Assembly (NCBI GenBank): GCA_025594325.1
Contig: JANHCV010000009.1
Coordinates: forward strand, 1,364,001-1,428,000
Reading direction: 5' to 3'
Source: Blastocladiella emersonii ATCC 22665
Taxonomy: Eukaryota; Fungi; Blastocladiomycota
Length of the DNA: 64,000 nt
Of this stretch, positions 1-64,000 are shown one piece after another (the first letter of the stretch is position 1; the number at the start of each line of letters is the position of its first letter). The notes beneath the pieces are model-generated. The model searched no databases. It was given only the letters and a program-made list of their open reading frames with translations, and had not been told where the DNA came from. Position numbers and translations under genes: made by a program.

Positions 1-2388
1 GACAGCAGGTACCGCGTGACGCCGACGGGGACGGGCGACGGCGGCATCTGGCTGTCGGGCTCGGGCGCGGTGACGTCGGCGACCGGGTACTCGTCGGCCT
101 CGTCGCCCGTCTCGCTCTCGTCGCCGTCGGAGAAGCGGTCCTCGACATCGTCCTCGTACCCGCCGACCTCCTCGCCGGCGTGGTGGTCGTCGTCGCCGCT
201 GCTGCGCGAGTACTCGGCATCGGACCCGCTACGGTCTTGGTCGTTGCCAGCGTCATCGTCATCGACATCGTCATCTTCGTCGCTGCGGTCGCTGCCACTC
301 ACGTCCTCGTACCCGCTTCCATCGCTCTCCTCCTCCTCGTCGTCCTCGTCCGAGTGCGCTGCACGGCGGCGGGCGACGGGGACGGCGTTGACGGTGCCGA
401 GCCGCGCGTCGAGACTGGCCTGGCGTGGGTCGGCCGTAGGGGTGGCGGTGGCGGGAGACGGGCCCAGACGCGAGAAAATCGACTGATTCTTCGCCGGCGC
501 GTCGTCCTGCTTCTTCTCGCCCGCGAACGGCGACTTGGCAGCGGCCCCGGCGCCACCAATACCGCCGAACCCGGCGCCGCCGAGACTGCCGAACCCGGTG
601 AACGCGGGCTTCGGGGGCTGGTCGGGTGCGGGCGCAGCGGCCGCACCGAACGGCGAGCCCGTTGTGGGCGCACCCGTAGCAGCGGCCGCGCCGAACGAGG
701 TCGTGGACAGGACAGGCTTGGGCGCCGCGAACAGCGGTTTGGCGGCGGCGGCGCCGGAGGTGAAGGGCGAGGCCGTCGATCCCGACGACGTGAACGAGAA
801 GGGCAGGGACTTAGCGGGCGCCGCGGGCTCGCTGGCAGCGGCGGGCTTGGCCGGGAGCGCGCCGAACGCGAAGCCCGAGGCGGGCGCGGGCGGCGGGGGT
901 GGCGGGACTGCCACAGCCGCGGCGGCCGACGGGGCGGGGAGCGGCGCGGGGGCGACCATGCCGGCGAACTGCTTGCGTTCGTTGACGATGGGCATGTCGT
1001 AGACGTGCCACGCGACGAGGGTGCCCTCGTCGGTCAGGACCCATACGACGGGGAGGGCGGGGACGGGGCGGTCGTCTTCGGGGGACGGCGAGGGGAGGGT
1101 GGCGGTGGCGGTCCAGTCGATGGCGCACGCGACGGGGACAGCCTCGGCGCCGCGGTCGGCGGCGTCCTCGGGGGTCGGGACGATGGCGCGCACGTTCTCG
1201 TCGAGAACCCAGACGTCGAGCGGGGTGCCGGCGGCGACGAGGGTGTCGGTGGAGGCGGAAGTGGCGGCAAAGAGGAGCGGGGCGGTGGTGGCGCCTGGGA
1301 TCGGGGCAAAGTAGACGTCGACGGGCTTGTTCTCGCCCTCGAAGGTCGGGAACACGGGCGCGGTGGGCGCGAGGCGGTGCGAGTTGTCCTTCTGCAAAGA
1401 GCGGGCGGATGGCGCGGAGTCAGCGAATGCACGTCTCGAGCGCCTGCGCGTTTAGCGTACCCAGTTGTAGAACGAGGTGGCGAGATCGCGGGTCTCGGGG
1501 TCGGCGTAGACGATGACGACCGTCTCGTTGGTGAGCCAGTGGAGGGCGACGACGGCCTTGGTCTCGGTGGCCTCGTGGACGAGCGCGGGGTGCGAGTCCT
1601 TGACGTCGCCGGCAGCCGTGATCTGGGTCAGGGCGCCGGCCGCGTCGGCGTAGATGAGGCGCTTGCCCTTGGGGCTCCACGACGCGGCGGTGATGCCCTT
1701 GCCGGCCTGGTACGCGGTCAGGGCGCCCGAGGCGAGGTCGAGGACCCACAGGTCGCCCTCGTTGGAGAGCACGGCGGCTGTGGTGGCGGCGGCATCGGGG
1801 TTGGGCACAATGGCGCGCAGCGTGGTGCCTGAGGGCAGGTCGACGGTGAAGCGCCGCGTCGCGTTCTAGACGAGTGGATCGTGGGTTAGCGGCGGTCTGC
1901 CACGACGGTGGCAGTTCATGAGAACGTACGCCAGCCTTTAGCGCGGCCGTGTCGAGCGCGACGATGCGCGACTCGGACCCGACGATCACCGAGAGCCCGT
2001 CGGGGGCAAAGTGGACGTGGTGGACGGGCACGGCGTCGTCCTTGAGGAGGACCGTGGTCTTGACTTGGTCGAGCGACTCGGTCTCGGACGCGTACGTGGC
2101 GTGCAGGTCATTGAGGGTGGCGACCGAGACGGCGTCGAGCGGGCCCTCGGCCCAGACGGCGAGGCCGTAGCGGTTCGAGACGGCGAGCAGGTGGACGTGG
2201 TGCGTGCGGTCGGCCGGGTACGCCCCGGTCGCGACCACGTCCTTGCGCACGGTGCGCGTCTCGCCGAGGATGCGGAGCTCGAGCTACATCGTGAACATGT
2301 GTGTGAGCATGGATCGAGAGGCTCGGGAACTGACAGAGCAACGCACGTCCGAAACCTCGACCTCGAAGATCTCCTCGACGGCAGCCAT
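1..2388 (-). CDS. NUP159: Nucleoporin Nup159/Nup214-like (N-terminal beta-propeller, FG repeats, acidic tract); 3' end runs off the window
   Basis: Spliced model: exons 2388-2347, 2283-1930, 1865-1461, 1391-<1, with GT..AG introns of 63-69 nt. Contains AASWSPKGKRL (Nup214 propeller WSPKGK motif), followed by FG-type repeats (SGFAFGA, TSFGAA, SPFGAA, FTGFGSLGGAGFGG). Confidence 0.8.
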
Positions 2389-4100
2389 GGCGGGATGCGG
2401 AGCGGGGTGCGAGATGGGTATATGCGGAAAGCCCAGGTCGCCGCGAGCGTGTTGCGTGGAGTGGTGTGGGTGTGGTGCGTCGGCGTCGCGCCGTACGAGC
2501 TCGCGAGGAAACAGCGGCGACGAGCGCGCGACGTTCGTCGACTCATTTTTCGGCGCGGCGTGACGGCAGCGTGACGCTCAGCTTCGCGTCTTTCGCCTCC
2601 CGCCTGTCCCCTCCGGCCTGCTCTCTCTCCCTCGTCGCTGCCGTGACGCCCACTATCATCACCGCAAAGCAATGACCAGCCATGGAACCTACCGCATAAC
2701 GACTACCGCCTGCCGAGGCGGCCGAGCGTCATGACGCCGACCCCGACCCCAAAGTCTACGCCGGGCTCCCCCTCCAGCGCCAGCGTCACCATCCCCGCCA
2801 ACCCGGGTCCGACAGCGTTGCGGCATGCGCACCGAGAAATGGCATCTAAGCACCTTGACAATGCGCTGCGGGCACCACCGCCGTGTTGTACGTCGCGCAC
2901 CGCCGCCCCTGCTCCGAGTGAACCCACGCCCCAGGAACTCACACGAGCGTTTGCGTGGACTCGTAGCGAGTGCGGCAGTCGCATGCTTTGACCGCAAAAT
3001 ATACAAAGCTCGACGCGCTCGCCCTGCTTCCCGCCGTCTTCCGCAAGCTGTAGCCGCGCGGGCCGTGCGACGCCCCTCACGTCGACGCCGTATCCCGTCG
3101 GCACCTCGACATGACGCTGCTTGCCGCCCGCGGCCGCCATTACCGCGCCGCATCTCGTCGCCGGACTGCGACCGACCTTCCTCGCCGATCCCCGCGGGGT
3201 CGCCGACCGCGCTCCCGCGCGTTCTGGTTAACGACGGCGCCTTCATCGCTCTTCCTCATGACCGTGCCTGCGCGCGTGCAAGGTGGTCCCGCGTGCCGCC
3301 ACGCGCTTTGCCGAACTTGCGGCCGAGACGTCCACGCGGCTGTGCGCGCGCCACGAACGGCAGCAGCGAGCAGGCACTTGCCCGCCCCGCCCAGGTCAGC
3401 ACCACGCTCTCGATACTCGGGACCCGCCCCGTCGTATCGCCGCTGCGCGTCGGTCGATTGGCGCGTGGTGGTCGCTCAGCGCCTTGGTTGCTCGCTTCGA
3501 CCGCCTCATCGCGACGGCCGCGTCCATGGTCCGGTACGCCATCGACGCGCGGGTCGCCTTCCGCCAGCCCCATGGGCGAACCCGGTGTGAGTGGTGCTCG
3601 AATCCGCGGCATGCGTTGCGCCGGTTCTCGCGTCGCCACATGCTCTCACCACCCGGACTTTGCGGTCGAGACTGTGACGGCAGTAGCCGTAACGGATTTG
3701 CGCGTGCCCTCAATACACAAAACTTTCCCCCAAACACGTCGTGCGCGAGGTGAGGCGCTGTCGGCCGGGTGGCGAAGCAGTGCGACTACCGCTCACACCG
3801 CCGACGCGTCGCTGCTCAGCGCGTTAGCTCTCCCCTCCTCCCACCCGCACCATGAAACCCGCCAACGCCCATGCAGGCGCAAATGAAACTCTAGCTTCAT
3901 GCAATCGACCGCCCGGACCGCGGCCATGCGTCTGGGTCCTCGGCGCGGGTCTGCTCTGACCCGAGTTCATCACGATTGCGATCAGTGTCCAGCTCGCGCG
4001 ATTGAGCACGACCGCGGCCTCGCACACCCATGACGCCCGCGCTGATTCGAACTGGACGCCTTCGGCTTGCGGGACGGCACCGCGGCAGCCAGTTCGATCA

Positions 4101-4223
4101 CCGCGCGTGGAGACTGATGTACCAGTAGCGTACGCTCGTGAGAGCCGGCAAGCAGCAGCAGACGTCGCAGCGTGCCTGCCGACAACGAGCGTTCGCTACT
4201 CTTACGTCGGTCTCCACCCGCGG
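4101..4223. repeat. Imperfect inverted repeat (fold-back hairpin), about 50-bp arms and 20-nt loop
   Basis: 4101-4139 matches the reverse complement of the 4223 end at 33 of 39 positions. Both strands translate to PRVETDV..A.AR..RQA..DV in the ORF track. Confidence 0.85.
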
Positions 4224-5302
4224 CAACGGAAATGAGCGAGAGCACATGTCCGGCGCTCGGGGTGGTCGCGCGACAGCCGCTCCGAGCGTCCGCGCCTCTT
4301 CCGCCGACCGACGTGATCCGGTGTAGGCTGCCCGTCGCGTCTCACTCGCACACGAGCAGAAGTGCTCATGGACGCCGAGTTGCAGCAAGTCGTCCGTGCG
4401 GGTCGGCACCCGGCGGCGCGCTGCTGCGGAAGAGGCCTGCTGTGGCGACAGCGCGGGCATCGCCTTCGCCGCCCGCATCACGCCAACTGGGATCTCCGCC
4501 CTCACTGCCACCTGCGCCCGTGTAGCTTCAGTGTCCTGACCTAGGTGACGGGTTCTGGCAGACGCGCGTGGGGTCGATTCCCGAGGGACACGGGGCCGTG
4601 CGCGGCGCCGCGTGCCCGGGTTGACGCATCGATCACGCGGCCATGTGCAGCGCGTCGACGCGTTGCCGGTGCAAACGAATCGAACTTCCTCCGCTGACGC
4701 TCTCACGCCCCCGCCACCATGTAGCCCTGATCGACTCGATGAAACGACCATGGATCACGGACCAGCGCGTGTTCCCGCGCTCGCGGTACCGGCCCAGCGT
4801 CGCGATCCGCGCCGACTGGGGTCGTGACCCGGCCGGGCGAGCTGTATCCTCTCGGGAACAGGAACTCGGCGCGCTCGTTCCCGCCGTGGCTATTCTTCCC
4901 TCGAGACGCTCGTCTTCCTTCCTGCCCAATGAACTTTCATATACTCGCGTCCGCGCGTTCCTCGTGACCCGCACCCCGATCCGCTCCCACCCGCGAACCC
5001 GACTGCCGCGAGCTACTGCTGAACCCCTTGAGCAGCTTCTCGCCTGACCGCCTCGGCTGGGCATCACCCTTCTCCTCTCGGCACCACCCTCACTTCGCTC
5101 ACGGCCACTCGACCCTTGACGTTCACTCTTCTCAACGCGCGTGGTACAGCTCATGAAGAAAGTCAGGCTGATTCGAGGGTTCTAGACATGGTTGCTGGGT
5201 CAAACCCGCGTCCGCGGATCACGGCTTCGGTCACGCGGGTGGCGCAGCGAGGACGCGCGAGCGGAGACAGCCACGTGTTCGGTCAGGCCGTGTCTCGCAC
5301 CG

Positions 5303-5428
5303 CGCGTCTCGCGTCTCGCGTCTCGCGTCTCGCGTCTCGCGTCTCGCGTCTCGCGTCTCGCGTCTCGCGTCTCGCGTCTCGCGTCTCGCGTCTCGCGTCT
5401 CGCGTCTCGCGTCTCGCGTCTCGCGTCT
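5303..5428. repeat. Perfect 7-bp tandem repeat (CGCGTCT)18
   Basis: 18 exact units counted directly in the sequence. Confidence 0.97.
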
Positions 5429-5799
5429 CACACTTTGGACGTGTTTTGTCTCCTCAGCGGCCGCGGCGCGGCACTCGAATGAAAATTATCTCCTAGATTG
5501 CGATCTGGACCGCTCGCGGAGCGACAGCTTGCACCTTCTCTCTCCCGGATCGCTGAACCAGATCCACCCCATAGACCAAGATGTCCCGTCCCATGAGTCG
5601 CACCGCTTCGTCGTCTCCGTCCGGCGGCGCACTGGCCCCCGCTCGCGCCACGCCGACACCTGTTCCCAGCGCCTCGCCCTCAGCCGCCGCAACGCCGACC
5701 GTGCAGAGTGCGCAGGGCCTGGCCGAGCCCATCACAGAGTAATTCCTGCACGGCTCAACACACTCGCTGCAGCAGGTCCCGACGGAACCCGTCGACCTG

Positions 5800-6300
5800 G
5801 TGTCCAGTTTGCAGTTCGCGATTGCTCACTGCGCGGGGCAGATGGGCGTGTGGGTTCACGAGCAATCGCAGAAGCTCAAGCAGAAGAACAACGAGATCCG
5901 CGTCCTGCAGACGGCGCGCGGCCGTGTTGATGCCAAGCGCGCGACGGCGATCCAGGAGCTCAAGGACGCCAAGGAGCCCATCCAGGACAAGGACGCGCAG
6001 CTGCAGCAGCAGCGCACCAAGATCCGCGCCCTGCAGACGGCGCGAGGCCGTGTCGAGGCCGGGCGCGCGGCGGCGACTCAGCGGCTCAATAATACCGAGA
6101 CGGTCGTCCGGTCCAAGGACACGCAGCTGCAGCAGCAGCGCACCGAGATCCGCGCCCTGCAGTCGGAGCGCGGCTGTGTCGAGGCCGCGCGCGCAGCGGC
6201 GGATTGGGAGTTTAATTACAAACGCGAACGTGCCGCGGACGCGGCGCGGACCAAGGATGAGGAGCTCGCCAAGATGACCGAGCAGCTCGAGTTCGCCTAG
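5800..6300 (+). pseudogene. Coiled-coil ORF with three 42-aa (126-bp) repeats; probably interrupted by an in-frame TAG at 6298
   Basis: The (E/K)IR(V/A)LQ..RG.V unit starts at 5893, 6019 and 6145 (exact 126-bp period). The frame continues after the TAG as EELKAQGKWLYDV. Confidence 0.45.
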
Positions 6301-6684
6301 GAAGAGCTCAAGGCGCAGGGCAAGTGGCTCTATGATGTCGCTGCGGCTCTCGGGTATGAACCTCTGCATTGTCACAGCATCCTCGTCACGGCTGATACTC
6401 CGCCCGTGCACGTAGTACCAACAACCGCGGCAGAAGCGGGGTGGGGCAGAACGGCGCCGCGGCCCGCCAGGCTACGCCCCACTTCCCCGGTGGCGCGGCA
6501 GGCATGGGCGGCCACGCGGGCTACGACGGCAGCAGCAGCTCTGCGGCGGGTCGGCACGCTTAATCGCTTCCCTGCCAACCTCAAGCTTGATCGCGTGTGG
6601 CGGGTGAGGACACGGAAACATGATGCTCTGACCGATTCGCGCTGTTCAATTTGATTATTTCTCTTAATCTCAGTGTTTCGATGC

Positions 6685-7635
6685 GCGTACGTTGACGACC
6701 TGACGCTTGTGGCGCAGTCACTCGAGGCACGCTGCCGCAGTCCCTGAACTTCGCCGTAGGCGGCAAAGAGGTCCTCATCCTCGGTCCCGTGGAGCCCGCA
6801 CGCATCCTCGGCGCGTGGTTCAGTGGCAACGGCAGAAACGCGCCCGCGCTCCAGACAGTCAACGCGCTTGCCAACCGGGATGCCGCCGCGCATCTACCGC
6901 TAGGTGTTGCAGCCGCCATCCGTACGGATCTGGCTACGCTTCTCACGGTGCGCTGGCGCGGCTGCGACCACTACTCGGACCCGCAATGCGCTCTCCGCCG
7001 CCTACACAGCGCGACACGACTCGCTACTCGCCCTGACCGCGGCCGCTGATGTCGCGCCAGCGCTCATTGACGTCCCAGCCCTCGCCACCGCGCTTCGGGG
7101 AGGCCCGCGCCGTGCCCGCCCAAGCGGATCTCTCGCTGAAAACTATCTCCTGAGCTTCCAGCTCCGCGCACTCGCGGGCCAGCTGCCGACCCGCGCCTGT
7201 CTGCACCAATTCTGGCCGCACCGCTACAAGTCGCCCAACTGCGCCGAGTGCCTCAAAACTGGTGTCGAGGTCGCCGACACGCAGGCGCACGCGTTCGCGT
7301 GTCCCGCTTCGCGCGCGCTTGTCCCCGCGGCACTCGACAACGCCACTCCCCGCATCAGCAGCGCCCTCGTGGCGGTCGCAGAAGCCAAAATTGGCGGCGG
7401 CCTTCGCGCAAGCGTCGCTGGCTCGCTCACCAAGTGTCTCCTCAACCCAATCCGAATCGAACCCACTGTGGCCGCCATCGTGGACGCGCCACTCGTCGCG
7501 TGGTTCAAGCGGATTTACAAGCTAGCTGTCCGTTGGGCGTGCAGTGCAGTAACCCATCATTGTAACCATCACACAAGGACACAGCAATCGGTTCCCCCAA
7601 TTTCAGTCATAAATATATTTCGAAAATAACAAAAA
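6685..7635 (+). mobile_element. 5'-truncated, internally deleted non-LTR retrotransposon (LINE) relic
   Basis: AYVDDLTLV RT catalytic motif at 6685. Thumb-like EPARILGAWF in a shifted frame. C-terminal CxxC-x11-H-x3-C knuckle (CAECLKTGVEVADTQAHAFAC). A-rich 3' end near 7620-7636. Confidence 0.8.
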
Positions 7636-7651
7636 GAGCAATGGTGCTCAA

Positions 7652-8419
7652 CTAACACAGGATGATCGCTTCAGCCAACGAGTCATGGACGTTGGCAAGC
7701 TCCTCAACAACGTGAGTCAGGGAGCAAATCAGTTCCTCCACGGCCGCCAGCTTATCTCCAAACGCTGTCATCATCCCCGCAGTGATCCTGCATCCCAACA
7801 GGCAAGGATTGGCAGCAAGGTCGTCCAGCGAGAACGCAGCTTCGCTTAGCCGCGCGCGTGCGCAAGCAAGTTGATTGAGTAGTTGGCCCAAATGGTACAG
7901 GGCGCCACCACCACCACCATATGCTCGTTGATGACATAGGAATTTGGACGTCTTTTCAATGCCCTTGGTCGACTCTGTAAGCGCGGCTAGCACCCGAGAG
8001 TGTGCCCGGAGCGATAAATGCATTCTTTGCAGCGAGTCCTCGCACATTAACAGGTGCACCGAAACAGGCGCACACCTTGCGACACGAAGGCGGAGGGTCG
8101 CGGCACGCGCGGCCATACAGCAATTGGCTGTCACCAGGCTCTCACGCTCGTTGTGAATCTCGTCTCGATACCCCTTCATGAGGCACTCTAGTACAGTGAC
8201 GGGTTGGGCAGGGCTGGCGTTGAGCATTATTGAAAAGCGTGCTGTTCCATGCGAGCTTAAGTCATGTCGGAGGCAAGGAGAGAGAGCAGCTCGTTGTTGA
8301 CACGGATGTGTTTCCGCTTGCGTCTCGGACTCAGCAAAGCCACCTCGACCTAACACTGGTTGGCTCGCCTGGCTAAAGTGGGGCGTATGGCTTGGTGCCT
8401 GAGCTTGCGTGCACTTCAC
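7652..8419 (-). CDS. Hypothetical, predicted helical protein in a lower-GC segment
   Basis: 255-aa open frame with amphipathic helical composition. No recognisable motif, and codon usage is unlike neighbouring core genes. Confidence 0.33.
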   Translation of the reverse strand: MKCTQAQAPSHTPHFSQASQPVLGRGGFAESETQAETHPCQQRAALSPCLRHDLSSHGTARFSIMLNASPAQPVTVLECLMKGYRDEIHNERESLVTANCCMAARAATLRLRVARCAPVSVHLLMCEDSLQRMHLSLRAHSRVLAALTESTKGIEKTSKFLCHQRAYGGGGGALYHLGQLLNQLACARARLSEAAFSLDDLAANPCLLGCRITAGMMTAFGDKLAAVEELICSLTHVVEELANVHDSLAEAIILC

Positions 8420-9038
8420 ATTCTCATGTCCACACCCACAATCGCGATTCTCTTCCTCCTCGCTTTCTCAAGAGAGGTTTCCAGCTCAGTTCTGGGCACG
8501 GCTCGCCGGTGATTGTGATTCAAAGTTGAACTACCACTCGCGGCGAAGGAGCACGGGCGAAACGAGTGTGGATAAAGAAGTGGTTGCGCTTGAAGTGACA
8601 GTCGGCCCTGTACGCATTGTTCAGCTATTGCCACGTTGGTCGATAAAATCTCGGCAAACAACGAGAACGGGTGCCGAGTCCTCGAAGATTCCAGCCCCAA
8701 ACGACAAGAATTACCCGAGCGTGCTGCAACACACGCAATGAGCCGGCAATCACACTCTCCTTCACTCGGTCGAGTTCGCGGTGTGCGCTACTAATCCGGT
8801 TTCCGCGTGAGACACAGCTCAGGTACATGCGACTCTATTGCGCAAAGTTAGGGATCGCCCAGATTTCCTACCGGCGTGTGGGGGTTCCGCGTCGCGGTGA
8901 GCGCGTCGCGAATAGCGCGGTCATGTGAGTGGCGCTGTGACTCGGCCAGCCCGATGTTGAAGCGCGAGCGAGGCCGTCCCGGCTCTCCCTCTCTCCCTCA
9001 CTCACCCGCGGGTCCATGTATCTCGGCTGAGTGCCGCA

Positions 9039-11755
9039 ATGTTGCGCATTAGCTCTCTCGCGCGGACAGCGCGCCTGTGCCGCGTCGCGCCCTCGCCGAT
9101 CGCGCGGCCCGTCGCCGCGGTCCTCCCGCGATGGGCCTCGACCGCGACGAAACCGGCCACCGCTGCCGCTGTTACCTCGAACGAGACCCAGTCTGCGCCG
9201 CCCAAGTTCCGCTTCGCGTACGACCTGGCGTCGGTCGAGGCCAAGTGGCGCAACGCGCCGATGCCGCGGGTCCCCGCGTCCGCGACGACCGACAAGCACT
9301 ACGTGCTGTCCATGTTCCCGTACCCGTCGGGCAACCTGCACATGGGCCACGTGCGCGTGTACACGCTGTCGGACATGCTGTCGCGGTTCCACCGGATGCG
9401 CGGGCGCGCCGTGGTGCACCCGATGGGGTGGGACGCGTTCGGGCTGCCCGCCGAGAACGCCGCCATGGAGCGCAACGTGTCGCCGAGCGACTGGACGCTG
9501 TCCAACATCCAGCACATGAAGCGCCAGCTGCAGCTGATCGGCCTCGATTTCGACTGGGACCGCGAGATCGCGACGTGCGCGCCCGAGTACTACCGCCACA
9601 CCCAGGCGCTGTTCCTGCGCATGTTCGACGCCGGCCTCGCGTACCGCAAGGAGGCCGTCGTCAACTGGGACCCCGTCGACAAGACGGTCCTCGCCAACGA
9701 GCAGGTCGACGCCGACGGCCGCTCGTGGCGCTCCGGCGCCCTCGTCGAGAAGAAGAAGCTCAACCAGTGGTTCCTCCGCATCACCGACTTTGCCGACGTG
9801 CGTTTCCCTCACTACGCTCTGTCCCGGACGAGTCTCACCCCGAATTCCTTCCCAAACAGGACCTCCTCGCCGGCCTCGACAAGCTCGACTGGCCCGCCGA
9901 GGTCAAGCAGATGCAGCGCAACTGGATCGGCAAGTCGCGCGGCATGCACTTTGATTTTTCCGTCCCTTCTGTCGAAACCCCGGTCCGCGTCTTCACCAGC
10001 CGCCCCGAGACCCTGCACGGCGTGACCTTCCTCGCCATCGCCCCCTCGCACCCGCTCGCCTCGTCGCCCGCGATCCCGGCCGCCCGCCGCGCCGCCGTCG
10101 CCGACGCCGCGCGCGCGTACGAGCGCGAGCAGCAGTTCAACGCCGCGTACGGCGAGACCAAGCGCGGCGTCGACACGGGTGTGCGGGCCGTGCACCCGGT
10201 GACGCGCGCGGAGATCCCCGTGTACGTGACCAACTACGTGCTCGGCGACTACGGCACCGGCGCCGTCATGGGCGTCCCCGCGCACGACGAGCGCGACGCC
10301 GAGTTTGCTGCCGCGCACGGGATTGCGGCGGTGGAGGTGATCGACGAGGCGTCGGGCCTGCTCGTCAACAGCGGCGCGATGACGGGGATGACGCCCGCGG
10401 CCGCGACGCAGGCGCTCGCCGCCCAAAAGGTCGGGACTGAGACGACCACGTACAAGCTGCGCGACTGGCTGATCTCGCGGCAGCGGTACTGGGGCTGTCC
10501 GATCCCGATCGTGCACTGCCCCGACTGCGGGCCCGTTGGCGTGCCCGAGACGCAGCTGCCCGTGCCGCTCGCGCCGTCCATGGAGTCGTTCGCGACGCAC
10601 GACCGGTCGTGCGCGTGCCCGAAATGCGGCAACACGTCGGCGGTGCGCGACGCGGATACCATGGACACGTTCGTCGACTCGTCGTGGTATTTCTTCCGGT
10701 TCCTCGACCCGCACAACACGGCCGCGCCGTTCGACCCCGCGGCGGTCGCGCGCGGGATGCCCGTGGACCTGTACGTCGGCGGGATCGAGCACGCGATCCT
10801 GCACCTGCTGTACGCGCGGTTCTTCGCCAAGTTCGTCGACCGGCACGTCGCGCCGCTGCCCAACGCCGCCGAGCCGTTCCAGAAGCTCCTCGCGCAGGGC
10901 ATGGTGCACGGGCGCACCCTGCGGGACCCGGACTCGGGGCGGTACCTGACGCCCGCGGACCTGGTCCGCGCGGCAGATGGCACCGTGACGATGCGCGACG
11001 GGCGCGCGCCGCGCGTCAGCTACGAGAAAATGTCCAAGTCCAAGCACAACGGGGTCGCGCCCGAGGACGTGATCCGCGAGTACGGCAGCGACGTGGCCCG
11101 CGCGTACATCATCGCCAAGGCGCCGCCCGCGCAGGTCCTCGAGTGGGACGACGACGCGATCGTCGGGTCCGCGCGGTGGGCGAACCGCGTCCACGCGCTC
11201 GTCGCGAAACGGCAGACGGACCCGGCGCCGTTCACGCCGTCGGTCGACGCGTCCGCGGAGATGGCGCCCGAGGAGCGCAACCTGTGGGCGACGACCAACG
11301 ACCTGCACGCCGCCATCACGCACTCGTTCGAGACGACTACCGCGCTCAACACGGTCCCGTCGAACCTGATCAAGCTGACGCACGCGCTCGCCGACTACTC
11401 CGGCCCGCTCCCGTCGCGCGTGTTCGATACCGCGACGCTGCGGCTCGTCCAGCTCATGGCGCCGCTGACGCCATGTCTCGCACAGGAGCTGTGGAGCGTG
11501 CTGGGCGTGCCCGGCAGCGTGTGGGATGCGTGGCCCGAGTCGGTGGCCGTCGCGCGTGACCTCGTCAGCGTCGTGGTCCAGGTCAACGGCAAGACGCGCG
11601 GCACGCTCTCGGTGCCCGCGGGCGAGATGACGGACGTGCAGCGGATCGCGCGCGAGTCGGACGTCGCGCGCAAGTGGGTCGCGGATAAGCAGGTCAAGCG
11701 CGCGATTGTCGCCAAGGGCGGGAAGCTGGTCAACTTTGTGGTGGTCGGCGCGTAG
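9039..11755 (+). CDS. NAM2: Mitochondrial (bacterial-type) leucyl-tRNA synthetase
   Basis: [13 protein letters not shown] (HIGH motif), [23 protein letters not shown] and KMSKS. Arg-rich N-terminal presequence. One intron at 9798-9859 joins the two ORF-track frames. Confidence 0.96.
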
Positions 11756-11824
11756 CGCAGCGTAAGTGAGGTGGGAGTATATTTCTTCTTCGAGTAAAGC
11801 AAAAGGTATCCGAGACGATAGCGA

Positions 11825-13351
11825 CTACTCGATAGACCCGCGGATCGTCTCGAACTTGCGGAACGTGAACCCGACAAAGGCGAGGTCCTTGTACAGCCCG
11901 TCGGCGGCGCCGCCGGCAGTTGCTCCGCCGTCGGCGCCCAAATCGTCGGACGCGCCCGCGGCGCCGGCGCCGTCGACGCTGGTCGGGACGTGCGTGAGGT
12001 CCTCGGTCGGGAAGTAGGAGGTATCCGTAATCGACTTGAGCTCCGGGACATAGGGCGGGCGCGAGCTGCGGAGCCGATCCCAGTCGACGCTGCGGAGGAA
12101 CGGGTGGGCCTTGATCTCGTGGGCGCCGTTGCGGCCGAGGCGGTTGGGCGCGTCGCACAGGAGCCGCTTGATGAGGTCCTCGGCCTCCCACGACAGGTGC
12201 ACGTCGTCGGGGATCACGAGCCAGTTCTTCCACGCCATGACCTTGCGGTACGTCTCCTGCGGGGTGTCGGAGCAGAACGGCGGGTACCCGACGAGACACT
12301 CGAACATGATGGCGCCGAGCGACCACCAGTCGCACTCCTTGCCGTAGCCCGTGCCGATGAAGACCTCGGGCGCAATGTAGTCCGGGGTGCCGACCGTCGA
12401 GTAGGCGAGCGCGCGCCGGTTCTTGCGCCACGTCGACACCTGCTCGACGCGCGACCGCGGGTCGATGTTGATGCTGGCGTGTTTCCCGTCGGCGGAGGCC
12501 GCGGCCGAGGACCCCGAGTCGGCGAGCCGCTGGTAGTAGCTCGAGTCGTGGGTCGGGTGGAACCCCGTGGCGAGCCCGAAATCGGTGAGCTTGAGGTGGC
12601 CGTCCTTGTCCACCAAGAGGTTGTCGGGCTTGATGTCGCGGTGGATGAAGCCGAGGGCGTGGACCGACTCGATGGCGGCGACGCACTCGGCCATGTAGAA
12701 GCGCGTGGCGTCCTCGGTGAAGGTGTCGTACTTGATGAGCATGGACATGAGGTCGCCGCCGGGGAGGAACTCCATGATGAGGTAGAGGAAGACGGGGTCC
12801 TGGAACGAGAAGTAGAGCTGGACGACCCACGGCGAGTTCTGGTCGACGGACATGGCGAGCAGGTCGCGCTCGGCCTTGACGTGGGCGAGCTGGTCCTTTT
12901 TCACCATGTCCGACTTGCGCAGCGTCTTCATGGCGTAGATGCGCCCGTTGTCGCGCTTCTGCGTGAGCCGCACCTCGCCGAACGCGCCCTTGCCGATCAC
13001 CTTGATGGTCAAAAAGTCGTCGACGCCGAGCTTGACGCGGCGGAACCGCAAAAAGTCGGACTCCTTGCGGCCGAGCGCGGCCAGCTGCCGGTTCTTGCGC
13101 TCGTCGCTGCAGTTCTCGTCGCGCACGCGGCGCTCCAGGTCCTGCAGCCGGTGCTGCCGCTCGAGCGTCGCGTCCAGCAGGTTCTTGTAGAAGACCTCGA
13201 GCTTGTACTTTGCGGTCGCCGCGCGGTCCAGCGTCGCCGTCGAGAAGCCCTCGGTCGTCCGCTCGAACGGGAACTCGCCCGCGGCGGCGGCCGCGGCGCC
13301 GTTGCCGTTGGCCTCGCCGCCGCCGCTGTCGTGCGCGTCGTGGTCGGCCAT
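11825..13351 (-). CDS. CBK1: NDR/LATS-family AGC kinase (Cbk1/Orb6/COT-1)
   Basis: [19 protein letters not shown], activation loop [16 protein letters not shown]-terminal MOB-binding region and C-terminal hydrophobic motif FVGFTF. Intronless, 508 aa. Confidence 0.96.
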
Positions 13352-13709
13352 GCGCGACGGGCGTGGGTGTGTCTAATTTGGAGCTAGGCCGAAGGCGCGC
13401 ACGCGCGTGGCGTGGATGGACGCGATCGGGGATGAGGCCGCCCGCGATGGATGAGCTGCGTGGAGGGGGCGCCCGTGCAGGGGGCCAAGTTACATGGGCA
13501 GCGGAGCGCGTCGACTCGTTCAAAAGCGGGAGAGAGCGAGAGCAGAGAGAGGCGCGCGCGCGGCGAGACGCAGAGAGGAACGCGCCGATGCCACACGTGC
13601 ACGTGCGCGACACGGGCCGCCGTCCCTCCCTTTCGTTTCGTTTTCTCTCGGCCGCGACCAGCTCTCCCTCTCCCAACCACCCCCATCACGCACTCTAACA
13701 CGCAAGCAA

Positions 13710-15032
13710 ATGAACCCCGAGATTGCGCAGCGCGTGGCCCTGGTCGGCGTCGGCGCCGTGGTGGGCGGCGGCGCCGCGTGGTTCCTGAGCAAGCGCTCGA
13801 CGACCCCCGCGGGCGTCGTGTCGGTGCCCGCGGGCAAGCCGATCGACGGCCCGGTGCCGATGCCGCACACGCTGTCGACGCCGGCCGGCAAGTCGATCCT
13901 GTCGCCGCGGCACGCCGAGCTGCTCAAGTACGGGCTGCCGACCTCGACGCAGCTGCAGCTCAAGGAGAACTACGTGTCGCTGGTCGACTACCGGCTGCGC
14001 GAGCCCGTGTGGGTCATGGAGCACCTGACCAAGGACAACCTCAAGGGCGGCGCCGACCGCGCCAACCACGGCTTCGTGCAGGACCACGACGTGCCCAAGC
14101 CGTACCGCCAGACCAACGACGACTACCTCAAGTCGGGCTACTCGCGCGGCCACATGTCGCCGGCGAGCAACAACAAGGTCACGCCCGACGCCATGAAGGA
14201 GTCGTTCCTGCTCAACTCCAACATTGTCCCGCAGGACCTCGACAACAACATGTTCTACTGGAACCGCATGGAGCAGTGGGTCAAGCACCTCGCCACCAAG
14301 AAGGGGTTCGACGCCGTCCACGTCCTGTCTGGCCCGCTGTTCCTGCCCTCCAAGGTCTCGCCCAACGGCCTGGTCATCGAGGCTTCGTCCAACTCGACCG
14401 CCCTCACCGTCCCGAGCGACCCGACGCACCTGTACCCGCCGTCGAGCGCCATCACGGTCCCGCCGCCCTCGGACGTGTACACGCCGCCGCCCGCCGACCT
14501 CGCCGAGCCCAACAACTCGATGATCCCGGCCAAGCCGTTCCACTACGTGACCTACAAGACCATCGGCGACACCCACGTCGCCGTCCCGACCCACCTGTTC
14601 AAGGCGGTGCTGGCCGAGAAATCGCAGGGCCCGGGCAAGCCGCCCGCCGTCTTCTTCGCGTCCTTCATCGTCCCCAACACGCCCATCAACGAGCGGCTGC
14701 CGCTGCGCGCGTTCCAGGTCCCGCGCGAGACGCTCGAGAAGTACGCTGGGTTCCGCGTCTACGACCGCGCCTTCGACATGATGCCCGTCACGGACCTGTG
14801 CGCCGTCAACGACCCCGACATGGGCAAGTCGGCCGAGGGCAAGACCATGTGCCAGCTCGAGCACGCGTCCGCCTTCAACTTCTTCGTCGCCGAGCGCGAG
14901 ATCGCCAAGGCCGGGTCGCGCGCCGAGCTCGAGAAGGCCATGGCCAAGGCCAACCAGACCGCGACCAAGTTCAACGTGCCCGTGCCGTCCAACCTGCTCG
15001 CCGCGTACGAGAAGCAGGCGCGCAAGTTCTGA
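13710..15032 (+). CDS. EXOG: Mitochondrial beta-beta-alpha-Me nuclease of the EndoG/Nuc1/EXOG family, EXOG-like
   Basis: N-terminal hydrophobic anchor (VALVGVGAVVGGGAAWFL), YSRGHMSPASNNK, SNIVPQDLDNN..YWNR, VAVPTHLFK and a C-terminal helical extension. The family call is firm; the EXOG subtype comes from a remembered comparison with animal EXOG. Confidence 0.88.
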   Translation: MNPEIAQRVALVGVGAVVGGGAAWFLSKRSTTPAGVVSVPAGKPIDGPVPMPHTLSTPAGKSILSPRHAELLKYGLPTSTQLQLKENYVSLVDYRLREPVWVMEHLTKDNLKGGADRANHGFVQDHDVPKPYRQTNDDYLKSGYSRGHMSPASNNKVTPDAMKESFLLNSNIVPQDLDNNMFYWNRMEQWVKHLATKKGFDAVHVLSGPLFLPSKVSPNGLVIEASSNSTALTVPSDPTHLYPPSSAITVPPPSDVYTPPPADLAEPNNSMIPAKPFHYVTYKTIGDTHVAVPTHLFKAVLAEKSQGPGKPPAVFFASFIVPNTPINERLPLRAFQVPRETLEKYAGFRVYDRAFDMMPVTDLCAVNDPDMGKSAEGKTMCQLEHASAFNFFVAEREIAKAGSRAELEKAMAKANQTATKFNVPVPSNLLAAYEKQARKF

Positions 15033-15105
15033 GTGCGATTTTTGCGATTAATACACAACAGGAATTTAGTATATATAGATAGTATAAACACAGGAAGGAA
15101 AGCGA

Positions 15106-16109
15106 CTACTCATCGTCGCTCGCATTCGCCTCGTCCTCGCGGATCCGCTTGCGGTCCTGCTCGACGCGCTTGGCGTCGTCTGCTGGGTCGTAGTCGCGCT
15201 TGAGGCCCTTCATCTTGCGGGTCTGGATCTGGGTCACGTCCTGCTTGTGCATGTGGATGGTGCCGACCTTGTCGCCAAAGGCGTTGGTGGCCACGTTCTT
15301 GACCTTCTTGGGCTTGAGCTCCTTGGGCACGCGCAGCGCGTGCTTCCACAGCTCGGGCACCGGGTCGCGCACGCGGCGCGGGACCAGGTCCATGCGCGGA
15401 CCCATCTCGACCAGCTCGATGCGCGGCAGCTTCTGGCCCGACTTCTTGAGGTGCGTCGTGTACACGCGCAGGTGGATCTTGCCCGCGAGGTGGGTCAGGG
15501 CGATGCAGTACTCGAGCCCCGCCAGGTTCACCTTGCTCACGGGCTCGCCGCGGAAAAAGTCGACAAACAGGTTCTGCATGTTGCGCAGCTCGTCCGACGA
15601 CTCCCAGTCGCCCTGGAACAGCATGCACGGCTTCATGCCGATGCCGCACTTGGGGGTGTCAATGTCGTGCAGCGAGACAAACGCCTCGATGCCGAACTCG
15701 TACATGTCGAGCACCTGGTGGTCGAACATGCGCACAAACGTCAGGTCGTGCGGGCGCTTCTTGTTGTGGGTGCCGACGACCATGAGCGCCGCGTCGTTCT
15801 TCTGCGAGAAGAACTCGAGCCGCTGCGTGTCCTCGAACGGGTGCACGTCGTTCTTCTTGGTGAAGTTGACCGCGTGCGGCTTCTTGAGCGAGTACAGGTC
15901 CGCCAGCGCCGACTGCACCACCTGCGACGTGGTCGTCCCGCGGATCGTGATCACCGTCTTGGCGTTCTCGACCACCTTGGGCGCGCGGTTGTCGAGGAAC
16001 CGCTTGGTGCGCGCGTTTTTGGCCTTACTAGCGTCATCGGGGCGGCGTCAATCTCGGGTCGATTCATGGGTGGTCGCGGCAGATCCATTGCATACACTGT
16101 GCGGAGCAT
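15106..16109 (-). CDS. RPF2: Ribosome biogenesis factor Rpf2 (Brix domain)
   Basis: Exon 1 at 16109-16096 and intron 16095-16028 give MLRTVKAKNARTKRFL. Also KKNDVHPFED, RIELVEMGPRMDL and KIHMHKQD-like motifs. Confidence 0.94.
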
Positions 16110-16482
16110 TTTCGCGTGTTCGTTTCTGGTCCTCTCCTCCGTGGGATCCACGCGGGTAACTCGACGCGCGCGTGCCGGGGCGCGTGCGGCGCGCGAGGCA
16201 GCGACGCGCGGCGGCCGAAAGTGCGATTTGAGATCAGGTGAGCGCACCTGACCGGTCGCTACGCGGCGCACCAGCCCGTGACTCACGCGCCATCGCGATG
16301 AAACTCGCGCGGCGGGCTGAACGGGGCTGGACGGCTGCACCCGGGATCGCCCGAGGCCCCAAAACCTAAGAACAGCCGCGTTTGATTGGTGCCCGGCGCA
16401 CCGGGGCTTGCGTGCCCAGATCATCGCGTTCGGCTGCTAAAAAAGCGGTCCGTCGCGTTCCTTCGCACACACACAAGCAGCC

Positions 16483-18240
16483 ATGTTCGCCGTCGTTCGA
16501 GCGCTCTGCTACAAAAGCCGGCCGCTCCCCCGCACCCTGCCCCGGCTCCTCTTGTCGTCGACACCCTTGACTGTCCCGCGAACGTACTCAACCGTCACCA
16601 TGGCCAACCCGCAGCTCGGTCACTTCAGCATCCCCAACATCGAGAACGAGCCCCTCAAGGCGTACGCGCCCGGGTCGGCCGAGCGCAAGGCGCTGCAGGC
16701 GGCGCTCGACGAGATGCAGGCGGGCGCGCCGTACCACGTCCCGATCGTGATCAACGGCAAGCAGATCAAGACGGGCAAGGTCGCCGAGCAGTACAACCCG
16801 TCGACCAAGCAGGTGCTGTGCACGTACGAGGAGGCGGACGTGCAGCTCCTCGGCCAGGCGATCGAGGGCGCGCTCGCGGCGCGCGCCAAGTGGGAGGCGA
16901 TGCCGTTCGCGGACCGCGCGGCCGTCTTCCTCAAGGCGGCCGACCTGCTCGCCGTCAAGTACCGGTACAAGCTCATGGCGGCGACGATGCTCGGCCAGGG
17001 CAAGAACGTGTGGCAGGCCGAGATCGACGCGGCGTGCGAGCTCATCGACTTCTGGCGGTTCAACGCCCAGTACGCGCAGGAGATCTACCGCACCCAGCCG
17101 CCCAAGAACGCGCCGGGCATCTGGAACCGCGTCGAGTACCGCGCCCTCGAGGGCTTCGTCCTCGCCGTGTCGCCCTTCAACTTCACGGCCATTGGCGGCA
17201 ACCTCGGGTCGGCGCCCGCCCTCATGGGCAACGTCGTCGTGTGGAAGCCCGCGCCCGCGGCCATCCTGTCCAACTACATTGTGCTCGAGATCCTGCACGA
17301 GGCCGGGCTCCCCGCCGGCGTGATGCAGTTTGTGCCCGGAGACGCGCCCGCGATCGTCGGTGCGTCGCTGCAGCACCCCGAGTTTGCCGGCCTGCACTTC
17401 ACGGGGTCGACGGCCGTGTTCAAGAAGCTGTGGCGCGACATTGGCAACAACATTGACCTGTACAAGAACTACCCGCGCATTGTCGGCGAGACGGGCGGCA
17501 AGAACATGCACATGGTGCACCCGTCGGCCAACGCGCAGCAGGTGGTCCTCCAGTCGGTCCGCTCGGCGTTCGAGTACCAGGGCCAGAAGTGCTCGGCGTG
17601 CTCGCGCGCGTACGTGCCCGAGTCGCTGTGGCCCGAGATCAAGGCCGGCCTCGTGCGCGAGGTGTCCAAGATCAAGGTCGGCCCCGTGACCGACTTTGCC
17701 AACTTTGTGACCCCCGTCATCAACCAGTTCGCCTTCGACAAGATCAAGTCGTACATCGAGTTCGCCAAGGCCGCCAAGGACGCCGAGATCCTGGTCGGCG
17801 GCACCTACGACGACTCCAAGGGCTACTTCATCCACCCGACGGTGATCGTGACGACCAACCCGCACTTCAAGACGCTCGAGGAGGAGATCTTCGGCCCCGT
17901 CCTGACCGTGTACGTGTACCCGACGGACCAGTTTGTCGAGACGGTGGCGCTCGCCGACAAGACGTCGCCGTACGCGCTCACGTGCGCGCTGTTCGCGCAG
18001 GACCGCGACGCGATCGTGCTCGGCACCAACCTGCTCCGCAACACGTCGGGCAACTTCTACGTCAACGACAAGTCGACGGGCGCGGTCGTCGGCCAGCAGC
18101 CGTTCGGCGGGTCGCGCGCCTCGGGCACCAACGACAAGGCCGGCGCCGCCGCGAACCTGTTCCGCTGGGTCTCGGCTCGTTCCATCAAGGAGAACTTCCT
18201 CCCCATCGAGGACTTTATCTACCCCTCGAACCTCGCCTAA
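16483..18240 (+). CDS. PUT2: Delta-1-pyrroline-5-carboxylate dehydrogenase (ALDH4)
   Basis: SPFNFTAIGGNL, FTGS, GETGGKN, FEYQGQKCSACS, EEIFGPV and GTNDKAG. Mitochondrial presequence, intronless. Confidence 0.97.
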   Translation: MFAVVRALCYKSRPLPRTLPRLLLSSTPLTVPRTYSTVTMANPQLGHFSIPNIENEPLKAYAPGSAERKALQAALDEMQAGAPYHVPIVINGKQIKTGKVAEQYNPSTKQVLCTYEEADVQLLGQAIEGALAARAKWEAMPFADRAAVFLKAADLLAVKYRYKLMAATMLGQGKNVWQAEIDAACELIDFWRFNAQYAQEIYRTQPPKNAPGIWNRVEYRALEGFVLAVSPFNFTAIGGNLGSAPALMGNVVVWKPAPAAILSNYIVLEILHEAGLPAGVMQFVPGDAPAIVGASLQHPEFAGLHFTGSTAVFKKLWRDIGNNIDLYKNYPRIVGETGGKNMHMVHPSANAQQVVLQSVRSAFEYQGQKCSACSRAYVPESLWPEIKAGLVREVSKIKVGPVTDFANFVTPVINQFAFDKIKSYIEFAKAAKDAEILVGGTYDDSKGYFIHPTVIVTTNPHFKTLEEEIFGPVLTVYVYPTDQFVETVALADKTSPYALTCALFAQDRDAIVLGTNLLRNTSGNFYVNDKSTGAVVGQQPFGGSRASGTNDKAGAAANLFRWVSARSIKENFLPIEDFIYPSNLA

Positions 18241-18624
18241 GCGTCGTTGTCCGTGTTGTGTGATTGTTTGGTTGTGAAATAGCATCTCTGTCTTCTGTGT
18301 CTCTCTCCTCTGTCTCTCGACTCGTGTCTCTCAGAGTGATGGTCGGCGGTAAGCAAGGGTGGCGGAGCTCTCGCGACGACGACGCGTCCGCGTTTTTCAA
18401 GCGCGGCTCAAGCGGTGAAAGGCGTGGCAGGCGGCGATGGCATCAGAGCGGCGCGCGGCAGCTCACGCGACCCGACGCGCCGTTCGGAATCGGCGGGAAC
18501 GCGCGAAATTCAACGCTCGGCAGCGCCGATCCCTCGTATAAGAGCAGCCGGTCCGCCCGGTCAACCCGCCCTCGCTCTCGCCTCAACGCGAACTGGTATT
18601 TAGCTCGTTCACCCCCTTCAAACC

Positions 18625-21600
18625 ATGACCAACGACCAGCTGCGCTTCGACAACCGCGTCGTCATCGTGACGGGCGCCGGCGGCGGTTCGTAGCCTCGCC
18701 GTTGCGGGAACCGATGGATCAGCGCACTAACGAGAACGACGGCGTGTGTGTAGGCATCGGGCGCGTGTACGCCCACTTCTTCGCCAAGCGCGGCGCGAGC
18801 GTGGTGGTCAACGACCTGGGCGGGTCGACGACGGGCGCGGGCGCCGACACGCGCGCGGCCGACGTGGTCGTCGAGGAGATCCGCGCGGCGGGCGGCAAGG
18901 CGGTCGCCAACTACAACTCGGTCGAGGACGGCGAGGCGATCGTGGAGACGGCCATGAAGGCGTTCGGGCGCGTCGACGTGGTGCTCAACAACGCGGGCAT
19001 TCTGCGCGACAAGGGGTTCGCGCGCATGACGGACGACGACTGGGACCTGGTCCACCGCGTGCACGTGCGCGGGTCGTACAAGGTGGCCAAGGCGGCGTGG
19101 CCCATCATGCAGAAACAGAAGTACGGCCGCATCCTCAACACGGCGTCGGCCGCGGGCATCTACGGCAACTTTGGCCAGGCCAACTACTCGGCCGCCAAGC
19201 TCGCGCTCCACGGCTTCTCCATGTCGCTCGCGCGCGAGGGCGCAAAGTACAACATCCTCGCCAACACGATCGCACCCATTGCCGCGTCGCGCATGACGGC
19301 GACCGTGATGCCGCCCGAGGTCCTCGAGGCCCTCAAGCCCGATTTCGTCGCGCCGCTCGTCGGCGCCCTCGTGCACGAGTCGACGACCGAGACCGGTGGG
19401 CTGTTCGAGGTGGGCGCCGGGTTCGTCGCCAAGCTGCGCCGCGAGCGCGCCCACGGCGCCGTGTTCAAGGCCGACGCGTCCTTCACGCCGACGGCGGTCG
19501 CCGCGCGGTTCCACGAGATTGTCGATTTCGCCAAGGACCCGACGTACCCGTCGTCGATTGCCGAGACCGACTGGCTCGGCCTGCTCGAGCGCGCCAAGTC
19601 GATTGACACCAACCCGAACCTGGGCAACCCGCTGCGCTTCGACGGCAAGACGGTGCTCGTGACGGGCGCCGGCAACGGCATCGGCCGCGCGTACGCGCTC
19701 CTGTTCGGCAAGCTCGGCGCCAATGTCGTCGTCAACGACCTCGGGACCGCGCCGTCGGGCCAGAAAGCGGCCGATGTCGTGGTCGAGGAGATCCGCAAGG
19801 CCGGCGGCAAGGCGGTGGCCAACTACGACTCGGTCGAGGACGGCGACAAGCTGGTCGAGACGGCGCTCAAGGCGTTCGGGTCGATCCACGTCATTGTCAA
19901 CAACGCCGGGATCCTGCGCGACAAGTCGTTTGCCCGCGTCACGGACGCGGACTGGGACCTGATCCACCGCATCCACCTGCGCGCCTCGTACAAGGTAATC
20001 AAGGCGGCGTGGCCCCACATGCTCAAGCAGAAGTACGGCCGCATCATCAACACGTCGTCGGCCGTCGGCCTGTACGGCAACTTTGGCCAGACCAACTACT
20101 CGGCGGCCAAGGCCGGCATCATCGGCCTGTCCAACACGCTCGCCATCGAGGGCAAGAAGCACAACATTGTCGTCAACACGATCGCGCCCAACGCCGGCAC
20201 CGCCATGACGGCCACGGTCATGCCGCCCGATATGGTCGAGGCCCTCAAGCCCGAGTACGTGGCGCCCCTCGTCGGCTACCTCGCGCACGAGGCCAACACG
20301 CACACGGGCGGCATCTACGAGTGCGGCTCCGGGTGGGCCGCCGCCGTCCGCTGGCAGCGCACCGGCGGCGTCGGGTTCCCGCACAACAAGGAGCTCACGC
20401 CCGAGGCCATCCTCGCCAAGTGGGACCAGATCTGCGATTTCGACGACGGCCGCGCCGCGTACCCGGTGTCGACGCAGGACTCGTTCCAGACCATCTACGG
20501 CAACATCACCAACACCAACGAGGCCGACGCCAAGGCCGCCAAGGCCGCCAAGTCGTCGGCGGGCGGCAAGAAGGCGGCGGCGGCGGTCGACGTGGAGGCG
20601 GCGCAGAAGATGACGTTCCCGGCCATCACGCACGAGTACACGGAGCGCGACGTGATCCTGTACGCGCTCGGCGTCGGCGCGACGCGCGACGACCTGTCGT
20701 GGGTGTACGAGAACAGCGAGTCGTTCCACGCGCTGCCGACGTACGGCATCATCACGGGCTTCGACGCCATGAACGCGGTCCCCTTCAACGATTTCCTGCC
20801 CGAGTTCAACCCGATGATGCTCCTGCACGGCGAGCAGTACCTCGAGGTCAAGAAGCCGATCCCGGCGGCCGGCAAGCTGCAGGCGCGCGCCAAGATCGTC
20901 GACATTGTCGACAAGGGCAAGGGCGCCGTGGTCACGATCGGCATCACGACGTCGGACGCGAGCTCGGGCGACGAGCTGTGCTACAACGAGTCGACGCTGT
21001 TCATCCGCGGGATCGGCGGGTGGGGCGGCCGCAAGACATCGGCCGAGCGCGGCGCCGCGACGGCCGCCAACGAGCCGCCCGCGCGCACGCCCGACGCGGT
21101 CGTCGAGGAGAAGACGGTCGAGTCGCAGGCGGCGCTGTACCGGCTGTCGGGCGACCTCAACCCGCTGCACATTGACCCGGCGATGTCGGCCATGGGCGGG
21201 TTCAAGGTGCCGATCCTCCACGGGCTGTGCACGCTCGGGATCGCGGGCAAGCAGGTGATTGCCAAGTTTGCCGGCAAGGGCCCCGAGGCGGCCTCGGCGT
21301 TCAAGTCGATCAAGGGCCGCATGGCCGCGTCCGTGTTCCCCGGCGAGACGCTGCGCACCGAGATGTGGCGCGACGGGAACAAGGTCACGTTCCGCGTGTC
21401 GGTCGTCGAGCGCAACGTGGTGGTGCTGTCGAACGCGGCCGTCGAGTTCCACTCGATTGCCGGCGGCGCGGCTGCTGCTGCGCCCAAGGCTGCTCCCAAG
21501 GCGGCGGCGGGCGGCAGCGTGGCGGTCGACGGGTTCAAGGCGTCGGCGGTCTTCTCGCAGCTCGCGGCGTCGCTCGCGTCGCAGTCGGAGGCGGCGCGCA

Positions 21601-21908
21601 AGCAGCAGGTGGGCGAGGTCAAGGCCGTGTTCCAGTTCGATGTCAAGTCCGCGGACGGGAGCAAGGTGCAGTCGTGGACGCTGGACCTCAAGAAGGACGG
21701 CAAGGTCGTCGTCGGCGATGCCGCGGCGGCGGGCGCCAAGGCGGACGCGACGATCGCGGTCGGCGACAACGACCTGGTCGAGCTCGCGCTCGGCAAGACG
21801 ACGGGCCAGAAGGCGTTCATGCAGGGCAAGATCAAGGTCAAGGGCCAGATGATGCTCGCGACCAAGCTCGACGGCATCTTCAAGGACGCGGCCAAGCCCA
21901 AGCTGTAA
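18625..21908 (+). CDS. FOX2: Peroxisomal multifunctional beta-oxidation enzyme type 2: two SDR dehydrogenase domains, hydratase 2 and SCP2
   Basis: Intron 18686-18753 restores TGAGGGIGR. Two SDR domains (NNAGILRD, YSAAK), hydratase motifs YALGVGA and YRLSGDLNPLHID, SCP2-like C-terminus (KAFMQGKIKVKGQMMLA) and a PTS1-like PKL end. Confidence 0.96.
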
Positions 21909-22240
21909 GCTGTAAGTAAGGTGGAATGTGGTTGATACACGCGAGTTGGTTTAGTCTCTCACATGCTTGGGTTGATTGAGGGTGGCGAACGAGTCGCGTC
22001 ACGGCGCGGCAGTGTGGCGTAGCGCGCGGTCAGGTGGGAGTCGTGCCGCGTCGCGCGCGCGAGCAAGCCTCGGGATGCATGGTCGAGTCACGCAGGCCGG
22101 CCGACCCGACTCACTTTCCCTCGCCGGCGCCGTGTGACGGTGCTCTCCTCTCCCACGCCCGCTTAAGCTCTCGTCGCCCCCGCATCGGCTGTGCTTCACG
22201 ACACCCGTCTCACACCCATCGCAACGCAATCGCCACCACC

Positions 22241-22754
22241 ATGTCGCAGCCCATGGACATCCCCGTCGTCTCGGCCGCCGCCACCACCACCTCGCCGTCG
22301 TCGCCGTCGACGAGCAGCGCCGGCAGCAGCGTCGACTCGGCCGCGAGCGTCGGGATCACCACGCCGGCATCGCGCCGCCGCCGCAGCGAGTGCGCCAAGT
22401 GCCGCAAGGAGGCCGCCGCGGCTGCCGCCAAGTCCGCGACCTCGCCGCCATCGTCGCTGCCCGCGTGCGAGCCGTACGACCCGGCGCGCCACCGCAGCGG
22501 GTTCCACGGGTACTCGGGCGCGCCGATGCGCGTCGTCAAGGTCGACACGGCCGGCGGGTTTATCTGGGTACGGTTTCTCGGGGGATGGATGGTGAGGGAT
22601 GGGGCTGACGGTTGAGCGGAACCGGTAGAACGAGGACGCCATCTACGCGCTGCAGGGCCGGCCGACGTCGTCGTACGACGCACGCGCCGCGCAGCTCGCC
22701 TTCCTCGAGCGCGCCGAGCCCAAGGTGTTTGATGCCTCGGCCATGTTCGAGTAG
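22241..22754 (+). CDS. Small hypothetical protein (Ser-rich N-terminus)
   Basis: ATG in a ccaccaccATG context. Intron 22568-22628 (GTACGG..GCTGAC..TAG) joins to give VVKVDTAGGFIW|NEDAIYALQ...MFE*. GC3-rich codons. Confidence 0.55.
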
Positions 22755-23138
22755 GCCGGTCGCTGTCGAGTTGTGAGTTGATTGAATACCCCACCGTGAC
22801 CATGGCCATCGACCCCCCTCCCCTCCCCTCCCCCATCTTCGCTATCTGCTACTGCTGGTCGGTCAGGCGGATGGACAGCCCTCCCCTCCCCCTCCTCTCC
22901 CTGTAAGTTTCGCATCGTTTAAATCGTTCACTACATGATCAGTTTCCCCATCCAACGCCTCGTCTCACGTGTTTGCGCAACGCGTCTCGCACCGGTCGGT
23001 CGCTCGCTCGCTTCGTTCGCTCAGCCACGCGTTTGTCCATCGCTCGCTCGTGCATGCATCCCCGCGCTTATTTAAGACGGTCGTCACCCCCCGCACCTCG
23101 CGCACTCCGTAAGCAACGCAACGCATTGAGAAGAAACC

Positions 23139-24773
23139 ATGGGCCGCACACGTAACCCGCAGTCGCGCACCACCACCAGCGAGGCCGCCGCTCCGGCTGC
23201 CATCGCCGCGAAGCAGGAGCCCGTCCCCTCGTCCTCGCGCTCCAAGTCGCCGAAACCGAAACACCAACCCGCGCCCACCCCCATCGCCGCCGCCGCAGAC
23301 GCCCTCGACGAGGCCGCCGCCGCGACCGCGCGCGGGCGGCAGCAGTCCCGCTCCTCCTCTTCCACGTCGCGCCCGGCGTCCCCGGGGAAGAAGAACGCGA
23401 CCCGCGTGCCCTCGCCCAACCGCGGCGCTGCGCCCGCGAAGCAGGCCCCGCCGGCCGCGGAACCCGTCCGCCCGACCAAGCTCAAGGAGCCCGCGGATAT
23501 TGGGTTTGAGTCGGGCGCGTGGATGTTTGACGCCAACCGCGCGCCCGCCTGGCTCGCCGCGCAGCTCAACGCGGCGGGAGCGGGTGGGAAGAAGGCGGTG
23601 GCCGTGGTCAAGCAGCAGGCCGCTGTGCCCGCGCAGGAGAAGCAGCCGGTCCAGAATTCAGGCTCGCGCCCGGCGTCGCCATCGGCCAAGTCCGCGCCGA
23701 AGCAGCAGCCGCCCGCCAAGCAGTCGCAGCAGCAGGCCTCCGTGTCCGCGGTCAAGCAGCAGTCCGCGGCCGCCGCGAAACCGCACCCCGCTGCCGCCTC
23801 GACGGCGGCGCAGCCGGTCCGCCCGACCAAGCTCGCCGAGCCCGCGGATATCGGGTTCGACTCGGGCGCGTGGATGTTCGACACCACGCGGGCGCCGGGG
23901 TGGCTCGCTGCGCAGCTCGGCGCGGCCGCGGTCGGCAAGAAGGAGTCGGCCAAGCAGGCCGCGGTCGTCGCTGTCAAGTCGGTCGCCCTCCCCTCCGCGA
24001 CCGCGACCGCTGCCGGAGGCGAGGATAAGGCCACCGCGTGGATGCGCGACGCGTCCGTGAGCCCCGGCCGGTTCGCCGTCGCCCCTGTGCCTCGCACCGA
24101 GGCCGCCGCGGCTCCGGCCCCCGCCCTCAAGCAGCGCGCCGGGCCCAAGACCGTCGCCGAAGTCCTGGCGCACCACGCTGCCTCGCAGAAGACCGGGTCG
24201 CGCAACACGGTCGACGTCGACCGGTCCAAGTTCGGCCGCGTGCCGCTGTCGGCGCCCGCGCACCCGGCGGGCAAGTGGGCCGCGCTCGTGGCCGGCGGCG
24301 GGAGTGTCGGGCGCACGTCGATTTACGAGACGCAGCTGCCGCCCGCCGCGACGGTCGAGGCCGAGCCGGTTACAGAGCACGTCACCGCCGCGGCTGTCGA
24401 GTTCACGAAACCCTCCCTCCCGGGCCCGACGCGGGACCTCCCCTCGCTCGACATCGTGCGCGCGCTCGCGACGCTCGAGAAGCTCAAACGCCGCGCGGAC
24501 CCGAACTACGTGAGCCCGCTGCCGTCGCCGGTGCTCGAGACGTCGCCCGTGCGCAGCGAGCGCGCGCGCGTGCGGACGGCGATTGAGCAGCACACGGTCG
24601 ACGCGGGCGTGCAGCTCGCCGCGTCGCTCGGCATGGCGTTCCTCGTCGTGTTCCTCGCGGTCGTCGCGCGGTTCACCGTCGTTGGGATGCCGGCGATGCG
24701 CGGTGGTGGGGTCGAGCAGACGAAGCTGTTTGGCGGGCAGCTGGAGTACGGGTCGGTCGAGTTTGGTGGGTGA
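23139..24773 (+). CDS. Hypothetical Ala/Pro/Gln-rich protein with a duplicated 35-aa motif and a C-terminal transmembrane segment
   Basis: 544-aa ORF with host-like codon usage. Motif copies at 23463-23567 and 23814-23918. Hydrophobic LAASLGMAFLVVFLAVVARFTVVG near the C-terminus. Confidence 0.7.
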   Translation: MGRTRNPQSRTTTSEAAAPAAIAAKQEPVPSSSRSKSPKPKHQPAPTPIAAAADALDEAAAATARGRQQSRSSSSTSRPASPGKKNATRVPSPNRGAAPAKQAPPAAEPVRPTKLKEPADIGFESGAWMFDANRAPAWLAAQLNAAGAGGKKAVAVVKQQAAVPAQEKQPVQNSGSRPASPSAKSAPKQQPPAKQSQQQASVSAVKQQSAAAAKPHPAAASTAAQPVRPTKLAEPADIGFDSGAWMFDTTRAPGWLAAQLGAAAVGKKESAKQAAVVAVKSVALPSATATAAGGEDKATAWMRDASVSPGRFAVAPVPRTEAAAAPAPALKQRAGPKTVAEVLAHHAASQKTGSRNTVDVDRSKFGRVPLSAPAHPAGKWAALVAGGGSVGRTSIYETQLPPAATVEAEPVTEHVTAAAVEFTKPSLPGPTRDLPSLDIVRALATLEKLKRRADPNYVSPLPSPVLETSPVRSERARVRTAIEQHTVDAGVQLAASLGMAFLVVFLAVVARFTVVGMPAMRGGGVEQTKLFGGQLEYGSVEFGG

Positions 24774-24885
24774 GTGAGCAGTGGGGGTAGGGGTGGAAGG
24801 AGGCGTCTATATATCACCAATGGTCTGTCTAGCTGAGAGTCGAGGGATGGATGGCTGCGGGCAATGAGGGAGGAGGGGGAGGGCA

Positions 24886-26558
24886 TCAGTCTGAGCGGCG
24901 AGGACGGGTAAAGGCGCTCTACAGAAGGTCGCGAGCGAGGTCAGTCGACGGCCCGAGGAACGAGCACCAGACGAGCGTACCATGACAGTGCTGAGAACAC
25001 GGAACGGCCCAGCGCCGCGAGACGACGGGACCATGACCACCGGCTGCGCTGGCTCGGCTGCGTTCGTCGGTGTCGCCGCCCGTGACGCGGCCTTCTCGGA
25101 CGGCGTGCGCGAGCCGGGTGCCGACGCGCCCTGGAGCATCTCGAGCGGGACCTCGAGCGTCCACGGGTTGACGTCGAGGTTCGCGTCCGACGGGTAGTGC
25201 GCCCAGTCGGGCAGCTGTTTCGCGCGCTCCTTGGCGAGCTTGCGGTCGCGGTCGCGCACGAGCCACTCGAAGGTCGTCAGGTTGCCGCACACACGCAGGC
25301 GGACGTGGAACGCGACGAGCCACGACACGAGACACCCCGCGACCGCGAAGAAGGCGCCGAGGATACCCAGCAGAATCGCCGCGTTGAACGACCCGTGCCC
25401 GTTCGCCGCGGGCCCGACGAACGGGAACCCCGGCATCGCACTCGCGAGGTGCGGCGCCTGCGCGTGCAGGACGGCGAGGTGCACCGCGGCGAAGGCGCCG
25501 GCGTACAGCGTCGCGTTGCCGAGCGTGATGAGCGCGAAGAACGGGCGGTAGTTGCGCTGCGGGGACCCCGAGATGCAGCAGTTGAGGAACTGGCAGTGGT
25601 GGTCGAACTCGGCCACGCACACGTTGCACCGCCGGCAGTGCCGCGTCCGCGCGCCCACCACCACCTGGCACACGCGGCAGAAGTGGTCGTCCGCCATCAG
25701 CGGGCCGTACACGTCCAGCAGCGGCACGCGGTTCTCGAGCGGAGCCCGTGCGGCGGCAGAGTCCTCGACGTCCATGTGTCCGACGACCAGCGTCAGGAGC
25801 GCGCATGCCGCGATGCTCGGGAACATGAAGTACAGGACCAGCGGGCGCAGGTGCGGCTGGACCGCCGAGAAGTAGCCCGCGGGCAGCCGCGGCGGCGAGC
25901 TCGTTGGCGGTGACGCGGTGTCCGAGGACGGCGTCGGGGCTCTCTCCTCGGCTGCCGTCTCGACGACGACGGACTCGCGCGAGGCGAGCGACGACGACTG
26001 GGGCACGATTCGCGAGCTCGCCCACGTCGGCAGCGGGGCGAACCGCACGACGCTCCCCGGCTCGGACCCCGACCACAGGTTGCGCGCGGCAGCGGGGACC
26101 GGCCCGACGCCGACGGCGAACGAGGACGACGACGCCACCACGGCCTCGGGCGCCGCACCGAACAGCGGGGCAGCAGCACCGCTCGACAGCGGCAGCGCGG
26201 AGGCAATCGCAGCCCCCGCAGGAACGGCCGATACCGCCCACTCGTCGGGCGGGATGGCGGGCAGGACGAGCAGCGCGAGGGCGACCGTCGACACGATCAT
26301 GGCGAGCAGGTAGCCGAAGAAGTGCGGGTCGATGGGCGGCGCAAAGTTGGACCGCCGCCGCGGCACCGACTTGAGCCACAGCTTGTCGTGCACCGCCGCC
26401 GCGAGCTGCCGCCAGCACGCCGCGGGCCGCTGCGTCCACGGCACCCGCGGGGTAGTGGTGGCGGGTGGTGGCCGATCGACAAGGTCCCACTGCGACGACG
26501 CGGCGCTCCTCGAAGTGCCCGTGGTCGGATGCGGGTTCGGATTTGGTGGGCGCGTCAT
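24886..26558 (-). CDS. DHHC palmitoyltransferase
   Basis: Cys-rich domain HFCRVC...RHCRRCNVCVAEFDHHCQFLNCC, flanking TM helices and a TTFE motif. Probable final intron at 24980-24919. Confidence 0.9.
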
Positions 26559-27148
26559 TGCAGTGCGCAGAGTAGCGCTTGGTTGTTGCAGGAAGTGCGT
26601 GGTCGATTCGAGCAGTGCATGCAGGACGGCGAGGTCCTCTTCCCGGGCAGTCGGTCGGGGATGGGTTGGGTCGGGAGAGCGAGAGCGAGAGCACAGGGCC
26701 GCGCTTCTCCTTGATTGCAATCGCGATGTGGCACCGCCACCAAAGATGGAAGCGTTTCAACTCCCTGCTGCGACGGGTGAGGTCACGCCGCGGACGCGAG
26801 ACGCGTTTGGAGACGCGTCGCGCCGGAGGCAGGTGGGTGGTCGCCCGCCTGGGTCGCCGCCGCCGCGTCGCGCAGCATCGCGCGTGTCTCCTCCTCCCGC
26901 GTGCGCGGACATTGCACCCAGCGGATGGCGACGATGCCGTCGGGGATGACGAAGCACGCGCAATGTCTCCCGCGAACACGTCGGCCTTTGCGCTGAGCGC
27001 AGTCGCCGGTGGCCGGGGCAACTGCAGCAGGCCAATCCGTCGGCGTTTGGCCGGAACCCGGGCTTCACTCAGTTCCGCGAGTGTCCCTCGTGTTCTCGTC
27101 AGTGTCGTGAAAAGCAAAGTAGTGCGATACATTTCAGTAATCGGAAAA

Positions 27149-28263
27149 CTAGTGGCGGTACTTGACGTCCATGCGCAGGAACAGGAGCCGGCGGCCGGCG
27201 GTGCGCACGCCGCGGATCTCCATGTGCGGCGCCGTGTCGGCCGTGAACAGGTGCTTCCCGTCGCGCGTCGGGAAGAAGTGCGGCCGGCGTGCGCCCAAAC
27301 TCGAAATCCCGCCCGCCAGCTGCGCCGCGAGCGTCATGCGCATCTCGTCAATGAACTTGCCCACGACGAGCTGCTGGATCACGTCGCCGCCCGCGCCCAC
27401 GTCGACGTGACGCACCCCGCAGTTCCGCCACAGGTGCTCAAAGAGCGCAGCAAACGACACGCCGCCCGTCTCCGGGTCGTCGAGCGCGAGGCACGTCGGC
27501 GGGTTGTCCGCTTGCGCGAGCGCGGCGCGAGGGAGGGCCGCGAGCCCCGCGGTCGTCGTCACGACCAGGATCGGGTACTGCGAGTGCGTCGGGCGGTCCT
27601 TGGGCGGATGGAACACCGGGTGCTCGGCCGGGATCGCGCCCGTCCGCGTCAGGATCACCAGGCACGGCTGTGCGGGTTTGCCGAGGACCGTCTGGCGGTA
27701 CTCGATGAGGTCGTCGAAGCTATTCGGTGGCCGCGGTCAGTGGGGAGGGCGGGAGGTCGCAGTGGGAGGGGACCGTACAGGACGCGGATCTGCGCCTCGG
27801 GCTCGTTGCGCAGCTCGCTCGCCGTGATCAGGATCGCGTCCGAGTGGGCCCAGCTACACTCGGGGATGGTGAATGAGCGACGATCGAGAGGTAGGGTGGT
27901 AAGCAGCGTACCCAGCGTGCAGCATGCGAAAGTCGACGCTCGAGAGCTTCGGGTACCACGGCTTCATGGCGACGCCGCTACACGGTGGGAATCGTCAGCG
28001 CTGCGTCCACGGAAGAACAAACCAAGCGAAGCGCACAAGACGCCCGTGTCGCCGGGCTCGTGGTACGACAGGTACCCGTCGAGCGTGACGAGCGAGTTGC
28101 ACCAGACGTACGGCCGCGGGCGCGGGGCTTCGGCCGGCGGGGCGCAGTCGGAAGTGCCGTAGAAATCGGCGATCTCGCTCAGCGGCAGCATCGGGTCGTA
28201 GGTCAGCGGCGCCATACTCGGCGCGTCGCTCGCAGTGGTCGCATCCTTGCTAATGGCGCCCAT
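27149..28263 (-). CDS. RibD C-terminal (pyrimidine reductase/DHFR-like) domain protein
   Basis: Three short introns give RPYVWCNSLVTLDGYLS ... DFRMLHAGWAHSDAILITASELRNEP ... GAGGDVIQQL...IDEMRMTLAAQLAGG, matching the RibD_C motif order. Confidence 0.75.
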
Positions 28264-28523
28264 TTTGGGGGTTATTGCATCTAGTTGCGTGGTGCTTTAG
28301 GGGGTGGTGAGGGCGAGAGGAGGAGGGTCGGCGGGGAAGGCGAAAGCGGGGAGGTCGGCGACAGCGAACCGCACGTGGGTGGCGCATCGCGTCTCCAACC
28401 TACCTTCAGCGACCTCGCACGACATTCTTCAGGCGAGAGACGAAAACTGCGGGTTGTATTGATCACGAAACGGGCATGAAAGCAACGGTCAATGGGCCCC
28501 ATACTGGCGACCCTGAACTGCGC

Positions 28524-29656
28524 CTACTGGTGGGAGGTGGCGCTTGAGGAAAACTTGGTTGGAGCAAGCTTCACGGCGCGCACCCGCTTTGCGATCGAGG
28601 CGACGATGAGAGGCTCGAGAGCCGATACAAGCTCGGTACACTCGAGGTACTCGGCCAGGTCAAAGCAGTTGGTAAGCACGTCAAAGTCTTCGAGCGAGCT
28701 GAGCTGCACGCCCATGCGCGCAAGGGCCGACTTGACCGCGTCGGGCACTGTACTGGACTCGGACGGGACCCAGCGGGAGTATAAATGTGCGACGATGACC
28801 GCGAACGCCGCGAGATCCCAGGTCGGAAGCTTGATGGGCTCGTGGTTGGCGACGGACGCGACCCATTCGCGGCGAAACTTAGCCGAGAAGAAGGGTGACC
28901 GCACCGCGAGAATCGTGTGAGAAGCAAAGATGGCCGACGAGGCGCCGCTCGGCAGGAACGACACGCTGCAGATGTCTGGGTCGTGAATCGAGCCGAGAAG
29001 GGAAAGGTCGACGGCTGGTACCCCAGGACTCGCCGAGTCAGCAGTAGATTCATTCGACGAGCTCTTGACGTCGGACGCACTGGAGCACGTGGTCGCAGCT
29101 TGAGACGCCGTGTTCGTAGTTGACAGCGACGAGGCAGGCTTCCAAGCACGACTTGCCTTGGTGAAGCGAACCTTGACGGTCGAGTAATACTTGAACACCA
29201 TGTCCGGGTCGAACGACGGAACGAGTGCAATGTAGCACCCTGCAGTAGACCCGTTCCGAACGGCGAACGATGCTACACAGAACGACTTCTGCTCGACCTC
29301 GAGAACAGCATCGCAGAGCAGATCGCATGGAAGCCGATCCGTGTCAAAGCAAAGGGCCGCAGTCCACCCACCGCGATCCGCACAGGGAGCGAAGGCGAGA
29401 ACAAAGTCGCCCTGGCAAAACGTCGCTGGAATCTTGGTCACGCCGGTGCGAAAGCCCGAACCGCCACGCTCGCGAGTAATGATGTTGGTCTCATTCTCGG
29501 TAAACAAGAAGCCGACGCTCTTCTCCGTGCCCGAGGCCAGCGGGCCGGAAGTCTCGAAAACAACCTAGATGTCCCTGCGTCAGTTTTTGACGAGGGTCGC
29601 CACGTCCGCTTGGCCGTCGGACGTACGGGAAGTCCGAAAACAGTCGTTCTGTTCAT
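28524..29656 (-). CDS. BTB/POZ domain protein, tandem copy 1
   Basis: Exon 1 at 29656-29627, intron 29626-29565. BTB-like SVSFLP..AIFASHTILAVRSPFFSAKF..W..; DL..F..IV.HLY; FDLAEYLEC. Confidence 0.8.
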
Positions 29657-30053
29657 GGTGCTTCGTTAGGCTCAAACAATGTTGCATCGACAGTGAGGAG
29701 AGAGGGAGCCGTGGTAGCGTCAACGGGACGCTCTGATCGCCTGCGAATCTGGACACGGAGTGGACGCTACGCCGACGAGTGATGCGAGTGACGCATGTAA
29801 CCTGTATTACTGTTCGGCCATCGGCATTCTCGGCAACCTGGACGCATCCACACGGTGGTGATCAGTGGAGGTGATGCCTCACGATGCTCACACGGGTCGA
29901 CAAGGCTCGCTTGAGATGAGTCTCACGTGCGTGGCGCAGCGCATCTCGAACTGCAAGTGAGGGAGTAAACGAACAGGGGGAACGCATCGTCTTCACGAAG
30001 GGGATATGTACAGGATTTCAAACGAGCTCCGCTGCGGATACTTCACACGTCTC

Positions 30054-31180
30054 CTACTGGGACGCGACGCTCGGGGAAAACTTGGTGGGCGCGACCTTCA
30101 TGGCGCGAACCCGCTTCCCAATCGCAGCAACCATCATCGGCTCAAGCGCCGAGGCGAGCTCGATGCACTCGAGAAACTCGGCCAGGTCAAAGCAGTTGCT
30201 GAGCACGTCAAAGTCGTCGAACGAGCCGAGGTGGACGCCCATCCGCGCAAGGGCAGACTTGACCGCGTCGGGCACTGTACTGGACTCGGACGGGACCCAG
30301 CGGGAGTATAAATGTGCGACGATGACCGCGAACGCCGCGAGATCCCAGGTCGGAAGCTTGATGGGCTCGTGGTTGGCGACGGACGCGACCCATTCGCCGC
30401 GGAACTTGGCCGCGAAGAAGCGGGATCGCACCTCGAGAATCGTGTGAGAAGCAAAGATGGCCGACACGGCACCGTTGGGCAGGAAAGACACGCTGCAGAG
30501 GGCGGGGTCATCAATGGAGGCCAAAAAGAGAGGTCGATGGAGCCGTCGGTGCGAGAGCATGTGATCGAGCTAGGCGCTATGAGAGGAGAAGCAGCTTGAA
30601 CGGGAGCAAAAGACTGCGATTCGGACTCCAGTTCGGCACTGCACGATGAGAGGGCGATGGTCAACTTCGAGAAGCGAATCTTGAGCTTGGAGTAGTGCTT
30701 GAACACAATGTCGGGATCGAAGGAAGGCACATCTGCACGATGAACGCCGAGCTCGACGTTCTCGGCAAAGGTGAACAGCGACGTGGAAAACATGCTCTGG
30801 GCGCCCTCGAGGCTGATGTCGCAGCTCGTACTGCCCGCCATGACGCACCCCTCGAGGCAAAGTGCAACGGACCACGCCTCGGAGCCAGTCGTCTTGGGGA
30901 CAAAGGCCACAATAAAGTTGCCCTGGCCGACGACTCTCGGAAGCTTCGTCTCCACAATGCGGAAGCCCGCGCCGCCTCGAGCGAAGGTGTTGCTATGGTA
31001 CCGATCCTCGTTGTAGATCAGCACCGTGCTCGATGCAGTCGACGAACCCGGGTCCGGGACACCAAAGACAACCTACTCCGCGTGTCGCGCTCGCTCAGCA
31101 CGGCTGCCGCGTAGAGCACGGCTGTGTGCTGCGCAGCGTACGGGAAGGGCGGCCACGTCGATTTTCTTCATTGGATTCAT
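30054..31180 (-). pseudogene. BTB/POZ domain protein, tandem copy 2, with a 1-nt frameshift (pseudogene or sequencing error)
   Basis: Same intron position as copy 1 (LP|VVF). The frame breaks at the A5 run at 30523-30527; one extra base restores IDLSFLASIDDP. Confidence 0.72.
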
Positions 31181-32186
31181 GCTTGCGTCAAGTCGTCGAT
31201 GAGGTGCGACTTCAGCGCGAAAGAGCGTGGGAAGTGTACGACAAGCGAGTTCGACACCACTTAGACGCTGTCACGCCGGAGCGACAGTTCCCATGCGAGC
31301 GGACAACACGTGAAACGACCGAGTCAGCGATCCCCGCGTGTGTGGCGCAACGCGTCGGGTCTGCATTGAAAGAGACGCCGGAGCAGAGAAAGCATATATG
31401 ACATCTATAGAACATAGATACGGACGGACGCATGAGGAGGTTCCTGCGCTACACCTGCTGCGATACCGAACATCAAAGCGGTGCTTGACTTGGGCAGCTA
31501 AAAGGGTGCGGGTGGTTTGATTGATGTAACACGACTACGGTCACGCTGGCGGTTCTCCGCACGCGGTGGTCATCTGCACGTGTGGAGTCGCGAGGCAGGC
31601 GACACGGTCATAATGTCGTCCAACCACCGTGTGCGGGTTATCGGATGCAATCCCTCGAGCAACGTTAACAGCCGCACGACCCGCTGATATGCAATATAGC
31701 GTCACATGCGCTGGCCACTGCTCACGCGTCGTGGCGCGTCGTCCATTGCATTCAGGGCCGTGTGAGTCCCATGACCGCGCCTCGCCTCGCCGGCTCCGTG
31801 ATCCAGCCTCGCTGCTTGCCCGCGTGTGCGCCTCGAGGGCGTCGTTCGGCGTCGCTGATTCGCCCGCTTGCGAAGTGCGGTGGCGGAGATGTGGCTTGGG
31901 CGGCGCGCCCGCAATCTCCGCATCACGGCTAAGCCACCTCACGCGCGCTGCGCCACGCATTCTGGAAGCCCGCCCCGACCACATGAGCTCGCCCCGCGGA
32001 ATGAGCACTCGATTGCCTCGCTCGGCCCTCGTTCACGACCGACCGCTATAAAGACTGACGGGCTCCCCGCTCTCCCTTCGACCTGTTCACCATCAACCTC
32101 GGGGCTGGCTCCCAACTACTACTACTTCACAAACCAGCACCCCTCCCTCACTACCTACTCCCAAGAACGCATCAACAACCACCACC

Positions 32187-33734
32187 ATGTCATTCGCCAA
32201 GTCCCTGCTGCAGGGCCCGTCCTACGAGGACATTGTCGCCAAGGCCAAGACGAGCGCCATGAAGCGCACGCTGACGGGGCTCGACGTGACGCTCATCGGC
32301 GTCGGCGAGATCATCGGCGCCGGCATCTTCGTGATTACGGGCACGGCGGCGGCGCGGTTCGCGGGTCCGGCCATTGTGCTGTCGTTCATCATCTCGGGCG
32401 TGGCCTGCGCGTTCGCGGGCCTGTGCTACTCGGAGATGGCGGCCGCGATCCCGGCCTCGGGCTCGGCCTACTCGTTCGCGACGGTCGCCCTCGGCGAGGC
32501 GCTGGGCTTCACGGTCGGGTGGGACCTCATGCTCGAGTACCTCGTCGGCGCGGCCACGGTCGCCGTCGGGTGGTCGGCGTACCTCGTCAAGTTCCTCAAG
32601 GCGGCGTTCGGCGTCAAGCTGAGCACGGCGTACACGTCGGCGCCCATCGAGTTCTCCGAGGAGCGCGGCTTCTACATGGACGAGACGACGGGCATCATCA
32701 ACCTCCCCGCGGTCCTCGTCGTCATGTTCTGCACGGCGGCGCTGTGCTTTGGCGTCAAGCAGTCGGCGATTGTCAACCACCTGCTGGTCGCGACCAAGCT
32801 CGCGGTCATCATGCTCTTCATCTTCAGCAGCTTCGCGTACATCAAGGTCGAGAACTGGTCGCCGTTCATCCCGGGCCCCGACGCGGCGACGGGCCGCGAG
32901 TACGGCGTGTCGGGCATCCTGCGCGCGTCGACGCTCGTCTTCTTCGCGTACATTGGGTTCGACGCCGTGTCGACGACGGCGCAGGAGGTGAAGCGGCCGT
33001 CGCGCGACCTGCCCATCGGCATCCTCGGGTCGCTCAGCCTGTGCACGGTCATCTACATTGTCGTGTCGCTGTGCCTGACGGGCATCACCAACTACAAGAA
33101 CCTCGACTCGGCGGCGCCGCTGGCGGACGCGGTGACGGCGCTCGGCATGAACTGGCTGTCGATCCTCGTCTCGGTCGGCGGTCTCGCGGGGCTCACCTCA
33201 GTCATTCTCGTGTCCCTGCTGTCGCAGCCGCGCATCTTCTACTCGCTGGCGGTCGACGGCTTGCTGCCGCCCATGTTCGGCAAGATCCACCCCAAGTTCG
33301 GCACGCCCTTTGTCCAGACGCTCTTCTCGGGCGTGTTCTGCGCCGTCGCGGCCGCCTTCCTCCCGCTCGGCGTGCTCGGAGAGCTGACCAGCAGCGGCAC
33401 ACTGTTCTGTTTCGCCGCTGTTTGTATCTCGACGGCGGTCCTGCGGTTCAAGCGTCCCGACATTGAGCGGCCGTTCCGCATGCCGGGTGGCCCGCTCCTC
33501 ATCCCGGTCCTCGGCGCCGCCTCGTCGTTCGCGCTCATCATCTCCACGGGCTGGTCTTCGGTTCTCCGTCTCGGCATCTGGATGCTTGTCGGCCTGTGCG
33601 TCTACTTTGCCTACGGGTACCGCCACTCGGTGATGCGCACGGGCAAGGCCGTTGAGGGCCTGGCCTCGGCTGACAAGTTTGGCGGCGGCCACGACGCGAC
33701 GTACGAGAAGGTCGAGGAGAAGGCCGAGGCGTGA
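32187..33734 (+). CDS. APC-superfamily amino acid permease, cationic amino acid transporter (CAT/YfnA)-type
   Basis: GEIIGAGIFVITG, AGLCYSEMA, VFFAYIGFDAVSTTAQE and GELTSSGTLFCF. About 12-13 TM helices, intronless. Confidence 0.94.
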   Translation: MSFAKSLLQGPSYEDIVAKAKTSAMKRTLTGLDVTLIGVGEIIGAGIFVITGTAAARFAGPAIVLSFIISGVACAFAGLCYSEMAAAIPASGSAYSFATVALGEALGFTVGWDLMLEYLVGAATVAVGWSAYLVKFLKAAFGVKLSTAYTSAPIEFSEERGFYMDETTGIINLPAVLVVMFCTAALCFGVKQSAIVNHLLVATKLAVIMLFIFSSFAYIKVENWSPFIPGPDAATGREYGVSGILRASTLVFFAYIGFDAVSTTAQEVKRPSRDLPIGILGSLSLCTVIYIVVSLCLTGITNYKNLDSAAPLADAVTALGMNWLSILVSVGGLAGLTSVILVSLLSQPRIFYSLAVDGLLPPMFGKIHPKFGTPFVQTLFSGVFCAVAAAFLPLGVLGELTSSGTLFCFAAVCISTAVLRFKRPDIERPFRMPGGPLLIPVLGAASSFALIISTGWSSVLRLGIWMLVGLCVYFAYGYRHSVMRTGKAVEGLASADKFGGGHDATYEKVEEKAEA

Positions 33735-34007
33735 TCATGTCGTCTCTAAATATTGTACATACGAACCGTTGATAAATCTGATTTTCTGTTTCAGCCTGTC
33801 TCCCGGACACGTGAGTGGCGCAACGCGCCTTCCTTGCGCGTCTCTCGATCAAGTCCCGGACTGACAGGCTTGTGCGCTTGCGGTGTCAAACTGTCCCTTG
33901 TTTGGCCTGATTTTGTCGCTCCCCTGTTTTTTCTTTCCTCAAATTGATACAAATACGAGCGAAGCGGCCACCGCTCTCCCTCAAAATCAACCACCAAATC
34001 AAGTCAC

Positions 34008-34841
34008 ATGGACACATACCACAAAGCTTGCCACGACGGTGATCTCGAGCGACTCAAGGCGCTCATCGCCGAAGAACCGTACCGAGATGTGTGCAGCGGC
34101 GACGGGGACTCGCTGCTCCACACGGCTGTCCGCGCCGGGCACCTGCACGTCGTACTCTACCTCGTCAAGCTCGGCAGCAACCTCGATGCGCGCACATACA
34201 AGTGGGGTCAGACGCCGCTCCATCTCGCTGTCGAGCATGACCACGACAATCTCGTCAAGTACCTCGCCGCCGCTGGCGCGGACCCCGAGGCCATGACGGA
34301 CGGGTACAAGACCGAGCCTCGGTCGACTGCAAGCATGGTCTGCAGCAAGAAAATGGAGCGGGCGCTTGTCGAGGCCAAGTATCTACGCTACAAATGTATT
34401 CTTGGCCAGATGAAGGCCGGGACGTGGGTCTACTCGCATAACTCTGGCTCGGACAACGAAAATGTGGATGATGGCGGTTCCAACTCGTCGTCCGATCCTG
34501 ATAAGCTAGATTGCAGCGGTTCCGACTCTTCCGATTCTGATTACTCTTATCCTAGTGGTTCCGACTCGTCGTCCGAGTCGGATTACTCTGACAGTAGCGA
34601 CGAAAGCGGCGAAGACGCTCACCTATCGCGAGGCGTCGCGCACACGTGCGGAAGCGTATGCAACAGTGCCGCCCTTTGGACTGCCATTCGCAGAATGCAG
34701 GCCGGCGCCTACTACAGTCAAAGGCAACGCCGGTTCATGCTCTACCAGACCGCGACCAAGCTGCTCGGTTACCACACAACTCAACCATTGCCCGCGTGCC
34801 TCGTGTCAAAGGTGAGGGGCCTGTTCCCTGATGGGCACTAA
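34008..34841 (+). CDS. Ankyrin-repeat protein with Ser/Asp-rich linker and a short conserved-looking C-terminal domain
   Basis: GDSLLHTAVRAGHLHVVLYLVKLG and GQTPLHLAVEHDHDNLVKYLAAAGAD are canonical ANK repeats. Confidence 0.82.
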   Translation: MDTYHKACHDGDLERLKALIAEEPYRDVCSGDGDSLLHTAVRAGHLHVVLYLVKLGSNLDARTYKWGQTPLHLAVEHDHDNLVKYLAAAGADPEAMTDGYKTEPRSTASMVCSKKMERALVEAKYLRYKCILGQMKAGTWVYSHNSGSDNENVDDGGSNSSSDPDKLDCSGSDSSDSDYSYPSGSDSSSESDYSDSSDESGEDAHLSRGVAHTCGSVCNSAALWTAIRRMQAGAYYSQRQRRFMLYQTATKLLGYHTTQPLPACLVSKVRGLFPDGH

Positions 34842-35094
34842 CCGGGCTTCTTGCCGCACGAGCCATACGAATTTGGACCAATATATGTTAACTAGTTACC
34901 TTGATTGTTATCGGGAAATTGATGCTTGACTCCTACAAAGGACGATAGCAGCAGAGTCTTTGGTTTCACATGTGCGAAGCGCGAGCGCCACCATTTCCTA
35001 GCTTGCTGCAGAGCCGCGCGATCCTGTACAGCAAGAAAATCATTTTAGGCACATACTTTTCAATTGTATGAACGCAACCGCGATCAAGGGGTCA

Positions 35095-35453
35095 GTCAGG
35101 GGAGCTCCTTGACGGAGCCGTACTCCATCCACCACTGCACCACGTCTCGCGTGCCAACTTCTTGGGCGGTGGTGATCGCCTTGGCCGTGAAGCGCAGCGG
35201 TTGTCCAAATTTCTGCTACAAGTCGAGGATGCCGACCATCTTGTTCTTGTTGAGGCGCGTAGTCCAAAAAGGCGGCGGCCGAGTACTGGAGCTCGACCAC
35301 GGATTTGAGCCACACTTTGACAACACAAACGTGTCCTCGCGCGCAAGTCAAGTCGGGCGCCTTGGCGCTGTACTTGAGTTCGGCCCCAGACTCGAAGAGC
35401 CACCAGCGGACCACTTCAACTCCTCCGATCTCGCACGCCAGGTCAAGTTCGAG

Positions 35454-35492
<39 letters not shown>

Positions 35493-35705
35493 TTCAAAGT
35501 CAAGGTAGTCGAGCGCCTCGGGATACTTCTTGCTCCACCACGAGCCGTCCACAATCAGCAGCGGGGCTGATCTCACATGATGTTTCGGCGCGTCTCTCGC
35601 CTCGCGTTTCACGCGTCGATCAATCACGTGAGCCGCGAGACACTTTTTCGTTTCTTTGTGTCGGAGCGCCTGAGGCTCAACTTTTCGAGTGCGGCACGAT
35701 GCCAT
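35095..35705 (-). pseudogene. Degenerate ankyrin-like (WW..SG..L.YS repeat) gene fragment
   Basis: Repeats VEVVRWWLFESGAELKYS, GHVCVVKVWLKSVVELQYS and, in another frame after a frameshift and a TAG at 35218, RDVVQWWMEYG. (GACGAG)n tract near 35455-35490. Confidence 0.55.
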
Positions 35706-36581
35706 GCCTTGAACAGAGATATACAGAAGTTGACGTCTATGTAGTGATATCGGAAGAGGGGGGAAACCAACTCGCGTTCAGCCAGGAAGTCGAGTTGGTC
35801 ACGGACGAGCTAGCGGTCGGCCACGGGTGAGGGAGAGAGCGATGACAAAGGGGGATGGACACGAGTGACGATCTGGATGTCGTGAGGATGAGGTGCGTGC
35901 ACGGCGACCAGCGCGGCGGAACGGGAGCACGGGTTGAAGCTCGAGCATGTCGACCGACGACCAAAAGTCGCTGCACCGTGTTTCTCGGCAGGTTGTTGCG
36001 GCGGTCGCGCGGAGAGTCGTGGTGGAACGCGGCGCCGATACGAGGAGCGGGCTGCTCGCGTGCATGCTTTGCGCCGCGCTGGTCGAGGTTGCGGCCATGG
36101 TTGCAGTGGTCGGTGATGTGCGACGGCAGGAGCGCGATGCGTTGGAGACGACTTCGAGGGGACACCCAAGCTGTAGAAGCAGCTGAGGCGGGAGCGCCGA
36201 GATGCACTTGTCGTTGACAAAGGTCGTGTGCGCAAGTCGGGCGGAATGTTGAGGAGGACAGTAGCGAACAGCATTCTATGCGCACGCGAGAAAGTCATGA
36301 TGTCGTTGTTGGTTCACGTCGCGCCGCACGACAGTTGATGCGCGTGTCGCGGACGATGAGCGTCGACAGGGAAAGCTCGCGGTCTACAAGCGAGTTTTTA
36401 AGGTTAGTCTCAAGCGCGAGGTTCTGAACGGACGTAGGAATACATACGAGGAGAGAGCATGAACAGCGTTGGTAAACGACAAAAGTAGGATCGCGACAAG
36501 TAGAGCGCCAGAGGTGGTTGGGAGCGTGAACGCTGACAGCGCGCGATGGCAAACACGACCTGAGAGATGACCCAGCGTCGC

Positions 36582-39500
36582 TCAATCAAAGATCTGGAGC
36601 TCCTCCTCCTCGTTGTCCTCGTCGACGACCTTGGTCTTCTTGCGCGAGTACGGGCGGAGCCAGTCGGGGAGATCGTCGTTGGTGTTCGAGGGCTCAAGGC
36701 GAGGGATCGGAATGCCGAGCAAGAAGGAGAGGCCAGTTCCGTAGACGGGTTGACGACGAGAAGTAGCAGTCGTTGCCGCTGAAGACGCGTCGGACGCGGT
36801 ACTTGGAGCTGCAGCGCGAGTTGGGAAAGAAGCAGTCGACGACGACGAGGTTGAGCGAAAAGCGTTGCCGAGAAGGTCCGAGAGGTCGTCGTCGCGGCCG
36901 CTGTTACTGCCGTCGGACGTGGCCCGCTTGGGCTCAGGCACGGCGTCGAGAACACTGCGCGTCGCGCGGTCGAGTTGCTGCTCGAGTTGGTCCACCTTGC
37001 TGTTGTGGACAATATTGCCGATCCAGTCCGCGAGGCGATGTGCACTGCTGTCTTGGGGTGCCGGCGCAGTGCCACGGCTGCCGCGCGCGCGAGCGGTTGC
37101 ACGAGCGGAGTCGAGAGAAGCCAAGCGAGCCCGGACGTTGCGTGAGAGCTGGCTCGACGGCGAGGCCGAATCGTGCGTGCTGCCAGTAGCGGACGTGCTG
37201 TTGAGGGCCTGCGTGAAGTGCGAGCCCGACGTGTCCATGGCCGACGAGTCGCCCGAGTCGAGATTCGACGGTGACGCGGTGCGCGAGTCGGACTTCGTAA
37301 ACTTGGTACCATGCGCGTCGGTCGACGAAGAGGAAGCGCCAGAGTTGACGCACCCCGCCGAGCGCGGCGCAGTACCAGTCGCCGCAAAGGTGTTGGTCGC
37401 AATGGACACGGCGCCAGCGGTTGGGGAGGTACGAGTGAAGGATGGTGCCGAGCTCGCGGTCGAGACGCCGTCACAAGTCGCCGAGGTGCCGCTGAGCGAC
37501 ATGGATCCCGAGCAGCCGAGGACCGTGGCGGAACGAGTGTTCGAGGATGGCGAGGCCTCGGACCCTGAAATCGAGGCGTGGAGCTCCATGGAACTGGAAG
37601 CGTGCGCGTCGAGTTGCTGCTGGTCACCCAGAGTAACCGAGCCGAGAGCTGTCGCCAATGATGGAGCACGAGGTAGTGGAAGCGGGATGATCGAGTCGGT
37701 CAGCGTGCGCGGGTTGATGCGGGCGCGCTTCGAGACAATGAAGAAGCCGAGCGCAATCGAGTTGGTCGGGTCCATGTCGTCAAACGCGCGCTTACGCGGC
37801 CGTACCACGCCGTACTCGGACGGCAATGAAGACGAGGAGGCCGTGAACGCTGCTCCAGGTGCGAGAGTTGGTACGGGAAGAAGCGCCGCCGCGGCAACGG
37901 GCGCGAGCACGGGTTCCATGGCCAAGCCACCCGTCTTTCTCGATGCCGAAGTGTCGGCCGAGACCATGGTCACGTCGGTTGCAGGGGTCGCAGAACGTGA
38001 CGGATGGTCGGGCACGGGGGCCGAAGTGACCAAAGCGGCGGGTTGTTCCGCGTCGAGGGCGGCAGCGTCGCGGATGCTGAGCTGCTCGAGCACGTCAGCG
38101 AGCGGGCCTGGCGGACGCGCGGCTGGGCGCGGATCGACCCGCATGCGCTTGCCGCGGCCGGATGCAGTCCCGTAGCCCGTCGCGTACGTCGGCTTGGTCT
38201 CCGAGTAGTACCGCTTGCCAGCCCGCGCCAGCATGCCGGCGGCCGTCAGTGGTGGACCTGTGATGGGCGCGACCGGCTCAGCGAGAGCAGCGCGGTCACT
38301 CGATGGCTCAGGAACGGGTGCGGGATGGACGTGTACATCTGCGGAAACGATAGCTGCGTCTGCGACGGGCGAAGCGGTCGGTTCCACGCGCGGGACGCTG
38401 TCCGAGAACGAGTTGGGCGTGGACTGCGCGCGATCGAGCGGATCGGGAACGAGTGCAGCCGTTGCTGTGACCGCGGTGGTAAGCCGGTCCGTGACGGCCG
38501 CGTCGGTGCGCAGTGAGTCTCGATGAGCGGCGCCACGGCAAAAGCACTCGCGGACGCCCGAGATGGCGGCGCGGGCGCCTCCTGGACCACGACCGAGGAC
38601 GCGGGCGCGAGCGGCGCACGAGCGGCGCAGTCCTGCGTCGACACGTCGGCAATCACCGCGGCGACGGAGGTGGGAGCGACGAGCGAGGCCGTGGAGCCGC
38701 CGAGCTGCACCTGCACGTCGCGCACCTGCAGCTGGTCAAGTCGCGAGGTCACGCACGCGGGCGGCTGCGCCGGAGAAGCGGCAGCAGCGTGGCGCTCAAT
38801 CGACTCGGAGGCGACCGCGTCATAACCAGCCGTCGCCGCGACACCCGCCCGAGTCGGCAGAGGCGACGTAGCGATGGGCGCTGGGACGACCGGGACAGGG
38901 CTAGCGAGTGCACCGCCGTCGAGCGTCCAGGCGGGAGGAGCTACGGGCGAGGCAGCGCGTGTGACAGGGTCGCGGGCCTCGACGAGCGTGGAGCTGGCCG
39001 TAGACGGACCCGAAGCAGCAGGACACACAGGTTCGGCGTCGACGACGACCAGCGACTGGTGCTGCGAAGTTGCGGCGGCGGCGCGAGCCGAGGTGCGCGA
39101 GGTCGGGTAGACGGCCGTCACCGCGGACGGGCTGCCCGTGTGCTCTTTGGAGAGGTGACGACGACGGGGAGCCGTACGGGGCGCGCGGTAGAGCTGCAGC
39201 AGCATGGTCGACGCGCCGTCCATCGACAGCTGGCGGTACAGATGGTGGCGGCTGGCCTTGGCGATGGCCGTAGTCTTGCGCAGCGGGCCCGACTTGACCA
39301 TGAAGGTCACGTCGGACGCGGGCACGCGAGTAGTGGAAGACGTCTCAGAGGCAGGACGAGGAACTACCAGTCGAATTGAGAGCAGTCAGACTATGCGAGT
39401 CACGACTCTTCCTAGCGTAAACTCGATCGTACCAGGTGCAGGAATCCACGTCGGCGACATGCACGAGACACTGGGCTGCGACTCGACCGTGACGAGCGGA

Positions 39501-41962
39501 ATCGCGCTGACGTGGGCTACAAGGATCGGGTGTTAGTGACGACGCTCGGGACGCTCGACCAGTCATTTGGCAAGAGTGTACCGTGGTAGGCGGGCAGAGC
39601 CGGGATCAGAAGCTGCTGGTAGTACTGCAGCGGATGCGTGGCCGGAGCAGTAGACGTGGTTGAGTTGACGAGCCGAGTTGGCGCGACGAGGCTTGCGGAT
39701 ACGGGTTCGGCAGTGGCGCGGACGATCGAGGGCGGAAGCGACGCGTGGAGGGCTTTGGGAGCAAGATGAGGGACAGGACGGGCGTCGACCGGCGCGTCGT
39801 CTGGCGAGAGCGCCGAGCCGGAAGCCGCTGCGCGATGGGCGAGATCGGCGGCGGTTGGGTCGCACGTGGGGACGCGGTCAGACTCGGCCTTGACGGTCAG
39901 CCGCGTGTCAGAGTCGGCAGTGCGGTTTACGACGGCGGTCACGGCTGCGTTGGGCAGCACTGCGGAAGACTCGTTGGCGACCGTGGTGGTCTCGTTCGGC
40001 GGTGCCGAGATCATGTCCATGACGGGCGGTGGAGAGCGAGTGCCCGGCCCGGCGGCGGTCGAGTCGCGGCCAACGGGGCGGTCCGTCTCGACCTCGACCG
40101 CCGGCTGCGCGTCGAGCAGCGCAGCGGGCGACTTGTCGGCGACAGCAGCGAGCACGATAGCGACAGACGACGGGGGCGAGACCACTTCCACGACGTGCGT
40201 CGACGCACTGATCGGCGGGTCCGAGAAGTGGACCGAAACGGGCATGACCTGCTCGACCTGGCGACGAGGATCAGCGGCGGCGGCATGACACGCGTCAGCG
40301 GTAGTAGAAGTCACGGCGACCATTGTTCCGAGAACTTGCGGCGCAGCAGCGGGTGACGCGGCCGCGGCGATGCAGGTGACGGGCGGATCAACTGCGCGAG
40401 TGGCCGCCGAGCTGGCGACGGCGACTGGTGGCGGGCCCGTGACGGCAGACTGCTGCTGGAACGAGTCGTGAGCGACGGCGGGAACACGGGCCACACCAAG
40501 CGAGCCGTCCGCGATGGCCGAGGCTGGCGCGGCGAGATGGGCCCGGATCTCGATGGCCGAGGTAATGGTGCGCACCGCGCCACCGGTAGTTGACGAAGAG
40601 GAGGAGGCGGACGATTTGCGGATCTCCTTGGCGCACTCGAGCTGGGCCGCCAGGATAGCCGGCCGACCCACCGGGACAGCGAGTTGAAGCGCGGCGGGCA
40701 GCGTGGTCCCGGCCGTCGAGATGTCCTTGGCGACGAGCGGGACTCGGTTCGGGTGAACACGAGCGACCGAGACCTGCGTGGCCAGCACGTCGACGCCCGA
40801 GTCGGCCTTCTTGAGTGGCGGCGGCACGCGGCGCGCCAGCTGAATCGACTCGGAGGTGCTAGCCTGCTTTCCGAGAGCGCGCGCTGGAACAGACACGAAG
40901 GCGCGGACCGCGTACGAGACGGTCGTGATCTTGGCGTCGGCGGTTACCGGCGCGAGAAGGCGGCGGGTCGGGTCGATGGACGACTCGGAGCCGATCAGTT
41001 GGGTTGCGCCAGAAGTAGTCGCGGTAGAACCCGTCGTCGACCGAGTCTCAAACTTGGGGAAGTTGGGCACTACACGCAGGGTGGTTAGCTTCGGGTACAA
41101 CCATAGCATGTCCGAGTAGCAAATCGTACCCGTGGGCTTGCTGAAGGTACTGGAACGAGCCATGATCTCGGTCGAGCTGAATGACGTGGGCGGGAGGGGA
41201 GGCAGCGGCTGCGCGGTGCCCGTGGCGGTCGTCGGCATGTTGGACGGCGGCACGACGGGCGGAAGAGTGAAGCCGACCGGGATCGCGGCGGGCATGAGGA
41301 TAGGAGCGCGGAGCGTTGTGGCAGACGATTTGGTGCGCGGGAGGAGGTGAGGAGACGCTGCTGCCGTTGCCGAGCGACGGGCCATTTCCGAGATACGGGG
41401 TGATGCCGAGCGGGTCGCGGCCGAGAAGCGGTTGGAGGTCGGCTGCCGGACAGGCCACGGCGTGGAGCGGCGGCGCTGGCGCCGGATCATGTCGTTGATA
41501 TAGACGAGCGGGTTGCGGAGGAAGGCGGCCGAGAAGTCGGCGCAGTCGACGATGGAGATGGCGAGCTTGCGGATACCGCGATAGACCGAGCCGGCCGTGT
41601 CCTTGACCATGGCCATGATGGCGGTCCACACGCTGCGCCACGGGAACGACTGTGAGGCCGGAGCGCTGACAAAAGAAGCCTACGAGCGAGTCGGCAGGGC
41701 GAAGTCAGTCGCGGAATGTTCAGACGGTGATCGGGTTACGTACCTTGGTGTAGATCAGGGCAAACACAAACAGGCCGAGCGCAGCGGCGAAGAGCGCGAG
41801 ACCGGCGACGAGGACGGGGACCGACGCGATGGCGGCGGCGTAGAAGGGGAGGGCGAAAAAGAGCCCGTCCGAGAACGCGCTCAGGCCGAGGAACGCGAAC
41901 ATGGCGACGACGCTGAGCACGAACAGCGCAAACGCGTCGACGAGGTACACGGGCGTGATCAT
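36582..41962 (-). CDS. Large (about 1700 aa) Ser/Thr/Ala/Pro-rich disordered protein with N-terminal transmembrane segments (gene A)
   Basis: In-phase introns at 41743-41680, 39581-39517 and 39432-39364 link ORFs 41720.., 39517.. and 38246... The junction to ORF 36582.. needs either an 83-nt intron (38547-38465) or a frameshift. Confidence 0.65.
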
Positions 41963-43901
41963 GGTGGCGGTGGATTTCCGGGAGCTACACGATGGGTCCG
42001 GCCGCACAGTTTCAGCGGGAAGTTCGAGGTCGCGGTCAAGTCGAGCAAATCCATACGATCACGATGCAGAGAGATCACGGAGTGAGTGGTGCCGAGGTGT
42101 CGGCGTCGTTGAGCGAGCGAGCGACGCGTCGCGCCGTGTCTCGCAGGGCGCCATGCCGCGGGCGGAGACAAGTGAAGGGAGGCACGGGCAGCGCGCGAGC
42201 GTTCGTGTTCGCGGCCCGGTCGAGCGGGCGAGTGCCCTCGAGCCGACTTCCGGTCATCGTCTCCCACGGCGTGCAGCGACCGGCTGATCCGCCACGACAC
42301 GTCGACCCACACGGCGGCGACGTGGGCAGTGCCAGCGACGAGAAGGTTCGAGTCGGATCGACCGAGCGGATGGCGCAGATCGTGTTGCGCTCACGGTCTC
42401 GGGCGCGAGGAAGGCGGCGCCGAGGGCAGGTTGGGCGGGGCCAGTGGCAAGCGGCGCCACGGCAGCGAGGCGATCGTGGCGTCGAGTGGCGCGGCGCCGT
42501 GTCCCCCACCGCCACCCTTTTTCACGGCGGGAACAAGCGGCAGTCGGATCACGGATCATGAGGGGCAGGTCGCAGGCTGAGCTTTGAGGGCGCTCCCACG
42601 CGCGGTCGCGACCGGCGGGTCGGCGGCCCGGTAAGCGCGAGGATCTCACCAAAGCGTTCGCGGTGCACCAAGTAATCTGCTCCATCCCGACTCGGATCTC
42701 GAGGTGGCGGCCAGGGAAGCGACAGCAGCTGCGAAACGCGAAGATTACAGCGTGGCGCCCATGCGCACGTGATGCTATCTTCCCCTCGCCGAGACGCGTT
42801 CGCCTTGATCCTCGCGTTTATCTCTCCCTGGGATCGCCTTGGAGTCGGGCGAATGGAATACTCGATGCACTTACTCGCTTGAAAGTCGATCGGCTCAGCG
42901 CGGACCGGGCCGGCGGGTCGGCATCAGGAAGACCCCCCTTCCCCTTCTCTTCAATGCGCGGCCACGTCACGCTGACCGATCGCTTCCGTGCGTCTCTGTG
43001 GCAGCGCCATAGCCAGACACCCCGCTGATATGGGGCCAGGTACCCCCTCCCCTCAACACCCACTCGCGCGCAGGTGGGGGACACGCGCCGCCTCGCCTCG
43101 CCGTCATCATGACCGCTCGCTTGTTCGCACACCCTCCATCATCTCGCCCGACCTTCGAGATCGCCCTCGCCGTCGTCCCTGCACGCACCACCGACTCGAT
43201 CCGCACCCTCGCCACCTTCACCACGGCCGCCGACCCCGCCGCGGTCGCGCCGCCCATCATCACCGCACATCATCACCGCCCGCATCACGACCACCCGCAA
43301 CACGTTCCCGCGTCGCCGCGCTCGCTCTCGTGCATCGCGGTGGTGCGCGCGAACGGGAGACGGCGCGAGCGCGAGCGCCAAGCCGTACCGCGCGCGCCGT
43401 GCCTCCCTCGGCCGCCTTCTTCTTCACCGCGTCGCCGCGCACGCTCGCGGGCACCGCGTCGCCGCACACGTTCTCGGGCCACGGCCGCTCTCCTTCCGCA
43501 CGCCGCCTGCCGCTGCCCGAGATGTCTCGCATCACGCGACCCGCGCGCCGCCGTCTCCCTGCCACCACCGCCACCACGACGTCGCGCGCGCGTGCACCGT
43601 GTCTTCTCTCGCCGAGATTGTCTCAAACCACCCGACGCGTCGCGCCACGCTGCCGCCCGCGCGCGGCCGCGCGCTCGAGACTTTGCTGCTTTAGCCCGTG
43701 GTCGTGCCGCGCCGCGCCGCGCTCGGACCCCCTCCCTCCCTCCCTCCCTCCCTCCCTCCCGGTCCCGTTGACGCGCTTCCGCTCATCTCTCTCGCGCTCC
43801 TCATACCATCTCGACGAGTACGACCTCCTCTCTCGACGACCGCCGCCGCCGCGCGCTGACCTTGACCACCATCCATCGCGTAGCCGTGTTCCCCCCTCAC
43901 C

Positions 43902-46900
43902 ATGAGCGCCCACGCCGACAACCCGTTCCCACCCCGCGCCATGTTGCGCAGCGACCACGCCGGCCACGCCTTCGCGTACGCGGTCGTACTCTACCTGATC
44001 CTGCTCGCCGGCTCTATCGTCTTTGAGTTCGGCCGCTTCTGCGCCGGCTACCTGTGGACCCCGATTTCTGTCATCACCACCCCCTGCACTCCCTTCCTCC
44101 TCGCCGTCGCGGCCTCCAGCGCCTTCAGACACGCGTGTAACTGCGCTCGCTGCCTCAAGGTACGGTTCGCGCGCGCACGCGTCTCCCGGACGACCATCAC
44201 TGACGCGTCGACCTGTCTAGGATGCGTTCGACGTCGCCAAGGAGTCTTCCTGCCCTCATCCGGCCAGGGTGGACATGGTCGGCGACGCCATGCTCGACGC
44301 CGTGTGGATCCGCGCCGCCTGCTACAACCTCGGCTTCTTCCTCGCGTCGTACCTCGCGCGCGTCATCATCGACGTGTCGCGCTCGATCCTCGGTCTGCTC
44401 GGCGCCCTCGCCGTCTCGATCTTCGCGTATCTCTTCTCCGCCGTGGCCTCGGCCCGCGCCCGCGCCCGTGTCGCCGACGCCGCCGTGTACGCGCTCGTGT
44501 CGTCCCCCATCACCCGGCCCCTCATCACCGCCTATACCGCCGTCCGCCCGCACCTCGCTCGCATCGCCATCGACATCCGCAAGGCGTGCCCCACGTTCCT
44601 CAACTCGCTCTTTTCGGTCGCTCCCGCCAGCAACATCTCGGCCCCCGCCGACGACGCGTACGAGACCGTGCCTGCTCCCCTCTCGCCCATTTCCAAGTCC
44701 ATCATGACCATGAAGAAGCTCCACCTCAAGGCCCTGATGTCGCAGCAGCCCCATGGCCCCGCCCCGCTCGACCAGTCCGCCACCACGGCTACCTCCTCCT
44801 CGACGCTGTTCCAGTCGCGCCCCTCTCGTCCCGATGCCCGCAAGTCGATTTACTCGGCGGCGACGACGGCCACCGCCGCCGCGGTTCCGGTTCCCCGCTA
44901 CGACCTGCCCGCGTACCAGGCCGAGACCGCCGCCGCCGCCGCCGCCAGTTTCGTGGGCCCCGCCCGCCCGATCCAGCACTCGTTCTCGGCCGTGACCGTT
45001 CCCGTGGTGTCGGCCATGTTCCGCGAGCCCGTCATCGTCCCGGCCGGCCTCGATCTCGACGCCAAGAAGCTCATCGAGGAGGTGCCCGCCAGTCGTCCCC
45101 GCTCGCCCATGACCGTGTTCCAGCTCTCCGCCAAGTACGAGCCCGCGCCCGCCGTCGACACCGCCGCGTCGCGCGTCACGACGGCCGAGATTGAGACCGA
45201 CATCATCCAGTCGCCCGTCCCCGCCAACACCTTCACCACGCGTGCCGCCGCCATCAAGCCGCCGCCGCTCGACCGCGCCGACTCGGGCGTTGACGTCCTC
45301 GACGCCGCGCCCGTCGAGCTGATCCAGCAGCCCGTCGACCAGGTCAACAGCACGGCCGCCGAGTCGGTCTGCTCGCCGGTCCAGGAGCCCATCTACCAGG
45401 TCAACAACGCGGCCGCCGAGTCGGTCCCGGTCCTGGTCCACGAGCCCGTCAACGTGATCGACACGTCGGTGGTCGCCGAGTCGGTCCACGCGCCCGCCAT
45501 CGACATCTCGGCTGCTCCGCCGGCCACGTCGGCCACGGCTGCTCATGATGGTACGTCGTCGCTCTTGTCGTCGCAGAGGCCGAATCCCCGCTAACCTTGA
45601 GCTCAATCCCTAGGCCCCGTCAAGCCCCTGCGCTACTTCAAGATCATCAACTACCTCGCCGTGACGGCCGCGTTCCAGCGGCAATTCGACAAGAAGTGGT
45701 CGGCGTACCACGCGATCTGCCCCAACCTGATCCACGACAAGGCGACCAACACGCTCGCGTACGCGTACCCGGTCCCCAGCAACGACCACCTGCCCGTCGT
45801 TCCGCACCAGGTCAAGCTGCCGGCCTCGGCAATGACGGCGCGCCGCCGCGAGGCCAAGGCCGCGGATTCTGTCGGCGCGGCGCTCAGCTGCAAGTCGGGC
45901 AAGGCGGCGGTGCGGCAGCGCAGTTTCGCGCTCGACGCCATGCACCCGTCGCGCCGCGGCTCGGCCCGCAACCCGCACCACCACCACGCGGTCGTCGGCG
46001 TCCAGAGCGAGCTCATGGCTCGTGGTCTGGGCCCGTACGAGATTATGCGCCAGCTCCGGCAGGAGATTTACGGGTACACGGCGCAGCAGATCCCGCTGGG
46101 AGACAACATCACGCAGCAGCAGCAGCAGTTCCAGCAGTCGATGGTCCCGACCGCGTACCAGGCCGGGCTCGTGCCGCCGCAGTACCACCAGAACCAGGGC
46201 CACGAGGAGGGCCAGATCCACGCCGACGACTCCATGGTCATGTGCACGCCGTCTTCGGCCCACCGCACTGTGCCCGACGTCAGCCAGCAGCAGGAGTCGT
46301 GCCCGCAGCCGTCCGTCGGCGACATGGACGACATGGACTGCTCGCCCTACCCTAGCGCCGGTCCCAGCGCGGCCCAGAACATGTTCCCGGTGCAGTACCA
46401 GTCGGCGCCCGCCATGCCGCAGCAGCAGTACCAGTCGGCGCCCGTCATGCCGCAGCAGCAGTACCAGCCGGCGCCCATGATGCAGCAGCAGTACCAGTCG
46501 GCGCCCGGCATGCAGCAGCAGCAGTTCCAGCCCGCGCCCGTCATGCCGCAGCAGCAGTACCAGGAGTACCCCTTCGGCGGGCCGTCCGCCTTCACCCACC
46601 TGGCGCCGCCGCAGCAGCAGATCGCGCCCGCCGCGCAGATCACGCCCATGGCCGCGCAGCAGCAGCAGTTCACGCCCGGGTCCACGTCGCAGGGCTTCCA
46701 GCAGCCGCAGTTTGCCGCGCAGCAGTTTCAGCAGCAAGTCGTGCAACCGTTCCAGATGCAGGTGCAGCAGCAGCAGCAACAGTTCATGGGCGCCGGCAAC
46801 GACATGGACCTCGACTCGCGCGACAACTCGTCGGCCGCGCCGGCGCAGTTCCACTCGGCTGCGGCGCCCGTGGCCACGGGCTACTACCAGCGGTCGTTTG

Positions 46901-47691
46901 CATCGAGTCTCGCTCATCAGCTGGCCGCCGTCGTCGTTCCCGAGGCCGACATGATGGACATTTCGTCGGGGCTGGTCTCCGCCGCGTCCGCCGCGCCCGA
47001 GGCCGTCATGACGGACGCGTCGCCCGTGCACGTCCCCGCCGCGGTGCCTGAGGCCGTCATGACGGACGCGTCGCCCGTGCACGTCTCCGCCGCGGTGCCC
47101 GAGGCCGTCATGGCCGAGTCGGGCGCGATCCAGGCCGCCTTCGAGATGTCCGACGACTTCGTCCTCTCCGCCGACACCATCAACGAGGTCTACGCGCTCG
47201 AGAACGACATGGACGACGTCGAGGACCTGATCGAGATCATGGCCGACGAGCCGGCGTCGCCCGCCATCGACGGCAACCAGGGCACCGCACTCCAGCGGCT
47301 CCTGCAGCAGGCCGACGTCCCGCTCCCGCTCCCGTCCAGCGCCCAGCAGCCGCAGCAGCAGTTCATCGGCGTCCCGCTCCCGCTTCCGCCGCAGCCGACC
47401 CCGTTCGCCGCCGACGTTGCGGGCGCTGTGGTCTTTGACATTGACGACGACGAGGAGGAGGAGGAGGAGTACGTGGAGTACGACGAGGACTCGGACACGG
47501 GTGCCGCTGCGGGCGACGAGGACGCCGAGGACTCGGACGACGATATCGAGGTGTACGTGCACGCGCACATGGCCGAGGTCGAGCCGCCCGCGATCGCCGC
47601 CGTCAACATGCCCGGCAACCCCGAGTTCCTGCAGGCGCAGGCCGCGCACGCGGCGCAGCTTCAGCAGCAGCAGCAGCAGCAGCACCAGTAG
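43902..47691 (+). CDS. Large (about 1200 aa) low-complexity protein with N-terminal hydrophobic segments, Gln-rich repeats, an acidic tract and a polyQ end (gene B)
   Basis: Introns 44160-44220 and 45551-45613 join the ORFs in phase. Strong host codon bias. Confidence 0.78.
46393..46563 (+). repeat. Coding tandem repeat QQQ(Y/F)Q(S/P)APxM(P), about 5 copies with a 30-33 bp period
   Basis: Repeated cagtaccagtcggcgccc..atg..cagcag units seen directly. Confidence 0.9.
46996..47112 (+). repeat. Coding 51-bp (17-aa) tandem repeat PEAVMTDASPVHVxAAV, about 2.3 copies
   Basis: Near-identical units start at 46996, 47047 and 47098. Confidence 0.9.
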
Positions 47692-47731
47692 CTCAGGCTA
47701 CATCAACTTCTACCGCGTCGCGCTCTGCGGC

Positions 47732-48472
47732 CTCGACTCGCGCGACTACTTCACGCTGGCGGCGGGCTCGGATCGTCATCTCGACCTGTCGCTCCATTCG
47801 ACTCTTCTTCCACAACAACTCCAAGCTCGCGGTCTCGACTCGCGTACGGCGGCGCGTTCGGCTCGTCATCTCCGACCTGTCGCCGTCCTCTTCCTCCTGT
47901 TCTTCAAGTTTGCGTTCTCAACATCGACTCAACTCGCTCGCGCGTCATCTTCGCGGCCGTGGCCGGTTCAGCTCGTTTTCCCTGTACCCGTCGCTCGCCC
48001 CCTACCTCCTACCTCCCGTCGGCAACTTTGCGCTCGCGGCCTCGACTCGCGCGTGCCGGTACGCGCTCGTGCAGCGGCTCGCACACGGCATCAAGTCCGG
48101 CTCGTCGTCCCCGGCCCACTGTTCGGCTACTTCCCGTCGGCCTCGACTCGTGCTCGCTGGGCCGTCGGCCCGCGTACCACGGCGGCAACTGGATCATCAT
48201 CCCCAGCCTGTCGCCCCGTCGGCCTCCTTCACCAAGTTCGTGCTCGAAGCCTCGACTCGCGCGTCTCGGTTCGCGCTGGAACCTCGGTTCGCGCACCTCG
48301 GTCGACTCGAGCTCGCTGGGCCTTCTGCTCGCGCACCTCGACCTCGACACTTCGGCTTCGACTCGCGCTTGAGGATTACCTCGCGCACGTCGGCCTCGAC
48401 ACGAGGACATCGACTCGCGCTTGAGGATTACCTCGCGCACCTCGACCTCGACACGTCGGCCTCGACTCGCGC
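47732..48472. repeat. Non-coding array of the CTCGACTCGCG core motif with divergent spacers
   Basis: Cores at 47732, 47834, (47923), 48041, 48142, 48251, 48301, 48357, 48409 and 48461. Confidence 0.75.
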
Positions 48473-49973
48473 CAGCAGCGGCATCCGCGCGCGCATAGCG
48501 GCGGGACCGGATCATCCTCCCCGTGTTCCCGTCGCCCGTCATCCTCCCCCTCCTCCACACCCTTCGCGCGGCACCGGCTGGATCATCCTCCCCGTCCCAC
48601 TGTCGCTACCCTCCCTCGCCCACACGGCGCGCGGTCGGGTCGTCATCCCGAGCCGCGGCGCTCTTCGTTGTTCACCCATTTTTGTACCTCTTAGACTGTA
48701 TACCAACCCTTTTCCTGCCCATCCATGGTCTCGATTAATTAAATCTGAGTCTCGCTCAGGGTTGACGCGCTGCTGGTCGCGGCGGGTGGGGCTTGGTCGC
48801 TGCGGGCTGAGCGACGCGTCGCGTTTCATCCCCCTTGCGCTAGTCTCGATGCCAGACTCTACGGCCACATGGTCGGCGTGGGTGGCCTCGTGCATTCGGA
48901 GAAATGTACGTCGCGGGTCAGCAGGCGCTGGGTAGGGCCGCCTCGGCCCACTGCAGGAATCCCGCCGCTCCCCGCGACAATACGGTCTGGCAACGAGACT
49001 ACCCTTGCGCTTGACTTTTCGACGCCCAACTGCAAGTCAACGTTCAAGTCGAGGGTTCTCTGGAGCGAAACCACGCGAGCTCGCATCGCGCATCTCGCCG
49101 CCCCAGCTTCAACCCTTGAGTTTCACCAATGCCCGCCAGTGGGACGAGTACGTTCCGGACCTCCTTGCCCTTTCTCGGACTTTGAAGCGGGGCCATCAAC
49201 TCTGGCACGGGTCGCACAACCTTCCGCGGCGCGTCATTTCTTGAAACGTCGCAACGTTTCGCTAACCGTGCAACGATTGTTCCTCCAATGTAGACTCCGA
49301 CGAAACCAGCATCGCTGGCACTTCTGGCCAGTCCCTGGAAGCTGTTCGTGTGCCGTCAAGTCGAGGCCCAGCCCGAGACTTTGAGCCGCTGTCACGGTTC
49401 ACGAGCACCCAGCACATCCTCCTTGCGCAGCTCACGCGCGCTGTCGCTCTGGGTCACGGTCAACATTTTTGAGTGGACGGAGGACCTGCCGGTTACGTGT
49501 CTAGCCAGTCACCTCGAGATCCTTCTGCCGCTGGTGGCACCTCGCCGCGAGCGCGAGGCTTCATCGTCCGTGAGTAGCAGCCGTGTCGTAGGTCTCCCGT
49601 CCCCTCCCAAACCTGAAGACCGACCTGAGCTGTATTTTGATACTCCTCCACGTCAAGGACTCTGGTTCTTTCGCCGATACGCGAGTACAACCGAGGCGTG
49701 GATCAAGCACCAGGAAACGATGGGGATACAGATGGCGAGGCAGACGATTCTTTAGCTTGGTTAGGCTAATAGATTTATAGCTGTGCGAATTACACGGACT
49801 CCATCAGGTTCGAGCGTCGGCGGCCTTCGTGGTGCCTTGATCGGACAAGATGATTTGAGGCACGTGATGGAGGAGACGCGTCGGGCGGGCACTCGCGCGC
49901 GGTCGCGGGTCCGCTCTTTGAGGCCGCGCCACCCCCTCGCCCCGCTCTTTGGCCGCGCCCCCACTCGCTGCAA

Positions 49974-51292
49974 ATGTCACTCGTCGTCAAGGAGCTCATC
50001 TTTCTTGGCACGGGTACGCGCGCGCTCTCCCTTCGCGCCACCCGCCCATGCATCGCCCCCGCCGCTGACCACGCCCAGGCGGCCCCCGCCCGCGGTAGGC
50101 ACGTCGGGCTGCCTGCCGTACGTGCGGTGCCTCGTGAACCCGTCCGGGTGCACCGTGTGCCCGACGACGCTGGGTAACCCGCGGTCGCGCAACCGCCGCC
50201 GCAACACGTCGCTGCTGGTGCGCGCGGGCCTGCCCGACGACGACGACCCGGAGACGTGGCGCAACATCGTCATCGACGTCGGAAAGACCTTCTACGACGG
50301 CACCGTCGAGTGGTTCCCCGAGTACGGCATCCGCCGCATCGACGCCGTCATCCTCACCCACCCGCACGCCGACGCGATCCTTGGCGTCGACGACCTGCGC
50401 GCGTGGAGCGTCGAGTCGCCCTTCTTCAAGGGCCCGATCCCCGTGTTCCTCTCGGCCGACACCATGCGCACCATCGAGACCATGTTCCCCTACTGCGCGG
50501 ATACGTCCAAGGCCACGGGCGGCGGGCTCGTCCCGCAGCTCGCGTTCCAGGTGTTTGACGATGACACGGACGCGCTCGATGTGCTCGGCCTGCGCGTGGT
50601 CCCGCTCAAGGGTACGTTCTCGTGTCTACTTGGGGGACGCAGCGCGGCTCACCCCGACCGATTCGCGTAGTCGAGCACGGCGAGTTTGGCGACGGCCGAC
50701 CCTTCTACTGCCACGGGTTCCGCTTCGACGACATTGTCTACGTCTCGGACTGCTCGCTGATCCCGCCACAGACCGACGCCAAGATGCACGGCAGCAAGCT
50801 CATGGTCATGGACGCCCTGCGCTGTACAGTTTTCTCACTGCACCTCCCACCGAAACCGCGCTGACTTCCTGCCCTCCCTCAATAGCCACGCCGCACAAGT
50901 CGCACTTCTCGATCCAGCAGTCCATGGACACGCTGCTCAAGTACCAGCCGCTCGTCGGCCTCATGGTCGGCTTCGCGCACGACCTGGCCCACGACGAGCT
51001 GCGCGACCTCGCCGCCATCTACCTCGACTCGGGCTGCCTCGCCGTCCCCGAGGACCTGCCCAACCGGGTCGTCTCGCACGAGAACCTCAACCACGGCAGC
51101 GGGCCCATCGCCACCAACAGCAACAGCAACGGCTCCCTCCTCGCCGCTACCGTCAAGTCGCCGGGCCTCGAAAACTGGAACGCGACCCGCGGCCGCGTCC
51201 AGGTCCTCGCTCCCGCTTACGACGGGCTACGCGTGCGCGTCGCGCCGGGGATCGACCTCGACGCGGCACGCGGGGAGCGGACCGCGTGGTGA
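49974..51292 (+). CDS. Metallo-beta-lactamase-fold hydrolase, PhnP-like
   Basis: Introns 50014-50098, 50612-50670 and 50824-50885 give [52 protein letters not shown] and PAYDGLRV. Confidence 0.87.
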
Positions 51293-52337
51293 TTGATGGC
51301 TTTCCTCTTCACGACGTCGTTTGTCGCATTGACTTGCTAGCCTAGCTCAAGATACACTCTTCTTACATTTTGCTCGCCTCCGCACGTATCGTAACGACAT
51401 CCACCATCTCGTGCGACGCGCCCGTGTACTTTGCCCACGCGCGCGGCCCGCTGTTGGTGCAGCAGTTCCGCTTGATTTCGTCGACGGCGCAAGCTATCCG
51501 ATCAACGTCGCACAACCCGACCAGTGCTCCGACGCACACAGCGGACTAAGACCATTGTGGTGACGACCGCGTCGAACACTCAGAGAGCTCGCAAATCGCC
51601 TGTCCATGGGTCGTCGCGCAGCGCGCCAACGGCGGCCGCGTCGCAGACCCAATGAGCTCGCAAACCGCTGGTCTATGAGCACACGGGTTGTCGCGCAGGG
51701 CGCGGACGGCGTCGGCACGAGCGCTTGCACAACGTGCTTAAGGCCCATCCGCCGAGCAACAAACTCGAGACTGGATGAGTGCGAAAGGACGCGCTGCTTC
51801 TTTATACGGCCGCTTCGGCACCAGCGCCCGCTCGGTCGCCTCATGCAACTCGAACGCTTCCAAGGTGGCGCGCAAGTTGCTGGTCGATATCGCGTCGCGG
51901 TCCCATTACTGCTTCATGAACCGGCGGCTGGCTGCATCACACAGAGACGTCGGTTGGCCGTGTGAAATCACGGATCGCGAGCCTCAGCGCGGCGGGCATC
52001 GCTCACGACGGCGGCGGGAGCTCAAATCAAGATTTAGCCATGAGAGCAAGTTCCATGGAAGGGTTTGAGCAGCACAAGATGCCGAGAGGACAGACTGACT
52101 GACTGACGGCGAGAGCAGCGCCACGAAGGCTTCGGTTACGAACTGTTCGTACGACGCGGCCTTGCGCTGAGGCTTTCGAGGATAGCTGAAAACGCTCAGA
52201 AACCAGCATTGCATAGAGTTCTGTTTGTTACATCCGATTTCATCGTGAGGTAGACGAGCGAGTGATGTCGAACGGCGTGTTCAGGCGGTGTGGCGCAGCG
52301 CGTGCGGCTCCCTCGAGCTGCGCGCGTGGTTGCAAGG

Positions 52338-53788
52338 CTACTCTTCAAGATGGATCGCGACCATAGCCGCCGCAAACTCTCTCGACGCCAGCGTACTCGG
52401 CGCAACGCGACGGATCTCGCGGATCGCCGCCTTCGCTTCGGCCCCTCCGCCGACCTTGAGCTCGTAGACCGCGCGCGCGATCCAGCTCACGCTAAGGACG
52501 CCGTCGAGCGCGCCAACAGGCACAGTGTGCCAGAACTCGGGGCGCGGGAACACGTCACCGCCAGTCGTATTGCCCGCGAAACTGCGGAGTTTCGCCTCAG
52601 TCTCCGTGCGCATGAGCAGCTGAACGAGCTCGAGGTGCGGATTCGCGACCGTGGCGCACGGCGAAGACAGGTTCGGGCAGTTCGCGGGGTGGGCTTCGAT
52701 GATGAAGGTGACGGTGGTTCCGGGCGGCTCCTCGGACTTGGCGCGCAGCGCCTCGACGACGCCGACGGGGAGCTTTCCCAGCGTGTCCGGGAGCGAGGTG
52801 AGGATCCACGCGATTGCTGCCGGCCACGCACGCTGCGACGCGAGCGGGCAGACGTTGCACGTCTTCTCGCGGGGCGAAAGCGTGATGACGTGGGCACCGG
52901 AATCGTACGTGGACTGCGCGGCGATCATGCTGGACACGAACAGCCACGCCGAGTCGGAGTCGCGCATCACGTCCAGAGCCTTGGACGCGAGCTTGCGGTC
53001 GGACAAAAGGGCTACGGGGAGCCATGCGAAGGCCGAGTGGTGCACGACAAACTCGAAGTTGACGAGGATCTCCTTGGCGAAGAGGAACAGGGCCCAGAGC
53101 TCCTTGCCCTGGCACGGCTGGAACATCCGTCGGAGCCATCGCTGGAGCAGCAGCGACGTGTTCACGCCCCCGGGATGGAGCGAGTACAGAGCGCCCCCGT
53201 TGATGAGGTCGACCACCTCTTGGAAGAACCCCGACAGATTCTTGCCGTCGCCAAGATGGGCCTGCGCGAGCACGAGAAGGTCGAGTGGGTTGACCTAGTT
53301 GTACTCGGCGGTGAATGCGCTGGTTTTGAAGACTAGAATCAAGAGTTTGCTAACTTCATCGAATCCTAGACAATACACGTACTTGACTCGAGGATTTCCA
53401 TGTATACATCGCCGCCGAGCTGCGCGGCAACGAAAGCGGGTTGGAACGTCTCGATGGACCCCGAATCTTAACATCGCTGTGCCGCTTCTCAACCAGTCCG
53501 CGCTTGATAATGGCGGTCCACTCGGCCTTATTGAGAAGTTTGATGACTTTAATGGCCGCGAGCATGGTACTCACAGGCGACGACTAGTTGGCCTCGGCCC
53601 AGTACCACTTTACCGCGCGGTTGCGGACGGCATTGCGCAGATAGCGACTGGCGGCGGGGAGGATAGACCGCGGGGAGGCAAGTTTTAGCATGGCGGAGTA
53701 GAGCGTTGGGAAGCACAGCGGGGGTGCGTCTCGGTACAGCAGGGACGGTAGCGGCGGCGGGGAGGTCGATGTCGATCAGTTGCACCAT
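52338..53788 (-). pseudogene. Pseudogene paralog of the 54339-55837 gene
   Basis: Collinear similarity (AEWTAII.RGLV.K; LA.AHLGDG; LW.LFLFA.E.LV; NPHLELVQLL; AAIR.IRRVAP). In-frame TAGs at 53586 and 53297 plus frameshifts. Confidence 0.75.
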
Positions 53789-54038
53789 GGCGGCGACTTC
53801 AGACTGCATCTCGCAGTGAGAAGCAATCATGCTTGGGATTCGGACAGAAACTACGGAGGCACGAACGCGTGCATATACGCAGCGTGCTGGGCTGCGCTCC
53901 GAATCAGGTGATGGGCGTTTGTGGCGCAACGCGTGGTGATCTGATCAGCTCTTCGCATTTCGGCGCATCCTCACGCTTGAAAGCCAATTACAGAAAGGAA
54001 ACATGCCGCAAATACAACAACTCAATGTAAATACAAGT

Positions 54039-54156
54039 CACCACATGGATTACATCCATTCCCACCGCGAACACGGTCGACGCGACCGCGGCGAGCCGGA
54101 CCTCGCGGATCGCCGCCTGCGCCGCGTCCAGGCTCGGCTTCGCACCGGCCCGAACC
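54039..54156 (-). pseudogene. Third, fragmentary copy (C-terminus only) of the same family
   Basis: Translates as VRAGAKPSLDAAQAAIREVRLAAVASTVFAVGMDVIH, versus LKVGGKLSQVEAQAAIRDIRRVAPIAVASREFADAMVAIH in the intact copy. Confidence 0.6.
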
Positions 54157-54338
54157 TAACATACGGCGCGCATAATCCAATCAGTCTAAATTTTTTTTGC
54201 CGAAACTTCCCGCAAGTGTCGACGCAGACACGCGCCAAGATGCGGCGCGGCGCGCGGAGGTCACTTCACGTGGCCACCTCGCCCTGATTCATGCACGCTC
54301 GCTCAGACCAGCATAGCATGAATTACACAGACGTCAAC

Positions 54339-55837
54339 TCAAAACATATCCCCCGTATGAATCGCGACCATGGCATCCGCAAACTCGCGCGACGCAACGG
54401 CGATCGGCGCGACGCGTCGAATATCCCGAATCGCCGCCTGCGCCTCGACCTGGCTCAACTTCCCGCCGACTTTGAGCTCGTGGACGGCGCGGGCGATCCA
54501 CGCGGCGTGGCGGACGCCGTCGAGCGCGCCGTCGGGGACCGCGCGCCAGAAGGCGGGCGGCGGGGGCTTCTCGTTGGCGGTATCCCCGGTCCCGTTGCCC
54601 GCGGCGCCCGAGAACTTGCGGATCATGGCGTCGAGGTCCATGCAGATCAGCAGCTGCACGAGCTCCAGGTGCGGGTTGTCGACCTTGGTGCACGGGGTCG
54701 CGGTGACGGGGCACGCGGCGGGGGCGGGCGCGATGGGAGTTGTGGCGGCGGGAGCGGCGGCGGGCTGCGACGGCGCGGGACCGGGCAGCGTGCCCATTTT
54801 GGCGAGCAGGGCGTTGATGGTGGCGGCGGGGATCTTGTCGAGCATGCCGGGGAACGAGGTGAAGAGCTTAGCGAGGGTGTCGAGCCAGGCGCGCTGCGAC
54901 GAGAGGGCGCACGTGGAGCACGACTTGCGTCGCGGCGAGAGGTTGACGGCGCGCGCGCCGACGGTGCCTTCGGCCTGGGCGTCCAGCATGACGGTCACGA
55001 AGCGCCACGCCGTGGTGGTGTCACGCATCACGTCCACGGCTTTCGGGGAAAGCTTGCGGTCGTACAGGACGGCGACGGGGATCCAGGCAAGCGCAGCGGG
55101 GTACGAAAGTAACTCGTTGCGGACGAGCATCTCGTTGGCGAAGAGGAACAGGGTCCAGAGGGGTTTGCGCGGGCACGGGCGGAAGAGCGCGTCGAGGACC
55201 TGTTTGATAACCAAGCCGGTGTAGCGTTCATGGGTTTTAAAAAGGCCGATAGCCGACTGGAAGAAGCTCGACAGCTTTTCGCCATCGCCCAGGTGGGCGT
55301 GAGCGAGGCAAAGGATGTCGAGCGGGTCAGTTTCGAACTTGATGATGCTATCCTCGAAGACTAGACGGCGCGCGCGTATTGTTCAACAAGGCCGGATTTT
55401 CCGCAACGCGGTGGCGAGCTCCACGTACTCGACTTGAGCACCTCAATGTACGTGTCGCCGAGCTGCGAAGCAACAAACTCGGGCCGGAACGTCTCCTTTC
55501 CGGTGGTTTTCTTCTGCACCAAGCCGCGCCTGATAATGGCGGTCCACTCAGCCCTGTTTAGCAGCCCGACGACCTCGACCGCGGCGAGCATGTTGGCCAT
55601 GGGCGACGAGGTGCCGGTCCAGCACCGCTTGACGGTGCGGTTCCGGGCCGCATTGCGGAAAGCACTGTGGGCGGCGGGGATGAGAGCACCCGGAATGGCG
55701 AGCTCGAGAACGATGCAGACGAGCTCGACAGGGAGCGCGGCGATGGTCGGGCCCGGCACGGGAACCGGCGCGGGTGCGGCAGCGGGTTGCACCAAGTCGG
55801 TTGGCCGGGATTCAAGTGGTTGGTCCATTTGCTGCAT
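54339..55837 (-). CDS. Hypothetical helical protein with an N-terminal F-box-like motif
   Basis: Intron 55428-55361 joins the ORFs in phase. IAALPVELVCIVLELAIP resembles the LPxE start of an F-box. Otherwise no known domain. Confidence 0.7.
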
Positions 55838-56547
55838 GTGCGAGTTGGAGAGCAGCGATAGAGCCCGAGTGGAGGCGAAGAAGGCGGGCGAACCGGTGTG
55901 GCGCAGCGAGTCGGGTGTCAGCCACACGGGGCGGGGCTGTCATTTCGCTCAACACGGTCCTGACCGCTTCGAGGGACGACGGCCAGGAGCCGGAGCGGGA
56001 GCCAGAGAAGGTTGTGAGCGGTCTCGTTCAAGCGATGGGGGATGCAAGATCCGCGAGCGCAAGCGACGGCGCCCGGGGTCGGCGGAGCAAGTCGCCGGGC
56101 GGTCCGAACGGGGCCCCCGCTCACGACGTCGGGCCTGCATCGAGGCTCACGTTGCACGTGGTCCATGAGCTCCATCCTGCAGTGGTCGGCCTGCAGCGAG
56201 GTCGAGGAACGATGAGCGGGGCGCCGGGACGAGATGTGAGCGGCGTGGCGCAACGCGACCCGTGCGTCGGCTTGGGGTCACGCGGCCACCCTCAAGTATT
56301 TCCGCGCCGCTCCGCCTTCCCTGCCGCCTGCCGCCAACCGTCCGTACTCGCGTTGCTGCCGGCCCCAGCGCCGCGCCGATCGGCGCCCCATGCATCCCGC
56401 CCGGCTTTCATGTGAGCCGTCTTCGAAGCGGGCTTTTCGCGGTGGTGGATGCGAGATGTTCCGAGCCCCCGCCCCGCCGCGGGCCCTACTTAACCCGCCG
56501 CCCGCCCCGCCCGCACCCTCTCTCTCCCCACCAACCCTTCATCTGCC

Positions 56548-58715
56548 ATGGACAACCTCCTCGCGACCGCGCTCGTGGGCCGCGGCCCGCCGCGCGACCT
56601 GCTGCCCGCCGAGGCCGCCGCCTTTTCCGCCGTCATGGACACGTTCATCGCGCCCGCGTCTTCGTCTCCGGACCTGCCGCCGACCCTCGCGGCCCTCCGC
56701 GCGTCCGACCACGCCGATGCGACCGCCGTCTACGCCAAGGCGCGCACCGTGCTGCCCGCGGTCTCGGTGCGCAAGCTGCTCATGGTGCTGCACCTGCTCG
56801 CGCGGCCGGCGGGGATGTGGGTCCTCAGCGGTGCCAAGCACGCGAGGCCGTTTGCCGAGTTGTCGAGCGAGGAGCGTGAGCGCGTTGTCGTCGGGTGGAT
56901 GGTACTTGCTTTCCGTACCCGCTCGTTTGCGAGCCCCCGCTAACGACGCACCCACCGTAGACGTCGGCCAACAACCTCAACCGCACGCTGTACTCGCTGT
57001 TCAAGTCGCTCACCATGATCCACGTGTACGGCACCTTTGCCTCGCCCCAAACGCACCCGGTCGCGCGCGAGCTCGGCTACGACCCGGTGCCCCCACCCCC
57101 ACCCGCCGCGGTCCCCGTCCCCGACCTGTCCTTCATCCCGCGCCCGGTCCCCTCCACCCTCTCGTGCGACGTGGTGATCGTCGGCAGCGGCGCGGGCGGC
57201 GGCGTCGCGGCCGCCGTCCTGGCCTCGCGCGGGTACCGCGTGCTCGTCGTCGAGAAGGGCGACTGGGTCCCGCACCCGACAGGCGACGCGCTCGCGGGCA
57301 CCGAGCAAATGTACGACATGGCGGGGCTCATGTCGTCAGCCGACGCCTCGATCGCGCTGCTCGCGGGGTCGACCGTCGGCGGCGGCACCGCCGTCAACTG
57401 GTCCGCCTCCCTCAAGCCGCAGCACTGGCTGCGCGAGGAGTGGGCCGCGGACCACGGGCTGCCGTACTTCACCTCGCCCGAGTACACGCGCGCGCTCGAC
57501 GCCGTGTGCGACCGCATCGGCGTGTCCGAGTCCGGGATCGCGCACAACCGCGTCAACGCGCTGTTCGCCGACGGGTGCAAAAAGCTCGGCATGCACGTCG
57601 CCGACATCCCGCAGAACACGCGCGGCGACCCGCACGCGTGCGCCAACTGCGGGTTCGGGTGCGCCGCGGGCACCAAGCAGAGCAGCGCGCGGACCTGGCT
57701 CGCCGACGCATGCAAGGCGGGCGCGCGGATCCTGGCGGGCGCGCGCGTTGACCGCGTCCTCGTCTCGCCCGCGGGGACTGCCACGGGTGTCGCTGCGCGG
57801 CTTGTCGAGTCGGGGCAGATCGTGACGATCACGGCGCGCCGCGTCGTCGTCGCGTGCGGGTCGATCCAGTCGCCCGCGCTGCTGCTGCGGTCGGGGCTCG
57901 CGAACCCGCACCTCGGGCGGCATCTCGGCCTGCACCCCGTCGGGCTCGTCCTCGGCCGGTTCCCCGACCCCGTGCACATGCACCAAGGCAGCATGATGAC
58001 GGCCGTGAGCAACGCGGTCGAGAGCTACAACGCGGGGCAGGCCCGGCCGACGGGCTCGGCCGCACCGCGCGCGTATGGCGCGAAACTCGAGTGCACGACG
58101 CTCACGCCCATGTACGCGTCGACGCTGCTCCCGTGGACGGGCAGCGACGCGCACAAGGCCCTGATGCGCGACTTTGACCACTACGCGCCCGTCCTCAGCC
58201 TGACGCGCGACCGCGACCGCCGCGCGCGCGTCGTCCTCGACGCCGACGGCGAGCCGAGCGTCGAGTTTGGGATGTCGGGATTCGACGAGCGGAATCTCGT
58301 CGAGGGACTCGTGCGCGCCGCTATGGTCCTCCTCGCTGCCGGCGCCACGCGCGTCGTCACGACGCAGTGCGGCGTCCCGCCGTTCGATATCACCCCCGGG
58401 TCCGAATGGTCCCCGGCGTGCCCGCGGTGGCAGGCGTGGGAGAAAGAGGTGCGCCGCGTCGGGTGCAAACCGCTCCACTCGCCGCTGTTCTCGGCGCACC
58501 AGATGGGCACGTGTCGCATGGGCAGCAGCCCGAAGCGGTCGGTCGTCAACCCGCGCGGCGAGGCGTGGGAGGTCAAGGGACTGTACGTCGCGGACGCGTC
58601 CACGTTCCCGACGTCGAGCGGGGTCAACCCCATGGTCACCACGTACGCGATGGGGTACTCGGTCGCGAACTTTATCGCGGACGACGATCCCGAGCGCAAG
58701 GCGGCGAAGCTGTGA
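56548..58715 (+). CDS. Long-chain fatty alcohol oxidase (GMC oxidoreductase, FAO-type)
   Basis: Intron 56902-56960. DVVIVGSGAGGGVAA FAD-binding motif, AGSTVGGGTAVNWSAS, CGFGC, SAHQMGTCRMG and ADASTFPTSSGVNPMVT. Confidence 0.92.
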
Positions 58716-58735
58716 TGAGCGTGTATACAATGAAA

Positions 58736-59549
58736 GTGGAATGAGTGCTCTGTTTTGGTTCGTCGTCGATCTGGACGGTCGGCAGCGTGGTGCGCGCGAG
58801 CTTGGGCGCGGCCGACTCTCTACCCTGCAGCAGCAGCGAGTTGAGCTGGGCCGGGCCGTCGGGGCACGCGAGCGCGTACACCACGGCGTCGCGCTTGCGG
58901 GCAACCGCCTGGACCTAGACGAGCCACGCGAGCGGGATCCGATGATGGCCTGCAGCGGGATCGACTCGTGCTGGACCACGGACTCGGTCAGCAGGCCTTG
59001 CGCCATGAGCCGCAGCGGGCCGCCCGACGCGTCCGGGATCCGCGACAGGACGTGAGGGTAATGGACGGCTACACGTGGCGGTCGGCGAAACGCCAGTACG
59101 GTGGGGTGCACGAGGAACCGTACCGACAGTCTTGGGTACGCCGGAAACTGCAGCGTGCCGCGGCCGAGGACAGAGTCGCCGTGAAGGCCGGTGAAGACGT
59201 CGACGCCCGTGGACTTGGCGGCGGCGCGCACGTTTACACGTCACGCGATGAAGCACTCCCTGGGCGTGACGAGCACCATGTGCGGGCAAAGGTCATACAG
59301 GTGGTCGGTCTGCTATTTTTCGCGGTGTTGCGGCTTGTGTCAAGGGGCGCGAAGACGGTGACGCGCGGATCGGCGAGGGCCAGGTGCAAGCACATGTCGC
59401 AGAAAGTGCTCTCGGCGAGGTACGCGTGCTGGTCGTGCGAGAGCAGCCGCGGTCCTCGTAGTTGGGCCGAAATGGCGGTGATGCGTTTGGGCAGGCGCAC
59501 CGCGGGCGGCTGCATGGCGAGGTCGTAAGATGCAAGCCCCGTGTCCATG
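58736..59549 (-). pseudogene. Possible degenerate gene of unknown function
   Basis: Host-like codon stretches in several frames, with an in-frame TGA, frameshifts and possible splice sites. No recognisable domain. Confidence 0.28.
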
Positions 59550-60579
59550 TAATGTGGTGAGGTGAGTACGCTTTGTTTTGCGGGAGCAATCTGTGCATAC
59601 CGGCGAGGTCGGCAATCGACTGCGACTCGAGCAGCGCGACGGGAAGTCCGTACGCTGAAGTGGTGCGTCACGACGGACCCGTTGAGCATCCCGAGGGACA
59701 CGACGTCGCCTACCGAGCTGATCGGCGTTACGTCATCCTCCCGCTTGGACGTAGTCCGTGCAATAGCACCGACCAAGCATGTCGAAACACGTTATCGCGT
59801 TGCACGCGCGAACCGCTCGCTCAGCGCGGTGCGGGTCCCCGCCGGTGGTGCAATGCTGCTCAGGACCGGGACCAGGTTGAACATGACAACCTCAAAGATA
59901 AGGTTTCAGCAAGTTACGGTGGGTCAAAAGACCGATTCATGGAGGATTCATGGCGGGTCGAGAGAGAGCGACCAAACGGACCGCGGCGCGACGTCTACAA
60001 CGCGTCCATCGCCGCCCCCAAAGATTGCCGAAGCCGACTTAAGCTCGACCTTGAGTGTCAAGAACCGGCTATGCGAAGAACGAAATGTCTCCAAGTGTCT
60101 CCAAAACGCGCGTCCGGGAAATTGTCTCGCGCCCGCTCGCGTGATGCTGCGACGCGTCTTCGTCCCGCCGGAACGAAGGGAGGTGGAAAAGGGTTATTCA
60201 TGCTATGCTCGATGACCATAGCGGCTCTCGCGTGTCTGGCGGGTGGTCGCGGCAGCTCTCGAGTCTGCTCTCGAGTTGGCGACCCAACCCTCGACAAGTG
60301 CAGGGCCGCCGTCGTGATTGCGCATCAAGGTACTACGCCGTCCAAGCATCTCTTCATGACCTGGAAACTCACGCTCCGCTGCCCGAACTAGTAGGTTCCG
60401 CAAGCCCCGGCGCGGCACCAGCTCGACTCGCTTTCGTCATCCACTCGACGCATCGTTTGCCGTGCGTCGCTGCCGGGCAACATCATCGGGTTCGAGTCGC
60501 GCCGGGCGCCGAGCGCAGCGCGCATGCACAGTCGTCTGGACCGCAGTAGCAGCGCCACGTCGACGTCAAGGGCGGCGAG

Positions 60580-63500
60580 TTGAGTCGAGTCGAGTCGAGT
60601 GGAGTCGTTCATCAAGGTACTCGCTCACTCATGCTCGAAACTCCTGCCATCGGACAACTCACGTTCGCTGATCCGTGTAGCTGCTCGAGAACATGATCAT
60701 CCGCGCCAGTCGGCCAGCTCAAGCTCGCTTACTCGAGTCGTCGTCGTGCAGCCGTGTCGTGGTGCGGGATCCGCGGCCACACTCGCTCGACCTTCTGCCT
60801 TGACACGCCGTCAAAGTACGCCCTGCCCGCCTGGCATGTGCTGGTGGAAGGTCGGCGAGCTATATCATAGCGTCAAGGCGTTGAGCGACTGGCCGCGGTG
60901 CGGCGGGCGGGTGACGACGTGGGCGACGACGTCCCGCACCGCGAGACGGGGCGCGGCGGCGGCCTGCGAGCAAGCAGTTCACGGTCGGTCGACTTCTCGG
61001 CCACGGACACGCAGCCACGGTCGAGTACTCGGCAACGACAGCAAGGTACGTTTCTCCCGACTCGCTCTTGTCGTCGCGATCGGGCAAGGCAACTGACACC
61101 CGCTGATCCGTGTAGATTCTCGAGATCATCATCATCATCATCATCATCTACGCCAGCCAGCTGCTGCTGCTCGCCGCGTCGGGTCGCGCGGCGCCGCGGC
61201 CGTCCACCTGACACGTCGTGGGACGATGCCCAGTACACACTGCTTCGAGCGAGGCCGAGCTCAGCAGGTGGTGGAACCCGCACTATACTCCGTAGCGTTC
61301 CTCGCGCGTGTCTGGCGGCTGGTCGTGGCGCGGAGCGCGATGGACGTGGCGAGCACGCAGCAGCGGCGCGGCGCGGCGCGGCTCGAGCTGCATGCAGGTC
61401 GAGACTGCTCGCCGTGCGTGTTCTCGGTCGAGTACTCGGGATCCGGCCCGGCCGTTATCATCGCGACAAGCGGAGGTACCATGTTTCGGCCGGCTGGGCG
61501 GCGGCGTCGTTGTCGTCGAGATCCGAGAACTCACGCGTCTCGTCATGTAGATTACTCTTCAAGCGCGGTGCGGTTCGTTCGATCGGGAGGACCGCGTCGT
61601 GTTGTATCGCGCCACGGCCATCCGCCCGTCACGTCGGGGGGCAACGCCCAGTACACACTGCTTCGAGCGTGGTCGAGCTCAGCAGGCGGTGGAACCCGCA
61701 CTATAATCCGTAGTGCCCCTCTCGCGTGTCTGGCGGCTGGTCGTGGCGCGGTCGGTGCGGTACAACGAACGACGCGGCGAACCGCGAGCCATCAAGGTAC
61801 CGCTCGCTCGAAGTCGACTCAGTTACGACTACGGCGGCGACAAGGGTACGCTTCTCACAAGTCGCTGCCGCCGTGATGATTGGGCACCAACTCACACTCG
61901 CTGATCCGTGCCGTGTAGAGATCCTCGAGATGATCAGCTTCAGCACCAGCTGTGTTTGTCGGTCGAGTGCTCGGATCCGGCCCTGACATTGCGACACGCC
62001 GAGGTACCGCGCGTCTGTGATTGCTGACAACGTCCCGGTCCAACAACTCACACACGCTTGTCCGTTCCCCTGCTCGTGTAGAATCGTGTTTCGGCTCGCG
62101 GAGCGGTTCGAGTGCTTCTCCAAGTCCAGTACGTGCAGCTGCAGCAGGCCGAGATCGTGCGTCGGTCGCTCAGTCGCGAGGGCCGCGTCATGTCGCGCCG
62201 AGCGCCGGCATTCGTGATCCCGACGCGCGCTCTGCTCAAGGCTCGGCAGCGGCGGGTCTACCCTCTCATCGGCGATGGCAGCACCATCAACAAGGGTGCG
62301 TACGCTCATGGCTATGGCCCGGACACTCATGATCCACAGACGACTCACTCGCGCGCCAACTGTAGGCGGATCGGCGACACTCAACGACTCTAGTCAGCAT
62401 CAGCTCATGGTCTGCGACATTCTCCTGATCGGTCATCGGCATCAAGGCCGTCGCAGCATCCACCGTGGCCACGGCGTCGCTCATCCGCTGGTGGTCGCCG
62501 GTACGCCCCACGACGGCGCAGCAACGTGGTCGCCCGCCGTGGCTGCGACCGCCCCTCGCTCGCTCGCACGGCTGCGTGTAGTGTCGACGCCCTGGTGCAG
62601 AGCCGGCGTACTCGCCCAGCCCTAGCACCCCTCCCTCGGCACGCCCTTCTTTGCTGCGGGGAAACGAGCTCCCGCACCCCCGCCGTAAGCACCGCCCACA
62701 CCTCCCCCACCATGCGCTCGTTCGCCGCAAACGCATGGTGCAGTGGGCCCGATGTGTGGCGCGGTCAGGCAAAAGGGAGCTCGGCCGTGCGGAGGCGCTA
62801 ACGAAGGGCGGCGAACCGTGTGGCGGCGCAATAGTACGTGGCTGTGCAACGGCCCATTGACGACCCTCGCGGCGTCCGGCGGTGGTGGGCGACCACCCCA
62901 TCAACGTTTGCACAGCTTTCGGGAATGCGTCGCCCGCTCTGCACCGGTGCATCCGTGTGTTCAAGTCCAAGCGCGAGGCATCGCTAGCAGCAGCAGCGGC
63001 AGGTACGGCGCGGCACCTATGCCCGCGACTCTTGACTGGTCCCCACCGCGTGCTCACCTCGAGACCCTCGCCTGCCATGCGTGTAGATCATCTTCTTCGA
63101 CATCGTCATCCGCATCCGCGCGTGCGTGCATGATCGTCGAGTCCAAGACCACGCGCGCGCTCAGCGACCTGTTCACCTGTTCGGGCCGCCGGCAGCTTCA
63201 CGTCGCGCAGCACCCGAGTCGGGCCGAGGCCATGGCCGTGCTTCGCGGCCCGTTCAAGGTACCGCGTCCTGACTTGTCTCTCGTCTCGGGTCAGAGGAGC
63301 TCACTCTCACGCTCACCCTCGCGTAGCTCGATCCACCAAGGGTCCCGCGGCGCGCGTGTACCCGACAAGGTCGTGCTGTCGTACCGCATCGTCGAGTCGC
63401 TCGGCGGTGGCCCTTTGCCTTCAAAAAGATCAAGCGCGCGTGCCGTCGGCGACGAGGCCATGGTGGGCACAACATCTCGTCTCGGTCTCGGGCTCAATGG

Positions 63501-63710
63501 CCAAGTTCCGCTGCAACCACCAGTACACGCTCCGCTCATCCGTCCGCACCGTGCCGCCGCCGCGTTTGTCGTCAAGCTGCCGCCTCGGTCGGCCACGCTC
63601 GACTCAAGCTGTCTGTCGTCGTTCGCGCCCTGGTTGGCCCACCATCCATCCATCCTCCTCGGGTTGCCGAAGCCCAAGACCAAGGACCACCTGGTGCACG
63701 ACAGGTACTG
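60580..63710 (+). pseudogene. Decayed multi-exon gene relic built from tandem exon-intron modules of about 430 bp
   Basis: Intron-like units at 60617-60680, 61046-61115, 61476-61550 and 61846-61918 (AAG|GTAC...GCTGATCCGTGTAG). Near-duplicate exon segments at 61228 and 61646. No intact long ORF. Confidence 0.5.
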
Positions 63711-64000
63711 ACGGTCGCGAATATGGGAAGCGTGTCTAACGACGAATACATTCACCCCCGGTCCATATCCGTGACCCTCGTTACTATATTCTTGAACCAC
63801 ATGTCGAACGAGTGGTCAGCGGCGTGCTCGAGGTTAGCGAGCGGTTGCGCGACGTCGCGGACCGAGATCCAGCGCGGATCGCCGCCGGGGGCCGCGGTGG
63901 CGGGCGGCGTCGTCGAGTCCACGAGCGACTGCCACAGGTCGAGTACGCGGAGCACGATCCTTGCGCGCTGGGAGGCGAGCGACTCGGCGAACGCGTGGCC

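Follow-up and report, generated by a model that had tools for sequence, protein, structure and literature searches.

As a rule, EXOG is regarded as a trait of 'higher eukaryotes'. In the paper that founded the family in 2008, the duplication that separated EndoG from EXOG was dated after the split between animals and fungi (PMC2275078). Human EXOG (hEXOG) carries a helical bundle at its C-terminus, the Wing (residues 300-369), in which F307 and Y310 stack on the DNA's 5' end and R314 binds the 5'-phosphate (the 'tape measure'); the role of N171 in the core was assigned in the same work (PMC5418593). Outside animals, the combination of an SRGH motif with an EXOG-like tail was characterized in Leishmania in 2017, in an enzyme whose products are 5-7-mers and not dinucleotides (PMC5587815). 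The kind of enzyme that we describe here is already known and does not represent a new enzyme class. In a search of the openly accessible literature, we found no report of EXOG in fungi (chytrids, blastoclads) or of a re-dated duplication.

In this study, we have analyzed a stretch of 64,000 nucleotides of the blastoclad fungus Blastocladiella emersonii ATCC 22665 (contig JANHCV010000009.1), hereafter the window. We consider it likely that one of its genes encodes an orthologue that this blastoclad has of animal EXOG, i.e., a nuclear-encoded and probably mitochondrial Mg2+-dependent beta-beta-alpha-Me nuclease that is equipped with a Wing and, by analogy, would act as a 5'-3' exonuclease.

Gene Structure and Genomic Context

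The nuclease gene is complete and intronless. It runs from position 13710 to 15032 on the forward (+) strand as an uninterrupted ORF of 440 codons plus stop, and the encoded protein ends in ...LLAAYEKQARKF. A 437-aa homologue from Catenaria aligns to the 440-aa nuclease at 100% coverage. GC3 amounts to 0.98 along the entire ORF, and in the 3' flank of the gene the GC content drops to 33%. Upstream of the ATG at 13710, the frame stays open for 72 further codons from an ATG at 13494. This stretch (13494-13709 in the window) is rich in Arg and Ala and has no match in the Catenaria homologue, which makes 13710 the likely start; the open frame at 13494-13709 is probably 5' UTR.

Both neighboring genes are uninterrupted ORFs on the reverse (-) strand. 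An NDR/Cbk1-type Ser/Thr kinase is encoded at 11825-13351 (Pkinase 1e-58, followed by Pkinase_C) and a Brix-domain ribosome-biogenesis protein on the other flank at 15106-15975 (7e-51). The spacers are short, with 358 bp 5' of the nuclease ATG and 73 bp (33% GC) at its 3' side. A six-frame hmmsearch of the window with the family profile revealed no second nuclease of this family besides the present gene.

Nuclease Core and Active Site

Pfam assigns a single domain to the protein, Endonuclease_NS (PF01223, DNA/RNA non-specific nuclease), with an E-value of 1.1e-42 over residues 69-350. Along with the match to human EXOG at 6e-47, this excludes, on sequence grounds, that the similarity to the EndoG/EXOG-type family is due to chance. 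The first half of the core (13905-14348, +) is delimited by PF01223 and the hEXOG alignment and is modeled with a pLDDT >95. Within it, the N-terminal segment LLKYGLP matches the hEXOG domain-swapped strand in the alignment. The second half (residues 278-357; 14541-14780, +) includes the VAVPTHLFK strand and G347.

The active-site motif is located at 14142-14153 (+), where the translation reads S145, R146, G147 and H148 followed by MSPASNNK, exactly as an earlier, sequence-only reading of this DNA had noted (SRGH, then M.PA.NNK). The serine of this motif is invariant among the blastoclad, chytrid and animal EXOG rows of our alignment, and the EndoG and Nuc1 rows all have Asp instead. Residues were mapped with an explicit alignment to human EXOG and the residue numbers of PMC5418593. 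The general base H148 corresponds to hEXOG H140, and R146, R117 and G347 to R138, R109 and G277, respectively. N180 (14247-14249, +), the equivalent of hEXOG N171, is the predicted Mg2+ ligand and occupies an invariant column of the 110-sequence alignment; H148, R146, R117, G347 and E188 likewise stand in invariant or near-invariant columns.

Sequence and Fold Similarity to EXOG

When all PDB sequences were searched with phmmer, the six best matches were human EXOG chains (E 6e-47 to 3e-45). Matches to EndoG of mouse or human, fly and worm came next (6e-40 and weaker), followed by bacterial NucA and the Serratia nuclease. The second stretch that aligns to human EXOG extends from residue 279 to approximately residue 412 and thus runs well inside the part that is absent from EndoG.

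The AlphaFold2 model, computed from the 110-sequence alignment, has a mean pLDDT of 85.9 and a pTM of 0.79, and low confidence is confined to the N-terminal 45 residues and to residues ~214-277. In a Foldseek search against the PDB, 21 hEXOG chains ranked on top (E 8e-31 to 2e-26, ~370 alignment columns) with TM-scores, normalized on the target, of 0.86-0.93, and the EndoG chains ranked after them (1e-24, ~290 columns). VIA-align superposed model residues 66-440 on hEXOG residues 60-354 (295 residues, rmsd 1.9 A, Z 35.3). The corresponding matches to EndoG and CPS-6 reached a Z of 30-31 and ended at model residues 354-367.

Wing-Like C-Terminal Domain

Residues 358-440 (14781-15029, +) constitute a Wing-like domain, as delimited by the VIA alignment, a tail-only hhalign comparison and the model, in which residues 380-440 have a pLDDT of 95-98. 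The domain is composed of the C364...C381 linker and three helices (386-399, 404-420 and 427-439). The C-terminal extension of about 80 aa that the sequence-only reading had pointed out is real: the SRGH motif is followed by 292 residues, compared to 158-207 residues beyond the DRGH that all of 21 named fungal Nuc1 proteins have. The pattern that it had given for the tail of human EXOG, C.L..F..F/Y...R.I..A.S...LEK.M, can be found back in both the phmmer alignment to human EXOG and the BLASTP alignment to coelacanth EXOG. Its suggestion that the tail folds like the Wing domain also holds, since the VIA alignment to hEXOG continues up to residue 440, with all three helices superposing on the hEXOG Wing, whereas the EndoG matches stop earlier. 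The tail is moreover homologous when considered alone. In a profile-profile comparison from which the core was left out, six blastoclad tails matched thirteen animal EXOG tails with 97.1% probability and an E-value of 5e-11 over 73 columns (hhalign).

The Pfam model Exog_C (PF18026) has no match to tail residues 355-440 at E<=10. This miss stems from the training of the model on animal sequences and not from another fold. The chytrid protein P0026 of Rhizophlyctis obtains 27.4 bits against a cut-off of 29.5, compared to 96.6 bits for coelacanth EXOG, and automatic pipelines have already attached Exog_C to at least one chytrid protein.

According to the alignment and the conservation table, F389, F392 and R396 (14874-14897, +) are the counterparts of hEXOG F307, Y310 and R314. 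Across blastoclads and chytrids, these three positions hold an aromatic residue (or His), an aromatic residue, and Arg or Lys, respectively. hEXOG binds the complementary strand through R320, R324 and K327. Of these three, only the last has been retained (K409), and the first two are replaced by G402 and E406. K400 and R404 are close to these replaced residues, and other blastoclads have an Arg at position 402.

The window protein might belong to the EXOG clade and yet work like the EndoG of Leishmania infantum (LiEndoG). Its Wing-like tail would then direct a dimeric endonuclease to ssDNA and to ss/dsDNA junctions, and oligomers rather than dinucleotides would be produced. It might also serve as the general mitochondrial endo/exonuclease of the cell, as Nuc1 does in yeast. 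LiEndoG has the SRGH motif, three helices in its C-terminal domain and a dimer-interface hairpin that is expanded, and is yet no bona fide exonuclease (PMC5587815); the window protein too has an expanded hairpin and lacks two basic residues of the Wing. However, the missing exonuclease activity of LiEndoG has been ascribed to an Ala at the position of hEXOG R314 (PMC5587815), which is an Arg (R396) here. In all blastoclads and chytrids examined, position 396 is Arg or Lys, and the stacking aromatic residues are kept. We therefore regard a LiEndoG-like or general nuclease role, taken together, as unlikely, though still deserving attention, and retain a 5'-3' exonuclease of the animal EXOG type as the preferred reading.

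Lineage-Specific Insertions and N-Terminal Segment

A Pro/Ser-rich, disordered insertion of 64 aa (residues 214-277; 14349-14540, +; pLDDT ~50) interrupts the two halves of the core. It is located in a beta-hairpin that is part of the dimer interface in hEXOG, where it stands in place of about seven residues (~205-211). The insertion is present in all blastoclad and chytrid rows of the alignment (including P0009-P0013 and P0026), which have a PPPxD motif in common; in the chytrid homologues, it occupies the same position and is of comparable length. It is missing from the rows of animal EXOG, all EndoG and all Nuc1. The Pro-rich insertion looks like a mark of the zoosporic-fungal EXOG lineage. 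The same hairpin has been expanded independently in Leishmania EndoG.

We also considered whether the insertion is an unspliced in-frame intron. This was ruled out: GC3 is 0.98 as in the flanking coding sequence, the candidate GT...AG pairs have a poor splice-site context, and the protein sequence is conserved in blastoclads and chytrids.

In blastoclads, the linker between the conserved cysteines C364...C381 is expanded by ~12 aa. Either the 64-aa hairpin insertion or this 12-aa linker insertion could alter dimerization or the motion of the Wing.

The N-terminus contains a hydrophobic stretch rich in Gly, Ala and Val (VALVGVGAVVGGGAAWFL). AlphaFold2 models a helix here at low confidence (residues 4-29; 13719-13796, +), which is a candidate inner-membrane anchor or targeting segment. 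Human EXOG has a transmembrane segment at residues 16-38 (PMC2275078). The sequence-only reading had taken the stretch for a membrane anchor. Its hydrophobic character stands, and its function as an anchor has to be toned down to plausible, with a best 19-aa Kyte-Doolittle mean of only 1.41 and a pLDDT of ~50. By analogy with the human enzyme, the nuclease probably resides in mitochondria.

Taxonomic Distribution

Database proteins that come closest to the nuclease are annotated as 'hypothetical proteins' and stem from Catenaria anguillulae (64% identity), Allomyces javanicus (64%) and Blastocladiella britannica (62%), with Sorochytrium and Coelomomyces as further blastoclad relatives. They are followed by chytrid proteins (two of Spizellomyces, and those of Fimicolochytrium, Quaeritorhiza and Rhizophlyctis) and then by animal 'nuclease EXOG' proteins of corals, sponges, echinoderms, molluscs, fishes and the coelacanth. 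The closest non-fungal named matches are all annotated as EXOG and nearly all have SRGH; among the 94 matches in total, the motif is present in nearly every one above E 1e-30. EukProt added the choanoflagellate Barroeca, the heterolobosean Percolomonas and the euglenid Ploeotia. The EXOG-type gene was found in six blastoclad and five chytrid taxa in total. No EXOG-type match from Dikarya, Mucoromycota or Zoopagomycota occurs among the 94 matches of this word-based search, and this absence suggests that Dikarya may have lost the EXOG type.

Relatives of the Nuc1 of the chytrid Terramyces are present in seven chytrid genera and in Mucoromycota, Mortierellomycota, Glomeromycota, Zoopagomycota and Dikarya. 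At least two chytrids possess both types: Fimicolochytrium jonesii encodes P0011 (SRGH, with Wing) and P0423 (DRGH, without Wing), whose cores share 37% identity, and Rhizophlyctis rosea encodes the EXOG-type P0026 and the Nuc1-type P0456. No blastoclad Nuc1-type protein is found among the best 120 of the 1863 relatives of chytrid Nuc1. This fits with a general nuclease role of the EXOG type in blastoclads, as discussed above, but since only the best 120 of the 1863 matches are considered here, it provides no evidence that blastoclads lack Nuc1.

Some unusual architectures were encountered as well. The representative search yielded proteins of 843-2106 aa that contain as many as five PF01223 stretches in tandem or are fusions (P0224-P0227, P0016, P0236, P0295 and P0337); P0016 unites glycosyltransferase domains and an SRGH nuclease in one protein. 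Three sequences from marine metagenomes or metatranscriptomes (P0067, P0073 and P0075) have DRGH and no Wing. A long branch (100/100) inside the clade of animal EXOG unites them, and they seem to derive from EXOG by reversion of Ser to Asp and loss of the tail. P0072 and P0074 are DRGH nucleases encoded on L001, a 573-kb ENA contig with tightly packed genes and one faint PsbP match. They form a clade of their own and keep an LC...C.L motif after the core without a helical Wing. They probably originate from picoalgae and possibly represent an intermediate architecture.

Phylogeny and Age of the EndoG/EXOG Split

A maximum likelihood tree was built with IQ-TREE (LG+C20+F+G4, PMSF) from 76 rows and 221 well-filled core columns, excluding both the insertion and the Wing, and was rooted with five bacterial nucleases. 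The animal EndoG rows were collected by a word search. Fungal Nuc1 seeds were obtained via a representative search with a DRGH profile and name look-ups, and further Nuc1 rows by a word search with the Terramyces Nuc1 as query.

As the sequence-only reading had anticipated, the protein groups with animal EXOG and apart from Nuc1 and EndoG. The EXOG-type clade (98/99) comprises animal EXOG, a choanoflagellate, sequences from Discoba and a fungal subclade of chytrids and blastoclads (99/93), in which the window protein falls within Blastocladiomycota (100/97). Fungal Nuc1 proteins, including those of chytrids, form a second clade (97/83), animal EndoG a third (100/99) and a small algal DRGH group a fourth; the branching order among the four is unresolved. 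Constraining all fungal sequences, EXOG-type and Nuc1 alike, to one clade was rejected (lnL lower by 67, p-AU 0.001), where it should be added that the clade tested was named after the tree was seen.

These results weigh heavily against the idea that a fungal nuclease of the Nuc1/EndoG type acquired SRGH and a helical tail by convergence. Such an origin could draw on the core fold, which is about as close to EndoG (Z 30-31) as to EXOG, and on the Cys...Cys pair after the core, which is shared by chytrid Nuc1 and algal DRGH proteins and is therefore not EXOG-specific. Yet, the EXOG clade is recovered at 98/99 from the core only, without any Wing columns, the AU test rejects a grouping with Nuc1 (p 0.001), the homology of the tail is significant on its own and chytrids have both types. 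Convergence is hardly credible in the face of these data.

Alternatively, zoosporic fungi might have obtained the gene horizontally, from an animal or a protist, in which case its presence would be uninformative on the age of the duplication. The topology within the EXOG clade indeed departs from the species tree, e.g., the choanoflagellate groups with the euglenid and metagenomic rows. On the other hand, blastoclads and chytrids make up one clade (99/93) that lies outside the animals and in which the two phyla are separated, and a lineage-specific insertion is common to both. The GC3 of 0.98 reflects a native-type, strongly biased codon usage throughout the gene, which six blastoclad as well as five chytrid taxa possess. 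We consider such a transfer quite improbable and return to orthology with animal EXOG.

The presence of two paralogues in fungi, one of which is orthologous to animal EXOG, implies that the duplication took place before fungi and animals diverged. The possession of both paralogues by Fimicolochytrium and Rhizophlyctis leads to the same conclusion. The proposal of the sequence-only reading that the EndoG/EXOG split is older than the animal-fungal divergence thus finds support in the core tree, the AU test and these two genomes. Consequently, the post-split dating of 2008 is wrong, because the EXOG-type clade spans fungi and animals and two chytrids have both types.

Discussion

Based on the biochemistry of hEXOG (PMC5418593, PMC6547421, PMC11880807), we propose how the Blastocladiella enzyme may function. 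An EndoG-like core, with H148 as general base, N180 as metal ligand and R146 and R117 contacting phosphates, would be capped by the three-helix Wing, and the protein would operate as a homodimer tethered in mitochondria. By closing the active-site cleft, the Wing would restrict entry to a DNA end. A 5'-phosphorylated end is predicted to dock on F389 and F392, with R396 binding the phosphate. R396 and R146 would then bracket the scissile bond, setting the cut at a fixed distance from the 5' end. Short 5' products would be removed from 5'-phosphorylated ends in this way, which amounts to a 5'-3' exonuclease. Such an activity would be suited to long-patch base-excision repair of mtDNA, to flap removal and to the removal of RNA primers or of the last primer ribonucleotides. 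By the same analogy, blastoclads may have an animal-like repair pathway.

With EXOG orthologues present in Blastocladiomycota and Chytridiomycota, and with Nuc1 beside them in chytrid genomes, the date of the duplication shifts back to a time before the opisthokonts radiated. The absence of EXOG from yeast and molds then becomes a loss, and the published history of the family is corrected. EXOG joins the list of 'animal-like' traits that zoosporic fungi have retained. In addition, microbial systems such as the transformable chytrid Spizellomyces come within reach for studying the role of EXOG in mtDNA repair and primer removal alongside Nuc1.

More tentatively, we put forward a broader scenario that may well prove too wide. 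EXOG would be one of two ancient eukaryotic lineages of mitochondrial beta-beta-alpha-Me nucleases instead of an animal invention. The two lineages would have been separate before opisthokonts diversified, possibly near the root of the eukaryotes given the SRGH/Wing homologues in Percolomonas, a euglenid and trypanosomatids. Repeated losses of EXOG would have followed, one of them in the ancestor of the non-zoosporic fungi, and blastoclads may keep the EXOG type alone, as their sole mitochondrial nuclease of the family.

Among the known enzymes, the window protein is best compared to human and animal EXOG (ENDOGL1; PDB 4A1N, 5T3V, 5ZKI). Both have SRGH, their catalytic His, Asn, Arg and Glu coincide, the cores are ~35% identical over the structurally aligned residues, and each protein has a hydrophobic N-terminal segment. 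The three-helix Wing superposes (Z 35 and rmsd 1.9 A for the whole chain), the equivalents of F307, Y310 and R314 are kept, and animal EXOG belongs to the same clade in the core-only tree. In contrast to hEXOG, the window protein has the 64-aa Pro-rich hairpin insertion and the 12-aa expansion between the linker cysteines; conservation does not extend to R320 and R324, the tail is missed by Exog_C and the host is a fungus.

The Leishmania infantum 'EndoG' (PMC5587815, PMC3971528), which we compared by its description, similarly comes from outside the animals and has SRGH; its C-terminal domain resembles that of EXOG and consists of three helices, and the beta-hairpin at its dimer interface is expanded. 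It differs by an Ala at the position of hEXOG R314, where the window protein keeps Arg, and by an acidic pH-sensor insertion. Fungal Nuc1 and animal EndoG have the PF01223 beta-beta-alpha-Me core in common with the window protein and presumably also its location in mitochondria, and yeast Nuc1 also has 5'-3' exonuclease activity (PMC2275078). However, these proteins have DRGH and no Wing, with 158-207 residues after the motif in the 21 fungal Nuc1 proteins versus 292 here, and they fall in separate clades, whereas the window protein combines SRGH with an 83-aa tail and stands outside both.
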